DNA of 36,774 nt from Candidatus Micrarchaeota archaeon (GTDB lineage Archaea > Micrarchaeota > Micrarchaeia > Norongarragalinales > UBA97). The translations under genes were made by a program, and so were the position numbers. Each line of letters starts with the position of its first letter. Position 1 is the stretch's first letter. The stretch is from contig JBBSWX010000052.1 in NCBI GenBank assembly GCA_038046065.1, forward strand, positions 1 through 36,774. Reading direction: 5' to 3'. The notes below the pieces were generated by a model. The model saw nothing but the letters and a program-made list of their open reading frames with translations, had not been told where the DNA came from and ran no database searches. This document shows, one piece after another, positions 1-36,774 of the stretch.

Positions 1-101
1 CGGCGTGCAACTAGGCGGGGAGGTTGCCGTGGAAGGCGCGCATTGCTTCTGAAGACACAGTTAAAAGCACTTTGTTGCCTCTAGTATCGTTAGGTGTGCT
101 G

Positions 102-728
102 ATGAAGTTTTGGCGGGTGAGGACGCTCGCGTCCGTAATCGGGCTGGCGTTCCTCTTGCTGTTGGCGTTAGTACTCTACCCGCATCAGGGGGTGCCTTCC
201 CAGCAGGATGCCGTGCGGTACGTTCTTGAGGATTTGAAGGCCGATTCGGCGTTCTCCGGCAGGGACGTGCTTCATTCGGTTTTTTTGGCAAGCTATTCGA
301 ACGCGACTGGCCAGTGGACGGTTGTCGTGAAGGTGACCGAATCGCCGCATTCGCAGTGCCCGCGCGTGCTCGTAAGGACTTACAACCTTCTCCCGATACG
401 CAAGGGCGTTGACAAGGTTGCAGCGGCCTACTGTTCCCTCGGAAAGCCCATAGCTTACGCCGAGGAGGCAATCTCGGCGACGAGGCGTGACGCCGACGTC
501 ACTTCGCTCGTCAGGTCTGGCGCGAGTGCGTGCGGCTATTCACTGCCCCTATCACCGGGCGAAGTGTTTTTCTACTGCCCCGATTCGGATTTAGGCGGGT
601 TGCAGCAGGCCGTCGCAAGCTTCAGTCCCGAGGCGCGCTGGGCGGTCGAGTGGCGTTCGCAAGGCGGTTCACTCGTGCTCGGAGTGGACTCTAACGGCAA
701 CATAGTTTCGCGCGGCACAATCTCGTAA
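102..728 (+). CDS. exported or membrane-anchored hypothetical protein
   Basis: Same frame as track ORF 24..728. The ATG at 102 gives MKFWRVRTLASVIGLAFLLLLALVLYP, a basic n-region followed by a hydrophobic helix. The rest is soluble and contains Cys. No family recognised. Confidence 0.5.
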   Translation: MKFWRVRTLASVIGLAFLLLLALVLYPHQGVPSQQDAVRYVLEDLKADSAFSGRDVLHSVFLASYSNATGQWTVVVKVTESPHSQCPRVLVRTYNLLPIRKGVDKVAAAYCSLGKPIAYAEEAISATRRDADVTSLVRSGASACGYSLPLSPGEVFFYCPDSDLGGLQQAVASFSPEARWAVEWRSQGGSLVLGVDSNGNIVSRGTIS

Positions 729-796
729 ATGCCGTTCTTCATAGATGGCGCGCTGGGCGTTTGGCGGCTATATTAGTTCGCGCGAAGTTCTGGGCT

Positions 797-985
797 TCAG
801 ATTACCATTATCAATATTCCCAGCACTAGCAGGATAAGGCCTATCCACGCTATGCCCCCTATGACGAGGCCGTTCACCAGCAGGGACGTGATGCTTCCCG
901 AGAATGCGAATGTAAGCGTCAGGGCCAGTACTATTACGCCTGCGGCGAGGCTTGCGATTCCAGCTTTGTTGACTTGCACGTTCAT
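797..985 (-). CDS. small two-helix membrane protein
   Basis: Internal ATG (985) of track ORF 797..1036, preceded by GGGGGG. MNVQVNKAGIASLAAGVIVLALTLTF...GLILLVLGILIMVI forms two hydrophobic helices. Confidence 0.45.
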   Translation of the reverse strand: MNVQVNKAGIASLAAGVIVLALTLTFAFSGSITSLLVNGLVIGGIAWIGLILLVLGILIMVI

Positions 986-1041
986 CCCCCCACTAATGCC
1001 GTCCGGCGCTGCGTCATTGCAATGCCGTCTGCCCACAACTG

Positions 1042-1049
1042 TTTTATAT
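1042..1049 (+). promoter_or_regulatory. TATA-like box in the divergent intergenic region ahead of the pilin operon
   Basis: TTTTATAT lies about 36 nt upstream of ATG 1085. GAGG lies between the box and the start codon. Confidence 0.35.
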
Positions 1050-1084
1050 GCGCCTTAATTAATTGATTCGGTTGAGGCTGTCGA

Positions 1085-1288
1085 ATGGATGATTCTGCGC
1101 AGGGTGCGGTAGAGTATACGCTGCTGGTGGCCGGCGTGCTTCTGATAGTCATCGCGGTGGTCGTGATGTTGCGCAACACCGTGCTTCCGTCGGCGCGCGA
1201 CCAGCTTAACGATAGCTTGGGCAGCTACCGCAATGTCGTCAGCCTTAATTGCACGGGGCCGAAGGGCGCGTGCTACAACCTCGGGTGA
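1085..1288 (+). CDS. class III signal peptide protein (archaeal type IV pilin-like), small
   Basis: N-terminus MDDSAQG/AVEYTLLVAGVLLIVIAVVVML has a short charged leader, a Q-x-x-x-E-[FY]-x-L-L motif (DUF361-like) and a hydrophobic helix. Confidence 0.75.
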   Translation: MDDSAQGAVEYTLLVAGVLLIVIAVVVMLRNTVLPSARDQLNDSLGSYRNVVSLNCTGPKGACYNLG

Positions 1289-1294
1289 AAGCAT

Positions 1295-1465
1295 TTGGAT
1301 GACTGCGCGCAGGTTTCTACCGAGTACCTGCTGTTGATTGCCGTGGGTCTCGCGGTGATACTCGCGGCCATCGGCCTCACGCTGCAGCTACGCAACCTCG
1401 GAGACCTAGTGTCCGCCCGCATGCGCCAAGACCGCAACTCTACGCTCGCGCTAATCTCCCGGTGA
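1295..1465 (+). CDS. class III signal peptide protein (pilin-like), 56 aa, absent from the ORF track
   Basis: Hand translation from TTG 1295 gives (M)DDCAQVSTEYLLLIAVGLAVILAAIGLTLQLRNLGDLVSARMRQDRNSTLALISR*. It is a paralog of the preceding gene (DD-x-AQ...EY-LL). Confidence 0.55.
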   Translation: MDDCAQVSTEYLLLIAVGLAVILAAIGLTLQLRNLGDLVSARMRQDRNSTLALISR

Positions 1466-1478
1466 GTTATTAATTCGA

Positions 1479-2201
1479 GTGCGCGTTATCCCTTTCATGC
1501 ACCCTGCGTTGCTTGCCGCCGCGTTGGCCTTTGCCGTTGCCGCGTCGTTCTTCGATTTGCGCGAACGCCGCATTCCCAACGCGCTTAACTTTGCGGCAGG
1601 CGCGCTTGCCGCCGCTGCGGCCGTTGCTTCCGGCGCGGAGATGATTCCGTTTGCCTTGTTCTCGTTGTTTTCATTCATTTTCGCTTACGCTCTCTACAAG
1701 CTTGGCGCGTGGGCGGGTGGTGATGCGAAGTTTTTCACCGCGTTATGCATGCTGCTTGGCGTAGAGTCGCAGGCGCTCCTGTTCGTGCCGGCGCTCTTCC
1801 TCATTTCCGTTGCGGTTTCCTTGCCGTTCATACTGCTGGGAGGGGTCGTGTTGCGCAAGTCCATTCCCATTTCGCAACTGCGGCCGGGAATGGTGCCTGT
1901 CAATTCTTACTACCGCGTTTCAGGCAGGCTAGTGGAGTGGGAGCCCGCAAACCCAGTGCGCATTGCGGCATCAGCGCTTTCCGGCAGTACCGTGCTGCTT
2001 TCCCCGCCTGCAGGCGTGCTTGTTGCTTCCGCAGCGCGTGCGCGCGGCCTTTCTCCCGCAGAGGTAACTGCCTTAAAGAAGGCTGGCGTAAAGGTTTTGC
2101 AAGTGCGGCGCACGGTCTCGTTCGCGCCTGCGCTTGCGGTTGCATTCGCCTTGATGGCGTTCGGTGTTGCGCAATGGGTTGCCGCGGTCAAGTTGGCATA
2201 G
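1479..2201 (+). CDS. prepilin/preflagellin peptidase, A24 aspartyl protease family (FlaK/PibD/EppA-like)
   Basis: Polytopic protein with both catalytic Asp motifs, FFDLRERRIPN and AWAGGDAKFF. It sits inside the pilin cluster. The start could be GTG 1479 or ATG 1497. Confidence 0.85.
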   Translation: MRVIPFMHPALLAAALAFAVAASFFDLRERRIPNALNFAAGALAAAAAVASGAEMIPFALFSLFSFIFAYALYKLGAWAGGDAKFFTALCMLLGVESQALLFVPALFLISVAVSLPFILLGGVVLRKSIPISQLRPGMVPVNSYYRVSGRLVEWEPANPVRIAASALSGSTVLLSPPAGVLVASAARARGLSPAEVTALKKAGVKVLQVRRTVSFAPALAVAFALMAFGVAQWVAAVKLA

Positions 2202-2611
2202 AGTTCCTCCTGGTGTTATCGTTCATGCTTGCCTTGACTGCAGTGCTGCTGGGCTCGGCGGAAGCCCACTTTCGCGCGGCGGAGTCGCTTGACAAGGCTG
2301 CGTTGTGCAAAGCCGCGCTCGACTCCACGGCTTCGCTTATTAACCACGCCTTTCTTTCCGGCAGGGGCACGCGCGTGAGTTCCGAATTGTTCATTCCCGA
2401 CGGTTCGGTGTGCTTTATCATCAACTCCTCGTTCTCTCCGCCAGTGCTTCAGTGCGATGCTGACGCGTTGCTTTCCCGCCGCGTGGAAAGCCGGGGCTTG
2501 AGGACTGCTGCAGTTTCCTTTTCCGCGTCCTGCCCGGTTTCAGGGTGGTTGCGCGTGACTGCGGTTAACAACGGTAATTCGGTGAGCGTGACTTGCGCCA
2601 AGCTGAACTGA
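2174..2611 (+). CDS. class III signal peptide protein (pilin-like)
   Basis: Only the last 145 codons of track ORF 1745..2611 make sense. ATG 2174 gives MGCRGQ/VGIEFLLVLSFMLALTAVLLG. It overlaps the end of the peptidase gene by 28 nt. Confidence 0.65.
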   Translation: MGCRGQVGIEFLLVLSFMLALTAVLLGSAEAHFRAAESLDKAALCKAALDSTASLINHAFLSGRGTRVSSELFIPDGSVCFIINSSFSPPVLQCDADALLSRRVESRGLRTAAVSFSASCPVSGWLRVTAVNNGNSVSVTCAKLN

Positions 2612-2979
2612 ACTCGCGGGGCCAGGCGGCTTCGGACTACCTCCTCGTAGTTGCGATAATCCTGGCCGTGATAGTCGCGGTCGTATTGCCTTTGTTGTCA
2701 CAAGCCGAGATTTCCGTTGCGTTGGCTGCCGCGCGTTCTGGCGCAGGCTCGTTCGCCGCGAAGAATTCTTTCACGCTCGCATCGATGGACTATGTCGTTT
2801 CGGGCAACGTCGTGACTTTCACGCCAGCGTTATACTCGACGGGTGCGAGGGTTGCCGGCGGTCGGCAGTTGCAGCTTGCAGTGCTTTCCTCCGTTTCCGC
2901 CGTGTTCACGCCGGGCGTTGCAGTGGCTGGGGATTGCGTGCAGGGGCTTTACAACCGTTATTGCGTTGGGGGAGGTTAA
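2593..2979 (+). CDS. class III signal peptide protein (pilin-like)
   Basis: The TTG start gives MRQAELNSRGQ/AASDYLLVVAIILAVIVAVVL. Confidence 0.7.
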   Translation: MRQAELNSRGQAASDYLLVVAIILAVIVAVVLPLLSQAEISVALAAARSGAGSFAAKNSFTLASMDYVVSGNVVTFTPALYSTGARVAGGRQLQLAVLSSVSAVFTPGVAVAGDCVQGLYNRYCVGGG

Positions 2980-2983
2980 AGAC

Positions 2984-3343
2984 TTGCGGAGGCTTTTATT
3001 GGCGTGCATAGCATCCGCCGTGGTGGGCCTTGCCGTGCTCGTTGCAGTGATGCTTTACTACGGGCCGGCGCGCGTGTTTGCTTTCGAGCTTGTCGAGAAC
3101 GACGGCAGGCTCGTTACCGTTTCGGGTACGGTTGAGGCCGCGCCAGCGGGGTTTCCGTGGCGCGTTACTGCCTGCGATTTGGTTTGCTTCACGGCGGTTG
3201 CGCCCGCCAAGCTCGCCTCGCGCACGCCGCCTCCTGCGCTGAAGCGCGGGGATTTTATTTCCGTCACTGGCTTCGTGCGCACTGGCGGCAGCCTGCCTGA
3301 AGTGATGTTGGCTGGCGAGGATTCGTTGGCAGTGGTGCGGTGA
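2984..3343 (+). CDS. N-terminally anchored membrane protein, beta-rich ectodomain
   Basis: In-frame TTG 2984 within track ORF 2843..3343, preceded by GGGGGAGGT. (M)RRLLLACIASAVVGLAVLVAVMLYYG is the anchor. No G/Q cleavage motif, so it is not called a pilin. Confidence 0.45.
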   Translation: MRRLLLACIASAVVGLAVLVAVMLYYGPARVFAFELVENDGRLVTVSGTVEAAPAGFPWRVTACDLVCFTAVAPAKLASRTPPPALKRGDFISVTGFVRTGGSLPEVMLAGEDSLAVVR

Positions 3344-4509
3344 ACGTGTTATCTTCACTTGCGCTTGGTTTTCTCGCGGGTTTGTTGGGGGTCATTCCAT
3401 TCGCGAGCATCAACCTCGCAGTCGCGTTCTTCGGCAGGCTACCTGCAGTATTCTCGTCAAGCGTGTTTTTTGCCGCAATGGCCGCGTCGCACGCTGCCGT
3501 CGAGCTCGCGCCCGCAGTGCTGTTGGCGTGGCCTTCGCAATCGGGTTTGTTAAGTTACCCCGCGCGCCTGCTTGGCCGGGGTGGTGCTGCAGGCGTTTTT
3601 CGTTTCATAGCCGAGCACGCGTTGGTGGGTTTGGTTGCAGCTGCGCTAGTCCTGCCGGTTTATTTGTTTGCCGCGCCGGGCTTCGAGGCGTTGCTCTCGC
3701 ATTATTCCGGCTGGTTGTTGTTGGCGGTTGTTGCCGTGTTCCTGCTGCGCGAGCGCACTCTTGCGGGCGCGTTGGTGGGTGCGTTCGCCTTCGCGGCGTG
3801 CGGCTTGCTGGGCGCGCTCGTTTTCATTTCAGGTGTGCGCGAGCCGTTGTTCCCGCTGCTGGCGGGATTGTTCGGCGTGCCTGCCGTGCTCGCTCTCTCT
3901 GCTGGCGAGGTGCGGCCTGTCGCCGGGGGGTTCAGGCTGAAATTGGCGTTGTTGGGAGTCTTGCTGGGCGCGGTGGGAAACCTCGTGCCTGCGGTTACGC
4001 CTGCTTTGCTTGCGTGCCTGGCATTCCTTTTTCTTGAGGAGAAGCCTGAAGAGTTCTTGGCGCTTAATGCGAGCATAATCTTTTCGCGCCTGTTGTTCGA
4101 CCTTGCGGGCAGCATGGTTCTCATGCCGCCCCGGTCGGTGTCGTCAGTTGCCGCCGCGTCGAGCGTGGTTGCGGCGGATTTCTGGGGCGCGTTGGCAGTT
4201 GGTGCAGTGGTGGTTGTTTCCGCGGCCCTCGCGTTGTGCCTTTCGACAGTTTTGTTTTCGCGCCTCGAGGCGCTTTCCAAGCTTTTCTTCAAGCCGGGGT
4301 TGAGGGCGGTGGTGCTTGCTATCGTGGCGTGCGGCGTGCTGGCCATCTCGGGGTGGCTGGGGTTGCTGGTGTTTGCGGTGAGCGCGAGTTTCGGTTTGTG
4401 CCTTTCCATTGGCAGGGCGCGCCAGTCTTACGCGGCCGGCTCGCTCGTCGTGCCTTCGCTCCTGCATTTCTTCGGCTTTTCCTTCGCGTTCTTTTCGGTG
4501 CTCTTCTGA
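3340..4509 (+). CDS. polytopic integral membrane protein (possibly TctA/DUF112-like, tentative)
   Basis: 389 aa, almost entirely hydrophobic helices. There is an internally repeated G-x-L-x-G-x-x-P pattern (LGFLAGLLGVIPFA and LLGVLLGAVGNLVPAV). The GTG start overlaps the upstream stop. Confidence 0.6.
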   Translation: MNVLSSLALGFLAGLLGVIPFASINLAVAFFGRLPAVFSSSVFFAAMAASHAAVELAPAVLLAWPSQSGLLSYPARLLGRGGAAGVFRFIAEHALVGLVAAALVLPVYLFAAPGFEALLSHYSGWLLLAVVAVFLLRERTLAGALVGAFAFAACGLLGALVFISGVREPLFPLLAGLFGVPAVLALSAGEVRPVAGGFRLKLALLGVLLGAVGNLVPAVTPALLACLAFLFLEEKPEEFLALNASIIFSRLLFDLAGSMVLMPPRSVSSVAAASSVVAADFWGALAVGAVVVVSAALALCLSTVLFSRLEALSKLFFKPGLRAVVLAIVACGVLAISGWLGLLVFAVSASFGLCLSIGRARQSYAAGSLVVPSLLHFFGFSFAFFSVLF

Positions 4510-4542
4510 AGCGTTAAAAAAACAGGGGGGTGTAACAACTTT

Positions 4543-4974
4543 ATGCGCGTTGTGGTGCGAGGGCAGGTTTCCCTAGAGTTCTTCCTAATCATAGCCTTGT
4601 TTCTGGTATTCGCCTTGTGGCTCTACAACTTTCACGGCGTGTTTGCCGAAGGCGTTTATTCCTCCGGATTGGCTTACCAGCAACGCATGGTGGCCTCGTC
4701 AGTCGCCCGCCTTGCCGGTGCGGCTTGCTTGAATGGCTTGAACCTTTCCTTCCAATTGCCGTGCCTCTCGCGGGGCGCGCCCGTGCCTTTCAAGGTGCTT
4801 GCGCATAATTCTTCGCGGGTGAGCGTCTCCACGCTGGAAGGCGATGCAGTCGGCCTTTCCGCCTGCCGCGTTGAAGCAGATTTCGTGGCCGGCTGCAGCG
4901 GCGGCGTGGGCGAGTGGGCGTGCTTCAGCGCCAATAATTCTCGAGTTGCAATCTTGCGGGGGCGTTGCGGTTGA
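4543..4974 (+). CDS. class III signal peptide protein (pilin-like)
   Basis: MRVVVRGQ/VSLEFFLIIALFLVFALWLY, with GGGGGGTG upstream of ATG 4543. The protein has several Cys and N-x-S/T sequons. Confidence 0.75.
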   Translation: MRVVVRGQVSLEFFLIIALFLVFALWLYNFHGVFAEGVYSSGLAYQQRMVASSVARLAGAACLNGLNLSFQLPCLSRGAPVPFKVLAHNSSRVSVSTLEGDAVGLSACRVEADFVAGCSGGVGEWACFSANNSRVAILRGRCG

Positions 4975-5345
4975 GGCAAGGATATTTGCGGTTGAAGCAA
5001 GGGTCGCGGTTGAAGGGCCAGTTGTTGAGCGGCGATCTCGTCGTGGGCGTTGCGCTCGCTTGCCTCAGCATTGGCTTGCTGGTGCAGTTGGCAGAGTTTT
5101 CTCAGCGGTCGTGGGCTTCTGCCGCAGCCCTCTCCTCGCAGGATGCAGACTTGCTTGCGCAGGCGATGGTTGACGGCTTTCCGTTGGCGAACTTGACCGC
5201 AAGCCGTTTTTGTTTCGAGTATTCTAACGGCACGGGCAACTGCACGGGCTTCTCCTGCCCTGGTGACGCGCTTGTTGCCCAGCGGGTGGCAGCGTGCAGT
5301 AGCCATCCTAGTTACTGCCGGCTTGAGGTGACTGCCTGCCGGTGA
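4965..5345 (+). CDS. class III signal peptide protein (pilin-like), start ambiguous (4965 to 5010)
   Basis: ..SRLKGQ/LLSGDLVVGVALACLSIGLLVQL. Five in-frame TTG codons lie in a triplicated 15-nt repeat. TTG 5010 would give an MKG leader like the next two genes. Confidence 0.55.
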   Translation: MRLRQGYLRLKQGSRLKGQLLSGDLVVGVALACLSIGLLVQLAEFSQRSWASAAALSSQDADLLAQAMVDGFPLANLTASRFCFEYSNGTGNCTGFSCPGDALVAQRVAACSSHPSYCRLEVTACR

Positions 5346-5725
5346 AGGGTTTCTTGCTTTCCACGGACGGGCTGCTGGCGCTCCTAATCGCCACCGCGGC
5401 TTTCTACGTAGTAATAATGCCGCACGACGGGGGTTACGCGCGGCTTTACGCACGCCAGGCCATTGCGCGCGATTATCTCGACATTCTCGCGTCAACCAAT
5501 TCTTCCGTAACGCCGGAAGAGTTTTCCGGCGTGGCGCTCGCGCTGGTTTCCAACGTCGCCCCTGCTTCGGGCGAGTGGCTTGGTGTAGAGAAGTTCGTCT
5601 ACCCGCGGCCAGCAGGCTGCGCGAATTCATCAGCCTGCTCTTTTTCCAACTCTAGTTCCGCGGGGGGCTATTTGCGGGTTCAAGACATCGTTTCGAGTTA
5701 CGTTAACCGGGCGTGGGTGCAATGA
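5342..5725 (+). CDS. class III signal peptide protein (pilin-like)
   Basis: GTG start, MKG/FLLSTDGLLALLIATAAFYVV. GGTGA lies 10 nt upstream. N-x-S/T sequons and Cys occur in the C-terminal part. Confidence 0.6.
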   Translation: MKGFLLSTDGLLALLIATAAFYVVIMPHDGGYARLYARQAIARDYLDILASTNSSVTPEEFSGVALALVSNVAPASGEWLGVEKFVYPRPAGCANSSACSFSNSSSAGGYLRVQDIVSSYVNRAWVQ

Positions 5726-6258
5726 GGGGCTTCGCTTCCATCATAATCGCGGCAATGGTTCTCGCCCTTTCGGTGGCTACTGTCGGAATGCAGCTCGCTG
5801 CGGGCGCGGAGCTAGATTCGCTGAACGCCAAGTTCGAGGCTGACCAGGTGGGCTGGAGGCATGCGGACGCGCGCGCCTTCTATTCCGCTGCCGTCACGGA
5901 CGTGGTTGTCGACTCGGCTTACTACGCGTGCGGCTGCGGCGTGAACGCGCCATCCAACTTCAACAATTCCTTGGCGGCGCTCTTGCCAATTTACTTCCAG
6001 AACTCATCCCGCGCCCTATCTACGCGCGCCGTCACGGTGAACGCCTCGCTCTTGGGGCTTCCATCAGTGGGGCTGGGAAGCTGCAATTCCACCTTCAGCT
6101 TTTCATTCAACTACACCGTTACGGCCAACTCGTCGAACGCCCGCAAGTTTTCAGTGGTGAACGAGTCGCGCGCAGTAACGCTCTTCAAGAACTCCACCGC
6201 GCTCGCCGTGAACGCAACTGGCGGCATTCCATTGCGGCTAATCGTCACCTGCGGGTAG
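5722..6258 (+). CDS. class III signal peptide protein (pilin-like), heavily sequon-decorated
   Basis: ATG 5722 (inside track ORF 5713..6258) gives MRG/FASIIIAAMVLALSVATVGM. I counted nine N-x-S/T sequons by hand. Confidence 0.6.
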   Translation: MRGFASIIIAAMVLALSVATVGMQLAAGAELDSLNAKFEADQVGWRHADARAFYSAAVTDVVVDSAYYACGCGVNAPSNFNNSLAALLPIYFQNSSRALSTRAVTVNASLLGLPSVGLGSCNSTFSFSFNYTVTANSSNARKFSVVNESRAVTLFKNSTALAVNATGGIPLRLIVTCG

Positions 6259-6280
6259 CCTTTTGCATCAACCCTCTCCT

Positions 6281-6290
6281 TTTTAAATAA
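6281..6290 (+). promoter_or_regulatory. TATA box for the Tyr-rich protein gene
   Basis: TTTTAAATAA sits in an AT-rich spacer about 60 nt upstream of ATG 6352. GGGGGG lies just before the start codon. Confidence 0.45.
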
Positions 6291-6351
6291 GTAACTGCAT
6301 AGTAGTAACATTAAATAGTTGTTTGGCGGCCGTGTGGCCGGGGGGATTCCA

Positions 6352-7146
6352 ATGTCGCTTTCCAAGATTGCCGGGCTTGCCGGCGTTGCCGTGTCCGTTC
6401 TTTTGCTTTTGGCTGCGTTCACCCCCACTGCCGGTGCGTACACGCCTGCAGCGTTCTCGCATGCTAGCGCTTCTCAAATCTCCAACGTGCGTGGCGCTAA
6501 CGGCTATTACTCTCCCTCTTTCAGTGACATGAAGTTCGCCAGCAACCCTTGGCAGGCTGGCAAGAGCATCTGGTGCGACGGTGGCCAGAGCAAGTACCGC
6601 TCGGGTTGCGTGGGCAGCGATTATTATGATTACGGCTCGTGGTCGCAGAACGGCTATTGCAGCGCGAAGGTATCTCACAACGACTACCGCTGCACTGGCG
6701 GCGTGTACGCCTACCCGTCAACTTCGGGCAGCTACGATTCGGGCAACTACGATTCGAGCCGCTACAGTTCCGGCACTTATTCCTCGCCTCGCGCTTCCGA
6801 CTCGAGCTTCGATTACTTCCAAAGCGGTTCAGGCAGTTCCAGCGCTTCGGGTTACGCCCGCACTGACTTTACTGGCGGCATAAGTAACAACTTCAACTCG
6901 TACTCTTACGTCAACTCGTTCAATGAGGATTCGTTCAACACCAATACTTACTCTTACGACTACAACGATGGCTATGGCAACTACGGCTATGGAAATTGCG
7001 GTTACGGCAACTGCGGGTACAGCAACTGCGGTTATTACGGCTGTGGCAATTCCTACTACTCGCTTGCGCCTTACTCGTACGCGTACTACTCGTACTCCGG
7101 CTATTCCACCAAGCCGTCCTATTACCTTTACTATTACCGCAGCTGA
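6352..7146 (+). CDS. secreted Tyr/Gly/Ser/Asn-rich low-complexity protein with GYGN(C/Y)GY repeats
   Basis: ATG 6352 gives the signal peptide MSLSKIAGLAGVAVSVLLLLAAFTPTAGA/YTP. The C-terminal half reads ...DGYGNYGYGNCGYGNCGYSNCGYYGCGNSYYSLAPYSYAYYSYSGYSTKPSYYLYYYRS. Confidence 0.7.
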   Translation: MSLSKIAGLAGVAVSVLLLLAAFTPTAGAYTPAAFSHASASQISNVRGANGYYSPSFSDMKFASNPWQAGKSIWCDGGQSKYRSGCVGSDYYDYGSWSQNGYCSAKVSHNDYRCTGGVYAYPSTSGSYDSGNYDSSRYSSGTYSSPRASDSSFDYFQSGSGSSSASGYARTDFTGGISNNFNSYSYVNSFNEDSFNTNTYSYDYNDGYGNYGYGNCGYGNCGYSNCGYYGCGNSYYSLAPYSYAYYSYSGYSTKPSYYLYYYRS

Positions 7147-7192
7147 AGAATCACAGTTGAAGGGCGCTAAAGCGATTGCAGGCACTGCCACG

Positions 7193-7212
7193 TTTTTTCA
7201 AAAGGGGTTTTT
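7193..7212 (+). terminator. oligo-T tracts (archaeal-type terminator)
   Basis: cgTTTTTTcaaaaggggTTTTT lies about 45 nt after stop 7146. Confidence 0.3.
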
Positions 7213-7237
7213 AAGAGCCCGCAACTAACAGGTACGC

Positions 7238-7639
7238 GTGACAATTTCTTCCCGCCGCCCCACGGGTCTTAAGGTCGTAGTGGTGCTTTCCGGCGTGCAA
7301 GGCGTGCTTTCAGTGCTGGCCGGCGTGCTTGTGCTGCTTTTGGCAATAGCCGGCTCGTCGGTTTCCGGCGTGTTCGGCTCCATCGGCGGTGACTTGGCAG
7401 TAGCGGTTGTGGGCGTCGTTGGCGCGGCGTTGTTCGCGCTTGGCACAATTTTTCTGCTGCTTGGCCTCGTGCGGTTGTTTGCCGCGTGGGGCTTGTGGAG
7501 GCTGGCCGCCTGGGCGCGTTTGCTTGAGTCAACGTTGGCGGTGCTTTCGCTTTTTAGCCCTCCGTTGGGTTCGCTGATGGCGGTTGTCGAGCTTTACTTT
7601 CTTTGGGTAGACCCTGCCACGCGCAGGCTTTTCGATTGA
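7238..7639 (+). CDS. membrane protein, 3-4 helices, unknown function
   Basis: GTG start. Hydrophobic segments include VVVVLSGVQGVLSVLAGVLVLLLAIAG and AVAVVGVVGAALFALGTIFLLLGLV. Confidence 0.5.
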   Translation: MTISSRRPTGLKVVVVLSGVQGVLSVLAGVLVLLLAIAGSSVSGVFGSIGGDLAVAVVGVVGAALFALGTIFLLLGLVRLFAAWGLWRLAAWARLLESTLAVLSLFSPPLGSLMAVVELYFLWVDPATRRLFD

Positions 7640-7679
7640 ACGGGCGTGAAAGTTTTGGCGAGTGTGAAGGTGTTTTCAA

Positions 7680-8255
7680 ATGCGTGACGATCATTTCTTC
7701 AGCAAGCTCAAGCGCGGGCCGCAAGTAGTGCTGCCGAAAGAGTTTGGCGTGCTCATTGCTTACGGCGGTATTGAGAACGGCGATAAGGTGATAGACGCGG
7801 GTTCGGGCAGCGGTTGGCTCGCCGTGCAGCTGGGCCGTACCGTAGGGCCGCAAGGCAAGGTTTATTCTTTCGAGTGGCGCGAGGATTTCGCCAAGCTTGC
7901 CGAGGGCAACGTGCGCAAAGCCGGTTTGGAGGGCGTTGTAGAAATAGTGCAGAAGAGCGCGTTCGACGGCTTTGGCGTCGAGGGCGTTGATGCCGTTTGC
8001 CTTGACATGGCTGATTCGGAGAAGGTGTTGCCGCACGCGCAAGCGGCGCTGCGGATGGGGGGCTTGTGCGTGGGCTTCCTGCCTAACATCGAGCAGGTGA
8101 AGGAGTTCGTGCTGCAAGGCGAGAAGCTTGGCTTCACGCACGAGCGTACTGCCGACGTGCTGGTGCGCGAGTGGCTCGTGCGCGACCGTGGCTGCCGCCC
8201 CCAGACTACGGGCTTGATGCACACTACATTCGTGTCGTTCTTGCGCAAGAAGTAG
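7680..8255 (+). CDS. trmI: tRNA (adenine-N1)-methyltransferase, TrmI/Trm61 (Gcd14) family
   Basis: RGPQVVLPKE, SAM motif VIDAGSGSGWLAVQL, GPQGKVYSFEWREDF, and C-terminal CRPQTTGLMHTTFVSFLRKK. Confidence 0.85.
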   Translation: MRDDHFFSKLKRGPQVVLPKEFGVLIAYGGIENGDKVIDAGSGSGWLAVQLGRTVGPQGKVYSFEWREDFAKLAEGNVRKAGLEGVVEIVQKSAFDGFGVEGVDAVCLDMADSEKVLPHAQAALRMGGLCVGFLPNIEQVKEFVLQGEKLGFTHERTADVLVREWLVRDRGCRPQTTGLMHTTFVSFLRKK

Positions 8256-8281
8256 CGCGTCTCCCCCCTGCCAGTTCTCTG

Positions 8282-8351
8282 GCAACGCGCAGTTTTCTGC
8301 AATGCGCAATTTCCTGCAACGCGCAATTCTTTCGCAATGCGCAATCGTTTT
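8282..8351. repeat. four tandem 17-18 nt direct repeats, GCAAYGCGCARTTYYYY
   Basis: gcaacgcgcagttttct / gcaatgcgcaatttcct / gcaacgcgcaattctttc / gcaatgcgcaatcgtttt, ending at a TTTTAAG box about 25 nt before ATG 8376. Confidence 0.7.
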
Positions 8352-8375
8352 AAGCCGCGGCTTCCTCAGTTACTT

Positions 8376-8867
8376 ATGAAGGTGGCGTTGGTAGTATTCG
8401 CGTTGGCATTCATAGCCGCCAGCCTTGCCGCGGTTGACTGTCTTGACTCCAGTTATTCGGGCGTGTGCGTTCTTTCCGAAGCGCCTTCCGACGACCTAGC
8501 ACAGCTTGCAGTTAAATACGTTGGAAAATTACGGTATTATTACGGTGGGACTGATCTTGAGCGCGGAGTTGATTGCTCTGGTTTCGTGCAGCAGCTTTAC
8601 TTGCAGTCGCGCGGAAGCCGCCTTAGCCGCACTGCCGCAAGCCAATTTAACGACAAGCGTGGCATTCTCGTGAACAAGAACCAACTTCAATCGGGCGACC
8701 TCGTATTTTTCAAAAACACTGGCAGCCGCAAAGGCATTACGCACGTAGGCATTTTCTTGAGCGGCTGTAACTTTATTCACGCCCCCGGTACGGGTAAGAA
8801 AGTTTCTTACGGCAACTTTTGCAGCCCGTACTACCGCGAGCACTATGCAGGCGCGCGCCGGGTGTAG
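8376..8867 (+). CDS. secreted NlpC/P60-family cell-wall endopeptidase
   Basis: Signal/anchor MKVALVVFALAFIAASLAAV. Catalytic Cys in GVDCSGFVQQLY and His in GITHVGIF, plus NFIHAP. The track start 8337 lies inside the repeat array, so ATG 8376 is preferred. Confidence 0.85.
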   Translation: MKVALVVFALAFIAASLAAVDCLDSSYSGVCVLSEAPSDDLAQLAVKYVGKLRYYYGGTDLERGVDCSGFVQQLYLQSRGSRLSRTAASQFNDKRGILVNKNQLQSGDLVFFKNTGSRKGITHVGIFLSGCNFIHAPGTGKKVSYGNFCSPYYREHYAGARRV

Positions 8868-8870
8868 GCA

Positions 8871-9632
8871 TTGGCTTTTGCGCTGCGCGAGGTGCGCGCC
8901 AAGTCGATAATCTCCAAGTCGGGCTTGCCCGGCGCGGATTTAGTCATCAATCCTTACGTTGGTTGCATGCACGGCTGCAAGTATTGCTACGCGCGTTTTA
9001 TGAAACGCTTTACGCACCACGCCGAGCCTTGGGGTTGTTTCGTGGACGTGAAAGCTAACGCCCCCGACCTCGTGCCGCAAGACGCCACTTCGTTGCGCGG
9101 CAAGAGCGTTGTCGTCGGTTCCGTCACCGACCCTTACCAGCTTTTGGAGGCGCGTTTTCGCGTCACGGCACGCGTTCTCAAGAAGCTTATTCCATTGCAG
9201 CCAAAGCTGTGCGTGTTGACGAAGTCTGACTTGGTGGTGCGCGATGCCGACGTGCTCTCGCAGTTCGGCGATTGCACGGTAGCCTTATCAATTTCCACGC
9301 TCGACCCCGCGCTGGCGCACGAGTTGGAGCCCCTCGCGCCTCCCCCCGCACGCAGGCTTCGCGCGTTGGCCGCGCTTAAGCGCGCCGGCGTGCGCGCAGG
9401 GGAGGGCGTTGCGGACGAGTTTTGGTTCGAGAACCTCAACCTCTACCCTTCCATTGCGGGCGTGATGCGCGCCTTCGTGAAGCGCCGGGCGCCCGACGCG
9501 GCTGTTGTTTTCGATGCCGCCTATGCGAAATGCAGTCGTTATTGGCGGGGGGAGGCGCGCGCCGTGCGTGCCTTCTGCCGCGAGCGGGGGCTTGCCGCAA
9601 AGTTTTACTTCCACCACGCACGTAAAAATTGA
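8871..9632 (+). CDS. radical SAM protein, SplB/COG1533-like
   Basis: YVGCMHGCKYCYARFM contains CxxxCxxC with an aromatic residue before the third Cys. GSVTDPYQ is also present. The TTG start is 3 nt after the NlpC/P60 stop. Confidence 0.75.
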   Translation: MAFALREVRAKSIISKSGLPGADLVINPYVGCMHGCKYCYARFMKRFTHHAEPWGCFVDVKANAPDLVPQDATSLRGKSVVVGSVTDPYQLLEARFRVTARVLKKLIPLQPKLCVLTKSDLVVRDADVLSQFGDCTVALSISTLDPALAHELEPLAPPPARRLRALAALKRAGVRAGEGVADEFWFENLNLYPSIAGVMRAFVKRRAPDAAVVFDAAYAKCSRYWRGEARAVRAFCRERGLAAKFYFHHARKN

Positions 9633-9657
9633 TTCCCGCATTTCTTGCGGAATTTTC
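9633..9657 (+). terminator. imperfect hairpin plus T-run
   Basis: ATTCCCGCA-tttct-TGCGGAAT followed by TTTT, immediately after stop 9632. Confidence 0.35.
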
Positions 9658-9756
9658 GCCGCATAATTTTCTATTTCCAATAAAACCCTTCAATAATTTT
9701 TTGTTTGCGTTTTCTTCGGGCGAGTTTTCTTTAACTCCGTTCATCAAGGTTTGTGC

Positions 9757-9951
9757 ATGCATTTCAACCGCGCGTTACGCCGAGGGTTGGCGCTCTACGT
9801 CGGCTTCATTCTCGTGTTGCAAGGCGGGTTGGGTTTGTTGTGGCAAATCGTCGCCATCTCGCCCATTCCGTTTTTCGCGCTTGAGCTCGTTGCGGGCGCG
9901 CTCTTGCTGCTGAAGCTCGGTTATTTCGAGTGGCTGGGCACGGCCGTGTGA
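9757..9951 (+). CDS. small two-helix membrane protein (weak call)
   Basis: MHFNRALRRGLALYVGFILVLQGGLGLLWQIV...ALELVAGALLLLKLGYF. It follows an AT-rich spacer. Confidence 0.3.
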   Translation: MHFNRALRRGLALYVGFILVLQGGLGLLWQIVAISPIPFFALELVAGALLLLKLGYFEWLGTAV

Positions 9952-9989
9952 GTAGCAATATATATCTGGCCGCATCAATTTTCTTTTTG

Positions 9990-10916
9990 ATGGCTTTGAA
10001 CACCTCGGTGGCGGGAGTTGCGCTTGGGGGGTACGTTTGCAACGCTTCCGGCCCGCGCGACGCTACGTTAGAGGAGCTAGAGGTAATAGCAAACTCGGGT
10101 TCTTCCGCAATCGTCATGAAGTCTTGCACGCGCGAGCCCCGCGAGGGCAACGAAGAGCCGCGGTATTCGCGGCTTGCGTTCGGCGCGATTCAGTCGATGG
10201 GCTTGCCGAACTTGGGTTTCAAGGCGTACGTTGGTTTCGCGTCGCAGCTTGCTGGCCGCGGCAAGCCCGTCGTGGCGAGCGTGGCGGGATTGTCGTTAGA
10301 AGATTTTGTGTTGATGGTCGGGGCCTTTCAGGACAGCGCGGTTGACTTGATAGAAGTTAACTTGAGTTGCCCGAACCTCGCGGGAAAACCGCCGGTTGCT
10401 TACGATTTCAGTCGTACCGCGGAAGTGTTGGATGCAGTGTGCGGTTTGGGCAGCAAGCCCGTGGGGCTCAAACTGCCGCCGTACTACGATTTCGTGCATC
10501 ACGATGCGGCTTGCGGGCTTATCGCGAGCCACCGCGTGGGGTTCGTAACTTGCATAAACTCGATAGGCAACGCGTTGGCGATAAACCCCGAGACGGAAGC
10601 GCCGGTCATTCGGCCGAAAGGCGGTTTCGGCGGGTTGTGCGGCGATTACATAAAGCCCGTCGCGTTGGCTAACGTCAGGGCGTTTTTCGAGCGGTTGGCC
10701 GGCAAGGTTTCCATCTTCGGCGTTGGCGGCGTGAAGTCGGGGAGTGACGCGTTCGAGTTCCTCCTAGCTGGCGCTGACGCGGTGCAAGTGGCAACCGCCT
10801 TCGAGAACGAGGGGCCTGCGTGTTTCGGCAGGATTGCTTCGGAACTCGAGTTGATTCTCCAGCGGAAAGGCTATTCGTCGGTGGACGGCGTGAAGGGGAG
10901 GCTCAAGCGCGTTTGA
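9990..10916 (+). CDS. pyrD: dihydroorotate dehydrogenase, class 1 (1A-like)
   Basis: NASGPRDATLEEL, KSCTREPREGNEEPRY, NLSCPN (catalytic Cys), GGFGGLCG, and GVGGVKSGSDAFEFLLAGADAVQV. ATG 9990 gives the typical length of about 308 aa. Confidence 0.9.
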   Translation: MALNTSVAGVALGGYVCNASGPRDATLEELEVIANSGSSAIVMKSCTREPREGNEEPRYSRLAFGAIQSMGLPNLGFKAYVGFASQLAGRGKPVVASVAGLSLEDFVLMVGAFQDSAVDLIEVNLSCPNLAGKPPVAYDFSRTAEVLDAVCGLGSKPVGLKLPPYYDFVHHDAACGLIASHRVGFVTCINSIGNALAINPETEAPVIRPKGGFGGLCGDYIKPVALANVRAFFERLAGKVSIFGVGGVKSGSDAFEFLLAGADAVQVATAFENEGPACFGRIASELELILQRKGYSSVDGVKGRLKRV

Positions 10917-10920
10917 GAAG

Positions 10921-11319
10921 TTGGCGGTTGGCGTGAACAAAGAACCTCGTATTGGCGTTGGCGTCATCATCGAGCGCGCCGGCCTCGTGCTTTTAGGTTA
11001 TAGGCTTGACTTGCGTTGCTGGCAATTTCCCGGCGGTCGCGTGGAGTTCGGCGAGACTATTGAGGAATGCGCCCGCCGCGAAGTAGCGGAAGAGACGGGC
11101 CTTCGCATAGGCCGCACGTCGTTCGCAGGCATCACTACGGACGTAATTCTTTCAGGCCATTGGGTGACGGCCTTCCAGCGCGCCCTTTCCGCGGAGGGGG
11201 AGGCGTGCGTGCTCGAGCCTGACAAGTTCAGCGCGTGGCAGTGGTTTTCGTGGCAGGATCTTCCCCAGCCGCTCTTCCAGCCGATTAACAGCATACTGGC
11301 AGTTGGCTTCAAGCCTTGA
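10921..11319 (+). CDS. Nudix hydrolase
   Basis: Nudix box GGRVEFGETIEECARREVAEETGL. Confidence 0.8.
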   Translation: MAVGVNKEPRIGVGVIIERAGLVLLGYRLDLRCWQFPGGRVEFGETIEECARREVAEETGLRIGRTSFAGITTDVILSGHWVTAFQRALSAEGEACVLEPDKFSAWQWFSWQDLPQPLFQPINSILAVGFKP

Positions 11320-11364
11320 CTTAGCGCGCAACCATTTTATTCTCGTTGTGGGATCATTGTTTTA

Positions 11365-11631
11365 ATGGCCGCTCTCGAGCAGTTGGAAAAAGAAGTTCGC
11401 AGCATTAAAGAGCGGAATGCGTGCGTCGAGCGGGACAAGGCGTGGGAAACCAGCTGGGCGCGCAGGGCAACATTGTTCCTGTTGACTTACGCGGCCATCG
11501 CCATATATTTTCACGCCGCGGGGCTTCCCCAGCCGTTCGTCAACGCCGTAGTTCCGGCGCTGGCCTTCGTAATCTCGACGCTCACGCTGCCGTTCTTCAA
11601 GCGCATATGGCTGGCGCGCCGGTTTAAGTAA
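11365..11631 (+). CDS. small protein with a coiled-coil N-terminus and two TM helices
   Basis: MAALEQLEKEVRSIKERN... followed by ATLFLLTYAAIAIYF and VVPALAFVISTLTLPF. Confidence 0.45.
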   Translation: MAALEQLEKEVRSIKERNACVERDKAWETSWARRATLFLLTYAAIAIYFHAAGLPQPFVNAVVPALAFVISTLTLPFFKRIWLARRFK

Positions 11632-11642
11632 TTAGCTTGACG

Positions 11643-12008
11643 TTATTTTCGTTTGTAGCCAAAGAGTTTGTCGTAGGCGGGATGGTTAAACACGCAAAGG
11701 ACGAACGCAACTATTTCTATCCGGTTTCCTTCAAGCGCGTATAGCATTCTCCAGCGGCCGGTCAGCTCAATTCGGAAGAGGTTAGAGACATTCAAGCTCT
11801 TTGGGATTAGTTTCTTCGGGATGTTGTTTCCGTACGTCGGGTTCTTTTTTATCAATTCGGCTTTCTGCAGTATGGCTGCTACCCGCTGCATTTCTTCGGA
11901 GTTGGTTATTCCTTTTGCTTGTTGTTCTCTGGCAAGCCGGTTGAGCCGTTCGAACTCGTCTTTCGCTTGTCCTTTCAAGATGACTTTTACAGGTCGGCTA
12001 TCGGTCAT
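11643..12008 (-). CDS. RelE/ParE-superfamily toxin-like protein
   Basis: C-terminal LFRIELTGRWRMLYALEGNRIEIVAFVLCVFNHPAYDKLF resembles the RelE/ParE core. There is an ATGA overlap with the upstream small gene. The local sequence is AT-richer. Confidence 0.55.
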   Translation of the reverse strand: MTDSRPVKVILKGQAKDEFERLNRLAREQQAKGITNSEEMQRVAAILQKAELIKKNPTYGNNIPKKLIPKSLNVSNLFRIELTGRWRMLYALEGNRIEIVAFVLCVFNHPAYDKLFGYKRK

Positions 12009-12283
12009 AGTTCTAGCCCGCCTTTCTTTAGTATTTCAAGTTCGGCAGATGGCCGGTAAACCCAAAGCACGCCCTTCGTAGTAATTAGAATCTTTCCGCT
12101 CTCTTGCAGGTAGTCAATAATCTGCAAAAGCGTATTATGCATCACCTGCTTAGGAAGCTGGCGCTTCAGCTCGGCAATCTTAAGCACTTCCTTGGCTTGC
12201 CGCAGCGTCTCTTCAACCATAAGCACAGTTGCAAGTCGAGGAGAGTGCATTACCCGCATTGGTTGAGCTTGAGGAGTTTTCAT
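12005..12283 (-). CDS. putative antitoxin / small winged-helix-like protein
   Basis: A 92-aa gene 4-nt coupled to the toxin-like gene. TTATATAC lies about 25 nt upstream of the ATG, which suggests a leaderless transcript. Confidence 0.5.
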   Translation of the reverse strand: MKTPQAQPMRVMHSPRLATVLMVEETLRQAKEVLKIAELKRQLPKQVMHNTLLQIIDYLQESGKILITTKGVLWVYRPSAELEILKKGGLEL

Positions 12284-12463
12284 AATTAACTACGTATCGA
12301 ATAGGTATATAACTATGTCTATTAGGGCTAATTATGTTTTCGGGCGTTTAGACCTAGCTTAGGCGAAGACTTTCAGGATGCAACATCGCCGCAAAAAGGT
12401 AAACTGGTTTTTTGAGGCCATATACGGCTAACCGTAATATACCGGCATTCATTTATTTCACCT

Positions 12464-13102
12464 GTGCACGAGGGAATCGTACGGGCATTACAGTGCCGGC
12501 GTTTTGGACGGTATAAAGTCAACGCTCCGCAAGAAACAAGTGTCGACTCTAGTTTCGTGATGCTTTGGGGGCATTTGGGTAAAGAACGCGCTGATTTAGT
12601 GGATGAGCAGACTATTGAGTTCCTTAAGTTGCTAAGGGCTAGAATTCATTCAGAAACTGGGCGGCGTAATGTTTTCAGGGTCATTCTTGCAGATTCCCAC
12701 GCACAAATAAATGGCGTGCCCGCTTCGGGCTATCTGGAAACCGTGCGCCAAAAGCTGGAGCGTGACGGGTTTGAAGTCGCCAACTTAAGCTCGTACTGGA
12801 AGAAATGGGGTCTTAACCGAACTAAAGTGCTTGCGCACGCTGAGAAGGTAAGGTTGACTAATCCGAGACTTGAATTGGAATTGCTTCGAGGAGCGCGTTT
12901 CTATAGGGGCGGATCGCCGGCAGGGCATTTGGTTTACTATGCAATGCGGAGCTTGGAAAAACCTCACGTTACTAACGAGTTTTCGGGCCACGTATTCCTC
13001 ACTTACAACAGTCCAAGTTATAGGGAGATACTGCCAGACTTGCCGATAGGCTACATTCGCGCACGACCTGGAACATCCAGACCGCCTTGGATACCGGCTT
13101 GA
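12464..13102 (+). CDS. hypothetical protein, no family recognised
   Basis: 212-aa ORF with a GTG start 22-29 nt downstream of TAATATAC (leaderless geometry). It lies in the AT-richer islet. Confidence 0.5.
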   Translation: MHEGIVRALQCRRFGRYKVNAPQETSVDSSFVMLWGHLGKERADLVDEQTIEFLKLLRARIHSETGRRNVFRVILADSHAQINGVPASGYLETVRQKLERDGFEVANLSSYWKKWGLNRTKVLAHAEKVRLTNPRLELELLRGARFYRGGSPAGHLVYYAMRSLEKPHVTNEFSGHVFLTYNSPSYREILPDLPIGYIRARPGTSRPPWIPA

Positions 13103-13140
13103 AGGGCACAAGCAATTCGCGGCTTGACCGAAATAAAGTA

Positions 13141-13168
13141 TGCGGGGAGCCGGATTTGAACCCGCCGC
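13141..13168 (-). pseudogene. tRNA 3' fragment (T-arm plus 3' acceptor strand) directly fused to a tRNA-type leader
   Basis: Minus strand reads GCG-GCGGG-TTCAAAT-CCGGC-TCCCCGC-A, with one mismatch in the T-stem. It is preceded by ...TTTTTGGTCAAGTTTTTCAAGCGAGCGAAGAAAAGGTT, the same module seen upstream of tRNA-Leu and tRNA-Lys. Confidence 0.5.
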
Positions 13169-13210
13169 AACCTTTTCTTCGCTCGCTTGAAAAACTTGAC
13201 CAAAAATCTG
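13169..13210 (-). promoter_or_regulatory. tRNA promoter/leader module, copy 1
   Basis: AGATTTTTGGTCAAGTTTTTCAAGCGAGCGAAGAAAAGGTT (minus strand). Confidence 0.45.
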
Positions 13211-13228
13211 CAGGGCTGAATTGGGACG

Positions 13229-13313
13229 TGCGGGGGGAGGGATTTGAACCCCCGAACCCCTAAGGGAGGAGATCTTAAGTCTCCCGCATTTGGCCAGGCT
13301 CTGCCACCCCCGC
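13229..13313 (-). tRNA. tRNA-Leu (anticodon TAA)
   Basis: GCGGGGG-TG-GCAGAGCCTGGCCAAATGC-G-GGAGA-CTTAAGA-TCTCC-long variable arm-GGGGG-TTCAAAT-CCCTC-CCCCCGC-A. The cloverleaf was folded by hand. Confidence 0.9.
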
Positions 13314-13375
13314 AACCTTTTCTGCGCGCCTCGCCTACCGCGCTCGGCGCTTGAAAAGCTTGACCAAAACTTTAC
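13314..13375 (-). promoter_or_regulatory. tRNA promoter/leader module, copy 2 (tRNA-Leu)
   Basis: AAAGTTTTGGTCAAGCTTTTCAAGCGCCGAGCGCGGTAGGCGAGGCGCGCAGAAAAGGTT, immediately 5' of tRNA-Leu. Confidence 0.45.
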
Positions 13376-13500
13376 GCAACCTTTTGCTTGCTCCGCCGAT
13401 GATTCACCCGCGGGTGAAAACGCCGGTCGTTCTGCGGAACTTCCCGGTCGTCGGCGTGCGCGCCTCCTCGACTGCGCAAGCAAAAGCTTTACCAAAATCT
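13376..13500 (-). other. tRNA-less, expanded copy of the tRNA-Lys leader module (candidate structured small RNA)
   Basis: The first 50 nt or so and the last 16 nt or so nearly match the tRNA-Lys leader (25517-25586). A roughly 55-nt insert carries nested hairpins (CCGG..GTTC-CGCA-GAAC..CCGG and TTCACC-CGCG-GGTGAA). No tRNA follows AAAAGGTT. Confidence 0.35.
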
Positions 13501-13627
13501 TGGTAAGGTCTTGCCTATTAGCTTTCCGTGAACGCTTTCGAGAACGCCGAGCTTCCTGCGAGGCGTTCGAAGAACGGGTTCATACCTTGCGGTAGCGCTT
13601 GAATAAAAGCGCGCGCGAAGGACGTGT

Positions 13628-13780
13628 CTACTTGGTTTCCTTCTTGCGCGCCCGTTTGGGTCGTAAGTTCGGGTAGTTGCATTTGCGGCAGCGATCCGCG
13701 CCCTTGGCGTTGCGAGCCTTGCACTTTTTGCATATGAGTATGTTGAAAAGCGCTTTGTCAGCAATCGGGAATTTTCCCAT
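13628..13780 (-). CDS. rpl40e: 50S ribosomal protein eL40 (L40e)
   Basis: Hand translation gives MGKFPIADKALFNILICKKCKARNAKGADRCRKCNYPNLRPKRARKKETK*. It has a CxxC...CxxC zinc ribbon, and AGGTGA lies 7 nt upstream. It is not in the ORF track (50 aa). Confidence 0.85.
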   Translation of the reverse strand: MGKFPIADKALFNILICKKCKARNAKGADRCRKCNYPNLRPKRARKKETK

Positions 13781-13956
13781 GATTATTCACCTTGGAGCGT
13801 GGCTTCTACCCGCGCGATATACTGTTTGTGCCCCCGGCATTTTAATAACCCTTTCCGCACGCGCTTCCGGCGGCGTCTCCCATCTCGGCAGGAGCAGTTC
13901 GTCTGGCAGGCGTCACAAAAAAGGTTAAGAGGCTGCCGCCGGCAGAATGTATTTGC

Positions 13957-14048
13957 GCCCCTGTAGCTCAGCGGTAGAGCGCCTGCATGGTATCCTTTTC
14001 CAAAGGCCTTAAAGCAGGAGGTCGCGGGTTCAATTCCCGTCGGGGGCT
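13957..14048 (+). tRNA. intron-containing tRNA, most likely tRNA-Thr (GGT) with an intron of about 20 nt at 37/38
   Basis: GCCCCTG-TA-GCTC-AGCGGTA-GAGC-G-CCTGC-[ATGGTA|TCCTTTTCCAAAGGCCTTAA|A]-GCAGG-AGGTC-GCGGG-TTCAATT-CCCGT-CGGGGGC-T. G1-C72 and U73 fit archaeal tRNA-Thr. Confidence 0.8.
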
Positions 14049-15532
14049 TGGCAGCGCTCCAATATCTTAACCATCCCGTTAGTCGCGTCCACGTGCACCG
14101 TGTCACCGTCCTTCAGCGCTTTCGTGGCGATGCGGCAGCCGACAACGCACGGCACGCCCAACTCGCGCGAAACGATTGCGGCGTGGCACGTCATGCCGCC
14201 CATGTCTGAAACGATTGCCGAGGCCTTGCGCATGGCTGTGACGATGTCAGGCGTGGTCGCCACGCTGACGAGCACGTCGCCCGCACGCATTTTAATCATG
14301 TCTCCCGGTACGTTCACTATGCATACGGCGCCAGTTGCTTCACCAGTGCAGGCACACTGACCGTGCAGCTCGGTCTCGTTGCCCGTCGCTTCGTGAGTCT
14401 TGATGCGCTTCGAGAACTCGCGCGCCTCCAAGCCTTCCATAAGCTTGAGGTCTTGCGGCGTTTGCAGTATTAGGCAGTACTCGGCTCGGCCGTCGAGCTT
14501 TTGCGCGAGCTTGCTTCCGTAGGTGAACGCTTGCGGCAGTTCTTCCGGCAGGAGGAACCGCACTTGTTTTAACGTCAAGCCCGTCCTCGCGGCGATTTCC
14601 GCCAGCGGCCGCTCGGCGGCGTAGAAAGACTTGAACATCACGTCCTTGCGCTTTGCTTTCAACATTATCGTCTTGCGCGCGAGTTCGAACAACCGCGCTT
14701 CTCGCCCCGCCAGTGCGAGTTTTTCTTCCAACTCGGTTCGCAGTTGCGGCAAGTCTTCGCGCCGCTTGCGTTTCAGTCCTTCGTGTGTTATGGCTGCCAG
14801 CTCTTTCGCAAACTCTTCCGCGCCCCACGCGGGGCCGTCGTAGTTGAAGTACGCCCAAGCGAACTCGGCAGCGTGCTTCTCGAGCGCGCCTGCCAGCGCA
14901 TCGTCCTCGCTGCGGATGATTGCCCACGCCGTCTTTGGCGCAGCCGCAATCCTCTTGGCCAGGCGCGCATCCATCTTCCTAGCAATTTCTTCAAGCGTCC
15001 TGCTCTCCCGTTCGCCCGCACTCTCAACCGGCGCGTGCGTAAGTATCTCGAAGGCGCGCGCTGTAGGTATTCCGAGCTTTTCCGCGTTTTTGGCGAGGAA
15101 TTCTTCAATCGCCTTCGTGGCGAGGGCGTGCGGCGCTTCGACGAACGTGGAAGGCATGCACGGGTAGTACGCCTCACCAAGCTTCGCATGGTGTTCAAGC
15201 ACCGTTTGAACGAGTTGTTCGCCAGTCATCGTGCGGTAGTCTTTGCGCAGTGCGCCTTCGCTCCACTCGTTCAGCCCGTCCAGCACGCGGTTGGCATCGC
15301 GAAAGTTGCTGTCGAGAAACGCAGGGTTTTCCAAAAACTCTTGCAGGGTTTTCTGGGCGTACTTGAGGTAGGGCTCGCCGTCGGTGCACCACCTTCCGTG
15401 GCCTGCAGATAATTCGGTGAGCGTGCTGAAGTTCGTGCCCGACTCGCGCGAGATGCGTGCGAACACCGGCAGGTGGCCGTACCACGAGTATATGCTAACG
15501 CCGTCCTCTTCAATCGCTACGAAAAAGTTCAT
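14030..15532 (-). CDS. PEP-utilising-enzyme swivel (phosphohistidine) domain protein with an unassigned N-terminal region of about 400 aa
   Basis: The C-terminus reads GAVCIVNVPGDMIKMRAGDVLVSVATTPDIVTAMRKASAIVSDMGGMTCHAAIVSRELGVPCVVG. The last 19 nt overlap the 3' end of the convergent tRNA. Confidence 0.75.
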   Translation of the reverse strand: MNFFVAIEEDGVSIYSWYGHLPVFARISRESGTNFSTLTELSAGHGRWCTDGEPYLKYAQKTLQEFLENPAFLDSNFRDANRVLDGLNEWSEGALRKDYRTMTGEQLVQTVLEHHAKLGEAYYPCMPSTFVEAPHALATKAIEEFLAKNAEKLGIPTARAFEILTHAPVESAGERESRTLEEIARKMDARLAKRIAAAPKTAWAIIRSEDDALAGALEKHAAEFAWAYFNYDGPAWGAEEFAKELAAITHEGLKRKRREDLPQLRTELEEKLALAGREARLFELARKTIMLKAKRKDVMFKSFYAAERPLAEIAARTGLTLKQVRFLLPEELPQAFTYGSKLAQKLDGRAEYCLILQTPQDLKLMEGLEAREFSKRIKTHEATGNETELHGQCACTGEATGAVCIVNVPGDMIKMRAGDVLVSVATTPDIVTAMRKASAIVSDMGGMTCHAAIVSRELGVPCVVGCRIATKALKDGDTVHVDATNGMVKILERCQAPDGN

Positions 15533-15605
15533 GAGATTTTGCCTTTACAATATGCTTTTCGTCCCTTCAGTCGTTTAACTATTTGCCGTCCATGGCCGGT
15601 TTTTA

Positions 15606-16271
15606 TTAATTCTTAGGGTGGCCTGCCGCCTGGCTCGCGAGTTTCGACAACAATTTTGTTTCGGCTTTCTGCAAGTGTTCCTGGAAGGTGGTGCGCGGCA
15701 TGCCTGCGAGAGCGGCGAGGCGCTTGACGCTATTGCGATGTGGGTACTCGTAATAGCCGTTCTCGAAGGCTTTCGCGAGGCAGTAGGCCTGCCGGCCGGT
15801 GAGGCCTGCCAAGGCCTGCGGGGCGAAGAGGTTGACTTCCTCGCTCTTGATGCTCATAAGCTCGGCGGTGGCGCGCGGCTTGCCGGAGTTTATCTTGCGG
15901 ACGAGTTCGTTAACGTCTCGTTTGCGCCATGCGCCAACAATCCAGTATTCGAACCCTTTGCGCACGCGGTTGGGTTTGAGGAAGAACACGCGGTTGCCGC
16001 ACAAGAGCGAGTGGTACTGGCTCTGCACTTTTATAGTGTAGAAAACTTGGTTGCCTGAAACGCCTTCTATCGCAATGCGTTTTTCCTTGCCGAGCTGGTT
16101 TATGAACTCGCGCGCGTCGCGCCCGGTGACGTAAAGCACGCGGCTGAGGAAAACGTTCTTGCCGCGCGTGAATGCATTGAGGTAATGGGCGTACACTTCA
16201 ACGTCGTAGCGCTTGGAAAGCTCGAGGTGCGCGCTTCCTTCGTGCCACACTTTCAGTTCGGCAACCCACAT
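15606..16271 (-). CDS. HTH_10 (bacterio-opsin-activator-type) DNA-binding regulator
   Basis: C-terminal LTGRQAYCLAKAFENGYYEYPHRNSVKRLAALAGMPRTTFQEHLQKAETKLL. It starts 39 nt downstream of the giant hydrolase stop on the same strand. Confidence 0.75.
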   Translation of the reverse strand: MWVAELKVWHEGSAHLELSKRYDVEVYAHYLNAFTRGKNVFLSRVLYVTGRDAREFINQLGKEKRIAIEGVSGNQVFYTIKVQSQYHSLLCGNRVFFLKPNRVRKGFEYWIVGAWRKRDVNELVRKINSGKPRATAELMSIKSEEVNLFAPQALAGLTGRQAYCLAKAFENGYYEYPHRNSVKRLAALAGMPRTTFQEHLQKAETKLLSKLASQAAGHPKN

Positions 16272-16310
16272 GCTCGCTATTTAGTTCCTGGCAGTATTTA
16301 TTCCGCCAAG

Positions 16311-19300
16311 TCAAGCGCTTTTCAAGTATGCGTCAACGCCTTCAGCAATCGCCTGCGCCGCGGCCTTGCGGTATTCCGGCGAGGCGAGCTTGCGCGCGTC
16401 ACCCGCGTTCGACAGGTATGCAAGTTCAACGAGCACGGTTGTCGCTTCGGGCGCGCCCCACGCGTACAGCGTTGAAGGGTGTTGGCGCAATCCGCGGTCG
16501 TTCGTTCCCAGCGCGCCTACTAACCGCGTGTGAATTGCTTGCGCAAGGAGCTTGCACTTGGCAGTCAACGTGGTTTCAGCCCGCGCGTCCCAATAGTACG
16601 TTTCAGTCCCGCTTGCCGCCGGTGCGCCGCCGTTCGCGTGTATGCTGATGAACGCGTCGGCGCCTTTCTTCAACGCATTGCGCGCCGTGAATGAAGCGTC
16701 GCCAGCCGCGGGGGCATAGTCGGTGGCGCGCGTTTGCCTTACGGTATAGCCTTTCTGCTGCAGTAGCCTTCCCGCTTCGAGCGCAACTGCGAGGTTGACG
16801 TCGCGCTCGAGCACATTCTTGTCCACGATGCTAGTAGCGCCCTCTTTCGGGTGGCCGATGCCGTGCCCCGCGTCAAGCACTACCACCTTGCCGTTAGAGC
16901 CAGCAACTTCCGTTTTCTGGGGGATTGTCACCGCCGCGCCGGGCACTGCGCACGCGTGGCCGTAAAGCTCGCTGCAGCGCTGCTGCACAGCGTCGTAGTA
17001 ATAAGCGCCGTAGCCCTTGCGGTTGCATTTGCTTGCAGCAAAGTGCTTGAGGCACGCTTCGTTAAGCGCCTGTTTGAAGGGCATTCCCCCCTCCCACAGT
17101 TTCTTGGCGGTTGCCGCAGTTCCGCTGCCGCGGTTGTAGTACAGCCCCATGAACTGCAGGAGCTTCTCGCCCCGCAACCCTGCCTTGACGCCTGCGTTGA
17201 ATGCGGGAAGCAAGTGCCCCCGCACGCCGTTGCGAATGTTTTCTTCTAGGCTGCAGCCGCTCTTGGCGCAGGAAACAACTTGCATCGGCCCCTGGCGGTT
17301 TGGTGGGTTTTCGCGGCAGCCGCTTTCCTGCATTATCAGCGCCTTGACGAAATCTACGCTCACGCCTGCCGCCAGCAGTCCCGCCGTGCCCAGTTCTTTC
17401 TGCAGCAGCGCGTCGTACTTGTTGCACGCGGCAACTCTCGCGGGCGTGGTCGAGGCGATTGCGGGAACGCCGCCTACGGCAACCAGTTCGCTTTCCTTGC
17501 ACGCCATTCTCACTGAAGGCTCGTCGCCGAAGTATATTTGCAGCCCGCCGAACAGCGATTGCGCGATGCGCTCCAAGTCTTCAGGCTCGTTGAACGGCGA
17601 GCTTGGCGAGGCTATTGCCAGCGAAACAGCAGGTATGCTTGCGAGAGCGGCGCTCGACTCCACACCTGCCTTGCTCAAGGGCGCGCCTTTGGAAGTGGCT
17701 GCTTGCAGCTGGCTGAGCATTATTGCCGCGAGGCGGCGGGACTTTTCGTCCTTGAATTGCGCTGCCGGGGCGCTCTCGCTCGCGAATGAGAGTTCTAGCA
17801 TCAAATCTGCTTTCGCGCTTGCCGCGGTGTCGGCGCGCGCCTGCACGTTGGCTTGCGCCTCGCCGTTGCATTCTTCCTCGGTTACTGTGACTGCGGTTGC
17901 GCCAGTTTGCTGCAACAGTTGCGAGAGCCTTCCTGCAATCGTCATCGTCGCATCCAACTCTCCCGCTAGGGGAGGGGTGCACGAGCCTGCGTGCGCAACG
18001 TCTATCGCAATTACTTTGCCTTCCAACCCCGTGGCAGTTGTTTCTTCAGGCGCCATCGAGATGCTTGAAGTGCTTGAAGCGAGGGTTGCGCGGCACGATG
18101 GAATCACGCGCACAGCGCCAGCGTAGTGGGCTTGGTTATAGCTGTTGCACAAGCTGGAGATTGACGCCGTGCGGCCGGGGCTGGGTTCGTTTATGAACGC
18201 GCACTTGCCGTACTTGCTTTCAACCGCGTTGCCTGCGTACATTCCCACGTGCGTTATGCCTCCCCGTTTGTCGGTGTTCTTGAAGAAAACCAAGTCGCCG
18301 GGAACGAGTTCTTCCACGCGCGTGCCGACCGTGTACTGCTGCCTTGCCATGCGCGGCAGCGTCACGCCTAACTTTCGCATTACGCTTTGCACGAACCCCG
18401 AGCAGTCGGCTCCCGTGGAGAGGGACGTTCCCCCTTTGACGTAAGGCAGCTTGCCCACGTGCTTCGCCGCTTCCTGCACTACCGCGAGGCCGTCGGCGCC
18501 GCAAGCGCCTGTTGCAGTTGCCGCGGCGCTTTGCTTCACACGCGTTTCCAGGTAGCTCGTCGCGTCGTACTCTTCCCCGCAATCTTCCGGTTTGAGTTGT
18601 ATGTGCTCGACTTTGAGAGTTACTGGCACTTTATCGACGCGTTCGGGCAAGTCCAACAGGCCGAAACTCATGGTGCCTTTCACTTCGTCGAACGGAATGC
18701 TGCCGTCATCGCCCAGCTCGATGTCAGTCACGTCGGCGATTATGTTGAGCGTAGTCACTCCGCCTTCAAAGCCGTGTTGTTGGCTTGCGTAATTCGCCAC
18801 GTCGCCTTCAAACGCAGTGAGCGGCGAGTTTATCTCGAGGGGCGTAATGAGCGGTATTTTCAACGTCGTTCGTGGTTCTAGTTCGGTTACCGTGAGCGTG
18901 ATTTCTTCCGGCAGCTTCGGGAAGAACGCGTAAGCGTCCTCGCCGCCAGTGCCGCCTGCCTTGGGCGTGGCGGTTGTTTCAGGCGTGGGCGACGCGCCCG
19001 GCGCAGGAGTCGCTTGCCCTTGCGCGCGCGAGTTCTTTTCGTAATTTGCAACAACCGCTTCGGCCGCCTTGAATTTTTCAAGGACGCTTCCTTGCAGCGA
19101 GTCCGTTCTCGCGGCGTCGATTTCCGCGTTCAGCAACTGAATGAGGCGCGCCTTCTCACTTTCGCTCGCGCCGTTCTTCCTCCACGCGCTGTCGAGCCTT
19201 GCCAACAGCAGCGCGTACGCCATGGTTTCCTGAACGCGTTGTGCGGGAGTGCTGCTGCCGGAAGCTATTTTGAATAGTTGCGCGCCTGCCTGCGGGATGC

Positions 19301-20150
19301 CTGTCGCGCTGCCGCCTGCTTCGTAAGCGGCTGCCAGCACGTTTAGCGCGGCAACCTTGCTTGCAACCGTTCCCGCAGTCGCTTCTTGCGCAGTGAGCGC
19401 GGCGCTTGCCATCGCGTTGAACGCCGCTGCGGCGGGGCTGGACAGCCGCATTCGCGAAACTCGCCGGATGGCGTCAAGCGCAACTTCATTTTGCGGCAAT
19501 TCGCCTTGTTGCAATGCACTCGCATTCGCGAGGAGCGTGCTTGCGAAGTCTTGCGTTGAAAATATCACTAGCAGCGGCTGGAGGGCGTTTGGTGCAAAGC
19601 TGCCGGTTGTTTGCGCGCCTCCCGCGGCGGTCGTTTCAATTCCTTCAGGCATAGGAGGCGAAACCGAACCGTTTCCACCATTTACTTCCACTTCGTTCGC
19701 TTCGTTTTCCCACGCGGTTTTCTTCGTTGAAGCCGTTATCGTCGTGCTGCCGCCTGCGGGTATCTCGAGTTGCGCGATGCTAGCGCCGGGAATGGCTGCG
19801 GCGTTGCTCGCATAATCGCCGTATTCTACCGTGACGCTCGACGACTCGCCGCCGCCCGCGCCTTCAGGCAGCGTGGCTATCGCGCCAAGGCGCGTAGTCT
19901 CTTTGTTAGAATTGGATACTGTGACGCGCGTCGTCTCTCCTTCGCGCGAGGAGGTCACTGCGTGCAGCACGGTTACTCCGGGGGCGGGGGAGTGCGAGTA
20001 CGTAGTTATGTTGAACGCCGCGCCTGCCGCGGGCTGGAACCACTCAGGGTGCTTCACTCCTTGCAGGATGAGCGCGAGCAGCACGAGGAGCCCGAACGCA
20101 ATCACCAAGGCGCGCTTCCTGTGCGCATCGCTTTCCTTCGCCGCGGCCAT
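16311..20150 (-). CDS. membrane-anchored multi-domain murein hydrolase: NlpC/P60 + degenerate Amidase_3 + SLT lytic transglycosylase + Amidase_3
   Basis: N-terminal anchor KRALVIAFGLLVLLALILQGV. NlpC/P60: GADCSGFVQSV...GITHVGMY...HYAGAVRV (about nt 18105-18470). SLT: ALIMQESGCR...GPMQV...YYNRGSG (about 17090-17400). Amidase_3: VVVLDAGHG...ERDVNL...AFISIHANGG...VLVELAYLSN (about 16320-16895). Confidence 0.9.
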   Translation of the reverse strand: MAAAKESDAHRKRALVIAFGLLVLLALILQGVKHPEWFQPAAGAAFNITTYSHSPAPGVTVLHAVTSSREGETTRVTVSNSNKETTRLGAIATLPEGAGGGESSSVTVEYGDYASNAAAIPGASIAQLEIPAGGSTTITASTKKTAWENEANEVEVNGGNGSVSPPMPEGIETTAAGGAQTTGSFAPNALQPLLVIFSTQDFASTLLANASALQQGELPQNEVALDAIRRVSRMRLSSPAAAAFNAMASAALTAQEATAGTVASKVAALNVLAAAYEAGGSATGIPQAGAQLFKIASGSSTPAQRVQETMAYALLLARLDSAWRKNGASESEKARLIQLLNAEIDAARTDSLQGSVLEKFKAAEAVVANYEKNSRAQGQATPAPGASPTPETTATPKAGGTGGEDAYAFFPKLPEEITLTVTELEPRTTLKIPLITPLEINSPLTAFEGDVANYASQQHGFEGGVTTLNIIADVTDIELGDDGSIPFDEVKGTMSFGLLDLPERVDKVPVTLKVEHIQLKPEDCGEEYDATSYLETRVKQSAAATATGACGADGLAVVQEAAKHVGKLPYVKGGTSLSTGADCSGFVQSVMRKLGVTLPRMARQQYTVGTRVEELVPGDLVFFKNTDKRGGITHVGMYAGNAVESKYGKCAFINEPSPGRTASISSLCNSYNQAHYAGAVRVIPSCRATLASSTSSISMAPEETTATGLEGKVIAIDVAHAGSCTPPLAGELDATMTIAGRLSQLLQQTGATAVTVTEEECNGEAQANVQARADTAASAKADLMLELSFASESAPAAQFKDEKSRRLAAIMLSQLQAATSKGAPLSKAGVESSAALASIPAVSLAIASPSSPFNEPEDLERIAQSLFGGLQIYFGDEPSVRMACKESELVAVGGVPAIASTTPARVAACNKYDALLQKELGTAGLLAAGVSVDFVKALIMQESGCRENPPNRQGPMQVVSCAKSGCSLEENIRNGVRGHLLPAFNAGVKAGLRGEKLLQFMGLYYNRGSGTAATAKKLWEGGMPFKQALNEACLKHFAASKCNRKGYGAYYYDAVQQRCSELYGHACAVPGAAVTIPQKTEVAGSNGKVVVLDAGHGIGHPKEGATSIVDKNVLERDVNLAVALEAGRLLQQKGYTVRQTRATDYAPAAGDASFTARNALKKGADAFISIHANGGAPAASGTETYYWDARAETTLTAKCKLLAQAIHTRLVGALGTNDRGLRQHPSTLYAWGAPEATTVLVELAYLSNAGDARKLASPEYRKAAAQAIAEGVDAYLKSA

Positions 20151-20270
20151 GCGGGTATTACTGCGCGTCTGAATAAAAACCGGCCGGGGGGGTGCCTGCT
20201 GGGTAATGCTTATTAACTTCTCGGAGGCCTAACTTCTTCGGGAGCTTCTTCTAAGGAGAGTTGATGATAT

Positions 20271-20765
20271 ATGGCTAAAATAGTTATTTCGGCACTAGTG
20301 GAAGGCGGCAAGGCCAGCGCTGCGCCGCCGCTAGGCCCGGCGCTCGGACCGTCCGGCTTGAACCTCGGCGAGATAATCGCGGCGATAAACAAGAAGACCG
20401 AAGCGTTCGCCGGCATGCAAGTGCCCGTGAAAGTTATTGTGGACAAGGCTTCGCGCACTTTCGAGATTGAGGTTGGCACGCCGCCCGTGAGCGGCCTGGT
20501 GAAAAGCAAGCTCGGCATTTCCGCACCCGTGAAGGAAGAGGCGGGCGTGAAGGGCAAGAAGACGATTGGCAACCTTTCGTTCGACCAGCTCGTTTCCATC
20601 TGCAAGATGAAGCAGGAAGGCGCGCTAGCCAAGTCCCTCAAGGCGCTTGCTTGCGAGGTGGCCGGCACGTGCCTCAGCATGGGCGTGACTATCGAAGGCA
20701 AGGGTCCGAAGGAAATCGTCGCTGCGATAAAGGAAGGCAAGTTCGACGCCAAGCTCGCCGGTTGA
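20271..20765 (+). CDS. rpl11: 50S ribosomal protein uL11
   Basis: VEGGKASAAPPLGPALGPSGLNLGEIIAAINKKT...FEIEVGTPPVS. AAGGAG lies upstream of the ATG. Confidence 0.95.
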   Translation: MAKIVISALVEGGKASAAPPLGPALGPSGLNLGEIIAAINKKTEAFAGMQVPVKVIVDKASRTFEIEVGTPPVSGLVKSKLGISAPVKEEAGVKGKKTIGNLSFDQLVSICKMKQEGALAKSLKALACEVAGTCLSMGVTIEGKGPKEIVAAIKEGKFDAKLAG

Positions 20766-20901
20766 AAAGCCCGCAAGCCGCGCGAATGCGTTTCTTTCGC
20801 AGCATGATTTCGCGTTCTTTCCGCCTAACGCAGTTCACGCGTGCCCGCATTCCTTCAGGCCGCGGTAATGATACCTATTTATGCCTGCCAGTGCCTAATA
20901 C

Positions 20902-21351
20902 GTGCGAGGCGATTGTTTCTTGAATTCTGCGGGACAACTTTTACAAACTTCCTTCTCCCGCCAGGTTCAAGCACGCTTCAAGGATTTCGACGATTTTGAA
21001 TTAGTACTAAAAGATTCTGTTCAGCGCGAGCTGCGCGGCCGGCAATCCGATTGGATGCACACGCTGGCCGTCGTGCAGAACATGAAGCGGCTCGTGTCGG
21101 TGGAAGGAGGAAAGCGTGACATACTAGTACCGCTTGCTTATGTGCACGAGATCGCGCGGCCGAAAGGCGACGTCACCGTGCTCTACCCCGGCAGGACCGC
21201 GGTGCTGCAGCGCTGCGCCTTCTGCGCCGAGCACGCCAAAACGCTTTTGTTATCACTAGGCTTTCCTGAAGACAAGGCAATCAACATCGCGCGCCTGCTC
21301 GAGTCGAACGAGTGCATGGAACTCAAGCGCGCCCACCACGCGATACTCTAG
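20902..21351 (+). CDS. HD-superfamily-like protein (weak)
   Basis: H...HE spacing (WMHTLAVVQNMKRL ... LAYVHEIARP) resembles an HD domain with Asp replaced by Glu. Start uncertain (GTG 20902 or TTG 20920). Confidence 0.35.
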   Translation: MRGDCFLNSAGQLLQTSFSRQVQARFKDFDDFELVLKDSVQRELRGRQSDWMHTLAVVQNMKRLVSVEGGKRDILVPLAYVHEIARPKGDVTVLYPGRTAVLQRCAFCAEHAKTLLLSLGFPEDKAINIARLLESNECMELKRAHHAIL

Positions 21352-22232
21352 TTTTTGCGTGCCTTCCTGAAGCAGGCGACTATCTCTGCGTAAGTGCCAG
21401 CAATTTCATTTACTGTTTGCGCGCGCGTTGCTTTTCCCGCAATCATCTTGGCCAGCGGGGCGCGGAATATCGTGCGGCCTACTGCGAAGCCTTCCACCCC
21501 CGGCACGGCGGCCGCGGTTGCAACCCACTTTTTAACGTGGTCGAGCGACTCGCCGCGGCCGAGCACTATCACGCGCGAGCCCGGCGCGAACGCCAACGCC
21601 GCACCGAAAACCTCGCCGGCCGTTTGCTTCGACTCCACGCCTTCAAGCTTCCACACTGCGGGGCGCACGCCTGCAGTGGTTATCTCGCGCAACGCCTTCA
21701 CCATCAACGCCGGCCGCGCCCTGCAGTCAAAGTTTTTTCCGTACGCCTTCAATTGGCTTTTCGTCGGTGGCACGAGCATCTCGAACAACAGCTTCCCGCC
21801 GTTAGCGTCAAGCCACTGCTGCAGCTGCCGCAGCCTAACCAACTGCCGTTTGTTCAACGCCTTGTTGGCCGGGTTGTAGCGCACGAGCACTTTCACGAAG
21901 TCTGGCTTGAACTTGCGCACGTGGCTCGCAAAGTTTTTTCCGTACTCGAATTGAAACTCTTCACACCCGCTCTTCTCCACGGGCAGCGCGAACGCCACTT
22001 TTTCCTTTCTAGCGCGCCTCAGCACGGCCGCACCGTACTCCTCGTCGCACAAGACCGCTGCCTCGCGCCTAACAACTTTCCCACTGCGGATTGCCTGCAT
22101 CACCGCGTCGAAAACCGTTTCTTTCGCCGCTTCAATCCTTCGCTTTTGGGCGGGCGTGGGCGTCCCCTTCACGGCGAATAGTTTCTCGCGGAATGACACG
22201 CGTTGGTCGAAAGCGAGTATGAAGAGCGTCAA
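21348..22232 (-). CDS. DUF2090 / IolC-C-terminal-like class I aldolase-fold protein
   Basis: FILAFDQRVSF, LLFEMLVPP, VWKLEG, VIVLGRG and GFAVGRTIF match my memory of the DUF2090 pattern. The TTG start overlaps the PfkB stop. Confidence 0.7.
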   Translation of the reverse strand: MTLFILAFDQRVSFREKLFAVKGTPTPAQKRRIEAAKETVFDAVMQAIRSGKVVRREAAVLCDEEYGAAVLRRARKEKVAFALPVEKSGCEEFQFEYGKNFASHVRKFKPDFVKVLVRYNPANKALNKRQLVRLRQLQQWLDANGGKLLFEMLVPPTKSQLKAYGKNFDCRARPALMVKALREITTAGVRPAVWKLEGVESKQTAGEVFGAALAFAPGSRVIVLGRGESLDHVKKWVATAAAVPGVEGFAVGRTIFRAPLAKMIAGKATRAQTVNEIAGTYAEIVACFRKARKN

Positions 22233-23212
22233 CTTGCCGCACCTCCCTTAGTTTTGAGTTTGCGCGCCGCCGCGGTTATTTCGCTGCGCGTGCACTTCAA
22301 GTGCGCGCCAACGCGAGTCATCTTTATGGCCGCCGCGGCAGTTGCCATCTTTAGCGCCGTCTCGAGCGTTTCTCCCGCCAAGTGGCTTTGCGCGAACACT
22401 CCTGCGAACGCGTCCCCCGCGCCCGTAGCGTCAACAACGCGGCCAGCCGCGGAGTGAATTGAAACAACTTTGTTTCCGTCCGTGCCAACTGCCCCCCGCG
22501 CGCCCCGCGTGACAACTTTTACATTGCCCGGAAGGTTTTCCAGCATTTCCCGCAAGTTGTTCCTGCACGTGAGCTTCACGGCTTCCTCATCGTTCATTAT
22601 CACGACGTCAAACCCGCCGCGCATCGCCCGCACCGCGTCAAGCTGCGCGTTCAGCATCGTCATGCTGGGCGCGAACACGACGGGCTTGCCGCAGCGTTTT
22701 ACGAGCGTAATGAGCTTCTTCACCGCGCGCATGTTCCCTTCAGACGTGAGGGACGTTATGAAAACCGCGTCGCTCCACTCTACGAGTTGCGGCGTGACGT
22801 GGTTTTGCGAGAGGTTGGCGAGCGCGCCTTTGAACGTGAGGGACGACTTCTCGCCTTTCGCGAGCAGCACGATGCTGGCTGCAGTTGGGAGCCTGCCGTC
22901 TTCCACCACCTTGCCGCCGATGCCGTGAGCCTTCAAATCTTTTTTTACCAGCCGGCCGAACTCGTCTTTGCCTACTGCCGTGAGTATTCGCGCTTGCGCG
23001 CCTGCGCAGCGGGCTGCCACCGCGGCGTTGGCCGCGCTGCCGCCGAACCTCAAGTCTATCGAGTCCAGCTCGCTTTTCGACCCGAGGTTGACGCACACGA
23101 GCTTTTCGAACAAGTTGCCTTCCCGGCTGCCGTGCCTTATGGAAATTTCTTCAGGGTCGTGCATCCTCGCGACTACGTCGACGAGCGCGCTTCCCACGAA
23201 CAGTATTTTCAT
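22229..23212 (-). CDS. PfkB-family (ribokinase-like) sugar kinase
   Basis: GGSAANAAVAAR near the N-terminus and the C-terminal VDATGAGDAFAGVF motif. Confidence 0.85.
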   Translation of the reverse strand: MKILFVGSALVDVVARMHDPEEISIRHGSREGNLFEKLVCVNLGSKSELDSIDLRFGGSAANAAVAARCAGAQARILTAVGKDEFGRLVKKDLKAHGIGGKVVEDGRLPTAASIVLLAKGEKSSLTFKGALANLSQNHVTPQLVEWSDAVFITSLTSEGNMRAVKKLITLVKRCGKPVVFAPSMTMLNAQLDAVRAMRGGFDVVIMNDEEAVKLTCRNNLREMLENLPGNVKVVTRGARGAVGTDGNKVVSIHSAAGRVVDATGAGDAFAGVFAQSHLAGETLETALKMATAAAAIKMTRVGAHLKCTRSEITAAARKLKTKGGAAS

Positions 23213-23213
23213 T

Positions 23214-24149
23214 TCACTTCCTCCTCGCCAACGCGCGCAAGGCCGCGCGTTCGATGCCTTTCGCGTCCAGCCCGAACTTTTTCAAAAGCTCGGCCGGTTT
23301 GCCGCTCTCGCCAAACTTGCTGCGCACCGCCACCATTTCTATCGGCGTGGGCCGCCTTTCCGCAAGCAGCTCTGCAACCGCGCTTCCCACGCCGCCTTGC
23401 AACTGGTGTTCTTCCGCCGTCACGACGCAGCCGCATTGCGCGGCGGCCTTCACTAGCGTATTTTCATCGAGTGGCTTTATCGTGTGCAAGTTGATTACGC
23501 GCGCGGAAACCCCCTTGGCAGCCAGGGCTTTCGCCGCTTCAAGCGCCTGGGCAACCTCGACGCCGTTCGCGATTATCGCCACGTCACTCCCTTCGTGCAG
23601 TGTCACTGCCTTGCCGATAGTGAACGCGCCGTTTCCGGATACGTGCGGCACCCTTTCTCTCCCCAGCCTCAGGTACATTGGCCCAGCAATACTGGCCGCT
23701 GCCACCGTTGCCTTGCGCGCTTCCTCCCCGTCGCACGGCGCGATTACCGTGAAGTTCGGGAGGCTGCGCATCAACGCAATGTCTTCCAGCATTTGCGCGT
23801 TCGCCCCATCCTCCCCAGTTGTCACGCCGCAATGCGTCGCCGCCAGTTTCACGTTCAGGTTGCTTAACGCCACGCTCACGCGAATTTGGTCGAAGCACCG
23901 TGCGGGGAGGAAAGCGCCGAAGCTCGCTGCGAAAGGCACCTTTCCGGCAATGGCAAGGCCGGCGGCCATCGCTACCATGTTTTGCTCGGCAATTCCTGCC
24001 TGCACGAACCGGCCTGGAAACTTTTTCGCGAACGCCTCGACTTTAGTGCTGTCGTTCAAATCTCCCGTCAACGCCACGACGCGCGCATCCGCCTCTCCAG
24101 CTTCGGCGAGGCCTCGGCCGAAGCCTTCGCGCGTAGATTCTTCAAGCAT
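23214..24149 (-). CDS. transketolase, C-terminal (pyrimidine-binding) subunit
   Basis: REGFGRGL, GIAEQNMVAMAAGLA, THCGVTTGEDGANAQ, and EEHQLQGGVGSAV. Confidence 0.9.
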   Translation of the reverse strand: MLEESTREGFGRGLAEAGEADARVVALTGDLNDSTKVEAFAKKFPGRFVQAGIAEQNMVAMAAGLAIAGKVPFAASFGAFLPARCFDQIRVSVALSNLNVKLAATHCGVTTGEDGANAQMLEDIALMRSLPNFTVIAPCDGEEARKATVAAASIAGPMYLRLGRERVPHVSGNGAFTIGKAVTLHEGSDVAIIANGVEVAQALEAAKALAAKGVSARVINLHTIKPLDENTLVKAAAQCGCVVTAEEHQLQGGVGSAVAELLAERRPTPIEMVAVRSKFGESGKPAELLKKFGLDAKGIERAALRALARRK

Positions 24150-24164
24150 TTTTTTTCAACTCCC

Positions 24165-25013
24165 TTACTGCGCCAATTCCTTTAACGCTTCTGCAGCCTG
24201 CGTTTGCGACAAGGCTTTGCCGTGCCACTCGTGCTTTGCTTGCATGAACGACACGCCCTTGCCCATAGTTGTCTTGAATATTATTGCGGAAGGCTTTCCT
24301 TTCGTTGCGCGCGCTTTCTTGAACGCCGCGAGTATTTGCGTGAAGTCGTGCCCATCTGCGTTTATCACGTTCAACCCGAACGAAGAGAGCCTCTCGGCGA
24401 GTGGTTCTAGCGTCATTATTCCTTCAGTCCTGCCGTTCTGTTGCAGCCCATTGCGGTCGATGAATATCGTGAGGTTGTCGAGCTTGTAGTGGCTTGCTGC
24501 CGCGAACGCCTCCCAGCAGCTTCCCTCTTCAAGCTCTCCGTCTCCCATCGAGCAGTACACGCGGTTCGGCAGGCGTTCCATTTTCATTCCCAATGCGATT
24601 CCCACCGCGACGCCTATCCCTTGCCCCAGCGAACCCGTGGAAACTTCCACTTGAGGCAGCGTACCGCGCACCGGGTGGCCTTGAAGCCTACTCCCCAACT
24701 GCCTTAGCGTCGTCAGCTCTCTCTCAGGAATGCACTTCGCTTGCGCGAGCGCAGCGTACCACGCAGGGTTCAAGTGGCCGTTGCTAAGAACGAAATAATC
24801 CCTGCCTTTCCACCGCGCGTCGCCGGGCTTGAACTTCAACACCCCTCCCAAATACAGTGCCGCGAACACGTCTGCTATTCCCAAGCTCCCGCCGGGGTGG
24901 CCGCTGCCTGCCGCCGTAGTCATTTTCACTACTGCGACGCGCATCTCGCGCGCGGCTTGACGCAGCTTTTCCAGCATTCCCAAAGCCTTCTTCACGATAA
25001 GAAGGTATTGCAT
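24165..25013 (-). CDS. transketolase, N-terminal (ThDP-binding) subunit
   Basis: GSGHPGGSLG, SNGHLNPAWYA, GSLGQGIGVAVG, GDGELEEG, and DRNGLQQNG. The start may be ATG 24977. Confidence 0.9.
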   Translation of the reverse strand: MQYLLIVKKALGMLEKLRQAAREMRVAVVKMTTAAGSGHPGGSLGIADVFAALYLGGVLKFKPGDARWKGRDYFVLSNGHLNPAWYAALAQAKCIPERELTTLRQLGSRLQGHPVRGTLPQVEVSTGSLGQGIGVAVGIALGMKMERLPNRVYCSMGDGELEEGSCWEAFAAASHYKLDNLTIFIDRNGLQQNGRTEGIMTLEPLAERLSSFGLNVINADGHDFTQILAAFKKARATKGKPSAIIFKTTMGKGVSFMQAKHEWHGKALSQTQAAEALKELAQ

Positions 25014-25059
25014 TCCTGCATAAAAGCGTGAGTGCGAGGGAGTGCGCGAGACTGCCGCG

Positions 25060-25422
25060 TCAGGCGATGCGCATCCCGACTTGCTTTTGCGTCAAGACGG
25101 TGAAGCCCGCTTCCTTCAGGCGCGCGGCGAGCTGCTTGTCGTTAGTGGCAACGCCGTAGCTCTTTGGCAGTTGCAAGAACGCGTCGTCCGCCTTGCCGCT
25201 CGAATGAATCACGGAAAACTTGCTTCCCTCCAAGGCTACGCACGCCTTGGCGGCGCGCGCCACAGCCCCGTGGCCGGCAGCAATGCTCTTCAACTCCGCA
25301 ACGGTGCTTTGCGTGGCGTAAAAACTGCACGGCTCTTCCAAAGCATCTTCGCAGTCCTCGAACACGTCGCGCTTGCGCTCGAACAAATCCATCAGCACGC
25401 TCGTGTCCAAGACGATTTTCAT
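25060..25422 (-). CDS. PIN-domain protein, Fcf1-like
   Basis: MKIVLDTSVLMDL..., TVAELK, GKADDAFL, and GVATNDKQLAARLKEAGFTVL. Confidence 0.7.
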   Translation of the reverse strand: MKIVLDTSVLMDLFERKRDVFEDCEDALEEPCSFYATQSTVAELKSIAAGHGAVARAAKACVALEGSKFSVIHSSGKADDAFLQLPKSYGVATNDKQLAARLKEAGFTVLTQKQVGMRIA

Positions 25423-25441
25423 GATTATCGCTTTCGTTAAG

Positions 25442-25516
25442 CGGGCCCGAGGGGATTTGAACCCCTGACCTACTGGTTAAAAGCCAGCCGCTCTAGCCAA
25501 GCTGAGCTACGGGCCC
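25442..25516 (-). tRNA. tRNA-Lys (anticodon TTT)
   Basis: GGGCCCG-TA-GCTC-AGCTTGGCTA-GAGC-G-GCTGG-CTTTTAA-CCAGT-AGGTC-AGGGG-TTCAAAT-CCCCT-CGGGCCC-G. Confidence 0.9.
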
Positions 25517-25586
25517 AACCTTTTGCTTGCTTCGCTCGTCGGCGTGCGCGCCTCCTCGACTGCGCAAGCAAAAGCTTGACCAAACT
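25517..25586 (-). promoter_or_regulatory. tRNA promoter/leader module, copy 4 (tRNA-Lys), with an 11-bp inverted repeat
   Basis: TTTGGTCAAGCTTTTGCTTGCGCAGTCGAGGAGGCGCGCACGCCGACGAGCGAAGCAAGCAAAAGGTT. CTTTTGCTTGC pairs with GCAAGCAAAAG. Confidence 0.45.
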
Positions 25587-25654
25587 ATTAGTTGAGGCTC
25601 TTCTTGAATAGCTTTTCCTTCGGCGTTTTTGGCGAACTTTTCGAGCCGCACCGC

Positions 25655-26122
25655 CTAGCCGCCGAGCTCTTCGCTGCTGTACTGGTTTTCAAGCAAGACT
25701 GGCTTCCACTCGAAGAGCTCGTTCTTCTTGAAGAAGCGCGCGATTTCTTTCGCCGCGGTTTCCGGGCTGTCGGAAGCGTGGATGATGTTGCACTGGATGC
25801 TCATCGCCAAATCCCCGCGAATCGTGCCCGGAACTGCATCGCGCGCTTTCGTCACGCCAGTCAAATCGCGCACGACGCGCACGGCGTCCATCCCTTCCCA
25901 CACGGTGGCGACGAGGGGCGCGCTCGTCATGAACTTGCGGATGCGCGGGAAGAACGGCTTGTCCTTCAAATGTGCGTAATGCTCTTCGATGAGCCTCTCG
26001 TCCAGCGTCAGCATCTTGGCCGCGACGAGCTTCAAGTTCTTGCGCTCGAGCCGCGAGAACACCTCGCCCACTAGACCCCGTTGCAGGCAGTCGGGCTTCA
26101 TCATCACAAAAGTTCTTTCCAT
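25655..26122 (-). CDS. ndk: nucleoside diphosphate kinase
   Basis: MERTFVMMKPD, GTIRGD, and NIIHASD (catalytic His). The track start 26134 is GTG. ATG 26122 gives the canonical N-terminus. Confidence 0.95.
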   Translation of the reverse strand: MERTFVMMKPDCLQRGLVGEVFSRLERKNLKLVAAKMLTLDERLIEEHYAHLKDKPFFPRIRKFMTSAPLVATVWEGMDAVRVVRDLTGVTKARDAVPGTIRGDLAMSIQCNIIHASDSPETAAKEIARFFKKNELFEWKPVLLENQYSSEELGG

Positions 26123-26261
26123 CATTGCAATCACCGCGCGATATTTATTTATCTTCGCGTTTTTAAACGGCTTTTGTTGCGCGAGGTAATAAAAGCGTTG
26201 TTAGGCACTATGCCTGCGCAGGCGCGGCCTTCCGGCCGGCTTCCAAGGAGGTAACGGCGTA

Positions 26262-26918
26262 ATGCGCTTAATCTTGTTCGGCGAACCCGGTTCGGGCAAA
26301 GGCACGCTTTCTGCAATGCTCAGCCATCGGCTTGGCATCAACCATATTTCTACCGGAAACCTCTTTCGCAGCGAGATAGCGCGCGGCACCGAACTCGGGC
26401 GCGAGGTAGGGAGTTTGATTACCGAAGGCAGGCTCGTGCCGGACGCCATAGTGATAAGCGTGGTGCGCGGGCTTTTTGAAAGCACAGATTTCCACAAGGG
26501 TTTCGTGCTCGACGGGTTTCCCCGTACGCTTGAGCAGGCGCGCGACTTGGATGAATTGCTGCACGCGCATTCCTGGACGCTTGACGGAATAGTTTTTCTT
26601 AAGGCCGAGCGTGACGAGCTCGTGAGGCGGTTGAGCTCGCGCCGCGTGTGCCGTTCGTGCGCCGCAGTTTTCAACACTATCACCTACCCTACCCGGCAGG
26701 AGGGCGTGTGTGACAAGTGCGGCGGGGGGCTGTACCAGCGCGAGGATGACGCGGCTGATGCCGTGAAAGTGCGGCTGGGCGTGTACGAGAAGCAGACTGC
26801 GCCGATGATAGACTACTACTCGCGCAAGGGGCTGCTGAAACTAATAGACACGACTGGCGACGACGCCGAGAAGAGTTACGCGAAGCTGATGATGGCGTTG
26901 GGCAAGATAAAAGGCTGA
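26262..26918 (+). CDS. adk: adenylate kinase (long form with Zn-ribbon lid)
   Basis: P-loop GEPGSGKGT, STGNLFR, GFPRT, and lid CRSC...CDKCGG. AAGGAGGT lies upstream. Confidence 0.95.
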   Translation: MRLILFGEPGSGKGTLSAMLSHRLGINHISTGNLFRSEIARGTELGREVGSLITEGRLVPDAIVISVVRGLFESTDFHKGFVLDGFPRTLEQARDLDELLHAHSWTLDGIVFLKAERDELVRRLSSRRVCRSCAAVFNTITYPTRQEGVCDKCGGGLYQREDDAADAVKVRLGVYEKQTAPMIDYYSRKGLLKLIDTTGDDAEKSYAKLMMALGKIKG

Positions 26919-26932
26919 CGTTGCAGTGGCGG

Positions 26933-28141
26933 TTACACGATTTCCGCCGTGCCGTAAAAGTGCCACCGGTTGGTGCTGCGGCGGAGGAGCGCGACGATGC
27001 TGCCTTTCTCGCCGCAAATGGGCTTCTTCAACACCACTTGGTAGGCTTTCTTGTTCTGTTTGCTCTTGCCTTTCACGAAGCCCACCGTCGTTGCGGTGCC
27101 TATGCCTATCACGAGCGGCTCGTTCTCGACGAACGTGTCGGCGAATGCCACTGAAGTGCGTTTGATGGGCTTTATTTTCAAGTCGGCTTCGTTAAGCACT
27201 TCCGGCATGCTGCCTGGCTTGCCTATAATGTTGCCGACGAGCGCGTCCGACCGGGTGAGTGCGGGGTCGAGGAGCGTTGCCACGCCGACGAGGCCGCCGG
27301 GCTTGGCGTGCTTGGTTGCGCCGCCTGCATTCAGGCTGGCGATGGTCGTGCGTATTGGCGTGTAGCTCTCGCGCTCTTTCTTTACGGTTAAGTATCCTGG
27401 GCGTATCTCCACTTCGTCGCCTTCGTTAAGCACGCCTCTAGCTATCGAGCCGCCCAAGACGCCGCCGGTTATCTTTTCCACTTTCGTGCCGGGCACGTTG
27501 ACGTCGAAGCTGCGCGCTATGTACATCATGGGTGCGGCGTTCTCGTCGCGCTGGGGCGCGGTGAAGTACTCTTGCATGAATGCCGTGAGCTTGTCCACGT
27601 TCGTTCCGGTGACTGCGCTTACGGGAATGATTGGCGAGTCTTGCAGCCGCGTGCCATTCACGAGTTCTTTTATTTCCTTGTAGTTCTGCAGCGCCTGCTC
27701 GCGCGTGACTAGGTCGACTTTCGTCTGCACGATGATGGCTTTCTTGATGCCTATCGCGTCCAGCACGAGGAGGTGCTCGAGCGTCTGGGGCTGGGGGCAC
27801 TTTTCGTTCGCCGCAATTATGAACAGCGCGCCGTCCACTATACTGCTGGCCGCCACCACCGTCGCCATAAGCGTCTCGTGGCCGGGCGCGTCGACGAGCG
27901 AAATGCGGCGCGCCTCGCGCGTGGGGAGGATGCAGCGTTCGCACTTTTCGCGTTGCGTGTAGCTGCCGCACTTGTCACACTTTCTTACCGCCAAGTCTGC
28001 GTAACCGAGTTTTATCGTGATGCCGCGCTTTATCTCTTCCGAGTGCGTGTCGGTGAACTTGCCGGTCATGGCATGGACAATAGTCGTTTTTCCATGGTCA
28101 ACGTGGCCGCACGTCATTATGTTAAGTTCAGACTGGGGCAT
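26933..28141 (-). CDS. eif2g: translation initiation factor aIF2 gamma subunit
   Basis: GHVDHGKTT, Zn ribbon CDKCG...CERC, DAPGHE, and QTKVD. ATG 28141 gives MPQSELNIMTCGHVDHG. Confidence 0.95.
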   Translation of the reverse strand: MPQSELNIMTCGHVDHGKTTIVHAMTGKFTDTHSEEIKRGITIKLGYADLAVRKCDKCGSYTQREKCERCILPTREARRISLVDAPGHETLMATVVAASSIVDGALFIIAANEKCPQPQTLEHLLVLDAIGIKKAIIVQTKVDLVTREQALQNYKEIKELVNGTRLQDSPIIPVSAVTGTNVDKLTAFMQEYFTAPQRDENAAPMMYIARSFDVNVPGTKVEKITGGVLGGSIARGVLNEGDEVEIRPGYLTVKKERESYTPIRTTIASLNAGGATKHAKPGGLVGVATLLDPALTRSDALVGNIIGKPGSMPEVLNEADLKIKPIKRTSVAFADTFVENEPLVIGIGTATTVGFVKGKSKQNKKAYQVVLKKPICGEKGSIVALLRRSTNRWHFYGTAEIV

Positions 28142-28237
28142 GTAATTCTGAGAAGCTTTTAGCTGTGCAAGGCATAAAAACCCGCGCAACGAGGGGGCGT
28201 TACTGCCGCAGACTGCCTTCAGCTTGCGGTTGTGCGC

Positions 28238-29155
28238 TCACCGCTTGCGCCTTGGTTTCGCTTGCGGCAGCCGGAGTTCGAACGCCGCGCCCTTCCCGCC
28301 GATGCCCGCGCCAGCGTATTCGAGCGTGCCGCCGTGGCGCTCGGCAATCTCGCGGCCGGTCTTCAGACCCGTGCCCGTCCCGGTCGTAATGCCGGGATCC
28401 ATGCGCGCGGTTTTACCAAAGCGCATCGCCCCTTGCGCAAGCAATTTTTCAGGAACCCCCGGGCCGTTGTCTTCAACGCGGATGATTACGTGGCCGCCTG
28501 CCGGTCTTGCCGTAATCCTTATTCGCCCGGCGTCGTCAAGCGGTTCAGTGGCTTTCTCGGCGTTCCCGTGCAAGTCGCGCACTACTTTGAAGAGCAGGTG
28601 CCAGTCGCCGTTGACCGTAAGCTTTTGGGTTGCTTCAAACAGCGTGTGAGGGCTTCCGGCCGAGACTTCTTCAAGCAGCTTTTTGACGTCAAGCTTCCGC
28701 GCGGCCATATTGCGCGCATAATATTTGGCGAACGCCTTGCAGTTGTACTTGGCCGCCCGTACTTCGGGCAGGGCGGCGCGTTTGTATTCTTCAACCGGCT
28801 TTATGCGAGTTTCTTCGCCGAGCCGCTGCAACTTTTTTCTAGTATACATATCAATGGCTTTTTGGAAAGCGTAAGGGAGCACGTGACTGGCGAAAGCTGC
28901 AGGGTGCCACGCTGCCTTGTACGCGTCTATTTGTGGCGTGTTATTGCAAATGGCTTTGCGCAATCGATTGATTTGTGCATAGTGCTTGTCAAAGGCCCGG
29001 TCGTACTGGCCAACTTGTTGGTACGTGGCGTTTTCACTCGCTTTCTCGACCAATCTTTCTATCCGCCTTACTTTTGCCGCGAGCTTTTCGAATAGTTGCG
29101 CGAGCTTCAAGTCAGTCTCGTTGGGTTTCAAGTTCTTTTCGTCGGGTTTCTGCAC
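28238..29155 (-). CDS. soluble histidine-kinase-like ATPase (HATPase_c) with a weak H-box
   Basis: LFKVVRDLHGNAEKAT (N-box-like), VEDNGPGVP (G1), TGTGTGLKTGREIAERHGGTLEY (G2), and a possible H-box AAFASHVLPYAF. No TM segments. Confidence 0.65.
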   Translation of the reverse strand: MQKPDEKNLKPNETDLKLAQLFEKLAAKVRRIERLVEKASENATYQQVGQYDRAFDKHYAQINRLRKAICNNTPQIDAYKAAWHPAAFASHVLPYAFQKAIDMYTRKKLQRLGEETRIKPVEEYKRAALPEVRAAKYNCKAFAKYYARNMAARKLDVKKLLEEVSAGSPHTLFEATQKLTVNGDWHLLFKVVRDLHGNAEKATEPLDDAGRIRITARPAGGHVIIRVEDNGPGVPEKLLAQGAMRFGKTARMDPGITTGTGTGLKTGREIAERHGGTLEYAGAGIGGKGAAFELRLPQAKPRRKR

Positions 29156-29179
29156 ACTGTTTTTATCGCGCCCTCGTTT

Positions 29180-30766
29180 TTAATGCAGGCCTTTGAACCG
29201 TCCGGCGACGAACTGTTTCTCGAGGGCGTTGAGGAACGCCAGCAGCTTTGGCCCCGTCTTGCGGCCGGTTAGTATCGTGTAGGAAGATTCGAAGAACTCT
29301 TTCACAGTCATTCCGTGCTTCAACGCGATTTCCTTTATTTTCGCCGCCTGTTCGTCTTCGCTTGCCGCGGTTTCAAAGTGCTCGCCGAACTCGTGCAGCG
29401 CCTCCTGGTACTTGGGCGGCAGGGCTGAAAAGTTTTTAACCGCCTCGGCGTGGCCTAGTATGGTGAGTTTGTCATCTTCGCCCGCGTAGTTTTCAAGCCA
29501 CTTCTTGGCTGCAGCTGCCCTCACGTCCAGCTCGCTTTCTTCGAGGGGCGTGAGTGCCGAGCCTTTGCGTTTCTCAATGGTTTCCTTGACGTTGATGTGC
29601 GGCACTTGCACGAGTTGCGCGACGAGCGAGAAGTTGGCGTGGTAATAACTCGGCGGGTTTTTGCGCGCCTCTCCCGTCGTTTGCGAGATGGCGTAAATCA
29701 TCGGCTCGTCGGGGTCGCGCGGTTGCCTGTGGCCAGCGTGGCTTTCGGCGAAGGCGTCGTAATCGTCGAACAGGCGGGGCACGGACTCGCCGGCCGGGTT
29801 GAAGTCTATGGCCGTGCGGGGTTTGAAGCGCGTCATGAGGAACCGCAGGATTTCGGGCGGCAGGAGCTCGGAGATTTCTTTGATGCCCACGCCAATGCCT
29901 TTCGAAGAACTCATTTTCTTGCCTGCGAGGAGGAAGTGTTCGTACGGCAAGTCGTACGGGTGCGGGTAGTTGAAGACTTTCTCGCACAACTCGTTCGCTA
30001 CGGCGCGAGACCCGCCTGCCGCGTAGTGGTCTTTCCCCGCTCCTTCGAGGGTAACGCCGAGCACTTTGAACGTGGCGGCCCAATCGGCTTTCCACGTGAG
30101 CTTGGCCTTGCCGCCGAAGGGCGGCGTATTGCCTTTGTAGCTGCAGCCTTTAGAGTATTTAGTGTCGCGGCACTCGTACCCGACGGTTTCGCCGTCGAAG
30201 CCGCTTGCCACCGTGCCGCCTATCTGGCCGCACTTTTCGCAAACAACGTTTATGGGCAGCCAGTCGCCTTGCTTTTTCGTTCCGCTCACGCGCTCGTTTA
30301 TCTCGTTTATCTCGGCCGCTTTTTCCAGCGCCGTCCTTATCGCGGCGTCCATGCCGCCTTTGCGGTAGTTTTCGCTCGACCAGAACACTTTCGGCTTGCA
30401 GCCTATGCGTTCGAACGCGGCGATGAATTGTTCGGCGTAGCAACGCGCGTAGCTGTCGAACCCTTTTTCAGGCGAGGGAATGCTGCACAATGGTTTGCCC
30501 ATGTGTTTCATGAACGATTCGTCAAGCCCTTTCGGGAAGCCGTCCATGGGGTCAAAGTCGTCGAACCGGTAGGTGAACTCGGCTTCACGCCCGGCGTCCA
30601 CAAGCGCCTTGAAGACTAGGTCGTGTATTACCACGCCGCGCAGCGCGCCCACGTGGATAGGTCCGCTGGGCGTCTTAGCATCGCTTACAACTTGCCGCTT
30701 TCCGGCGTCCAGCCCGTTCGCCAAGCTATCTGCCCAAAACCGTTTTTCATTCCCTGCATTATCCAT
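29180..30766 (-). CDS. lysK: lysyl-tRNA synthetase, class I
   Basis: TPSGPIHVGALRGVVIHD (HIGH-type) and KMSSSKG (KMSKS). Length 528 aa. Confidence 0.9.
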   Translation of the reverse strand: MDNAGNEKRFWADSLANGLDAGKRQVVSDAKTPSGPIHVGALRGVVIHDLVFKALVDAGREAEFTYRFDDFDPMDGFPKGLDESFMKHMGKPLCSIPSPEKGFDSYARCYAEQFIAAFERIGCKPKVFWSSENYRKGGMDAAIRTALEKAAEINEINERVSGTKKQGDWLPINVVCEKCGQIGGTVASGFDGETVGYECRDTKYSKGCSYKGNTPPFGGKAKLTWKADWAATFKVLGVTLEGAGKDHYAAGGSRAVANELCEKVFNYPHPYDLPYEHFLLAGKKMSSSKGIGVGIKEISELLPPEILRFLMTRFKPRTAIDFNPAGESVPRLFDDYDAFAESHAGHRQPRDPDEPMIYAISQTTGEARKNPPSYYHANFSLVAQLVQVPHINVKETIEKRKGSALTPLEESELDVRAAAAKKWLENYAGEDDKLTILGHAEAVKNFSALPPKYQEALHEFGEHFETAASEDEQAAKIKEIALKHGMTVKEFFESSYTILTGRKTGPKLLAFLNALEKQFVAGRFKGLH

Positions 30767-30846
30767 CGTAATTACCGAACCATTTTCGTTCCGGCAAAGT
30801 ATTTAAACCGTCCATTCGGCTTGACGGGCTGGAAACCGGGCGGCAG

Positions 30847-31065
30847 CTAATCGCGGCGGGGTCGGTTCCCGAGTTTTCCTTTGAGGCTCGCAGTCATTTC
30901 TTCAAGAAACTCGGGGCGGCACGCTTCGCTTAGTTGCCGCGCTTCAAGCCGGTCGCCGTACTTTCGCTTTAAGGTTTGGAAGTCGCGTTTGGCGAGGATG
31001 TTTTTCAAGTTGGGGCTTGTGGCCACCACGCGCATTTTCGGGTGTTTTTCAAGCAGTTCGCGCAT
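30847..31065 (-). CDS. C-terminal part of a receiver-like domain (frame open upstream to about 31221)
   Basis: The upstream in-frame sequence reads ..EALDAILCKARKT..KLFKLAVAGVRRANGVIVMRELLEKHPKMRVVATSPN..AKRDFQTLK. This resembles beta3-alpha5 of CheY-like receivers but lacks the phospho-acceptor Asp. Confidence 0.35.
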   Translation of the reverse strand: MRELLEKHPKMRVVATSPNLKNILAKRDFQTLKRKYGDRLEARQLSEACRPEFLEEMTASLKGKLGNRPRRD

Positions 31066-31165
31066 TACTATGACGCCGTTGGCGCGCCGTACCCCCGCGA
31101 CAGCAAGTTTGAATAATTTCTGCGCTTCCGTTGGAACCGTTTTCCGCGCCTTGCATAATATTGCG

Positions 31166-31321
31166 TCAAGAGCTTCTTGCGAGCTTAAGCGCTTGGCTCG
31201 TGCTTTCCGTAGCGTGCACTTCTAAGCCAAGCGCGCTTGCACTTAGTTTTATGCGTTCGCGTACTTCCGGGTCGTCGTGAACAAGCAGCAACCGCGTTTT
31301 TTCGCCGGGTTTGAGTGCCAC
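31166..31321 (-). pseudogene. N-terminal part of a receiver domain ending at a premature TGA (not in the ORF track)
   Basis: GTG 31321 is preceded by AAGGAGTGA. The translation is VALKPGEKTRLLLVHDDPEVRERIKLSASALGLEVHATESTSQALKLARSS*. The domain continues in the +1 frame. Confidence 0.4.
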
Positions 31322-31516
31322 TGTAGAGTCACTCCTTGCCGGGTTAATAATTGTAATCTTGCGCCGTTCCGGGGTTTCAGGCGGCGCATGCCACCGCTTT
31401 TGGCACAGGCCTACCGTCGGGTTGTGGGGTATTAAGGTTTTCGGAAGATGAATTTAACGTTCAAGGCCTTAGCCGCCGGTTGCGGCGATTGGCTTTTTGT
31501 TTAAGGAGATAACATT

Positions 31517-31630
31517 ATGGGTGCACGCCCCCGCAAGTGGAAGAAAAAAGGCCACATGCGCTGGAAGTGGATTAAGAAGCGCCGCCGTAGGCTCCAGCGT
31601 AAGACCAAGCGCCGGACTGGAAAGCTCTAA
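31517..31630 (+). CDS. rpl41e: ribosomal protein eL41-like small basic protein (37 aa)
   Basis: AAGGAG lies 9 nt upstream. The translation is [37 protein letters not shown]. Not in the ORF track. Confidence 0.7.
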
Positions 31631-31698
31631 GGCGCGCCTGTTGGATTCAGCGTTAGCTTCAGCCATACTTACTGAATGCGCAGCACTTGCTGAAGGCG

Positions 31699-32289
31699 CT
31701 ACCGTTCTGCGTACCGCGCGCGCTTTAGGATTTCTTCAGCGCGGCGCACCACGGACGTGCCAACGGGGAACTGCCGTTCGTAAGCTTTGCAGAAAGGCTT
31801 GAACAACGCTTGTTTCTCGCGCAGGGACTTGCGGTAGAGCAGCACGTCTTCCGCGCGTTCCTCGAGGCTGTCAGAAAATTCCGAGAGGCCGAAGTCTATC
31901 ACCGTAACCGCGGGCGTCCTGCTGGCAATGATGTTGCTCGTCGAATAGTCGCCGTGCACGATGCCAGCCGCGTGCAGCTTGGCGAGCGCAGTGCCGCTTG
32001 CGGCCGAGAGCGCCTGCAACTCTCTCGCATCCTCTTCCACGAGCCGTGCCATCAGCGTGCCTTTCACGAGCGAGAGCTGGAGCTCGCACTTTCTTTCGTC
32101 TTCCTTAAGCAGTTCCGGCACGGGCGCGCCGGCGGCCTTGGCTTTGCGGAGTATTCGCGCTTCGCGCCGCGTGCGTCGCGAGCGGAGGAGCGCGTCAAGC
32201 TGTGCGTCGCGGTATTTTTTCTTCAGGCGTTTCTTGCGCACGGTGGCGCCTTCTTTCGTTACGGTCGCCTCGGCGCCTTTCCAAGCCAT
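31699..32289 (-). CDS. bud32: Bud32/PRPK atypical kinase (KEOPS subunit)
   Basis: KGAEATV, KKRLKKKYRDAQLDALLRSRRTRREARIL, HGDYSTSN, and VIDFGLS. Confidence 0.85.
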   Translation of the reverse strand: MAWKGAEATVTKEGATVRKKRLKKKYRDAQLDALLRSRRTRREARILRKAKAAGAPVPELLKEDERKCELQLSLVKGTLMARLVEEDARELQALSAASGTALAKLHAAGIVHGDYSTSNIIASRTPAVTVIDFGLSEFSDSLEERAEDVLLYRKSLREKQALFKPFCKAYERQFPVGTSVVRRAEEILKRARYAER

Positions 32290-32293
32290 TTTC

Positions 32294-32998
32294 TCACTCT
32301 TGCACTTCGACAGCAGGGGGGCACACGCTGGGCATGCTTTCCTCGGCTTTCTTGGCGATGCTGTCGAGCACTTTCATTATCTCTGTGAACGGCACGGGGC
32401 CTTCACGCACGAGTTTGGGCGGGTAGCACCGCGTGTCGATGATTGTTGACGACAGGGTTTCCGTCAAGTCTCCAGAACTCAATATCAGCGGGACTTTGCC
32501 TTCAAACGCTTGCCGGACTTCCGACTCGCGGTAAATGGGTGGTTTATCCGACTCGTTCGCGCTGGTTGACGTGACGGGCTTGCCGCTCTCGGACGTTATG
32601 GCGCGCGCGAAGTGGTTGCTGGGAATGCGGAATGCGACGCCTTGCTTACTGAGCGCGTCAGGCAGCGAGGGCTTCTTGTCAACGATGAGTGTGAGCGGCC
32701 CTGGCATAAACGCCCTGGCCAGCTCTTCAGCCACGGGGTTTATTTCCGCGTATTCTTTCGCCATTCCCAAGTCTGAGACGATTATTGGCAGGGGCTTGCC
32801 TTCCGGCCGGCCTTTCAGTTCGTAAACCTTCGCGACGGCTTGCGGGTTGGTCGCGTCCGCACCCAGCCCGTAAGACGTTTCGGTGGGGAACACTATTACC
32901 TCGCCCGCGCTTATTGCCTTCGCCGCTTGCTCTATGCTGCGCGCGGCTTTTTCGCGCTCGCGCAAGTTTACCGTAAGCACTTTTGTTTTCATAAGCAT
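32294..32998 (-). CDS. sua5: threonylcarbamoyl-AMP synthase Sua5/TsaC (YrdC domain)
   Basis: VIVFPTETSYGLGADATN, KGRPEGKPLPIIV, MPGPLTLIV, AFRIPSN, and VTSTSAN. ATG 32998 is preferred over the track start 33097. Confidence 0.85.
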   Translation of the reverse strand: MLMKTKVLTVNLREREKAARSIEQAAKAISAGEVIVFPTETSYGLGADATNPQAVAKVYELKGRPEGKPLPIIVSDLGMAKEYAEINPVAEELARAFMPGPLTLIVDKKPSLPDALSKQGVAFRIPSNHFARAITSESGKPVTSTSANESDKPPIYRESEVRQAFEGKVPLILSSGDLTETLSSTIIDTRCYPPKLVREGPVPFTEIMKVLDSIAKKAEESMPSVCPPAVEVQE

Positions 32999-33180
32999 CA
33001 CGAGAGCATATGGCGTGGCAAGGTTTTTAACGGCACCCGACGCGAAGCCAATGCGTTTACGCTTGAGTCGGGCTTCGCGTCCCGTGCACGGGAACAATTG
33101 GTGCGCCGAATCAACCTGAAGCCCTGGCTCGAAAGCGGGGGTAATTCACTAGGCGGCAGGTCGAAGTTCATCAAGCCGCT

Positions 33181-33978
33181 TCATTCAGGGTAGTGGTCGG
33201 TTATAGTGCAATCGTGCAGTATTAGCGGTTGGGTACTTTTTCGTCCGCGCATGCTCCCGCGCGCAAGTCTGGGGGTTGGTTCGTCTTCGCCATACAGTAT
33301 TCCACTGCCGTGCTTCGCTTCTGCCGCGCGAATGATTTCGCGAAATACCTTCGCTTCGGTTTCTTTCCCCGTTAGCCGATACGCTAGGGTAAAACAGTTT
33401 TCCGTCGCGGCGCGCGCGACCCAGCCTATGCGGCGCACGAGTTCGTTGTTGACTGCTTGCTTGCGTTCGGCCGCCGGCAGCTCTTTTATGCGTGGCATCA
33501 GTTCCTTGCGCAGGCCGGCGTAGTGCTGCGCGTCGAGTGAAAGGCATAGCGCGTCGAGGTTTTGAGTGCGCTTAACTAATGCCTGCGGGGTATTTACGCC
33601 GCCGAGGTTCCAGAATGCGTGCACTTTGGCTTCAGGGAAGTGGCGTTTAATCACATTAGTTATTTCGTGCAGCCGGGGGTGTTCGGGCGGGTTTCCACCC
33701 AACGAATATGCGAAAATCAAGCCGGGGCTTGCGAGTTCGTGCATAACCGTGTTAGCCTTGACGATTCCGGAATGTTTGAGTTCTATCAGCGCTCGTTCAA
33801 ATCTGTTTACGTCCATTAAACTTCGTTCTTCGGGCATTGGTGCGAACATGCATTTGCTGCATTGGAATCCGCAGCCGTGCACGGGCTCCACGCCAACCAC
33901 GTTGGTTTGCGAGAGCCTTTCACGCAGTTCTTTCGCAGTCGCAACGCGTTTTTGCGTCCGTATTTGTGAGTTAGCCAT
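33181..33978 (-). CDS. radical-SAM-like protein, uncharacterised family, paralog B
   Basis: VHGCGFQCSKCMF (CxxxCxxC at about residue 35), SLGGNPPEHP (GGEP-like), and the C-terminus LILHDCTITDHYPE. The start is GTG 33987 or ATG 33978. Confidence 0.65.
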   Translation of the reverse strand: MANSQIRTQKRVATAKELRERLSQTNVVGVEPVHGCGFQCSKCMFAPMPEERSLMDVNRFERALIELKHSGIVKANTVMHELASPGLIFAYSLGGNPPEHPRLHEITNVIKRHFPEAKVHAFWNLGGVNTPQALVKRTQNLDALCLSLDAQHYAGLRKELMPRIKELPAAERKQAVNNELVRRIGWVARAATENCFTLAYRLTGKETEAKVFREIIRAAEAKHGSGILYGEDEPTPRLARGSMRGRKSTQPLILHDCTITDHYPE

Positions 33979-33987
33979 TCGAATCAC

Positions 33988-34788
33988 TTATTCAGGGTAG
34001 CGGTCGGTTATAGTGCAATCGTGCAGTATAAGTATCGCTTTCGCATCCAAGCCCTTAAGCCTGCCAGGAGCGCTTAGGATTGCAGTATCGATTACTAATT
34101 CAGCCGGGTTTCTTTTCGCCCCATTATTATTCGAGAAGGGTTTATAGTCCAGCTTGGCTTTAAACCCTGCTTTTTCTGCCGCGCGGGTTATACCCGCCGT
34201 GAAGATCGCTTGTTCCTTTTTTCTACCTGCGGTTGAAGTTATGACTCTGAACTCGTTTTTTGCTGCGGCTGCCTTCACCCACCGCAACCGTTCGGTTATG
34301 TATGCTTCAAAATCCGCTTTGTTAACCCCGTAAAGTCTTCGTATGCCTGCAAAGTGCGGCGCGTCAATCGATAAGATCAGTTCGTCTAGGCCTACCGTTC
34401 TTTTTTCGAGCTCTTGTTGGGTATTCAAGCCCGTCAGGGTCCAAAATGACTGGATTCTCGCAGTAGGAAACGCTTTACGGACGACTGCAGTCAATTCCGC
34501 CAACTGTGGGTTGTGCAGCGGGTCGCCGCGCATGGAATAGTGTACGTATACCCCTGGCGGTCGCGGGTCTATAACGTGCCGGGTGCGGTTTGGGTTGATG
34601 ATTCCCGCGTTTTTAATGGCGTTCAGCCTTTCCGCCAGCATTTCAGGCAGCATAAACTTACGCGGCGCGTCGGTAGCCCCAATAATGCATCGCTTGCACG
34701 CAACTGGACAGCCGAAAGTTGGTTCTATACCAAGGTCTCGCGTAGGTGCAAACTCCGTCAAGTTTCTAATTAACCCCTTTGCAGGCAT
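33988..34788 (-). CDS. radical-SAM-like protein, uncharacterised family, paralog A
   Basis: TFGCPVACKRCII (CxxxCxxC), SMRGDPLHNP, and the C-terminus LILHDCTITDRYPE. ATG 34788 lies 2 nt after the Kae1 stop. Confidence 0.65.
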   Translation of the reverse strand: MPAKGLIRNLTEFAPTRDLGIEPTFGCPVACKRCIIGATDAPRKFMLPEMLAERLNAIKNAGIINPNRTRHVIDPRPPGVYVHYSMRGDPLHNPQLAELTAVVRKAFPTARIQSFWTLTGLNTQQELEKRTVGLDELILSIDAPHFAGIRRLYGVNKADFEAYITERLRWVKAAAAKNEFRVITSTAGRKKEQAIFTAGITRAAEKAGFKAKLDYKPFSNNNGAKRNPAELVIDTAILSAPGRLKGLDAKAILILHDCTITDRYPE

Positions 34789-34790
34789 GT

Positions 34791-35801
34791 TCACCAAGTC
34801 ACCGTCGTCTTGTCTATCCTCAAGTTCTGGTCGGGGCGGCAGTCTTGCGGCACGCCGTTCGAAACGATTTCCTGCAGTCCCGTCAAGGCTATCATCGCGC
34901 CGTTATCCCCGGCGTACTGCGGGGGCACTACGGCGAAACTGACGCGTTGGTCTTCACACATCAACCCCAGCATTTCTGCGAGGCGCGCGTTTTGCGCAAC
35001 TCCACCGACGGCAAGCACTTGCTTCTTGCGCGTGTGGCACAAGCAACGCTCCGTCGCCTCCACTAGCATTGCGAACGATGTTTCCTGCACTGAGTAGCAC
35101 AACTGGCGCTTGTCACCCCCGCGTTCCGCGGCTTTGCGCACGGCGTTGAGCATGCCGCTGAAGGCGAGGTCAACGCCTTTCACCGAGTAAGGCAGTTCGA
35201 TGATGCTACCTTTCCATTGCGCGGCGTTCTTCATTATTCCCACCGCGTCGGGAGGCGTTACGCCCAGCAGCCGTCCGGCGTTGTCGAGAAAGTTGCCTAT
35301 CCCAACGTCGAGCGTCTCACCGTACACGCGGTAATGCCGCGATGGCAGCTGGCCTTCCAGCGCTGTAATTTGAGTGTTTCCGCCTGACACGTACACTGCG
35401 AGCGGGTCGTTCATTCCGCACGCCCACTTGCCCACTTCCACGTGCGCCACCGTATGGTTTACCGGCACGAGCGGTTTTTCCAGCAGGAGGCTCAGCGAGT
35501 TGGCGGCTGCGAAACCCACGTGCAGGCAGTGGCCCAAGCCGGGGCCTTGCGCGTAAGCTATCGCGTCGAGCTCGGCAGCATTCACGCCGGCTTGCGCGAG
35601 CGCTTCCCCCAAGGTTTTCTTGAATTTTCGCGCGTGGTGTTCGGCGAGCTTGCGGGGAATGAATCCCGTGCGGCCGGAGGGGACTTTAGCTATCGCGTTG
35701 GAAAGCACTTTCGTGTTGCGCGCGTTCACCTTGCCGCTGTCGTGCCTTACCACGCCGATGCCGAGCGAGTGCGCAGTGCTCTCGATGCCGAGTATCATCA
35801 T
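34791..35801 (-). CDS. kae1: tRNA N6-adenosine threonylcarbamoyltransferase Kae1
   Basis: MMILGIESTAHSLGIGVV, HTVAHVEVG, YVSGGNTQ, and GDNGAMIA. ATG 35801 is preferred over the track start 35894. Confidence 0.95.
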   Translation of the reverse strand: MMILGIESTAHSLGIGVVRHDSGKVNARNTKVLSNAIAKVPSGRTGFIPRKLAEHHARKFKKTLGEALAQAGVNAAELDAIAYAQGPGLGHCLHVGFAAANSLSLLLEKPLVPVNHTVAHVEVGKWACGMNDPLAVYVSGGNTQITALEGQLPSRHYRVYGETLDVGIGNFLDNAGRLLGVTPPDAVGIMKNAAQWKGSIIELPYSVKGVDLAFSGMLNAVRKAAERGGDKRQLCYSVQETSFAMLVEATERCLCHTRKKQVLAVGGVAQNARLAEMLGLMCEDQRVSFAVVPPQYAGDNGAMIALTGLQEIVSNGVPQDCRPDQNLRIDKTTVTW

Positions 35802-35940
35802 CAAGAGTTTCTTGCGCGCGGTGGTTTTATTGCTTGCCCTTGGCTTGCGCGATGCTGGCGGGTGTGTGCTGGTGCGTGATACGGTTGCGTTCAAGGTCGT
35901 GTGCCAGAAGATGTGTTTGTCATCGCGCCCAAGCCGCGCT

Positions 35941-36528
35941 TCATCCTGTTGCTTTCAAAACCAGCACTGTCACCAACGCCCACGCGTTCAGCAAGAAGTG
36001 CGCCACGATGGCCGGCACTACCGTTCCGCGCAGTTTCGTTTCCCTTGCGAAAAGCAGGCCTGCGGCAAGCGCGCCTGCCACTTCCACGATGCTGCCGTAC
36101 GGCGCGTGCAGCAGGGCGAAGGCGATGCTCGGCAGTATTATTCCGAACTTGCGTTGCAAATACCCTCGGAAGAGAAGTTCCTCGGCGATTGGCGCGAGCG
36201 CGATGATGGCGAAGATTCCTGCGGTTTCCTGCTTGCGCAGCACGTCGGCTACTGCTTGCGTGTCATCCATCCCTACGGCGCGCGCCGCGATGCCGAGCGC
36301 GATGAGCACGGCGAGAAGCTTGAAGAAGAGCACGAGGCCGGCCTTCACTTCGGTAACGCTGATTTTCTTGAGGCCGAGCGTTTCCAGCGCCTTGGCGCGC
36401 GGTTTTTCCAGCGTTGCTAGCGACAAGGCGAGTGCGAGCATGGCGAGCGCGCCAGTCACTTCCGTCGAGGCGTTCGCCGAGATGACGAGCGCTATGGACG
36501 CGAGCCTAAAAACTATGCTTGCCGCCAC
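35941..36528 (-). CDS. CPBP (CAAX/Abi) family intramembrane protease
   Basis: PIAEELLFRGYL (EExxxR), FALLHAP (FxxxH), and IVAHFLLNAW (HxxxN). The start is uncertain (GTG 36528 or ATG 36441) because the frame stays open upstream. Confidence 0.7.
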   Translation of the reverse strand: MAASIVFRLASIALVISANASTEVTGALAMLALALSLATLEKPRAKALETLGLKKISVTEVKAGLVLFFKLLAVLIALGIAARAVGMDDTQAVADVLRKQETAGIFAIIALAPIAEELLFRGYLQRKFGIILPSIAFALLHAPYGSIVEVAGALAAGLLFARETKLRGTVVPAIVAHFLLNAWALVTVLVLKATG

Positions 36529-36774
36529 GCCGTGCTTTTCAGCGATCGCCCGCAATGCATCCATGTCGCAGGGGCGCCCATTGATTTGCACCGGCATGAT
36601 GGCTTTGGTTTGGGGGGTAATGCGCTTTTCAACGTCAGCTGCATCCAGCATGTGATCCGCGCCGCATTCGGCCAGCACCGGTGTAGCGCCCACCAAATGG
36701 ACCGACGCCGCAGAGGCGATGTAAGTGTGCGACGGAAGAATGACCTCATCGCCCGCGCCGATACCGACGGCCTT
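36529..36774 (-). pseudogene. DegT/DnrJ/EryC1-type aminotransferase fragment (partial at the window edge, 3'-truncated, in frame with the CPBP gene)
   Basis: KAVGIGAGDEVILPSHTYIASAASVHLVGATPVLAECGADHMLDAADVEKRITPQTKAIMPVQINGRPCDMDALRAIAEKHG follows the DegT pattern. It stops where xVIEDAAQA and the PLP-Lys region should follow. Confidence 0.65.

Follow-up and report, generated by a model that had tools for sequence, protein, structure and literature searches.

The only visible means of contact between DPANN archaea and their hosts, partners, or minerals are proteins of the cell surface, and, to our knowledge, a binding module or a mode of regulation has been established for almost none of them. 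Nanohaloarchaeota have SPEARE proteins, which Hamm et al. are said to have described in 2019 and which are reportedly an example of DPANN giant surface proteins with variable distal modules. In the SlaA/SlaB S-layer of Sulfolobales, a membrane-anchored stalk subunit holds the outer subunit. Gly/Tyr-rich structural proteins include the HGT-class keratin-associated proteins, silk-moth chorion, and the schistosome eggshell proteins with Gly/Tyr(/Cys) repeats, and the mussel foot proteins are Tyr-rich adhesive proteins. For Micrarchaeota, a two-component S-layer of the SlaA/SlaB type has been discussed as a possibility (bioRxiv 10.1101/2021.04.28.441871). Reported Tyr-rich adhesive or wall proteins include a cell-surface protein of the diatom Amphora (PMC4220933) and the wall proteins of Eimeria oocysts and sporocysts, which are reported to be cross-linked via dityrosine (PMC4776368).

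The gene studied here occupies positions 6352..7146 (+; 264 codons plus stop) of a DNA stretch of 36,774 nucleotides, which we refer to as the window. The source organism is a Micrarchaeota archaeon of groundwater. A preliminary description of this DNA had pointed to the composition of the encoded protein and had left room for a frame that is not conserved or for alternative frames as the conserved ones. Results of our analysis indicate that the ORF is a real gene encoding a predicted secreted protein, since its codon usage is native (synonymous-codon score of 0.092 vs. a genome mean of 0.096 ± 0.067), its annotated frame ranks at the top of the six in a genome codon model, and in two full-length orthologs, each from a different genome, the frame, the start, the YYYRS stop, and the order of motifs are all preserved.

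The extreme Tyr/Gly/Ser/Asn composition was borne out. The mature part of the protein, 235 aa after the presumed cleavage, contains 42 Tyr (17.9%, about 1 in 5.6, where one in six had been estimated by hand), 50 Ser (21.3%), 30 Gly (12.8%), and 19 Asn (8.1%), and Ile, Leu, Val, and Met together account for 11 residues. With 15.3% Tyr including the leader (vs. 10.8% in the runner-up), the protein ranks first in Tyr among the 3,305 ORFs of at least 80 aa in its own genome. The count of 8 Cys (residues 75, 86, 103, 114, 216, 221, 226, and 231) and the C-terminus quoted earlier agree exactly with the translation. Two 15-nt tandem repeats were found by TRF: one of 2.9 copies, encoding SGSYD/SGNYD units (6723..6765, +), and one of 4.4 copies, encoding GYGN(C/Y) and containing all four tail Cys (6970..7035, +), which corresponds to the GYGN(C/Y)GY repeats of the preliminary description. 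The N-terminus, MSLSKIAGLAGVAVSVLLLLAAFTPTAGA/YTP, reads as a Sec signal peptide (residues 1-29, 6352..6438, +) in which n- and h-regions and a c-region of the AxA type can be told apart, with likely cleavage after AGA, as had been proposed for the residues preceding YTP, and an equivalent hydrophobic leader is present in all homologs.

The gene has a TATA box of its own, TTTAAATA, which is read directly from the sequence at 6282..6289 (+), in agreement with the earlier description. The GGGGGG run named there as a ribosome-binding site is present 6 nt 5' of the ATG (6340..6345, +); its Shine-Dalgarno-like function is presumed. The ATG at 6352 is preferred over an in-frame TTG at 6319 because of the alignment with the signal peptide of the ortholog P0002. 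The stop codon is followed by an oligo-T run (T6) resembling archaeal terminators (7193..7198, +), and a TATA-like sequence, TTTTTAAG (7208-7215), precedes the next gene. As a TATA box upstream and oligo-T downstream are found in all three orthologs, with T-runs after the stop in both relatives, the gene appears to be monocistronic.

Homologs were looked for in related archaea, as had been advised, and the two full-length orthologs, 30-40% identical, were found in related Micrarchaeota: P0002 and OIO26692.1, the latter from Ca. Micrarchaeota archaeon CG1_02_55_22. Word-indexed homology searches with the protein and with a two-sequence profile returned only the protein itself and P0002, a single-protein search of 40 relatives gave no match, and back-translated pattern scans of genome and metagenome contigs with the full-length alignment gave none either; the ortholog in the genome G004 and the giant proteins discussed below were detected by profile search only. 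A third phmmer match, P0003 (616 aa, eight stretches), was dismissed as a tandem-repeat artefact that shares 10 of 28 residues per stretch. The short form turned up in only two of the seven species that represent the family and in one Logan contig; it is either dispensable or often unassembled.

The location of the gene immediately after a pilin operon, which the preliminary description had stressed, is correct as to position: the last pilin-like gene ends 93 nt upstream on the same strand, and the genes 5' of the ORF in the window encode an A24 peptidase as well as proteins that bear class III signal peptides. This proximity would fit an accessory, such as a tip adhesin or a sheath, of the class III (type IV pilin-like) filament encoded there. 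We regard such a role as extremely improbable. The gene forms its own transcription unit, with its own TATA box, a conserved promoter element, and oligo-T after the stop. Its signal peptide is of the Sec type and ends in an AxA-type site, neither a class III motif nor a Cys lipobox is seen in the N-terminal sequence, and PF04021 (class III signal peptide) gives no match for the ORF, while the upstream genes do match. In both orthologous loci, the short gene lies 5' of the same tRNA methyltransferase gene and is preceded not by pilin genes but by those for a sequon-rich giant and for an anchored, ST-rich protein, so the neighbourhood is not conserved and the suggested cooperation with the filament comes down to a positional link. 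Our findings correct what would be a tempting assignment of this ORF to the adjoining pilus operon; the protein is probably the detached tip of a giant surface protein, as far as can be judged from its relatives.

The N-terminal part of the mature protein contains a Cys-rich beta domain, here called the head (residues 46-118, 6487..6705, +), located after the signal peptide and recognized by a profile of eight sequences with an E value of 1.5e-20 (73.5 bits). Its core motif, C..SKYRSGCVGSDYYDY...C.A...ND.RC, is present in the ORF. Of 401 genomes from the phylum, 11 contain a match to the profile, one per genome and all in one order; one MAG of this order bears the name Ca. Norongarragalinales. 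In an alignment of 12 head sequences, the Cys columns C4, C5, C7, and C8 are invariant and correspond to Cys 75, 86, 103, and 114 of the window protein, and the remaining columns behave as two pairs, C1/C2 and C3/C6, whose members are present or absent together in all 12 sequences. Both optional pairs are absent from the window protein and from P0002. Joint loss is the behaviour expected for disulfides, and the pattern suggests that C1 is bonded with C2 and C3 with C6, with C4, C5, C7, and C8 forming the rest of the disulfide set. The AlphaFold2 model of the head is mostly beta (mean pLDDT 72).

A Pfam search with the ORF, its orthologs, and the head assigned no family to this domain, a sequence search of PDB gave only chance matches to nanobodies, and Foldseek found no fold match in PDB (best E 6.2). 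The head is thus best described as a small, uncatalogued beta domain, predicted to be disulfide-bonded. The earlier remark that the protein resembles no known archaeal surface family therefore holds for catalogued sequences and folds, but the head and the promoter place the protein in a lineage-specific family of one Micrarchaeota order, an unnamed family to which we refer by the label 'SKY-CVG-YYDY'. The window protein shares with this family the head profile, the four invariant Cys, and the signature promoter (6282-6309), but the CarboxypepD_reg stalk and the C-terminal transmembrane anchor are both missing from its polypeptide, which makes it a short variant and not a typical family member.

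What the typical members look like is seen in families f11 and f2. There, the head is the N-terminal, membrane-distal tip of type-I membrane proteins of 1,532-1,965 aa, in which it is followed by a Tyr/Pro-rich neck, small CGNGYCEYGE..C..DC modules, CarboxypepD_reg Ig-like repeats (E 1e-16), and a C-terminal transmembrane anchor. The genome of the window encodes, on another contig (C35), a protein of at least 953 aa with a signal peptide and four CarboxypepD_reg stretches and with no head, the best matches of which are the head-bearing giants of genomes G020 and G050, as the reverse search agrees. Headless orthologs of this C35 protein are present in G004 and G001. Judging by domain content, the giant of family f1 is split between two genes, with promoter, signal peptide, head, and a Tyr-rich tail remaining in the window gene and the promoter element, a signal peptide, and the stalk in the C35 gene. 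What the stalk genes of f1 encode is not simply the C-terminal remainder of a fused giant: about 500 extra residues are present at the N-terminus of the C35 protein. Genomes of genus g20 have two element sites each, which means that tandem paralogs exist, and 'truncated paralog' is as good a history as 'fission'. The giant encoded upstream of the short gene in L002 and G004 was also considered as the missing stalk and was rejected; it shows no similarity to the fused giants and, unlike them, is sequon-rich.

The two halves of the split are connected by their promoters. Next to the TATA box of the window gene lies an element, GTAACTGCATAGTAGTAAC (6291..6309, +), with two GTWAC boxes 14 bp apart and the order-wide consensus GTWACTGYANAGTAGTAAC. 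The TATA box and the element precede 11 of the 12 head-domain genes, with the TATA box at the same distance. An order-wide search with the pattern TTTAAATA-N4-6-ACTG..A.AGTAGTAAC yielded 44 sites in 37 of 68 genomes, one or two per element-bearing genome, vs. no match for the reversed control, and the positions left free in this pattern are also conserved. Nearly all ORFs 3' of these sites encode signal-peptide proteins with Cys/Tyr-rich N-termini; from family to family, the N-terminal heads vary, with the promoter and the overall architecture remaining constant. In the genome of the window, GTAACTGCATAGTAGTAAC is unique at up to three mismatches, and the combination of a TATA box with GTAGTAAC occurs at 2 of the 20 occurrences of GTAGTAAC, namely, at the window gene and at the headless C35 stalk gene, whose G-rich leader also resembles the GGGGGG run of the window gene. 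The headless giants of G001 and G004 bear the element as well. The distance between the end of the element and the start codon is 0-20 nt in most family members, and the element lies about 30 nt from the TATA start, which places it upstream of, or at, the transcription start; a reading of the element as a conserved RNA structure was rejected on account of this location. Most likely, it is a site for a transcription factor, although it could be a strong core promoter rather than an operator.

The window gene matches roughly the N-terminal 15% of a fused giant. This correspondence, the patchy occurrence of the gene within the family, and its fast evolution (30-40% identity vs. 57-78% for the neighbouring methyltransferase) would also fit an evolutionary remnant, a truncated copy of a giant gene that persists with no function of its own. 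Several features speak against this reading, which we consider very improbable: an intact frame with the same stop in three diverged genomes, native codon usage, a retained promoter and terminator, the invariant Cys and core motif of the head, a conserved order of tail segments with avoidance of sequons, and a C-terminal motif that is 70-82% identical.

The tail itself (residues 119-264, 146 residues, 6706..7143, +) is composed of 23% Ser, 22.6% Tyr, 13% Gly, and 9.6% Asn (68% together), with four aliphatic residues, few charged residues, and almost no Gln. The mature protein contains seven [GS]Y[GS] triplets. In the AlphaFold2 model, the tail has a pLDDT of about 30 and no secondary structure and is thus predicted to be disordered. 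The tails of the three orthologs nevertheless resemble each other far above what their composition would produce (z 8-13, 0 of 300 shuffles). An internal motif, ISNNFNSYSYVNSFNEDSFNTNTY (6880..6951, +), is largely kept in all three short orthologs, as are the NSFN/DSFN motifs, and the C-terminal motif YSGYSTKPSYYLYYYRS-COOH (17 residues, 7093..7143, +), in which 12-14 of 17 residues are identical and which ends in YYYRS-stop in all three, is the best-conserved segment of the protein (70-82% identity vs. 27-44% for the head). A match of the GYGNC array, and of this array only, to Pentapeptide_2 (PF01469; 15.5 bits, E 0.016) is below the gathering cut-off of 26.4 bits. Derivation of the tail from the neck of the giants was considered and rejected, as local alignments of the two (z 0.3-3.2 vs. 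composition-matched shuffles) indicate a likeness in composition only.

An absence is conserved as well. The mature window protein contains no N-x-S/T sequon, and all three orthologs, this protein among them, have none, vs. 4.6-5.5 expected per ortholog by shuffling (P 0.001-0.003 each). An STT3/AglB gene is present in the same genome, and sequons are enriched in neighbouring pilin-like and giant proteins (9 observed vs. 2.4 expected and 67 vs. 26); the head-bearing giant family is sequon-poor. These counts suggest that the head-plus-tail protein stays unglycosylated.

Properties of this kind invite the interpretation offered in the preliminary description, that of a glue, an amyloid-like matrix, or a cross-linked sheath. 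In such a reading, the tail would drive cross-beta or hydrogel-like self-association, possibly with dityrosine or disulfide bonds fixing it, and the protein would form a holdfast or biofilm matrix with the head as an accessory. The composition of the tail resembles that of prion-like and FUS-like low-complexity domains and Tyr-rich adhesives, predicted disorder and the NSFN/DSFN motifs point in the same direction, and the total avoidance of N-glycosylation sites fits close packing. Furthermore, archaeal prion-like domains forming amyloid have been reported (bioRxiv 10.1101/2020.07.20.212902). We nonetheless find the interpretation rather doubtful. The best-conserved parts are the folded head and one C-terminal peptide, which argues for specific binding more than for a bulk material; the gene is single-copy; and the promoter shared with the stalk gene is left unexplained. 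Half of the 8 Cys are those of the folded head, and tail Cys number 4, 2, and 0 in the three orthologs, so disulfide cross-linking through the repeats is not a family feature. Laccase (PF07732), tyrosinase (PF00264), and DyP peroxidase (PF04261) were not found in the 71%-complete genome, where the tyrosinase result has little weight given that this search matched no control genome; enzymatic dityrosine cross-linking is therefore without genomic support, and oxidants from a host or the environment are possible cross-linkers of Tyr. A sticky or adhesive role of the Tyr-rich part is plausible, and self-association would be compatible with the split-head explanation.

How the protein might be retained at the cell is a separate question. 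The protein, which ends at residue 264, contains no transmembrane segment, and its C-terminus, ...STKPSYYLYYYRS, has no hydrophobic helix and does not follow the tripartite PGF-CTERM-type pattern of an archaeosortase signal. The short form of the head protein in G046 has a lipobox (IIGC), which indicates that anchoring is solved differently there and may be absent in the window protein. The missing anchors, together with the small size of the protein, would suit a soluble factor acting at a distance, for instance as a signal, as the precursor of a Gly/Tyr-rich antimicrobial-like peptide, or as a decoy that competes with the giants for their ligand. This seems improbable to us, as one would not expect a freely diffusing protein to have a sticky tail and so strongly conserved a C-terminal peptide, the signature promoter found also at the stalk gene suggests joint use, and protease-processing motifs were not seen in the sequence.

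We propose instead that the ORF encodes a split-off head-plus-neck subunit that its Tyr-rich tail keeps on the cell surface, a reading to which we assign an even chance of being right. The shared TATA-proximal element would co-regulate the window gene and the C35 stalk gene, and the head-plus-tail protein would be exported by Sec and remain unglycosylated. The tail, above all its conserved C-terminal peptide, may then hold the protein non-covalently at the cell surface, by attachment to the headless stalk or to the S-layer, and the head would be exposed there to bind a partner cell or a surface. A more far-reaching reading is put forward tentatively and with considerable reserve: that Micrarchaeota of this order have a main spike encoded by a conserved, specifically regulated gene with an exchangeable outer head, that in f1 a sugar-free head plugs onto a separate stalk with the disordered Tyr-rich tail ending in ...PS(Y/F)Y.YYYRS as a docking signal of a new type, and that one dedicated transcription factor acting on a palindromic GTWAC-N9-GTAAC operator switches both genes on.

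What these results add is a compact, uncatalogued, and presumably disulfide-bonded head domain at the tip of an order-specific giant. The natural split isolates this head in a protein of expressible size, the rest of which is a Tyr-rich tail of 146 residues that is predicted to be free of glycans and has a conserved peptide at its C-terminus. The 19-nt promoter-proximal element marks the gene set; candidates of this kind for a specific cis-regulatory site are rare among uncultivated archaea.

Compared with known systems, the window protein has several partial counterparts. With the HGT-class keratin-associated proteins, chorion, and eggshell proteins it shares, by analogy, repeats of the GYG(N/C)GY type, a high content of Tyr, Gly, and Ser, and Cys residues scattered along the chain, but it has no homology to them, its repeat Cys are not conserved, and it is a prokaryotic, extracellular protein that begins with a folded domain and ends with a specific motif. 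Like the Amphora, Eimeria, and mussel foot proteins, it is secreted, very rich in Tyr, of low complexity, and plausibly sticks to surfaces; it differs from them in the lack of homology, and the 71%-complete genome yielded no oxidase that would cross-link Tyr or form DOPA. The likeness of its tail to prion-like and FUS-like domains, archaeal candidates included (bioRxiv 10.1101/2020.07.20.212902), stems from composition and predicted disorder (richness in Ser, Tyr, Gly, and Asn, few aliphatic or charged residues, [GS]Y[GS] triplets), whereas the tail is extracellular and has almost no Gln. The membrane-anchored giants of DPANN archaea are another counterpart: in sister families the head tops type-I membrane proteins of 1,500-2,000 aa with Ig-like repeats; unlike those giants, the window protein consists of the head and a Tyr-rich tail, with no stalk, anchor, or enzyme module, its putative stalk is encoded by a separate gene, and the head family is sequon-poor and not heavily glycosylated. 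Finally, although there is no sequence or domain similarity to SlaA/SlaB, a lattice is here conjectural, and the association is suggested by domain complementarity and the shared promoter, the proposed arrangement resembles that S-layer in its principle, with an unanchored secreted subunit shown on a separately encoded, membrane-anchored stalk.

The Tyr-rich ORF (6352-7146, forward strand) is open throughout its 264 residues, and its leader (MSLSKIAGLAGVAVSVLLLLAAFTPTAGA/YTP) reads from the sequence as a Sec-type signal peptide. The mature protein of 235 residues comprises 50 Ser (21.3%), 42 Tyr (17.9%), 30 Gly (12.8%), 19 Asn (8.1%), and 8 Cys (3.4%), in agreement with the hand count of the preliminary description (about one Tyr in six and 8 Cys), which had also quoted the C-terminus exactly. 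Two 15-nt tandem arrays lie within the gene, one at 6723-6765 and one of 4.4 copies, corresponding to the GYGN(C/Y) run, at 6970-7035. In its own genome (assembly of 0.84 Mb, 71% complete), none of the other ORFs among the 3,305 with 80 codons or more comes close to this one in Tyr content, which is the highest. The annotated frame scores highest of the six in a codon model trained on the long ORFs of the genome, and the synonymous-codon score (0.092) matches the genome mean (0.096 +/- 0.067), which indicates that the gene is native and coding. The concern that the ORF might not be conserved, or that other frames might be the conserved ones, is answered by this result and by the existence of orthologs; together they show a real, conserved gene for a predicted secreted protein.

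While word-indexed homology searches returned the query alone, an exhaustive phmmer search of 1.84 billion representatives yielded P0002 as the only genuine homolog along the whole length; it has 294 aa and is 40% identical in the mature part (E 3e-13). A second match was rejected as a repeat artefact. A profile built from the first two sequences identified a third full-length member of 291 aa in genome G004, namely the public record OIO26692.1 ("hypothetical protein", Ca. Micrarchaeota archaeon CG1_02_55_22), so that the suggested check for homologs in related archaea gave two full-length orthologs. Common to all three proteins are a signal peptide, the core C..SKY..[AG]CVG..YYDY ... C.A...ND.RC, the tail motif I.NNF.S..Y.NSFN.DS.N, and an identical ending, PS(Y/F)Y.YYYRS-stop. 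The gene directly downstream encodes in all three loci a GCD14-type tRNA methyltransferase (57-78% identical). The short form was found in only two of the seven species representatives of its family and in one Logan contig.

The head (residues 46-118) matches protein N-termini in 11 of the 401 sampled genomes of the phylum (E 1e-19 to 1e-35), all of one order (families f1, to which the window belongs, f11, and f2) and with a single copy each; the named records are Ca. Micrarchaeota groundwater MAGs and one Ca. Norongarragalinales MAG. In a 12-sequence alignment, four Cys of the head are invariant, C1 and C2 are missing jointly in two sequences, and C3 and C6 are jointly present in seven and jointly absent in five. 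Such joint presence and absence is the pattern that disulfide partners give. The AlphaFold2 model of the head made with this alignment is small and mostly beta (mean pLDDT 72). The impression that the protein belongs to no known archaeal surface family holds for the head, for which Pfam gave no family, a PDB sequence search no relative, and Foldseek with the model no match.

In families f11 and f2, the head opens fused giants of 1,532-1,965 residues, in which a Tyr/Pro/Gly-rich neck comes next, then small CGNGYCEYGE..C..DC modules, then CarboxypepD_reg Ig-like repeats, and at the C-terminus a TM segment with a basic tail. In these type-I surface giants, the head is thus the tip farthest from the membrane. 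On contig C35, the own genome has a gene for a headless protein of at least 953 residues, which has a signal peptide and four CarboxypepD_reg stretches; its ORF (6187-9045) runs off the contig end. Compared with G020 and G050, this protein has precisely the head-bearing giants as its best matches, and it is in turn theirs; headless orthologs occur in G004 (1,903 aa) and G001 (1,405 aa). Head and stalk are therefore encoded apart in f1. These comparisons show the head of the Tyr-rich protein to be homologous to the tip of order-specific surface giants. The separation may have arisen by fission, or by duplication and subsequent complementary truncation.

The two genes share a rare promoter element. 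The sequence ACTG..A.AGTAGTAAC stands directly behind the TATA box in 11 of the 12 genes for head proteins, whether these are short or giant, and in most of them 0-20 nt separate its end from the start codon; the window copy, GTAACTGCATAGTAGTAAC, is at 6291-6309. Of 20 occurrences of GTAGTAAC in the own genome, two lie behind a TATA box, one at the Tyr-rich gene and one at the headless stalk gene (C35, 6182-6210, preceding ORF 6187-9045). The headless giants of G001 and G004 also have the element, in G004 with one mismatch. The pattern TTTAWAWA-N12-14-GTAGTAAC gives 44 sites in 37 of the 68 genomes of the order, one or two each (two in each genome of genus g20), and the reversed pattern, used as a control in the same genomes, gives none. 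Positions left free by the pattern are also kept (A at -16 in 42/44, C at -15 in 43/44), and the consensus, CTTGTWACTGYANAGTAGTAAC, contains two GTWAC boxes 14 bp apart. Its site between the TATA box and the start suggests a role at the DNA level, as an operator or as a core promoter of unusual extent. The products of nearly all genes behind it start with a signal peptide and have an N-terminus rich in Cys and Tyr, and the head type varies from family to family; across the order, the putative regulatory signal is kept while the tip varies. Element-linked heads (L042-L071) are entirely different between families, e.g., ...CSPGQLCDATGQTCTYY... in f6, ...CTPGARGGAGDQYCGSF... in genera g25 and g23, and the Tyr/Cys-rich ...YSHYCYYDAYGFYVCSPY... 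in f8; at L061 and L067, small membrane proteins lie downstream instead.

The TATA box of the Tyr-rich gene claimed previously is present (TTTAAATA, 6282-6289), as is the G6 run, 6 nt ahead of ATG 6352. A T6 run lies 47 nt behind the stop codon, the gene after it is preceded by a TATA-like box of its own, and an upstream TATA box and T-runs straight after the stop are also found at both orthologous loci. To judge by these signals, the gene is a separate transcription unit and not the end of the pilin operon. Its description as immediately following that operon is correct as to position, as the upstream genes encode proteins with class III signal peptides as well as an A24 prepilin peptidase, but not as to membership, given its own TATA box and T6 run and the restriction of upstream pilin genes to the window among the three loci; in the other two, a giant rich in sequons and a membrane-anchored, ST-rich protein take that place. 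The link to the pilus is only positional. An in-frame TTG (6319), 9 nt past the element, where relatives place a near-leaderless start, is a possible alternative start, and the gene appears in public gene calls with 264 as well as with 270 aa; ATG 6352 is preferred by the signal-peptide alignment. As the ~33 nt from TTG to ATG (6319-6351) include the G6 run, a Shine-Dalgarno leader seems to have been gained by the window gene.

A different short head protein, of 290 aa with a lipobox (LIIGC), is encoded in G046 (L013 4651-5520); its C-terminal half is Cys-rich and different, and the element is absent. Its congener G047 has a fused 1,571-aa giant with the element, and in G046 the family would have been shortened a second time, independently. 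Adjoining the Tyr-rich gene is that of a small multi-pass membrane protein (7238-7639; weak DUF2127 match only), which has a homolog near this lipoprotein form (L013 3108-3518) and none at the corresponding position in L002 or G004. Each of the three genomes also has, one or two genes beyond the Tyr-rich gene, a gene for a small secreted protein (window 8337-8867; L002 7727-8248; L012, in G004, 4974-5507) with a homologous N-terminus, a signal peptide followed by C.D.(S/T)(Y/F).G(V/I)CV. Its body is NlpC/P60 in the window and Peptidase_M23 in L002, with no Pfam match in G004, which looks like a swapping of catalytic domains onto one conserved leader.

Ser makes up 23% and Tyr 22.6% of the tail (residues 119-264), with Gly at 13% and Asn at 9.6%. 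Four of its 146 residues are aliphatic, and it is unstructured in the AlphaFold2 model (pLDDT about 30). Tail-versus-tail alignments of the three orthologs score above every composition-preserving shuffle (z 8-13), which indicates constraint on the order of residues in a low-complexity region rather than mere drift in composition. Identity reaches 70-82% in the last 17 residues, versus 27-44% in the head. Equivalence of the tail to the giants' neck was rejected, as their similarity is no higher than composition gives. Despite their Asn-, Ser-, and Thr-rich sequence, the mature orthologs have no N-x-S/T sequons in any of the three cases, where shuffles give 4.6-5.5 (P 0.001-0.003 each), and an STT3/AglB gene is present in the own genome. 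The fused giants have 0 sequons in G050 (L014 1917-6617; mature part 1,535 residues; 15.3 +/- 3.5 expected) and 9 in G020 (16 expected). Selection against N-glycosylation is thus a trait of the gene family, extreme in the tail. The pilin-like protein of the window (5713-6258) has 9 sequons versus 2.4 expected, and the neighbouring giant of L002 has 67 versus 26. Two giant classes, glycan-free and glycan-coated, appear to coexist in these archaea. The tail is thus Tyr-rich, predicted to be disordered, and free of sequons, and its C-terminal peptide is conserved. It is possible that it serves as a glue or amyloid, as was proposed together with dityrosine or disulfide cross-linking, but two supports of this idea fall away. 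The 8 Cys are all present, but four belong to the head and those of the GYGNC array are unconserved (4, 2, and 0 in the three orthologs); and no laccase, tyrosinase, or DyP peroxidase was found in the 71%-complete genome, with the tyrosinase control silent.

We favour the reading that the Tyr-rich protein is a detached head-neck subunit of a surface giant, which would be co-regulated with the stalk gene and held at the cell surface by its tail, the head acting as a binding module. Norongarragalinales are reported to be metabolically rich, to make nearly all amino acids, and to be possibly less host-dependent (PMC12892359), so the binding partner need not be a host cell. As for known surface structures, the S-layers of Micrarchaeota are glycosylated, and their anchoring by a second stalk subunit has been discussed (bioRxiv 10.1101/2021.04.28.441871).

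What the first reader, a model, noticed from the sequence alone, without database searches (positions are those of the whole stretch)
16311..20150. 1279-aa membrane-anchored protein fusing three different murein-cleaving activities in an archaeon
Seen in sequence: there is one N-terminal TM anchor and then about 520 aa of unassigned beta-rich and Ala-rich sequence. Four modules follow in order. (1) NlpC/P60 (GADCSGFV, GITHVGMY). (2) An Amidase_3-like module. (3) An SLT lytic transglycosylase (ALIMQESG, GPMQV, YYNRGSG). (4) A well-preserved Amidase_3 (LDAGHG, ISIHANGG, VELAYLSN). Established knowledge: these families cut the peptide stem, the MurNAc-GlcNAc glycan and the MurNAc-L-Ala bond of bacterial peptidoglycan, and archaea do not make murein. 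Every other gene in the window is archaeal. Inference: this is an outward-facing weapon or feeding tool aimed at bacterial cell walls, for predation, episymbiosis or competition. It is anchored on the archaeal surface and encoded a few kb from a pilus/adhesin locus and a second secreted NlpC/P60. I do not recognise this four-module architecture as a described protein.
Basis: partly seen in the sequence, partly recalled or inferred. Interest (0 to 1): 0.85.

Follow-up and report, generated by a model that had tools for sequence, protein, structure and literature searches.

The report
Micrarchaeota surface protein carrying bacterial-wall-cutting enzymes
A tiny archaeon that makes no bacterial-type cell wall encodes a membrane-anchored surface protein carrying three predicted enzymes that cut bacterial cell wall; it belongs to a previously undescribed, vertically inherited Micrarchaeota family that swaps such enzymes on a common stalk, which suggests these archaea routinely deal with bacteria.

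Summary
ORF 16311-20150(-) encodes 1279 aa with one N-terminal hydrophobic anchor, about 490 aa with no family match, then NlpC/P60, an Amidase_3-like module, an SLT-like module and an intact Amidase_3.

Two corrections:
- The internal amidase is a dead copy: the second Zn-binding His and the catalytic Glu are lost.
- The SLT module gives no Pfam hit itself. It is supported through its family (7 of 10 members hit SLT), a confident AF2 model and Foldseek hits to MltE/MltC/MltF.

The contig is truly archaeal, and the gene recurs identically in independent assemblies.

The protein is not a one-off fusion. It belongs to a family of at least 14 clusters, and every named member is from Micrarchaeota. 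Members share the anchor and a scaffold (beta-sandwich, helical bundle, beta-sandwich), followed by varying mixes of M23, NlpC/P60, Amidase_3 and SLT-like modules. The gene usually sits on the opposite strand between rpl11 and spt5-secE-ftsZ, so it looks anciently inherited rather than recently transferred.

Best reading: an outward-facing, contact-dependent tool for degrading bacterial murein. That idea is already published for other DPANN archaea and for archaea in general, so this is a new variant of a known kind. Function is untested.

The parts
16311..20150 (-). Complete gene, 1279 aa: anchored multi-hydrolase of the Micrarchaeota scaffold family
   Evidence: ORF listing. The identical protein with identical neighbours occurs in GCA_964358245.1 and in a Logan assembly of ERR3858133. 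NCBI names it 'MAG: N-acetylmuramoyl-L-alanine amidase [Candidatus Micrarchaeota archaeon]'.
20055..20114 (-). N-terminal hydrophobic segment (aa 13-32) after a basic HRKR stretch: a signal anchor or an uncleaved or cleaved Sec signal
   Evidence: Kyte-Doolittle scan. Its position is conserved in all family members. Cleavage could not be predicted with the tools available.
19716..20012 (-). Scaffold beta-sandwich 1 (aa ~47-145)
   Evidence: AF2 model built with the family alignment; block pLDDT 80-93. Foldseek gives generic CBM2, chitin-binding and cadherin-like matches, but its output does not say which sandwich matched.
19017..19553 (-). Scaffold Ala-rich helical bundle (aa ~200-378), expanded compared with most relatives
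   Evidence: AF2 helices H165-343 in model numbering. The family alignment shows a lineage-specific expansion shared with P0003 and P0005.
18606..18902 (-). Scaffold beta-sandwich 2 (aa ~417-515), the most conserved scaffold part: the 'FPxLPxEIxLxVSE' block through to 'VPVxhxVxH'
   Evidence: Alignments; G and H invariant, E and two D nearly invariant. AF2 block pLDDT up to 97.
18108..18446 (-). NlpC/P60 cysteine peptidase module (aa 569-681); C583, H634, N654
   Evidence: Pfam 1.2e-19. PDB sequence hits to CwlT-like and Tn916-type hydrolases and to LytE/CwlO. About 50% identical to the small paralogue, which has His where the target has Asn as third triad residue. Residue numbers.
17505..18020 (-). 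Degenerate Amidase_3-like module (aa ~711-882): a predicted pseudo-enzyme
   Evidence: Pfam 24.7 bits, below the cutoff of 27. H720 and E731 are kept, but the second Zn-binding His is S788 and the catalytic Glu is A845, and the central segment is deleted. The orthologous modules of P0008, P0018, P0058 and P0064 are intact.
16947..17444 (-). Divergent Cys-rich SLT/GH23-like glycan-cleaving module (aa ~903-1068); catalytic E942-S943, GPMQV at 954, YNRG at 1005
   Evidence: No direct Pfam hit. Family alignment with invariant E, S and six Cys. 7 of 10 members hit PF01464. Profile hits to MltC and EmtA. AF2 pLDDT 88.9. Foldseek to MltE, MltC, MltF and g-type lysozymes, TM 0.52-0.61.
16332..16883 (-). 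Intact Amidase_3 module (aa 1090-1273); H1096, E1115, H1171, E1242
   Evidence: Pfam 5.3e-42. All four catalytic or Zn-binding residues align with CwlV 1jwq. Nearest relative is the amidase of Micrarchaeota CG1_02_55_22, 45.5% identical.
20271..20765 (+). Ribosomal protein L11 gene, head-to-head neighbour: the syntenic marker of the locus
   Evidence: Pfam. The same head-to-head arrangement is seen in L003, L007, L009 and L012.
8337..8867 (+). Second, small (176 aa) NlpC/P60 protein with an N-terminal hydrophobic segment; a paralogue of the NlpC/P60 module
   Evidence: Pfam 1.2e-24. About 50% identity to aa 545-690 of the large protein.

Best explanation
The gene encodes an outward-facing protein held on the Micrarchaeota cell surface by an N-terminal anchor.

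A conserved scaffold (beta-sandwich, helical bundle, flexible linker, beta-sandwich) projects a string of enzyme modules away from the membrane. These are:
- an NlpC/P60 peptidase, which cuts the stem peptide;
- a dead amidase-like module, possibly a binding, spacer or regulatory element;
- a GH23/SLT-like module, which cuts the MurNAc-GlcNAc glycan as either a lytic transglycosylase or a muramidase;
- an intact Amidase_3, which strips the stem peptide from MurNAc.

The archaeon is not known to make murein, so the substrate would be bacterial murein met on contact. The protein would locally breach or digest the wall of an attached bacterium (host or prey) and/or release muropeptides as food.

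Shown here: the anatomy, conservation of the catalytic residues, family membership, archaeal origin and synteny. Inferred: the topology, the substrate and the biological purpose.
For: - Four murein-specific catalytic families (M23, NlpC/P60, Amidase_3, SLT-like) are combined in different ways on one conserved scaffold across the family. That is hard to explain unless murein is the common substrate.
- Catalytic residues are intact in three of the target's modules.
- There is an N-terminal hydrophobic segment. The SLT-like module has 8 Cys, 6 of them invariant, which fits an extracytoplasmic location.
- No immunity-like partner is evident. The neighbours are housekeeping genes and GC is uniform: 0.608 for the gene against 0.579 for the window.
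- All named members are from Micrarchaeota, including genes on 1.30-Mb and 534-kb contigs next to PolD, PolB, Spt5 and FtsZ.
- One genome clusters two scaffold paralogues with a LysM+NlpC/P60 protein.
- A cultivated Micrarchaeon has a proteinaceous S-layer, not murein (bioRxiv 10.1101/2021.04.28.441871).
- The same interpretation has been proposed for LT-domain proteins of other DPANN (PMC8204110, PMC9723730), and archaeal peptidoglycan hydrolases have been shown to kill bacteria (PMC12352652).
Against: - No enzymatic, localisation or expression data exist.
- All cultivated DPANN, including Micrarchaeota, have archaeal hosts, and those of Micrarchaeota are wall-less Thermoplasmatales (PMC8975820; bioRxiv 10.1101/2023.02.24.529834).
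- No recognised murein-binding domain (LysM, SH3b, PG_binding) is present in the target.
- A core, syntenic, vertically inherited gene near ftsZ with exactly the bacterial autolysin toolkit is also what a housekeeping autolysin would look like.
- In PrgK, predicted hydrolase modules proved inactive or regulatory, and its 'SLT' domain was a muramidase (PMC11323569). Module predictions can therefore mislead.
- The Foldseek E-values for the SLT-like fold are modest (best 0.014).
Confidence: 0.62

Rival explanations
1. Scavenging rather than attack. The protein digests free murein fragments or dead-cell sacculi (necromass) near the cell, to harvest amino sugars and amino acids for an archaeon with reduced biosynthesis. 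Live bacteria are not targeted.
For: - Anchoring keeps the products close to the producer.
- DPANN genomes are described as scavengers that recycle cell components (PMC9723730, PMC8204110).
- No pore-forming toxin or other killing factor was seen in the window.
- No dedicated cell-wall-binding domain is present.
Against: - No uptake or catabolic genes for muropeptides (anhydro-MurNAc kinase, MurQ, NagA/B, oligopeptide permease) were seen in the 36.8-kb window. This is a very weak test.
- An A24 prepilin peptidase and pilin-like ORFs about 10 kb away suggest a capacity for contact.
- This reading overlaps mechanistically with the main explanation.
Confidence: 0.2
2. Housekeeping autolysin. These Micrarchaeota build an unrecognised murein-like wall of their own, and the anchored multi-hydrolase remodels or splits it during growth and division.
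For: - The module set (Amidase_3, M23/LytM, NlpC/P60, SLT) is exactly the bacterial set for growth and cell separation.
- The gene is lineage-conserved and vertically inherited, and it sits beside spt5-secE-ftsZ.
Against: - A cultivated Micrarchaeon has a proteinaceous S-layer (bioRxiv 10.1101/2021.04.28.441871).
- No report of murein synthesis in DPANN turned up in the literature searches.
- No Mur ligase, MraY, FtsW or PBP gene appears in the roughly 150 kb of family loci inspected. Coverage is too low to be decisive.
- ftsZ-secE-spt5-rpl11 is a general archaeal gene order (my own knowledge), so proximity to ftsZ carries little weight.
Confidence: 0.05
3. Non-murein substrate. The modules were re-purposed to cut an archaeal host envelope (pseudomurein, S-layer glycoprotein, other glycans) during episymbiosis with archaea.
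For: - All cultivated DPANN have archaeal hosts (bioRxiv 10.1101/2023.02.24.529834).
- The SLT-like module is very divergent and Cys-rich, and the NlpC/P60 third triad residue is Asn. Altered specificity is therefore possible.
Against: - From established chemistry (my own knowledge): pseudomurein has no MurNAc, no lactyl-L-Ala amide bond and no D-amino acids. N-acetyltalosaminuronic acid carries a C6 carboxylate, so it cannot form the 1,6-anhydro product of a lytic transglycosylase.
- Keeping four independent murein-specific families together would require parallel re-purposing of all of them.
- The active-site residues are the canonical ones.
Confidence: 0.08
4. Artefact. A bacterial gene was mis-binned or chimerically assembled into an archaeal contig.
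For: All recognisable domains belong to families typical of bacteria, and the record is a MAG.
Against: - The identical gene with identical archaeal neighbours on both sides occurs in three assemblies.
- GC is uniform.
- Ten further family members sit on archaeal contigs of up to 1.3 Mb, in conserved synteny with rpl11 and spt5.
Confidence: 0.01

Closest known systems
[quoted passage not shown] 2021, PMC8204110; GH23 proteins in Vigneron et al. 2022, PMC9723730)
   Same: They are DPANN archaea with large, predicted extracellular proteins carrying a murein glycan-cleaving domain. They have been interpreted as tools to bind or degrade bacterial walls, and as a hint of bacterial hosts or prey.
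   Different: - The phylum differs: here it is Micrarchaeota.
- Here there is a defined conserved scaffold with several different catalytic types (peptidase, amidase, glycan cleaver).
- The gene has a conserved chromosomal position.
- Homology to fam00969 could not be tested because no sequences were at hand.
Modular archaeal peptidoglycan hydrolases (Strock et al. 2025, PMC12352652)
   Same: Archaeal proteins built from bacterial-type wall hydrolase domains, many with secretion signals. Two of them were shown to kill a bacterium.
   Different: - Their screen required a recognised cell-wall-binding domain. The target has none, so it would be missed.
- Their proteins are patchily distributed, enriched on plasmids and mostly soluble.
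- This family is lineage-wide, chromosomal, syntenic, anchored and multi-catalytic.
PrgK (pCF10), and CwlT/Tn916-Orf14-type cell-wall hydrolases of Gram-positive conjugation systems (PMC11323569; PDB 4fdy, 4hpe, 9ubf)
   Same: - An N-terminal membrane anchor is followed by two or three different wall-hydrolase modules (LytM/M23, SLT/lysozyme-like, CHAP or NlpC/P60), including degenerate ones.
- They are the best PDB sequence matches of the target's NlpC/P60 module, and among the top Foldseek matches of its SLT-like module.
   Different: - Those proteins act on the producer's own wall, to let a type IV secretion channel through, and are encoded within conjugation operons.
- Here there are no T4SS genes nearby, the producer has no murein, the module order differs, and an unrelated 490-aa scaffold is present.
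Multi-domain phage endolysins and bacterial autolysins (for example CHAP + amidase + SH3b staphylococcal lysins; Atl)
   Same: Two or more catalytic modules attack different murein bonds within one polypeptide.
   Different: Those carry dedicated wall-binding domains, are soluble or wall-bound rather than membrane-anchored, and occur in phages or bacteria. There is no phage context here: PHROGs found nothing significant.

Membership tests
NlpC/P60 (Pfam PF00877, MEROPS C40) | Profile match above the curated cutoff | tested here: met
   70.7 bits against a cutoff of 23, aa 569-681
NlpC/P60 (Pfam PF00877, MEROPS C40) | Catalytic Cys-His plus a third polar residue | tested here: met
   C583 (GADCSGF), H634 (GITHVGMY) and N654, where the paralogue and P0003 have His. 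Asn is an accepted third residue in papain-like folds (my own knowledge).
Amidase_3 (PF01520): C-terminal module | Profile match above the cutoff, plus Zn ligands His/Glu/His and the catalytic Glu | tested here: met
   144 bits. H1096, E1115, H1171 and E1242 align with CwlV 1jwq.
Amidase_3 (PF01520): internal module | Profile match above the cutoff, plus Zn ligands His/Glu/His and the catalytic Glu | tested here: not met
   24.7 bits, below the cutoff of 27, with a partial profile. The second His is S788 and the catalytic Glu is A845, and the centre is deleted. It is a homologous remnant, not a functional member.
SLT / GH23 lytic transglycosylase (PF01464) | Profile match of the sequence itself | tested here: not met
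   No hit at E<=10 for aa 900-1085. No PDB sequence hit.
SLT / GH23 lytic transglycosylase (PF01464) | Homology through intermediates, and the motifs E-S / GLMQ / YNxG | tested here: met
   7 of 10 module relatives hit PF01464, best E 2.4e-6. P0050 passes the cutoff, 21.9 against 21.3. The profile finds MltC and EmtA with ES and GLMQV in register. E942-S943, GPMQV and YNRG are conserved.
SLT / GH23 lytic transglycosylase (PF01464) | Goose-lysozyme/SLT fold | tested here: met
   AF2 pLDDT 88.9, pTM 0.86. The top Foldseek hits are MltE, MltC, MltF and g-type lysozymes, with probability 0.92-1.0 and TM 0.52-0.61; the best E-value is only 0.014.
SLT / GH23 lytic transglycosylase (PF01464) | Lytic transglycosylase chemistry (1,6-anhydroMurNAc product) rather than hydrolysis | not testable with these tools
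   The PrgK 'SLT' domain proved to be a muramidase (PMC11323569). Muropeptide LC-MS is needed.
Modular archaeal PGH as defined by Strock et al. 2025 | At least one catalytic domain plus one recognised cell-wall-binding domain | tested here: not met
   No LysM, SH3, PG_binding or similar domain is detected. The scaffold beta-sandwiches only weakly resemble CBM2 or chitin-binding folds.
T4SS-associated anchored hydrolases (PrgK/CwlT type) | Encoded within, and working with, a conjugation or T4SS gene set | tested here: not met
   The neighbours are L11, HTH_10, a PEP-utilising enzyme, Spt5, FtsZ and PheRS.
Micrarchaeota scaffold-hydrolase family (defined here) | N-terminal anchor, beta-sandwich, helical region, 'FPxLPxEIxLxVSE ... 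VPVxhxVxH' beta-sandwich, then murein-hydrolase modules | tested here: met
   A scaffold HMM recovers 13 full-length representatives and 1 fragment among the top 150 hits, plus all fetched loci. Target E 1e-94.
Micrarchaeota scaffold-hydrolase family (defined here) | Chromosomal position next to rpl11 and/or spt5-secE-ftsZ, on the opposite strand | tested here: met
   The window gene is head-to-head with L11. L11 and/or Spt5 flank the gene in 7 of 11 distinct loci, and two more keep the PheRS flank.

The most novel reading that the evidence does not exclude
Non-acidophilic Micrarchaeota are habitual episymbionts or predators of bacteria, an archaeon-on-bacterium lifestyle not yet demonstrated for any cultivated DPANN. 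This conserved gene, embedded in the spt5-rpl11 cluster, would then be their core host-wall-breaching device: a modular 'murein drill' whose enzyme heads are swapped to match the wall chemistry of different bacterial hosts.
Probability: 0.27. Interest if true: 0.8.

Novelty: new variant of a known kind. Interest (0 to 1): 0.56.

Why it matters
All cultivated DPANN archaea live on other archaea. Whether some live on, or prey on, bacteria is an open question, so far argued only from scattered lytic-transglycosylase genes in Woese- and Pacearchaeota.

This finding adds a lineage-wide, vertically inherited and syntenic gene family in Micrarchaeota that displays changing sets of murein-specific enzymes on a conserved surface scaffold. 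That gives a concrete, testable handle:
- the presence and module content of the gene could predict which Micrarchaeota interact with bacteria, and with what wall type;
- the recombinant ectodomain can be assayed directly;
- the modules (a Cys-rich GH23 variant, and an anchored tri-functional lysin) are candidate antibacterial enzymes;
- the dead amidase offers a natural example of a pseudo-enzyme kept inside a multi-enzyme protein.

Tried and rejected
- **Indexed protein search.** The full protein returned only itself and one NlpC/P60 fragment. The SLT segment alone returned nothing. The scaffold+SLT alignment returned nothing, probably because low-complexity words swamped the candidate list.
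- **Isolated SLT segment.** Pfam, PHROGs and PDB sequence searches gave nothing.
- **Contig scans.** With 4 close sequences it found only 2 loci. Both metagenome-contig scans found nothing. Pattern-based scanning is a poor fit for this divergent family.
- **Foldseek of the scaffold.** Against PDB and BFVD it gave only generic beta-sandwich or helical-repeat matches, and no whole-scaffold homologue.
- **Source environment.** A literature search for the run accession ERR3858133 found nothing, so the environment is unknown.
- **Papers linking Micrarchaeota to murein, amidase or NlpC.** None describes this family.
- **Nearest bacterial relatives.** The named ones are Bacillota, but several ranked high only because of repeated domains. 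This is not a phylogeny, and I draw no donor inference from it.
- **Rejected readings.** A phage or provirus origin (no PHROG hits, housekeeping neighbours, uniform GC) and chimerism (three concordant assemblies plus synteny in other genomes).

Full report
**1. The observation**

The ORF is exactly where stated: 16311..20150 on the minus strand, ATG start, 1279 aa. A hydropathy scan finds one strongly hydrophobic segment, with windows starting at aa 10-17, after a basic HRKR stretch. The only other window, starting at aa 922, is borderline.

Pfam on the full protein gives NLPC_P60 at aa 569-681 (E 1.2e-19) and Amidase_3 at aa 1090-1273 (E 5.3e-42, with a second stretch). NCBIfam agrees, with CwlD-, p60- and AmiA/B/C-type partial matches. 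aa 40-560 match no family.

**2. The two weaker modules**

*Internal amidase-like module.* The isolated segment aa 700-900 scores 24.7 bits on Amidase_3. That is below the cutoff of 27 and covers only the first two thirds of the profile.

I aligned it with CwlV, with the C-terminal amidase and with the orthologous modules of relatives. The target keeps the first His (H720) and the Glu (E731). The second Zn-binding His is replaced by S788 and the catalytic Glu by A845, and the central segment is deleted. The closest relative, P0003, has lost three of the four residues. P0008, P0018, P0058 and P0064 keep all four. The module is therefore a decayed copy of an ancestral active amidase.

*SLT module.* aa 900-1085 give no Pfam, PHROG or PDB sequence hit, even at E<=10. 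However:
- Relatives found later share an alignable 170-aa module with invariant Glu-Ser (E942-S943), 'G(L/P/I)MQV', 'YNRGxGTA' and six invariant Cys.
- 7 of 10 of these modules hit PF01464 (best E 2.4e-6), and 5 hit Lysozyme_like.
- The family profile finds MltC and EmtA in the PDB with the catalytic motifs in register.
- An AlphaFold2 model built on the family alignment is confident (pLDDT 88.9, pTM 0.86).
- Its best Foldseek matches are MltE, MltC, MltF, goose-type lysozymes and the lysozyme-like domains of 4fdy and 4hpe. TM is 0.52-0.61 and probability about 1, but the best E-value is only 0.014.

I accept it as a divergent GH23/SLT-like domain. Whether it is a lytic transglycosylase or a muramidase cannot be told from sequence. 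The 'SLT' domain of PrgK turned out to be a muramidase (PMC11323569).

*Other catalytic residues.* The C-terminal Amidase_3 has all four (H1096, E1115, H1171, E1242). The NlpC/P60 module has C583, H634 and Asn654, where relatives have His.

**3. Is it really archaeal?**

The window carries aIF2-gamma, an HTH_10 regulator, L11, class-I LysRS, Kae1, a Bud32-like kinase, Sua5, a split transketolase and an A24 prepilin peptidase. GC is even across the window: 0.608 for the gene against 0.579 overall.

The identical protein with the same neighbours on both sides occurs on a 20.8-kb contig of GCA_964358245.1 and on a 12-kb Logan contig of run ERR3858133. NCBI labels it a Candidatus Micrarchaeota MAG protein. 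Chimerism and contamination are effectively excluded, also by point 5 below.

**4. A family, not a one-off**

An index-free HMMER search of 1.84 billion representative proteins returned multi-module relatives. They share the N-terminal anchor and a scaffold that ends in a well-conserved block, 'FPxLPxEIxLxVSE ... G..PFD ... VPVxhxVxH'. A scaffold HMM recovers 13 full-length representatives and one fragment among the best 150 hits.

After the scaffold they carry different hydrolase sets (plus the SLT-like alignment):

| Member | Modules after the scaffold |
|---|---|
| P0010, P0015, P0052 | NlpC/P60 only |
| P0008, P0018 | NlpC/P60 + Amidase_3 |
| P0005, P0006 | M23 + SLT-like |
| P0050, P0061, locus L004 | NlpC/P60 + SLT-like |
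| P0058, P0064 | Amidase_3 + SLT-like |
| P0007 (fragment) | M23 + unassigned region + NlpC/P60 + Amidase_3 + C-terminal tail |
| P0003 | NlpC/P60 + dead amidase + SLT-like |
| target | as P0003, plus an intact C-terminal Amidase_3 |

The exact four-module order is seen only in the target.

Every member that carries a source name is from Micrarchaeota or Micrarchaeia. Per module, the nearest relative within the retrieved set is always another family member:
- NlpC/P60: 63-48% identity;
- SLT-like: 61-29%;
- C-terminal amidase: 45.5%, to Micrarchaeota CG1_02_55_22;
- dead amidase: 38% to P0003, with weaker matches to the intact internal amidases of P0008 and P0018.

So there is no sign of a recent import. 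The nearest named bacterial relatives are Bacillota, but that ranking is inflated by repeated domains and is not a phylogeny.

**5. Synteny**

| Locus (member) | Arrangement | Call |
|---|---|---|
| L009 (P0008), L012 (P0015) | L11(-), gene(+), Spt5(-), then a small ORF (SecE-sized); FtsZ follows in L012 | 93, 96 |
| L010 (P0018), L006 (P0058, 534-kb contig with PolD) | Spt5-small ORF-FtsZ flank kept | 94, 90 |
| L003 (P0006, 206 kb), L007 (P0003), the window | head-to-head L11 flank kept | 49, 91, 1/10 |
| L003, L004, probably L008 | PheRS beta/alpha downstream | 49, 50, 92 |
| L011 | neither flank | 95 |
| L005 (P0050, 1.30-Mb contig) | a cluster: two tandem scaffold paralogues, a LysM+NlpC/P60 protein and a further 890-aa protein | 89, 101 |

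Nine of eleven distinct loci thus keep at least one ancestral flank. This points to an old, vertically inherited locus in which the catalytic modules were exchanged in place.

**6. The scaffold**

An AlphaFold2 model of aa 36-523, built with 14 family sequences, has mean pLDDT 76. It resolves into:
- a beta-sandwich (aa ~47-145);
- a low-confidence loop;
- an Ala-rich helical bundle (aa ~200-378), expanded in the target's sub-lineage;
- a disordered Pro/Thr/Gly linker (aa ~386-404);
- a second beta-sandwich (aa ~417-515).

Foldseek finds only domain-level similarity. The matches are the CBM2 cellulose-binding domain (E 7e-4), chitin-binding domains of archaeal chitinases, cadherin repeats and phage tail Ig-like domains. 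There is no whole-scaffold match in the PDB or BFVD. A stalk or spacer role, possibly with glycan binding, is plausible but unproven.

**7. Mechanism**

*Shown:* the anatomy, intact active sites in three modules, one dead module, the family, the taxonomy and the synteny.

*Inferred:* an N-in/C-out topology. This rests on the single N-terminal hydrophobic segment, the Pro/Ser/Thr-rich stalks in relatives and the Cys-rich SLT-like module.

*Substrate.* Four murein-specific enzyme families are combined in different ways on one scaffold, so murein is the only substrate that explains all of them.

Pseudomurein is an unlikely target on chemical grounds (my own knowledge). It has no MurNAc, no lactyl-L-Ala amide bond and no D-amino acids. 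Its talosaminuronic acid cannot form a 1,6-anhydro ring.

A cultivated Micrarchaeon has a proteinaceous S-layer (bioRxiv 10.1101/2021.04.28.441871). I found no report of murein synthesis in DPANN.

*Most likely function.* Contact-dependent degradation of bacterial murein, for breaching an attached bacterium and/or for feeding. I give this about 0.6 for attack or attachment and 0.2 for pure scavenging.

*Other rivals:*
- Own-wall autolysin (0.05). It gains some weight from the gene being core and syntenic and from the autolysin-like toolkit.
- Non-murein substrate (0.08).
- Artefact (0.01).

**8. Comparison with what is known**

The idea itself is published:
- Large extracellular LT-domain proteins in Pace- and Woesearchaeota have been read as signs of bacterial hosts (PMC8204110).
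- GH23 genes underpin the 'vampiristic' Woesearchaeota proposal (PMC9723730).
- About 5% of archaeal genomes encode modular peptidoglycan hydrolases, and two of those enzymes kill a bacterium (PMC12352652).

That last screen required a recognised wall-binding domain, so it would miss this protein.

Architecturally, the closest analogue is the anchored LytM+SLT+CHAP protein PrgK of a Gram-positive conjugation system. It also contains a degenerate module (PMC11323569). CwlT/Tn916-type hydrolases are the best PDB matches of the NlpC/P60 module. Those proteins act on the producer's own wall and sit in T4SS operons, which is not the case here.

What I could not find described:
- the Micrarchaeota-specific scaffold family;
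- its combinatorial module content;
- its fixed position in the spt5-rpl11 cluster;
- the Cys-rich SLT-like subfamily;
- this tri-functional member.

**9. Verdict**

The find is richer than a single odd fusion.

- Novelty: a new variant of a known kind.
- Interest: 0.56.
- Most novel reading not excluded: many Micrarchaeota live on or prey on bacteria, with this conserved modular device as their wall-breaching tool. Probability about 0.27; interest if true 0.8.

Noticed in passing
window 1479-2611 and 5713-6258 (+): A type IV leader peptidase (Peptidase_A24, E 3e-10) is followed by an ORF whose product contains a pilin-like class III signal ('RGQVGIEFLLVLSF'). A second ORF starts 'MRGFASIIIAAMVLAL'. 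This fits an archaeal type IV pilus or adhesion locus about 10 kb from the hydrolase gene. The pilin-like ORFs have no Pfam match.
   Followed up: partly
window 6319-7146 (+): A 275-aa predicted secreted protein with an N-terminal hydrophobic segment and an extremely Tyr/Ser/Gly/Asn-rich, low-complexity C-terminal half (runs such as 'GYGNCGYGNCGYSNCGYYGCG'). It has no family match and could be a surface or adhesive protein.
   Followed up: no
window 13957-14048 (+): ARAGORN calls a 92-nt tRNA-Asp with anticodon ATC, which is unusual. The length suggests an intron-containing archaeal tRNA whose anticodon was mis-assigned. Rfam confirms a tRNA there (58.5 bits).
   Followed up: no
window 15606-16271 (-): An HTH_10 (Bat-type) transcription regulator lies 40 bp downstream of the hydrolase gene on the same strand, in all three assemblies of this organism. 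It is absent at this position in the other family loci. It may be co-transcribed or regulatory.
   Followed up: no
L005 2566-10403 (JGI Ga0376277_0000005, 1.30-Mb Micrarchaeia contig): A cluster of wall-hydrolase genes: a 239-aa LysM + NlpC/P60 protein, a 762-aa scaffold + SLT paralogue, P0050 (scaffold + NlpC/P60 + SLT-like) and an 890-aa protein with a weak Antistasin hit. A row of small unannotated ORFs precedes the cluster. The same genome also encodes the short SLT-like protein P0109.
   Followed up: partly
P0007 aa ~250-480 and ~800-935; P0008 aa ~765-899: Two family members carry further unassigned regions. P0007 has a segment between its M23 and NlpC/P60 modules containing 'GFFAMESTYGKYG', which might be a glucosaminidase or lysozyme-like module. 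Both members share a conserved C-terminal tail ('V(I/L)DVGP(F/W)C ... DWRFV') that might be an RlpA/DPBB-like domain. Neither region hit Pfam at E<=0.01.
   Followed up: no
window 21348-25013 (-): A run of DUF2090, a PfkB-family sugar kinase, and transketolase split into separate N-terminal and C-terminal genes. This is a sugar-phosphate module next to the L11 gene, at the position where L003 has L1 and L10 instead.
   Followed up: no

Follow-up and report, generated by a model that had tools for sequence, protein, structure and literature searches.

Two tandem genes of no assigned function lie among the t6A genes kae1, sua5 and bud32 on a Micrarchaeota contig, and the question that this locus raises is whether their products take part in t6A synthesis or have come to this position for another reason. 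We addressed it in the window, by which we mean the whole stretch of 36,774 nucleotides that was analyzed (Candidatus Micrarchaeota archaeon, GenBank assembly GCA_038046065.1, contig JBBSWX010000052.1, positions 1 to 36,774). The two genes, designated paralogs A and B, and their neighbors are as follows:

34791 to 35801, minus strand: kae1 (KEOPS N6-threonylcarbamoyladenine synthase), 336 aa; TsaD, TIGR03722
33988 to 34788, minus strand: paralog A, 266 aa; divergent member of a radical-SAM-fold family
33181 to 33978, minus strand: paralog B, 265 aa; same family as A; NCBI AABW54_03120, "hypothetical protein"
32999 to 33180, minus strand: spacer between B and sua5, 182 nt
32294 to 32998, minus strand: sua5/tsaC-type threonylcarbamoyl-AMP synthase, 234 aa
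31699 to 32289, minus strand: bud32 (KEOPS kinase/ATPase), 196 aa; TIGR03724 arch_bud32, 6e-47

An open reading frame check reproduced the minus-strand order Kae1, A, B, Sua5, Bud32 and every coordinate given for it in the preliminary description. By Pfam and NCBIfam, the Kae1 (TsaD, 1.6e-64; TIGR03722 arch_KAE1, 1e-109), Sua5 (Sua5_yciO_yrdC, 5e-51; TIGR00057, 6e-57) and Bud32 of the window are ordinary orthologs. The tight spacing reported earlier was also measured again: 2 nt separate the TGA of kae1 from the ATG of A, and the stop of A precedes B by 9 nt if B starts at its ATG or by 0 nt if it starts at the alternative GTG at 33987, which would give a protein of 268 aa. From the 2-nt and 9-nt spacers we infer that A and B are probably co-transcribed with kae1 and sua5. 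The bud32 gene starts 4 nt past the sua5 stop. Of the 182 nt that separate B from sua5, about 113 have no counterpart in the relative L003, and a 17-bp hairpin (33033-33049 with 33071-33087) lies inside this missing stretch. Traces of a third copy of the gene were sought in the spacer and not found, and neither known RNA families nor convincing terminators were found in the A/B region. The wider neighborhood is translation-related, with genes for LysRS and eIF2-gamma. A second radical SAM gene of the window, at 8871-9632, belongs to another, PA0069/Rv2578c-like family and is not a relative of A and B.

Paralogy of A and B is real, with 33% identity over 263 aa (BLASTP, E 1e-44), and their lengths of 266 and 265 aa match the approximately 266 aa first claimed. 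Both contain the three-cysteine motif expected of a cluster-binding loop:

34687 to 34710, minus strand: CPVACKRC codons, CX3CX2C of A (C27, C31, C34)
33850 to 33873, minus strand: CGFQCSKC codons, CX3CX2C of B (C36, C40, C43)

Besides CPVACKRC and CGFQCSKC, the other motifs read earlier from the two proteins are present, namely a GGEP-like segment (SMRGDP/SLGGNP), in which the position of the GGE glutamate is D in A and N in B, and a common C-terminal LILHDCTITD(R/H)YPE. The preliminary description had also called the family atypical for lacking an aromatic residue before the third cysteine; this residue is indeed missing in A and B, but several family members have W or F there. The whole of A contains four cysteines, and the Cys of HDC is a Gly in most family members. 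NCBI annotates A as a protein of 221 aa starting at M46, a form in which the cluster motif is lost. We adopted the 266-aa form because similarity to B and to the family extends upstream of M46. Judged by these alignments, the GenBank annotation of A is wrong, and its M46 start removes the predicted catalytic motif.

In order to define the family, we searched 1.84e9 representatives with a profile built from A and B (hmmsearch), which gave 29 matches at E <= 1e-3; among these are the two queries, A and B, and, as weak outliers, two canonical SPASM enzymes. The family thus comprises about 25 clusters at 50% identity among the 1.84 billion representatives, with members of about 230-300 aa, and its named sources are all Micrarchaeota, Micrarchaeia or Norongarragalina. 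Word-indexed homolog searches with A and with B recovered the queries alone, two metagenome scans found no relatives, and IMG/VR, GenBank phages and PLSDB plasmids yielded no member. One candidate from the viral scans (L045) is a phage SPASM enzyme unrelated to the family. Pfam, NCBIfam and the solved structures contain neither a model nor a structure for it, and a literature search found nothing on the family or on the kae1-A-B-sua5 arrangement. The earlier characterization of A and B as uncharacterized radical-SAM-like paralogs therefore stands, there being no curated family for them. It represents a divergent branch of the radical SAM superfamily that has not been described before and that appears to be restricted to Micrarchaeota.

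Assignment to this superfamily comes from several kinds of comparison. Of the 23 family sequences that cover the cluster site, 22 have CX3CX2C and P0023 has CX5CX2C; the other conserved motifs are GxGNP, FW, RTxGLD, LSLDxHHYAG and ILHDG, and conserved positions include R130, H144/H145, N178, E192 and H256/D257. The conserved segments G-x-G-(N/D/E)-P and L-S-(L/I)-D line up with their counterparts in YydG, with the Glu of GGE replaced by Asn or Asp in many members, A and B included. Against the radical SAM model PF04055, A scored 18.4 bits (E 0.0026) and B 17.1 bits (E 0.0067), both under the Pfam gathering threshold of 29.5 bits; 11 of 27 family members match it at E <= 0.01, the best at 1.5e-7. 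A phmmer search of PDB sequences with A alone gave no match, but the family profile matched radical SAM enzymes exclusively at E <= 0.16, led by YydG/EpeE (6e-5), SpeY (3e-4) and CteB (6e-4), with QueE (E 0.015), BtrN, anSME, NifB and MoaA ranking lower. We also asked whether the proteins fall into a known family of unrelated role, such as the glycyl-radical activases or QueE. An NrdG-type activase model matched 4 of 27 members (best 1.7e-4), its cut-off of 126 bits lying far above any of these scores, and QueE was reached at 0.015 only.

Structure prediction points the same way. With the 27-sequence alignment, AlphaFold modeled A at pLDDT 91.3 and pTM 0.89; a model made from an alignment of A and B only reached pLDDT 55.7 and was not used. 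The model of A has a (beta/alpha)6 pattern, corresponding to a partial TIM barrel, plus three C-terminal strands, and places the cluster motif between strand 1 and helix 1. Foldseek gave 54 PDB matches at E <= 0.001; each of the 50 listed is a radical SAM enzyme, and they include viperin (2e-7), DesII, SkfB, SpeY, PqqE, BlsE, EpeE and BtrN, at TM-scores of only about 0.5. The best viral structural matches are phage SPASM radical SAM proteins. Collectively, profile and model comparisons indicate that A and B are real but very divergent genes for enzymes of the radical SAM type.

The claim that A and B are an insertion into the t6A gene cluster was upheld by the nearest Kae1 relatives. In L039, L040 and L041/L042 (Kae1 identity 68%, 59% and 57%, respectively) Kae1 leads directly to Sua5 and Bud32, with the slot empty and a gap of 27-57 nt; the L039 sequence ends within sua5. 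The insertion is carried only by the window, whose population also includes L043 and L044 (zero SNPs in A or B), and by L003. Flanks of the L003 slot are 88% identical to those of the window at the DNA level, and the flanking proteins are 85-98% identical, with Kae1 at 93% and Sua5 at 97%. In the same slot and on the same strand, L003 has one family copy, which starts 24 nt past the kae1 stop (2 nt in the window) and is 34% identical to A and to B. A neighbor-joining tree was star-like, A and B grouping in 5% of bootstraps and the two with the L003 copy in 10%. Three equally distant copies in near-identical flanks could have come from an older array by differential loss, or by exchange with strains not yet sampled. 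Composition also sets the two genes apart, as GC3 is 0.53 in A and 0.59 in B versus 0.69-0.75 in the five flanking genes measured; the contig mean is 0.68 (SD 0.06), and A is an outlier on the contig. The insertion between kae1 and sua5 is recent, confined to one shallow lineage, and differs between strains in the number of copies (2 versus 1) as well as in sequence. That one family has repeatedly filled one slot could mean that joint expression with Kae1, Sua5 and Bud32 is selected for.

The 3' ends of A and B contain a direct repeat:

33990 to 34032, minus strand: 43-nt direct repeat, copy 1, the last 14 codons of A (LILHDCTITDRYPE), into the stop codon
33183 to 33225, minus strand: 43-nt direct repeat, copy 2, the last 14 codons of B (LILHDCTITDHYPE), into the stop codon

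The copies agree at 41 of 43 positions with a spacing of exactly 807 nt, where chance would give none. Within the last 14 codons, A and B use the same codon at 12 of 13 identical residues, as compared with 31 of 74 elsewhere in their alignment (Fisher p = 7e-4), while the L003 copy in that stretch shares only 6 of 11 with A and 7 of 12 with B. Since the L003 copy keeps the peptide and not the synonymous sites, and also lacks the TATAA, we rejected the readings of the repeat as the edge of a cassette, a recombination site or an embedded TATA-like promoter. The codon pattern is best explained by gene conversion between the tandem paralogs within the genome.

Taken together, we consider it fairly probable that A and B, minimal radical SAM enzymes that act on their own, form a variable cassette specific to this lineage in the kae1/sua5 slot, with no conserved t6A partnership. 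A and B would be two anciently diverged copies of a small stand-alone family. As placed in the model, the three cysteines (C27/C31/C34 in A, C36/C40/C43 in B) would hold a [4Fe-4S] cluster on the loop past strand 1 of a six-stranded partial TIM barrel, and SAM would be bound through G-x-G-(N/D/E)-P after strand 2 and L-S-(L/I)-D on strand 4. Reductive cleavage of SAM would yield a 5'-deoxyadenosyl radical that takes a hydrogen from the substrate. The substrate may sit under a C-terminal beta-hairpin with the family motif (I/L)-L-H-D-(G/C)-T...P, which looks like the SPASM/twitch hairpin minus its cysteines. Loss of these hairpin cysteines would leave no auxiliary cluster, and this would make a redox-neutral reaction of the epimerization, dehydration or lyase type likelier than a two-electron oxidation. 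Because the nearest sequence relatives are SPASM-type protein and peptide maturases, our first guess, made by analogy, is a protein or peptide substrate, and our second is a nucleotide or sugar-like metabolite. The position in the kae1/sua5 slot would have arisen by cassette insertion, exchange or differential paralog loss.

Turnover of this kind would also be explained, together with horizontal exchange, if the kae1/sua5 slot were a hotspot for a conflict or defense cassette. Its small radical SAM enzymes would, like viperin, produce a modified nucleotide or metabolite, or they would act on a target contested by viruses or by the host on which this episymbiont lives. The hypervariable content inside conserved flanks and the atypical composition of A and B fit such a role, viperins are the best Foldseek PDB matches (E 2e-7, TMq 0.53) and are of similar size, and one family context adjoins Fic-domain genes. 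We nevertheless regard this explanation as unlikely. A and B have no match in PADLOC, pVip models included, or to viperin in NCBIfam, and the TM-score to viperin is no better than that to SkfB or EpeE. No recombinase or mobile-element gene occurs among the Pfam-annotated family neighbors or in the scanned part of the window, the viral, phage and plasmid collections named above yielded no family member, and the cassette states sampled number only two.

A function on t6A itself had been proposed in the preliminary description, in which A and B, translationally coupled to Kae1, would carry out a new radical reaction on t6A/A37 or act as KEOPS accessory or maturation factors. This was not borne out, since homologs elsewhere occur without linkage to t6A genes, and we now hold it to be quite improbable. 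Six other, independent family contexts were read (L001/L002, L004/L005, the P0004 contig, L035, L036/L037 and L038, several of them on short contigs); all are without Kae1, Sua5 and Bud32, and no neighbor shared across the six was found. Upstream unannotated genes at L004 5163-5915 and L001 7477-7884, considered as hidden paralogs or partners, proved unrelated. No family member lies within 6 kb of five other Kae1 loci from Micrarchaeota or Marsarchaeota, where Bud32 comes directly after Kae1, and the relatives returned by a Kae1 scan of genome contigs were all <= 45% identical. Overall, neither these six contexts nor eight other Kae1 loci from related archaea show adjacency of the family to kae1/bud32/sua5. 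The insertion is also missing in the closest Kae1 relatives (57-68% identity), strains with 93%-identical Kae1 would not be expected to differ by 66% in a partner of a conserved machine, and Pfam and NCBIfam detected none of the RNA-binding domains TRAM, THUMP and PUA in A or B. Against these observations stand the shared strand with the 2-nt gap after the kae1 stop and the 9-nt gap between A and B, the family member in the same slot of L003 within 88%-identical flanks, the translation-related surroundings, and the precedent of MtaB, an established radical SAM enzyme that acts on A37 derivatives. tRNA-modification genes are usually scattered, which leaves room for a t6A link; the positive evidence for it reduces to adjacency in one lineage only.

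Both ideas could be combined, with the kae1/sua5 junction serving as a cassette-exchange slot in which Micrarchaeota strains replace one highly divergent minimal radical SAM gene by another. Expressed together with the t6A genes, the enzymes would put strain-specific radical modifications on t6A/A37 or on KEOPS, for example in a contest for the anticodon loop with viral or host nucleases that target tRNA. Tight coupling to kae1 and extreme turnover in sequence would then be compatible; we judge this reading very improbable. That A and B are hitch-hiking remnants or pseudo-enzymes without radical chemistry, tolerated inside an essential operon, is hardly credible: sub-threshold Pfam scores, the absent aromatic before the third cysteine, the D (A) and N (B) in place of the GGE Glu, and low GC3 would suit it, but A, B and the L003 copy keep every motif conserved in the family, their reading frames run to full length, the fold is predicted with confidence, and in several family members W or F does precede the third cysteine.

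What we describe is accordingly a new branch of radical SAM proteins, apparently restricted to Micrarchaeota and, to judge from its conserved residues, without an auxiliary cluster. Micrarchaeota are DPANN archaea with reduced genomes, and in such genomes each Fe-S enzyme kept is presumably important. The locus also provides an example from nature of a variable insert tolerated by an essential translation-related operon (34% identity inside versus 85-98% in the flanking proteins), and is useful for thinking about gene movement in DPANN genomes. On present evidence, A and B open no new chapter of t6A biology.

Among known systems, the SPASM/twitch maturases (the peptide epimerase YydG/EpeE, CteB, SkfB, anSME and the TIGR04317 and TIGR04311 "metalloenzyme maturases") are the best sequence-profile relatives of the family. 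TIGR04317 is matched by 12 members (best 1e-9) and TIGR04311 by 7 (best 4e-9); both are SPASM-type maturase models, and the scores lie far under their cut-offs of 380-400 bits, 1e-9 being the best E of any member. The N-terminal E-P-x-x-G-C-x3-C-x2-C, the GGE-like motif and the partial TIM barrel are common to both groups, the strand-4 "I/L-S-x-D" motif aligns to ISYDEYH of YydG, and the C-terminal hairpin resembles the "x-D-G-x-V-x-P" turn. Unlike the maturases, the family is 60-200 residues shorter, has no conserved Cys past the core and so would lack a SPASM/twitch auxiliary cluster, and has no precursor peptide or target gene conserved near its members.

Structural resemblance is greatest to viperin (RSAD2), viperin-like proteins and DesII, the top Foldseek PDB matches of the A model (E 2e-7 to 7e-7). 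The predicted likeness consists of a core of about 260-280 aa, a single cluster and a C-terminal extension closing the barrel, whereas identity is 12-15%, TMq about 0.5 and rmsd about 10 A. Viperin models in NCBIfam and PADLOC (including pVip) did not match A or B, and the resemblance is structural only. With MtaB/CDKAL1, the ms2t6A methylthiotransferase, the family has the radical SAM core in common and possibly a thematic link to A37. It differs from MtaB in being about 170 aa shorter and in having neither the UPF0004 domain, which holds a second cluster, nor TRAM; the absence of both from A and B, noted at the outset, was reproduced with Pfam and NCBIfam, in which no MiaB/MtaB model matched. 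As for gene arrangement, in the canonical archaeal kae1-bud32 pair, as found in other Micrarchaeota, Bud32 follows Kae1 directly. In the clade of the window sua5 stands between the two, and in the lineage of the window and L003 alone one or two radical SAM genes follow kae1.

The window is a contig from a Candidatus Micrarchaeota MAG. The t6A genes kae1, sua5 and bud32 lie on its minus strand with two tandem radical-SAM-like paralogs, A and B, between the first two, and all five open reading frames were reproduced as the preliminary description had placed them:

35801-34791, minus strand: Kae1 (Pfam 1.6e-64; TIGR03722 1e-109)
34788-33988, minus strand: paralog A, 266 aa (NCBI locus tags of the A/B pair AABW54_03120 and AABW54_03125)
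33978-33181, minus strand: paralog B, 265 aa
32998-32294, minus strand: Sua5 (Pfam 5e-51; TIGR00057 6e-57)
32289-31699, minus strand: Bud32 (TIGR03724 6e-47)

The model matches identify Kae1, Sua5 and Bud32 unambiguously, and a class I LysRS gene is located further downstream of Bud32. Only 2 nt separate the Kae1 TGA from the ATG of A and 9 nt separate the A stop from the B start, a spacing that makes co-transcription of A and B with kae1 likely, although co-transcription would not itself be evidence of shared function. The paralogy of A and B was borne out (33% identity, E 1e-44), as was the presence in both of CX3CX2C, of G-x-G-(D/N)-P and of 14 almost identical C-terminal residues. In GenBank, A starts at M46 (221 aa) and the cluster motif is lost; homology to B and to the wider family supports the 266-aa form. 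The single copy in L003 (6247-6936), a related contig with an insert at the same position, is likewise called publicly as 198 aa instead of 229 aa, an N-terminal truncation that drops CX3CX2C. The spacer from B to sua5 (32999-33180) includes ∼113 nt missing from L003, within which lies a strong 17-bp hairpin (33033-33049 / 33071-33087); this stretch showed no further copy in the window, no Rfam match and no family-gene relic.

No curated model claims A or B. The Pfam Radical_SAM model scores 18.4 and 17.1 bits against a threshold of 29.5 bits, NCBIfam and PADLOC gave nothing meaningful for either protein, and word-indexed searches of 5.8e9 proteins returned the queries themselves only. The family was found by an exhaustive hmmsearch of an A+B profile against 1.84e9 cluster representatives, which yielded ∼25 further representatives of 185-314 aa (E 1e-41 to 3e-5); two canonical SPASM enzymes also appeared, as weak outliers. 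Wherever a member has a named source, that source is Micrarchaeota. The family alignment shows an N-terminal E-P-x-x-G-C-x3-C-x2-C (C-x5-C-x2-C in one member), followed by G-x-G-(N/D/E)-P, F-W-x-L-x-G-V, R-T-x-G-L-D, L-S-L-D-x-H-H-Y-A-G, R-x-x-W-A-x-x-A-A-x-x-N, P-R-G and a C-terminal (I/L)-L-H-D-G-(T/S)...P. Aside from the three motif cysteines no cysteine is conserved in this alignment; the position of the Cys in the 'HDC' of A and B is Gly in most members and therefore has no family-wide role in catalysis or cluster binding. We found no mention of the family in the literature library that could be searched. A and B belong to a new, uncharacterised family within the well-known radical SAM superfamily.

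Membership in this superfamily, which had been proposed from the motifs, was upheld by profile and structure comparisons. Searched against PDB sequences, the family profile matched solely radical SAM enzymes at E ≤ 0.16, with YydG/EpeE (6e-5), SpeY (3e-4) and CteB (6e-4) as the best and QueE, BtrN, RlmN, NifB, anSME and MoaA at lower rank. PF04055 is matched by 11/27 members (best 1.5e-7), and the SPASM-type maturase models TIGR04317 and TIGR04311 by 12 and 7 members (best 1e-9 and 4e-9), the SPASM-type matches being far under their model cut-offs. An AlphaFold model built from the 27-sequence alignment is confident (pLDDT 91.3, pTM 0.89); in it, strand 1, the cluster loop and helix 1 are followed by a further five beta/alpha units and then by three strands at the C-terminus. 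All 50 of the 50 Foldseek matches listed from the PDB are radical SAM enzymes (TMq about 0.5), including viperin (2e-7), DesII, SkfB, SpeY, PqqE, SuiB, BlsE, NifB, EpeE and BtrN. Since only three cysteines are conserved, the family is a minimal SPASM/twitch-clade offshoot without an auxiliary cluster.

The best viral structural matches are phage SPASM radical SAM proteins. One phage-encoded protein of this type, 323 aa long (L045 6022-6993, IMGVR_UViG_3300027887_000012), has its N-terminal 'GIEPVHGCNLRCGHC' start in common with the family and is similar to P0029, a weak outlier of the profile search, and, by annotation, to the best BFVD structural match; among outgroups, it may be the one closest to the Micrarchaeota family. 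The window also encodes a second, unrelated radical SAM protein of 253 aa (8871-9632, plus strand; PF04055 2.7e-10), directly after an NlpC/P60 gene (8337-8867, plus strand). This product falls outside the A/B family; it is closest to TIGR04470 'radical SAM mobile pair protein B' and to the PA0069/Rv2578c family, although far under both cut-offs and apparently short C-terminally.

In the inferred mechanism, the three motif cysteines of A and B would bind a [4Fe-4S] cluster and the GGE-like and strand-4 motifs would bind SAM. The 5'-deoxyadenosyl radical then formed would take a hydrogen from a substrate positioned under the C-terminal hairpin; candidate acid/base residues are the conserved His-His that follows strand 4 and the hairpin's His-Asp. 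Lacking an auxiliary cluster, the enzymes would more plausibly catalyse a redox-neutral reaction (epimerisation, dehydration or lyase) than an oxidation of the anSME or BtrN type. As to the substrate, the closest relatives in sequence point to a protein or peptide, and the closest structures (viperin, DesII, BlsE) to a nucleotide or sugar.

L003 matches the window at 88% DNA identity as far as the kae1 stop, and the match resumes within the last ∼40 nt of the cassette; the flanking proteins are 85-98% identical. Between these flanks L003 carries a single family gene, C, of 229 aa. C has the CX3CX2C motif, and its identity to each of A and B is only 34%. The distances among A, B and C equal those found among copies of different Micrarchaeota (28-41% identity), and the neighbour-joining family tree is star-like (bootstraps A+C 61%, A+B 5%, A+B+C 10%). 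GC3 is 0.53 for A and 0.59 for B versus 0.69-0.75 for flanking genes (contig mean 0.68, SD 0.06); that of C is host-like at 0.67. Because three such diverged genes occupy near-identical flanks and GC3 is low in A and B, we take the kae1-sua5 slot to hold non-orthologous or long-diverged cassettes, which arose either by exchange with unsampled strains or by differential loss from an older tandem array. That A and B form a conflict or defence cassette in a hotspot is an unlikely reading of this variable slot.

The C-termini of A and B are encoded by a 43-nt DNA repeat (41/43 positions matching, 807 nt apart), and 12/13 identical C-terminal residues use the same codon versus 31/74 elsewhere in the pair (p = 7e-4). 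In the last 14 codons C keeps the peptide but not the synonymous sites (same codon 6/11 and 7/12), and the TATAA within the repeat is missing from L003. For these reasons gene conversion between the tandem paralogs, acting where they are most conserved, is the best reading of the near-identical 3' ends. On this reading the repeat is not a locus-wide recombination site or regulatory element.

The preliminary description had proposed for A and B a new A37/t6A-linked radical chemistry or a KEOPS accessory role. The strongest point in its favour is that both sub-lineages have members of one family in precisely this slot, even though the sequences diverge by 66%. Elsewhere, however, family members adjoin a ribosomal P1/L10/L1 cluster (L001/L002), POR, riboflavin kinase and an intein-containing TPP enzyme (L004/L005), PadR and an ABC transporter (L035), a thioredoxin-like gene and a giant surface protein (L038, with a second, partial copy in tandem) or unannotated genes (P0004 contig), or lie between DUF1801 and Fic genes (L036/L037). 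All-against-all BLAST of neighbours within 5 kb found none in common. In five other Micrarchaeota/Marsarchaeota loci (L007, L011, L012, L013, L017) Bud32 directly follows Kae1, and the surrounding 6 kb hold no member of the family. The relatives closest in Kae1 sequence (identity: L039 68%, L040 59%, L041/L042 57%) have Sua5 directly after Kae1 (27-57 nt gap) and Bud32 where the contig continues; L039 and L041/L042 have an Rce1-like gene upstream as well. The insert is confined to L003 and to the population of the window itself (L043 and L044, 99.5-99.9% identical, with the same two genes). Comparative genomics thus indicates that the kae1 adjacency is recent and local, and the claim of new t6A chemistry, which rests on one shallow adjacency, is very unlikely to hold. 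That A and B are inactive hitch-hikers has slighter probability still. We conclude that A and B are a variable, lineage-specific insertion without a conserved partner gene; the family deserves notice, as does a slot that varies inside an essential operon.

The L038 tandem (1-285 and 305-1042) has its upstream copy cut by the contig end, and this copy, with a C-terminal LLYDGT in a different frame, may be frameshifted. L041, with Kae1-Sua5-Bud32 and no insert, is from the same sample as L038 at similar GC (0.53 vs 0.54); if the two are one organism, its family copies sit away from kae1. Compared with L043 and L044, the window has 8 substitutions in 16 nt of kae1 (35253-35268, residues 178-183), which could reflect micro-recombination or an assembly artefact. 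Its right end (36544-36774) has no counterpart in L043, 29/37 SNPs against that contig fall in 36418-36541, and the ORF at 35941-36696 joins a fragment of a DegT aminotransferase to a CPBP/Rce1-like protease; either a rearrangement or a chimeric end of the contig would account for 36418-36774. A large murein-hydrolase-like protein of 1279 aa (16311-20150, minus strand) combines NlpC/P60 and N-acetylmuramoyl-L-alanine amidase (Amidase_3) domains in this Micrarchaeota contig. ARAGORN calls a 92-nt tRNA-Asp with anticodon ATC at 13957-14048 (plus strand; Rfam tRNA 58.5 bits), whose unusual length and anticodon suggest a misread intron-containing archaeal tRNA.

Unlike MtaB, the A/B family has no UPF0004 or TRAM domain, and no sequence model assigns it to viperin. 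The absence of auxiliary-cluster cysteines sets it apart from SPASM/twitch enzymes; its C-terminal hairpin is similar to the SPASM 'D-G-x-V-x-P' turn.
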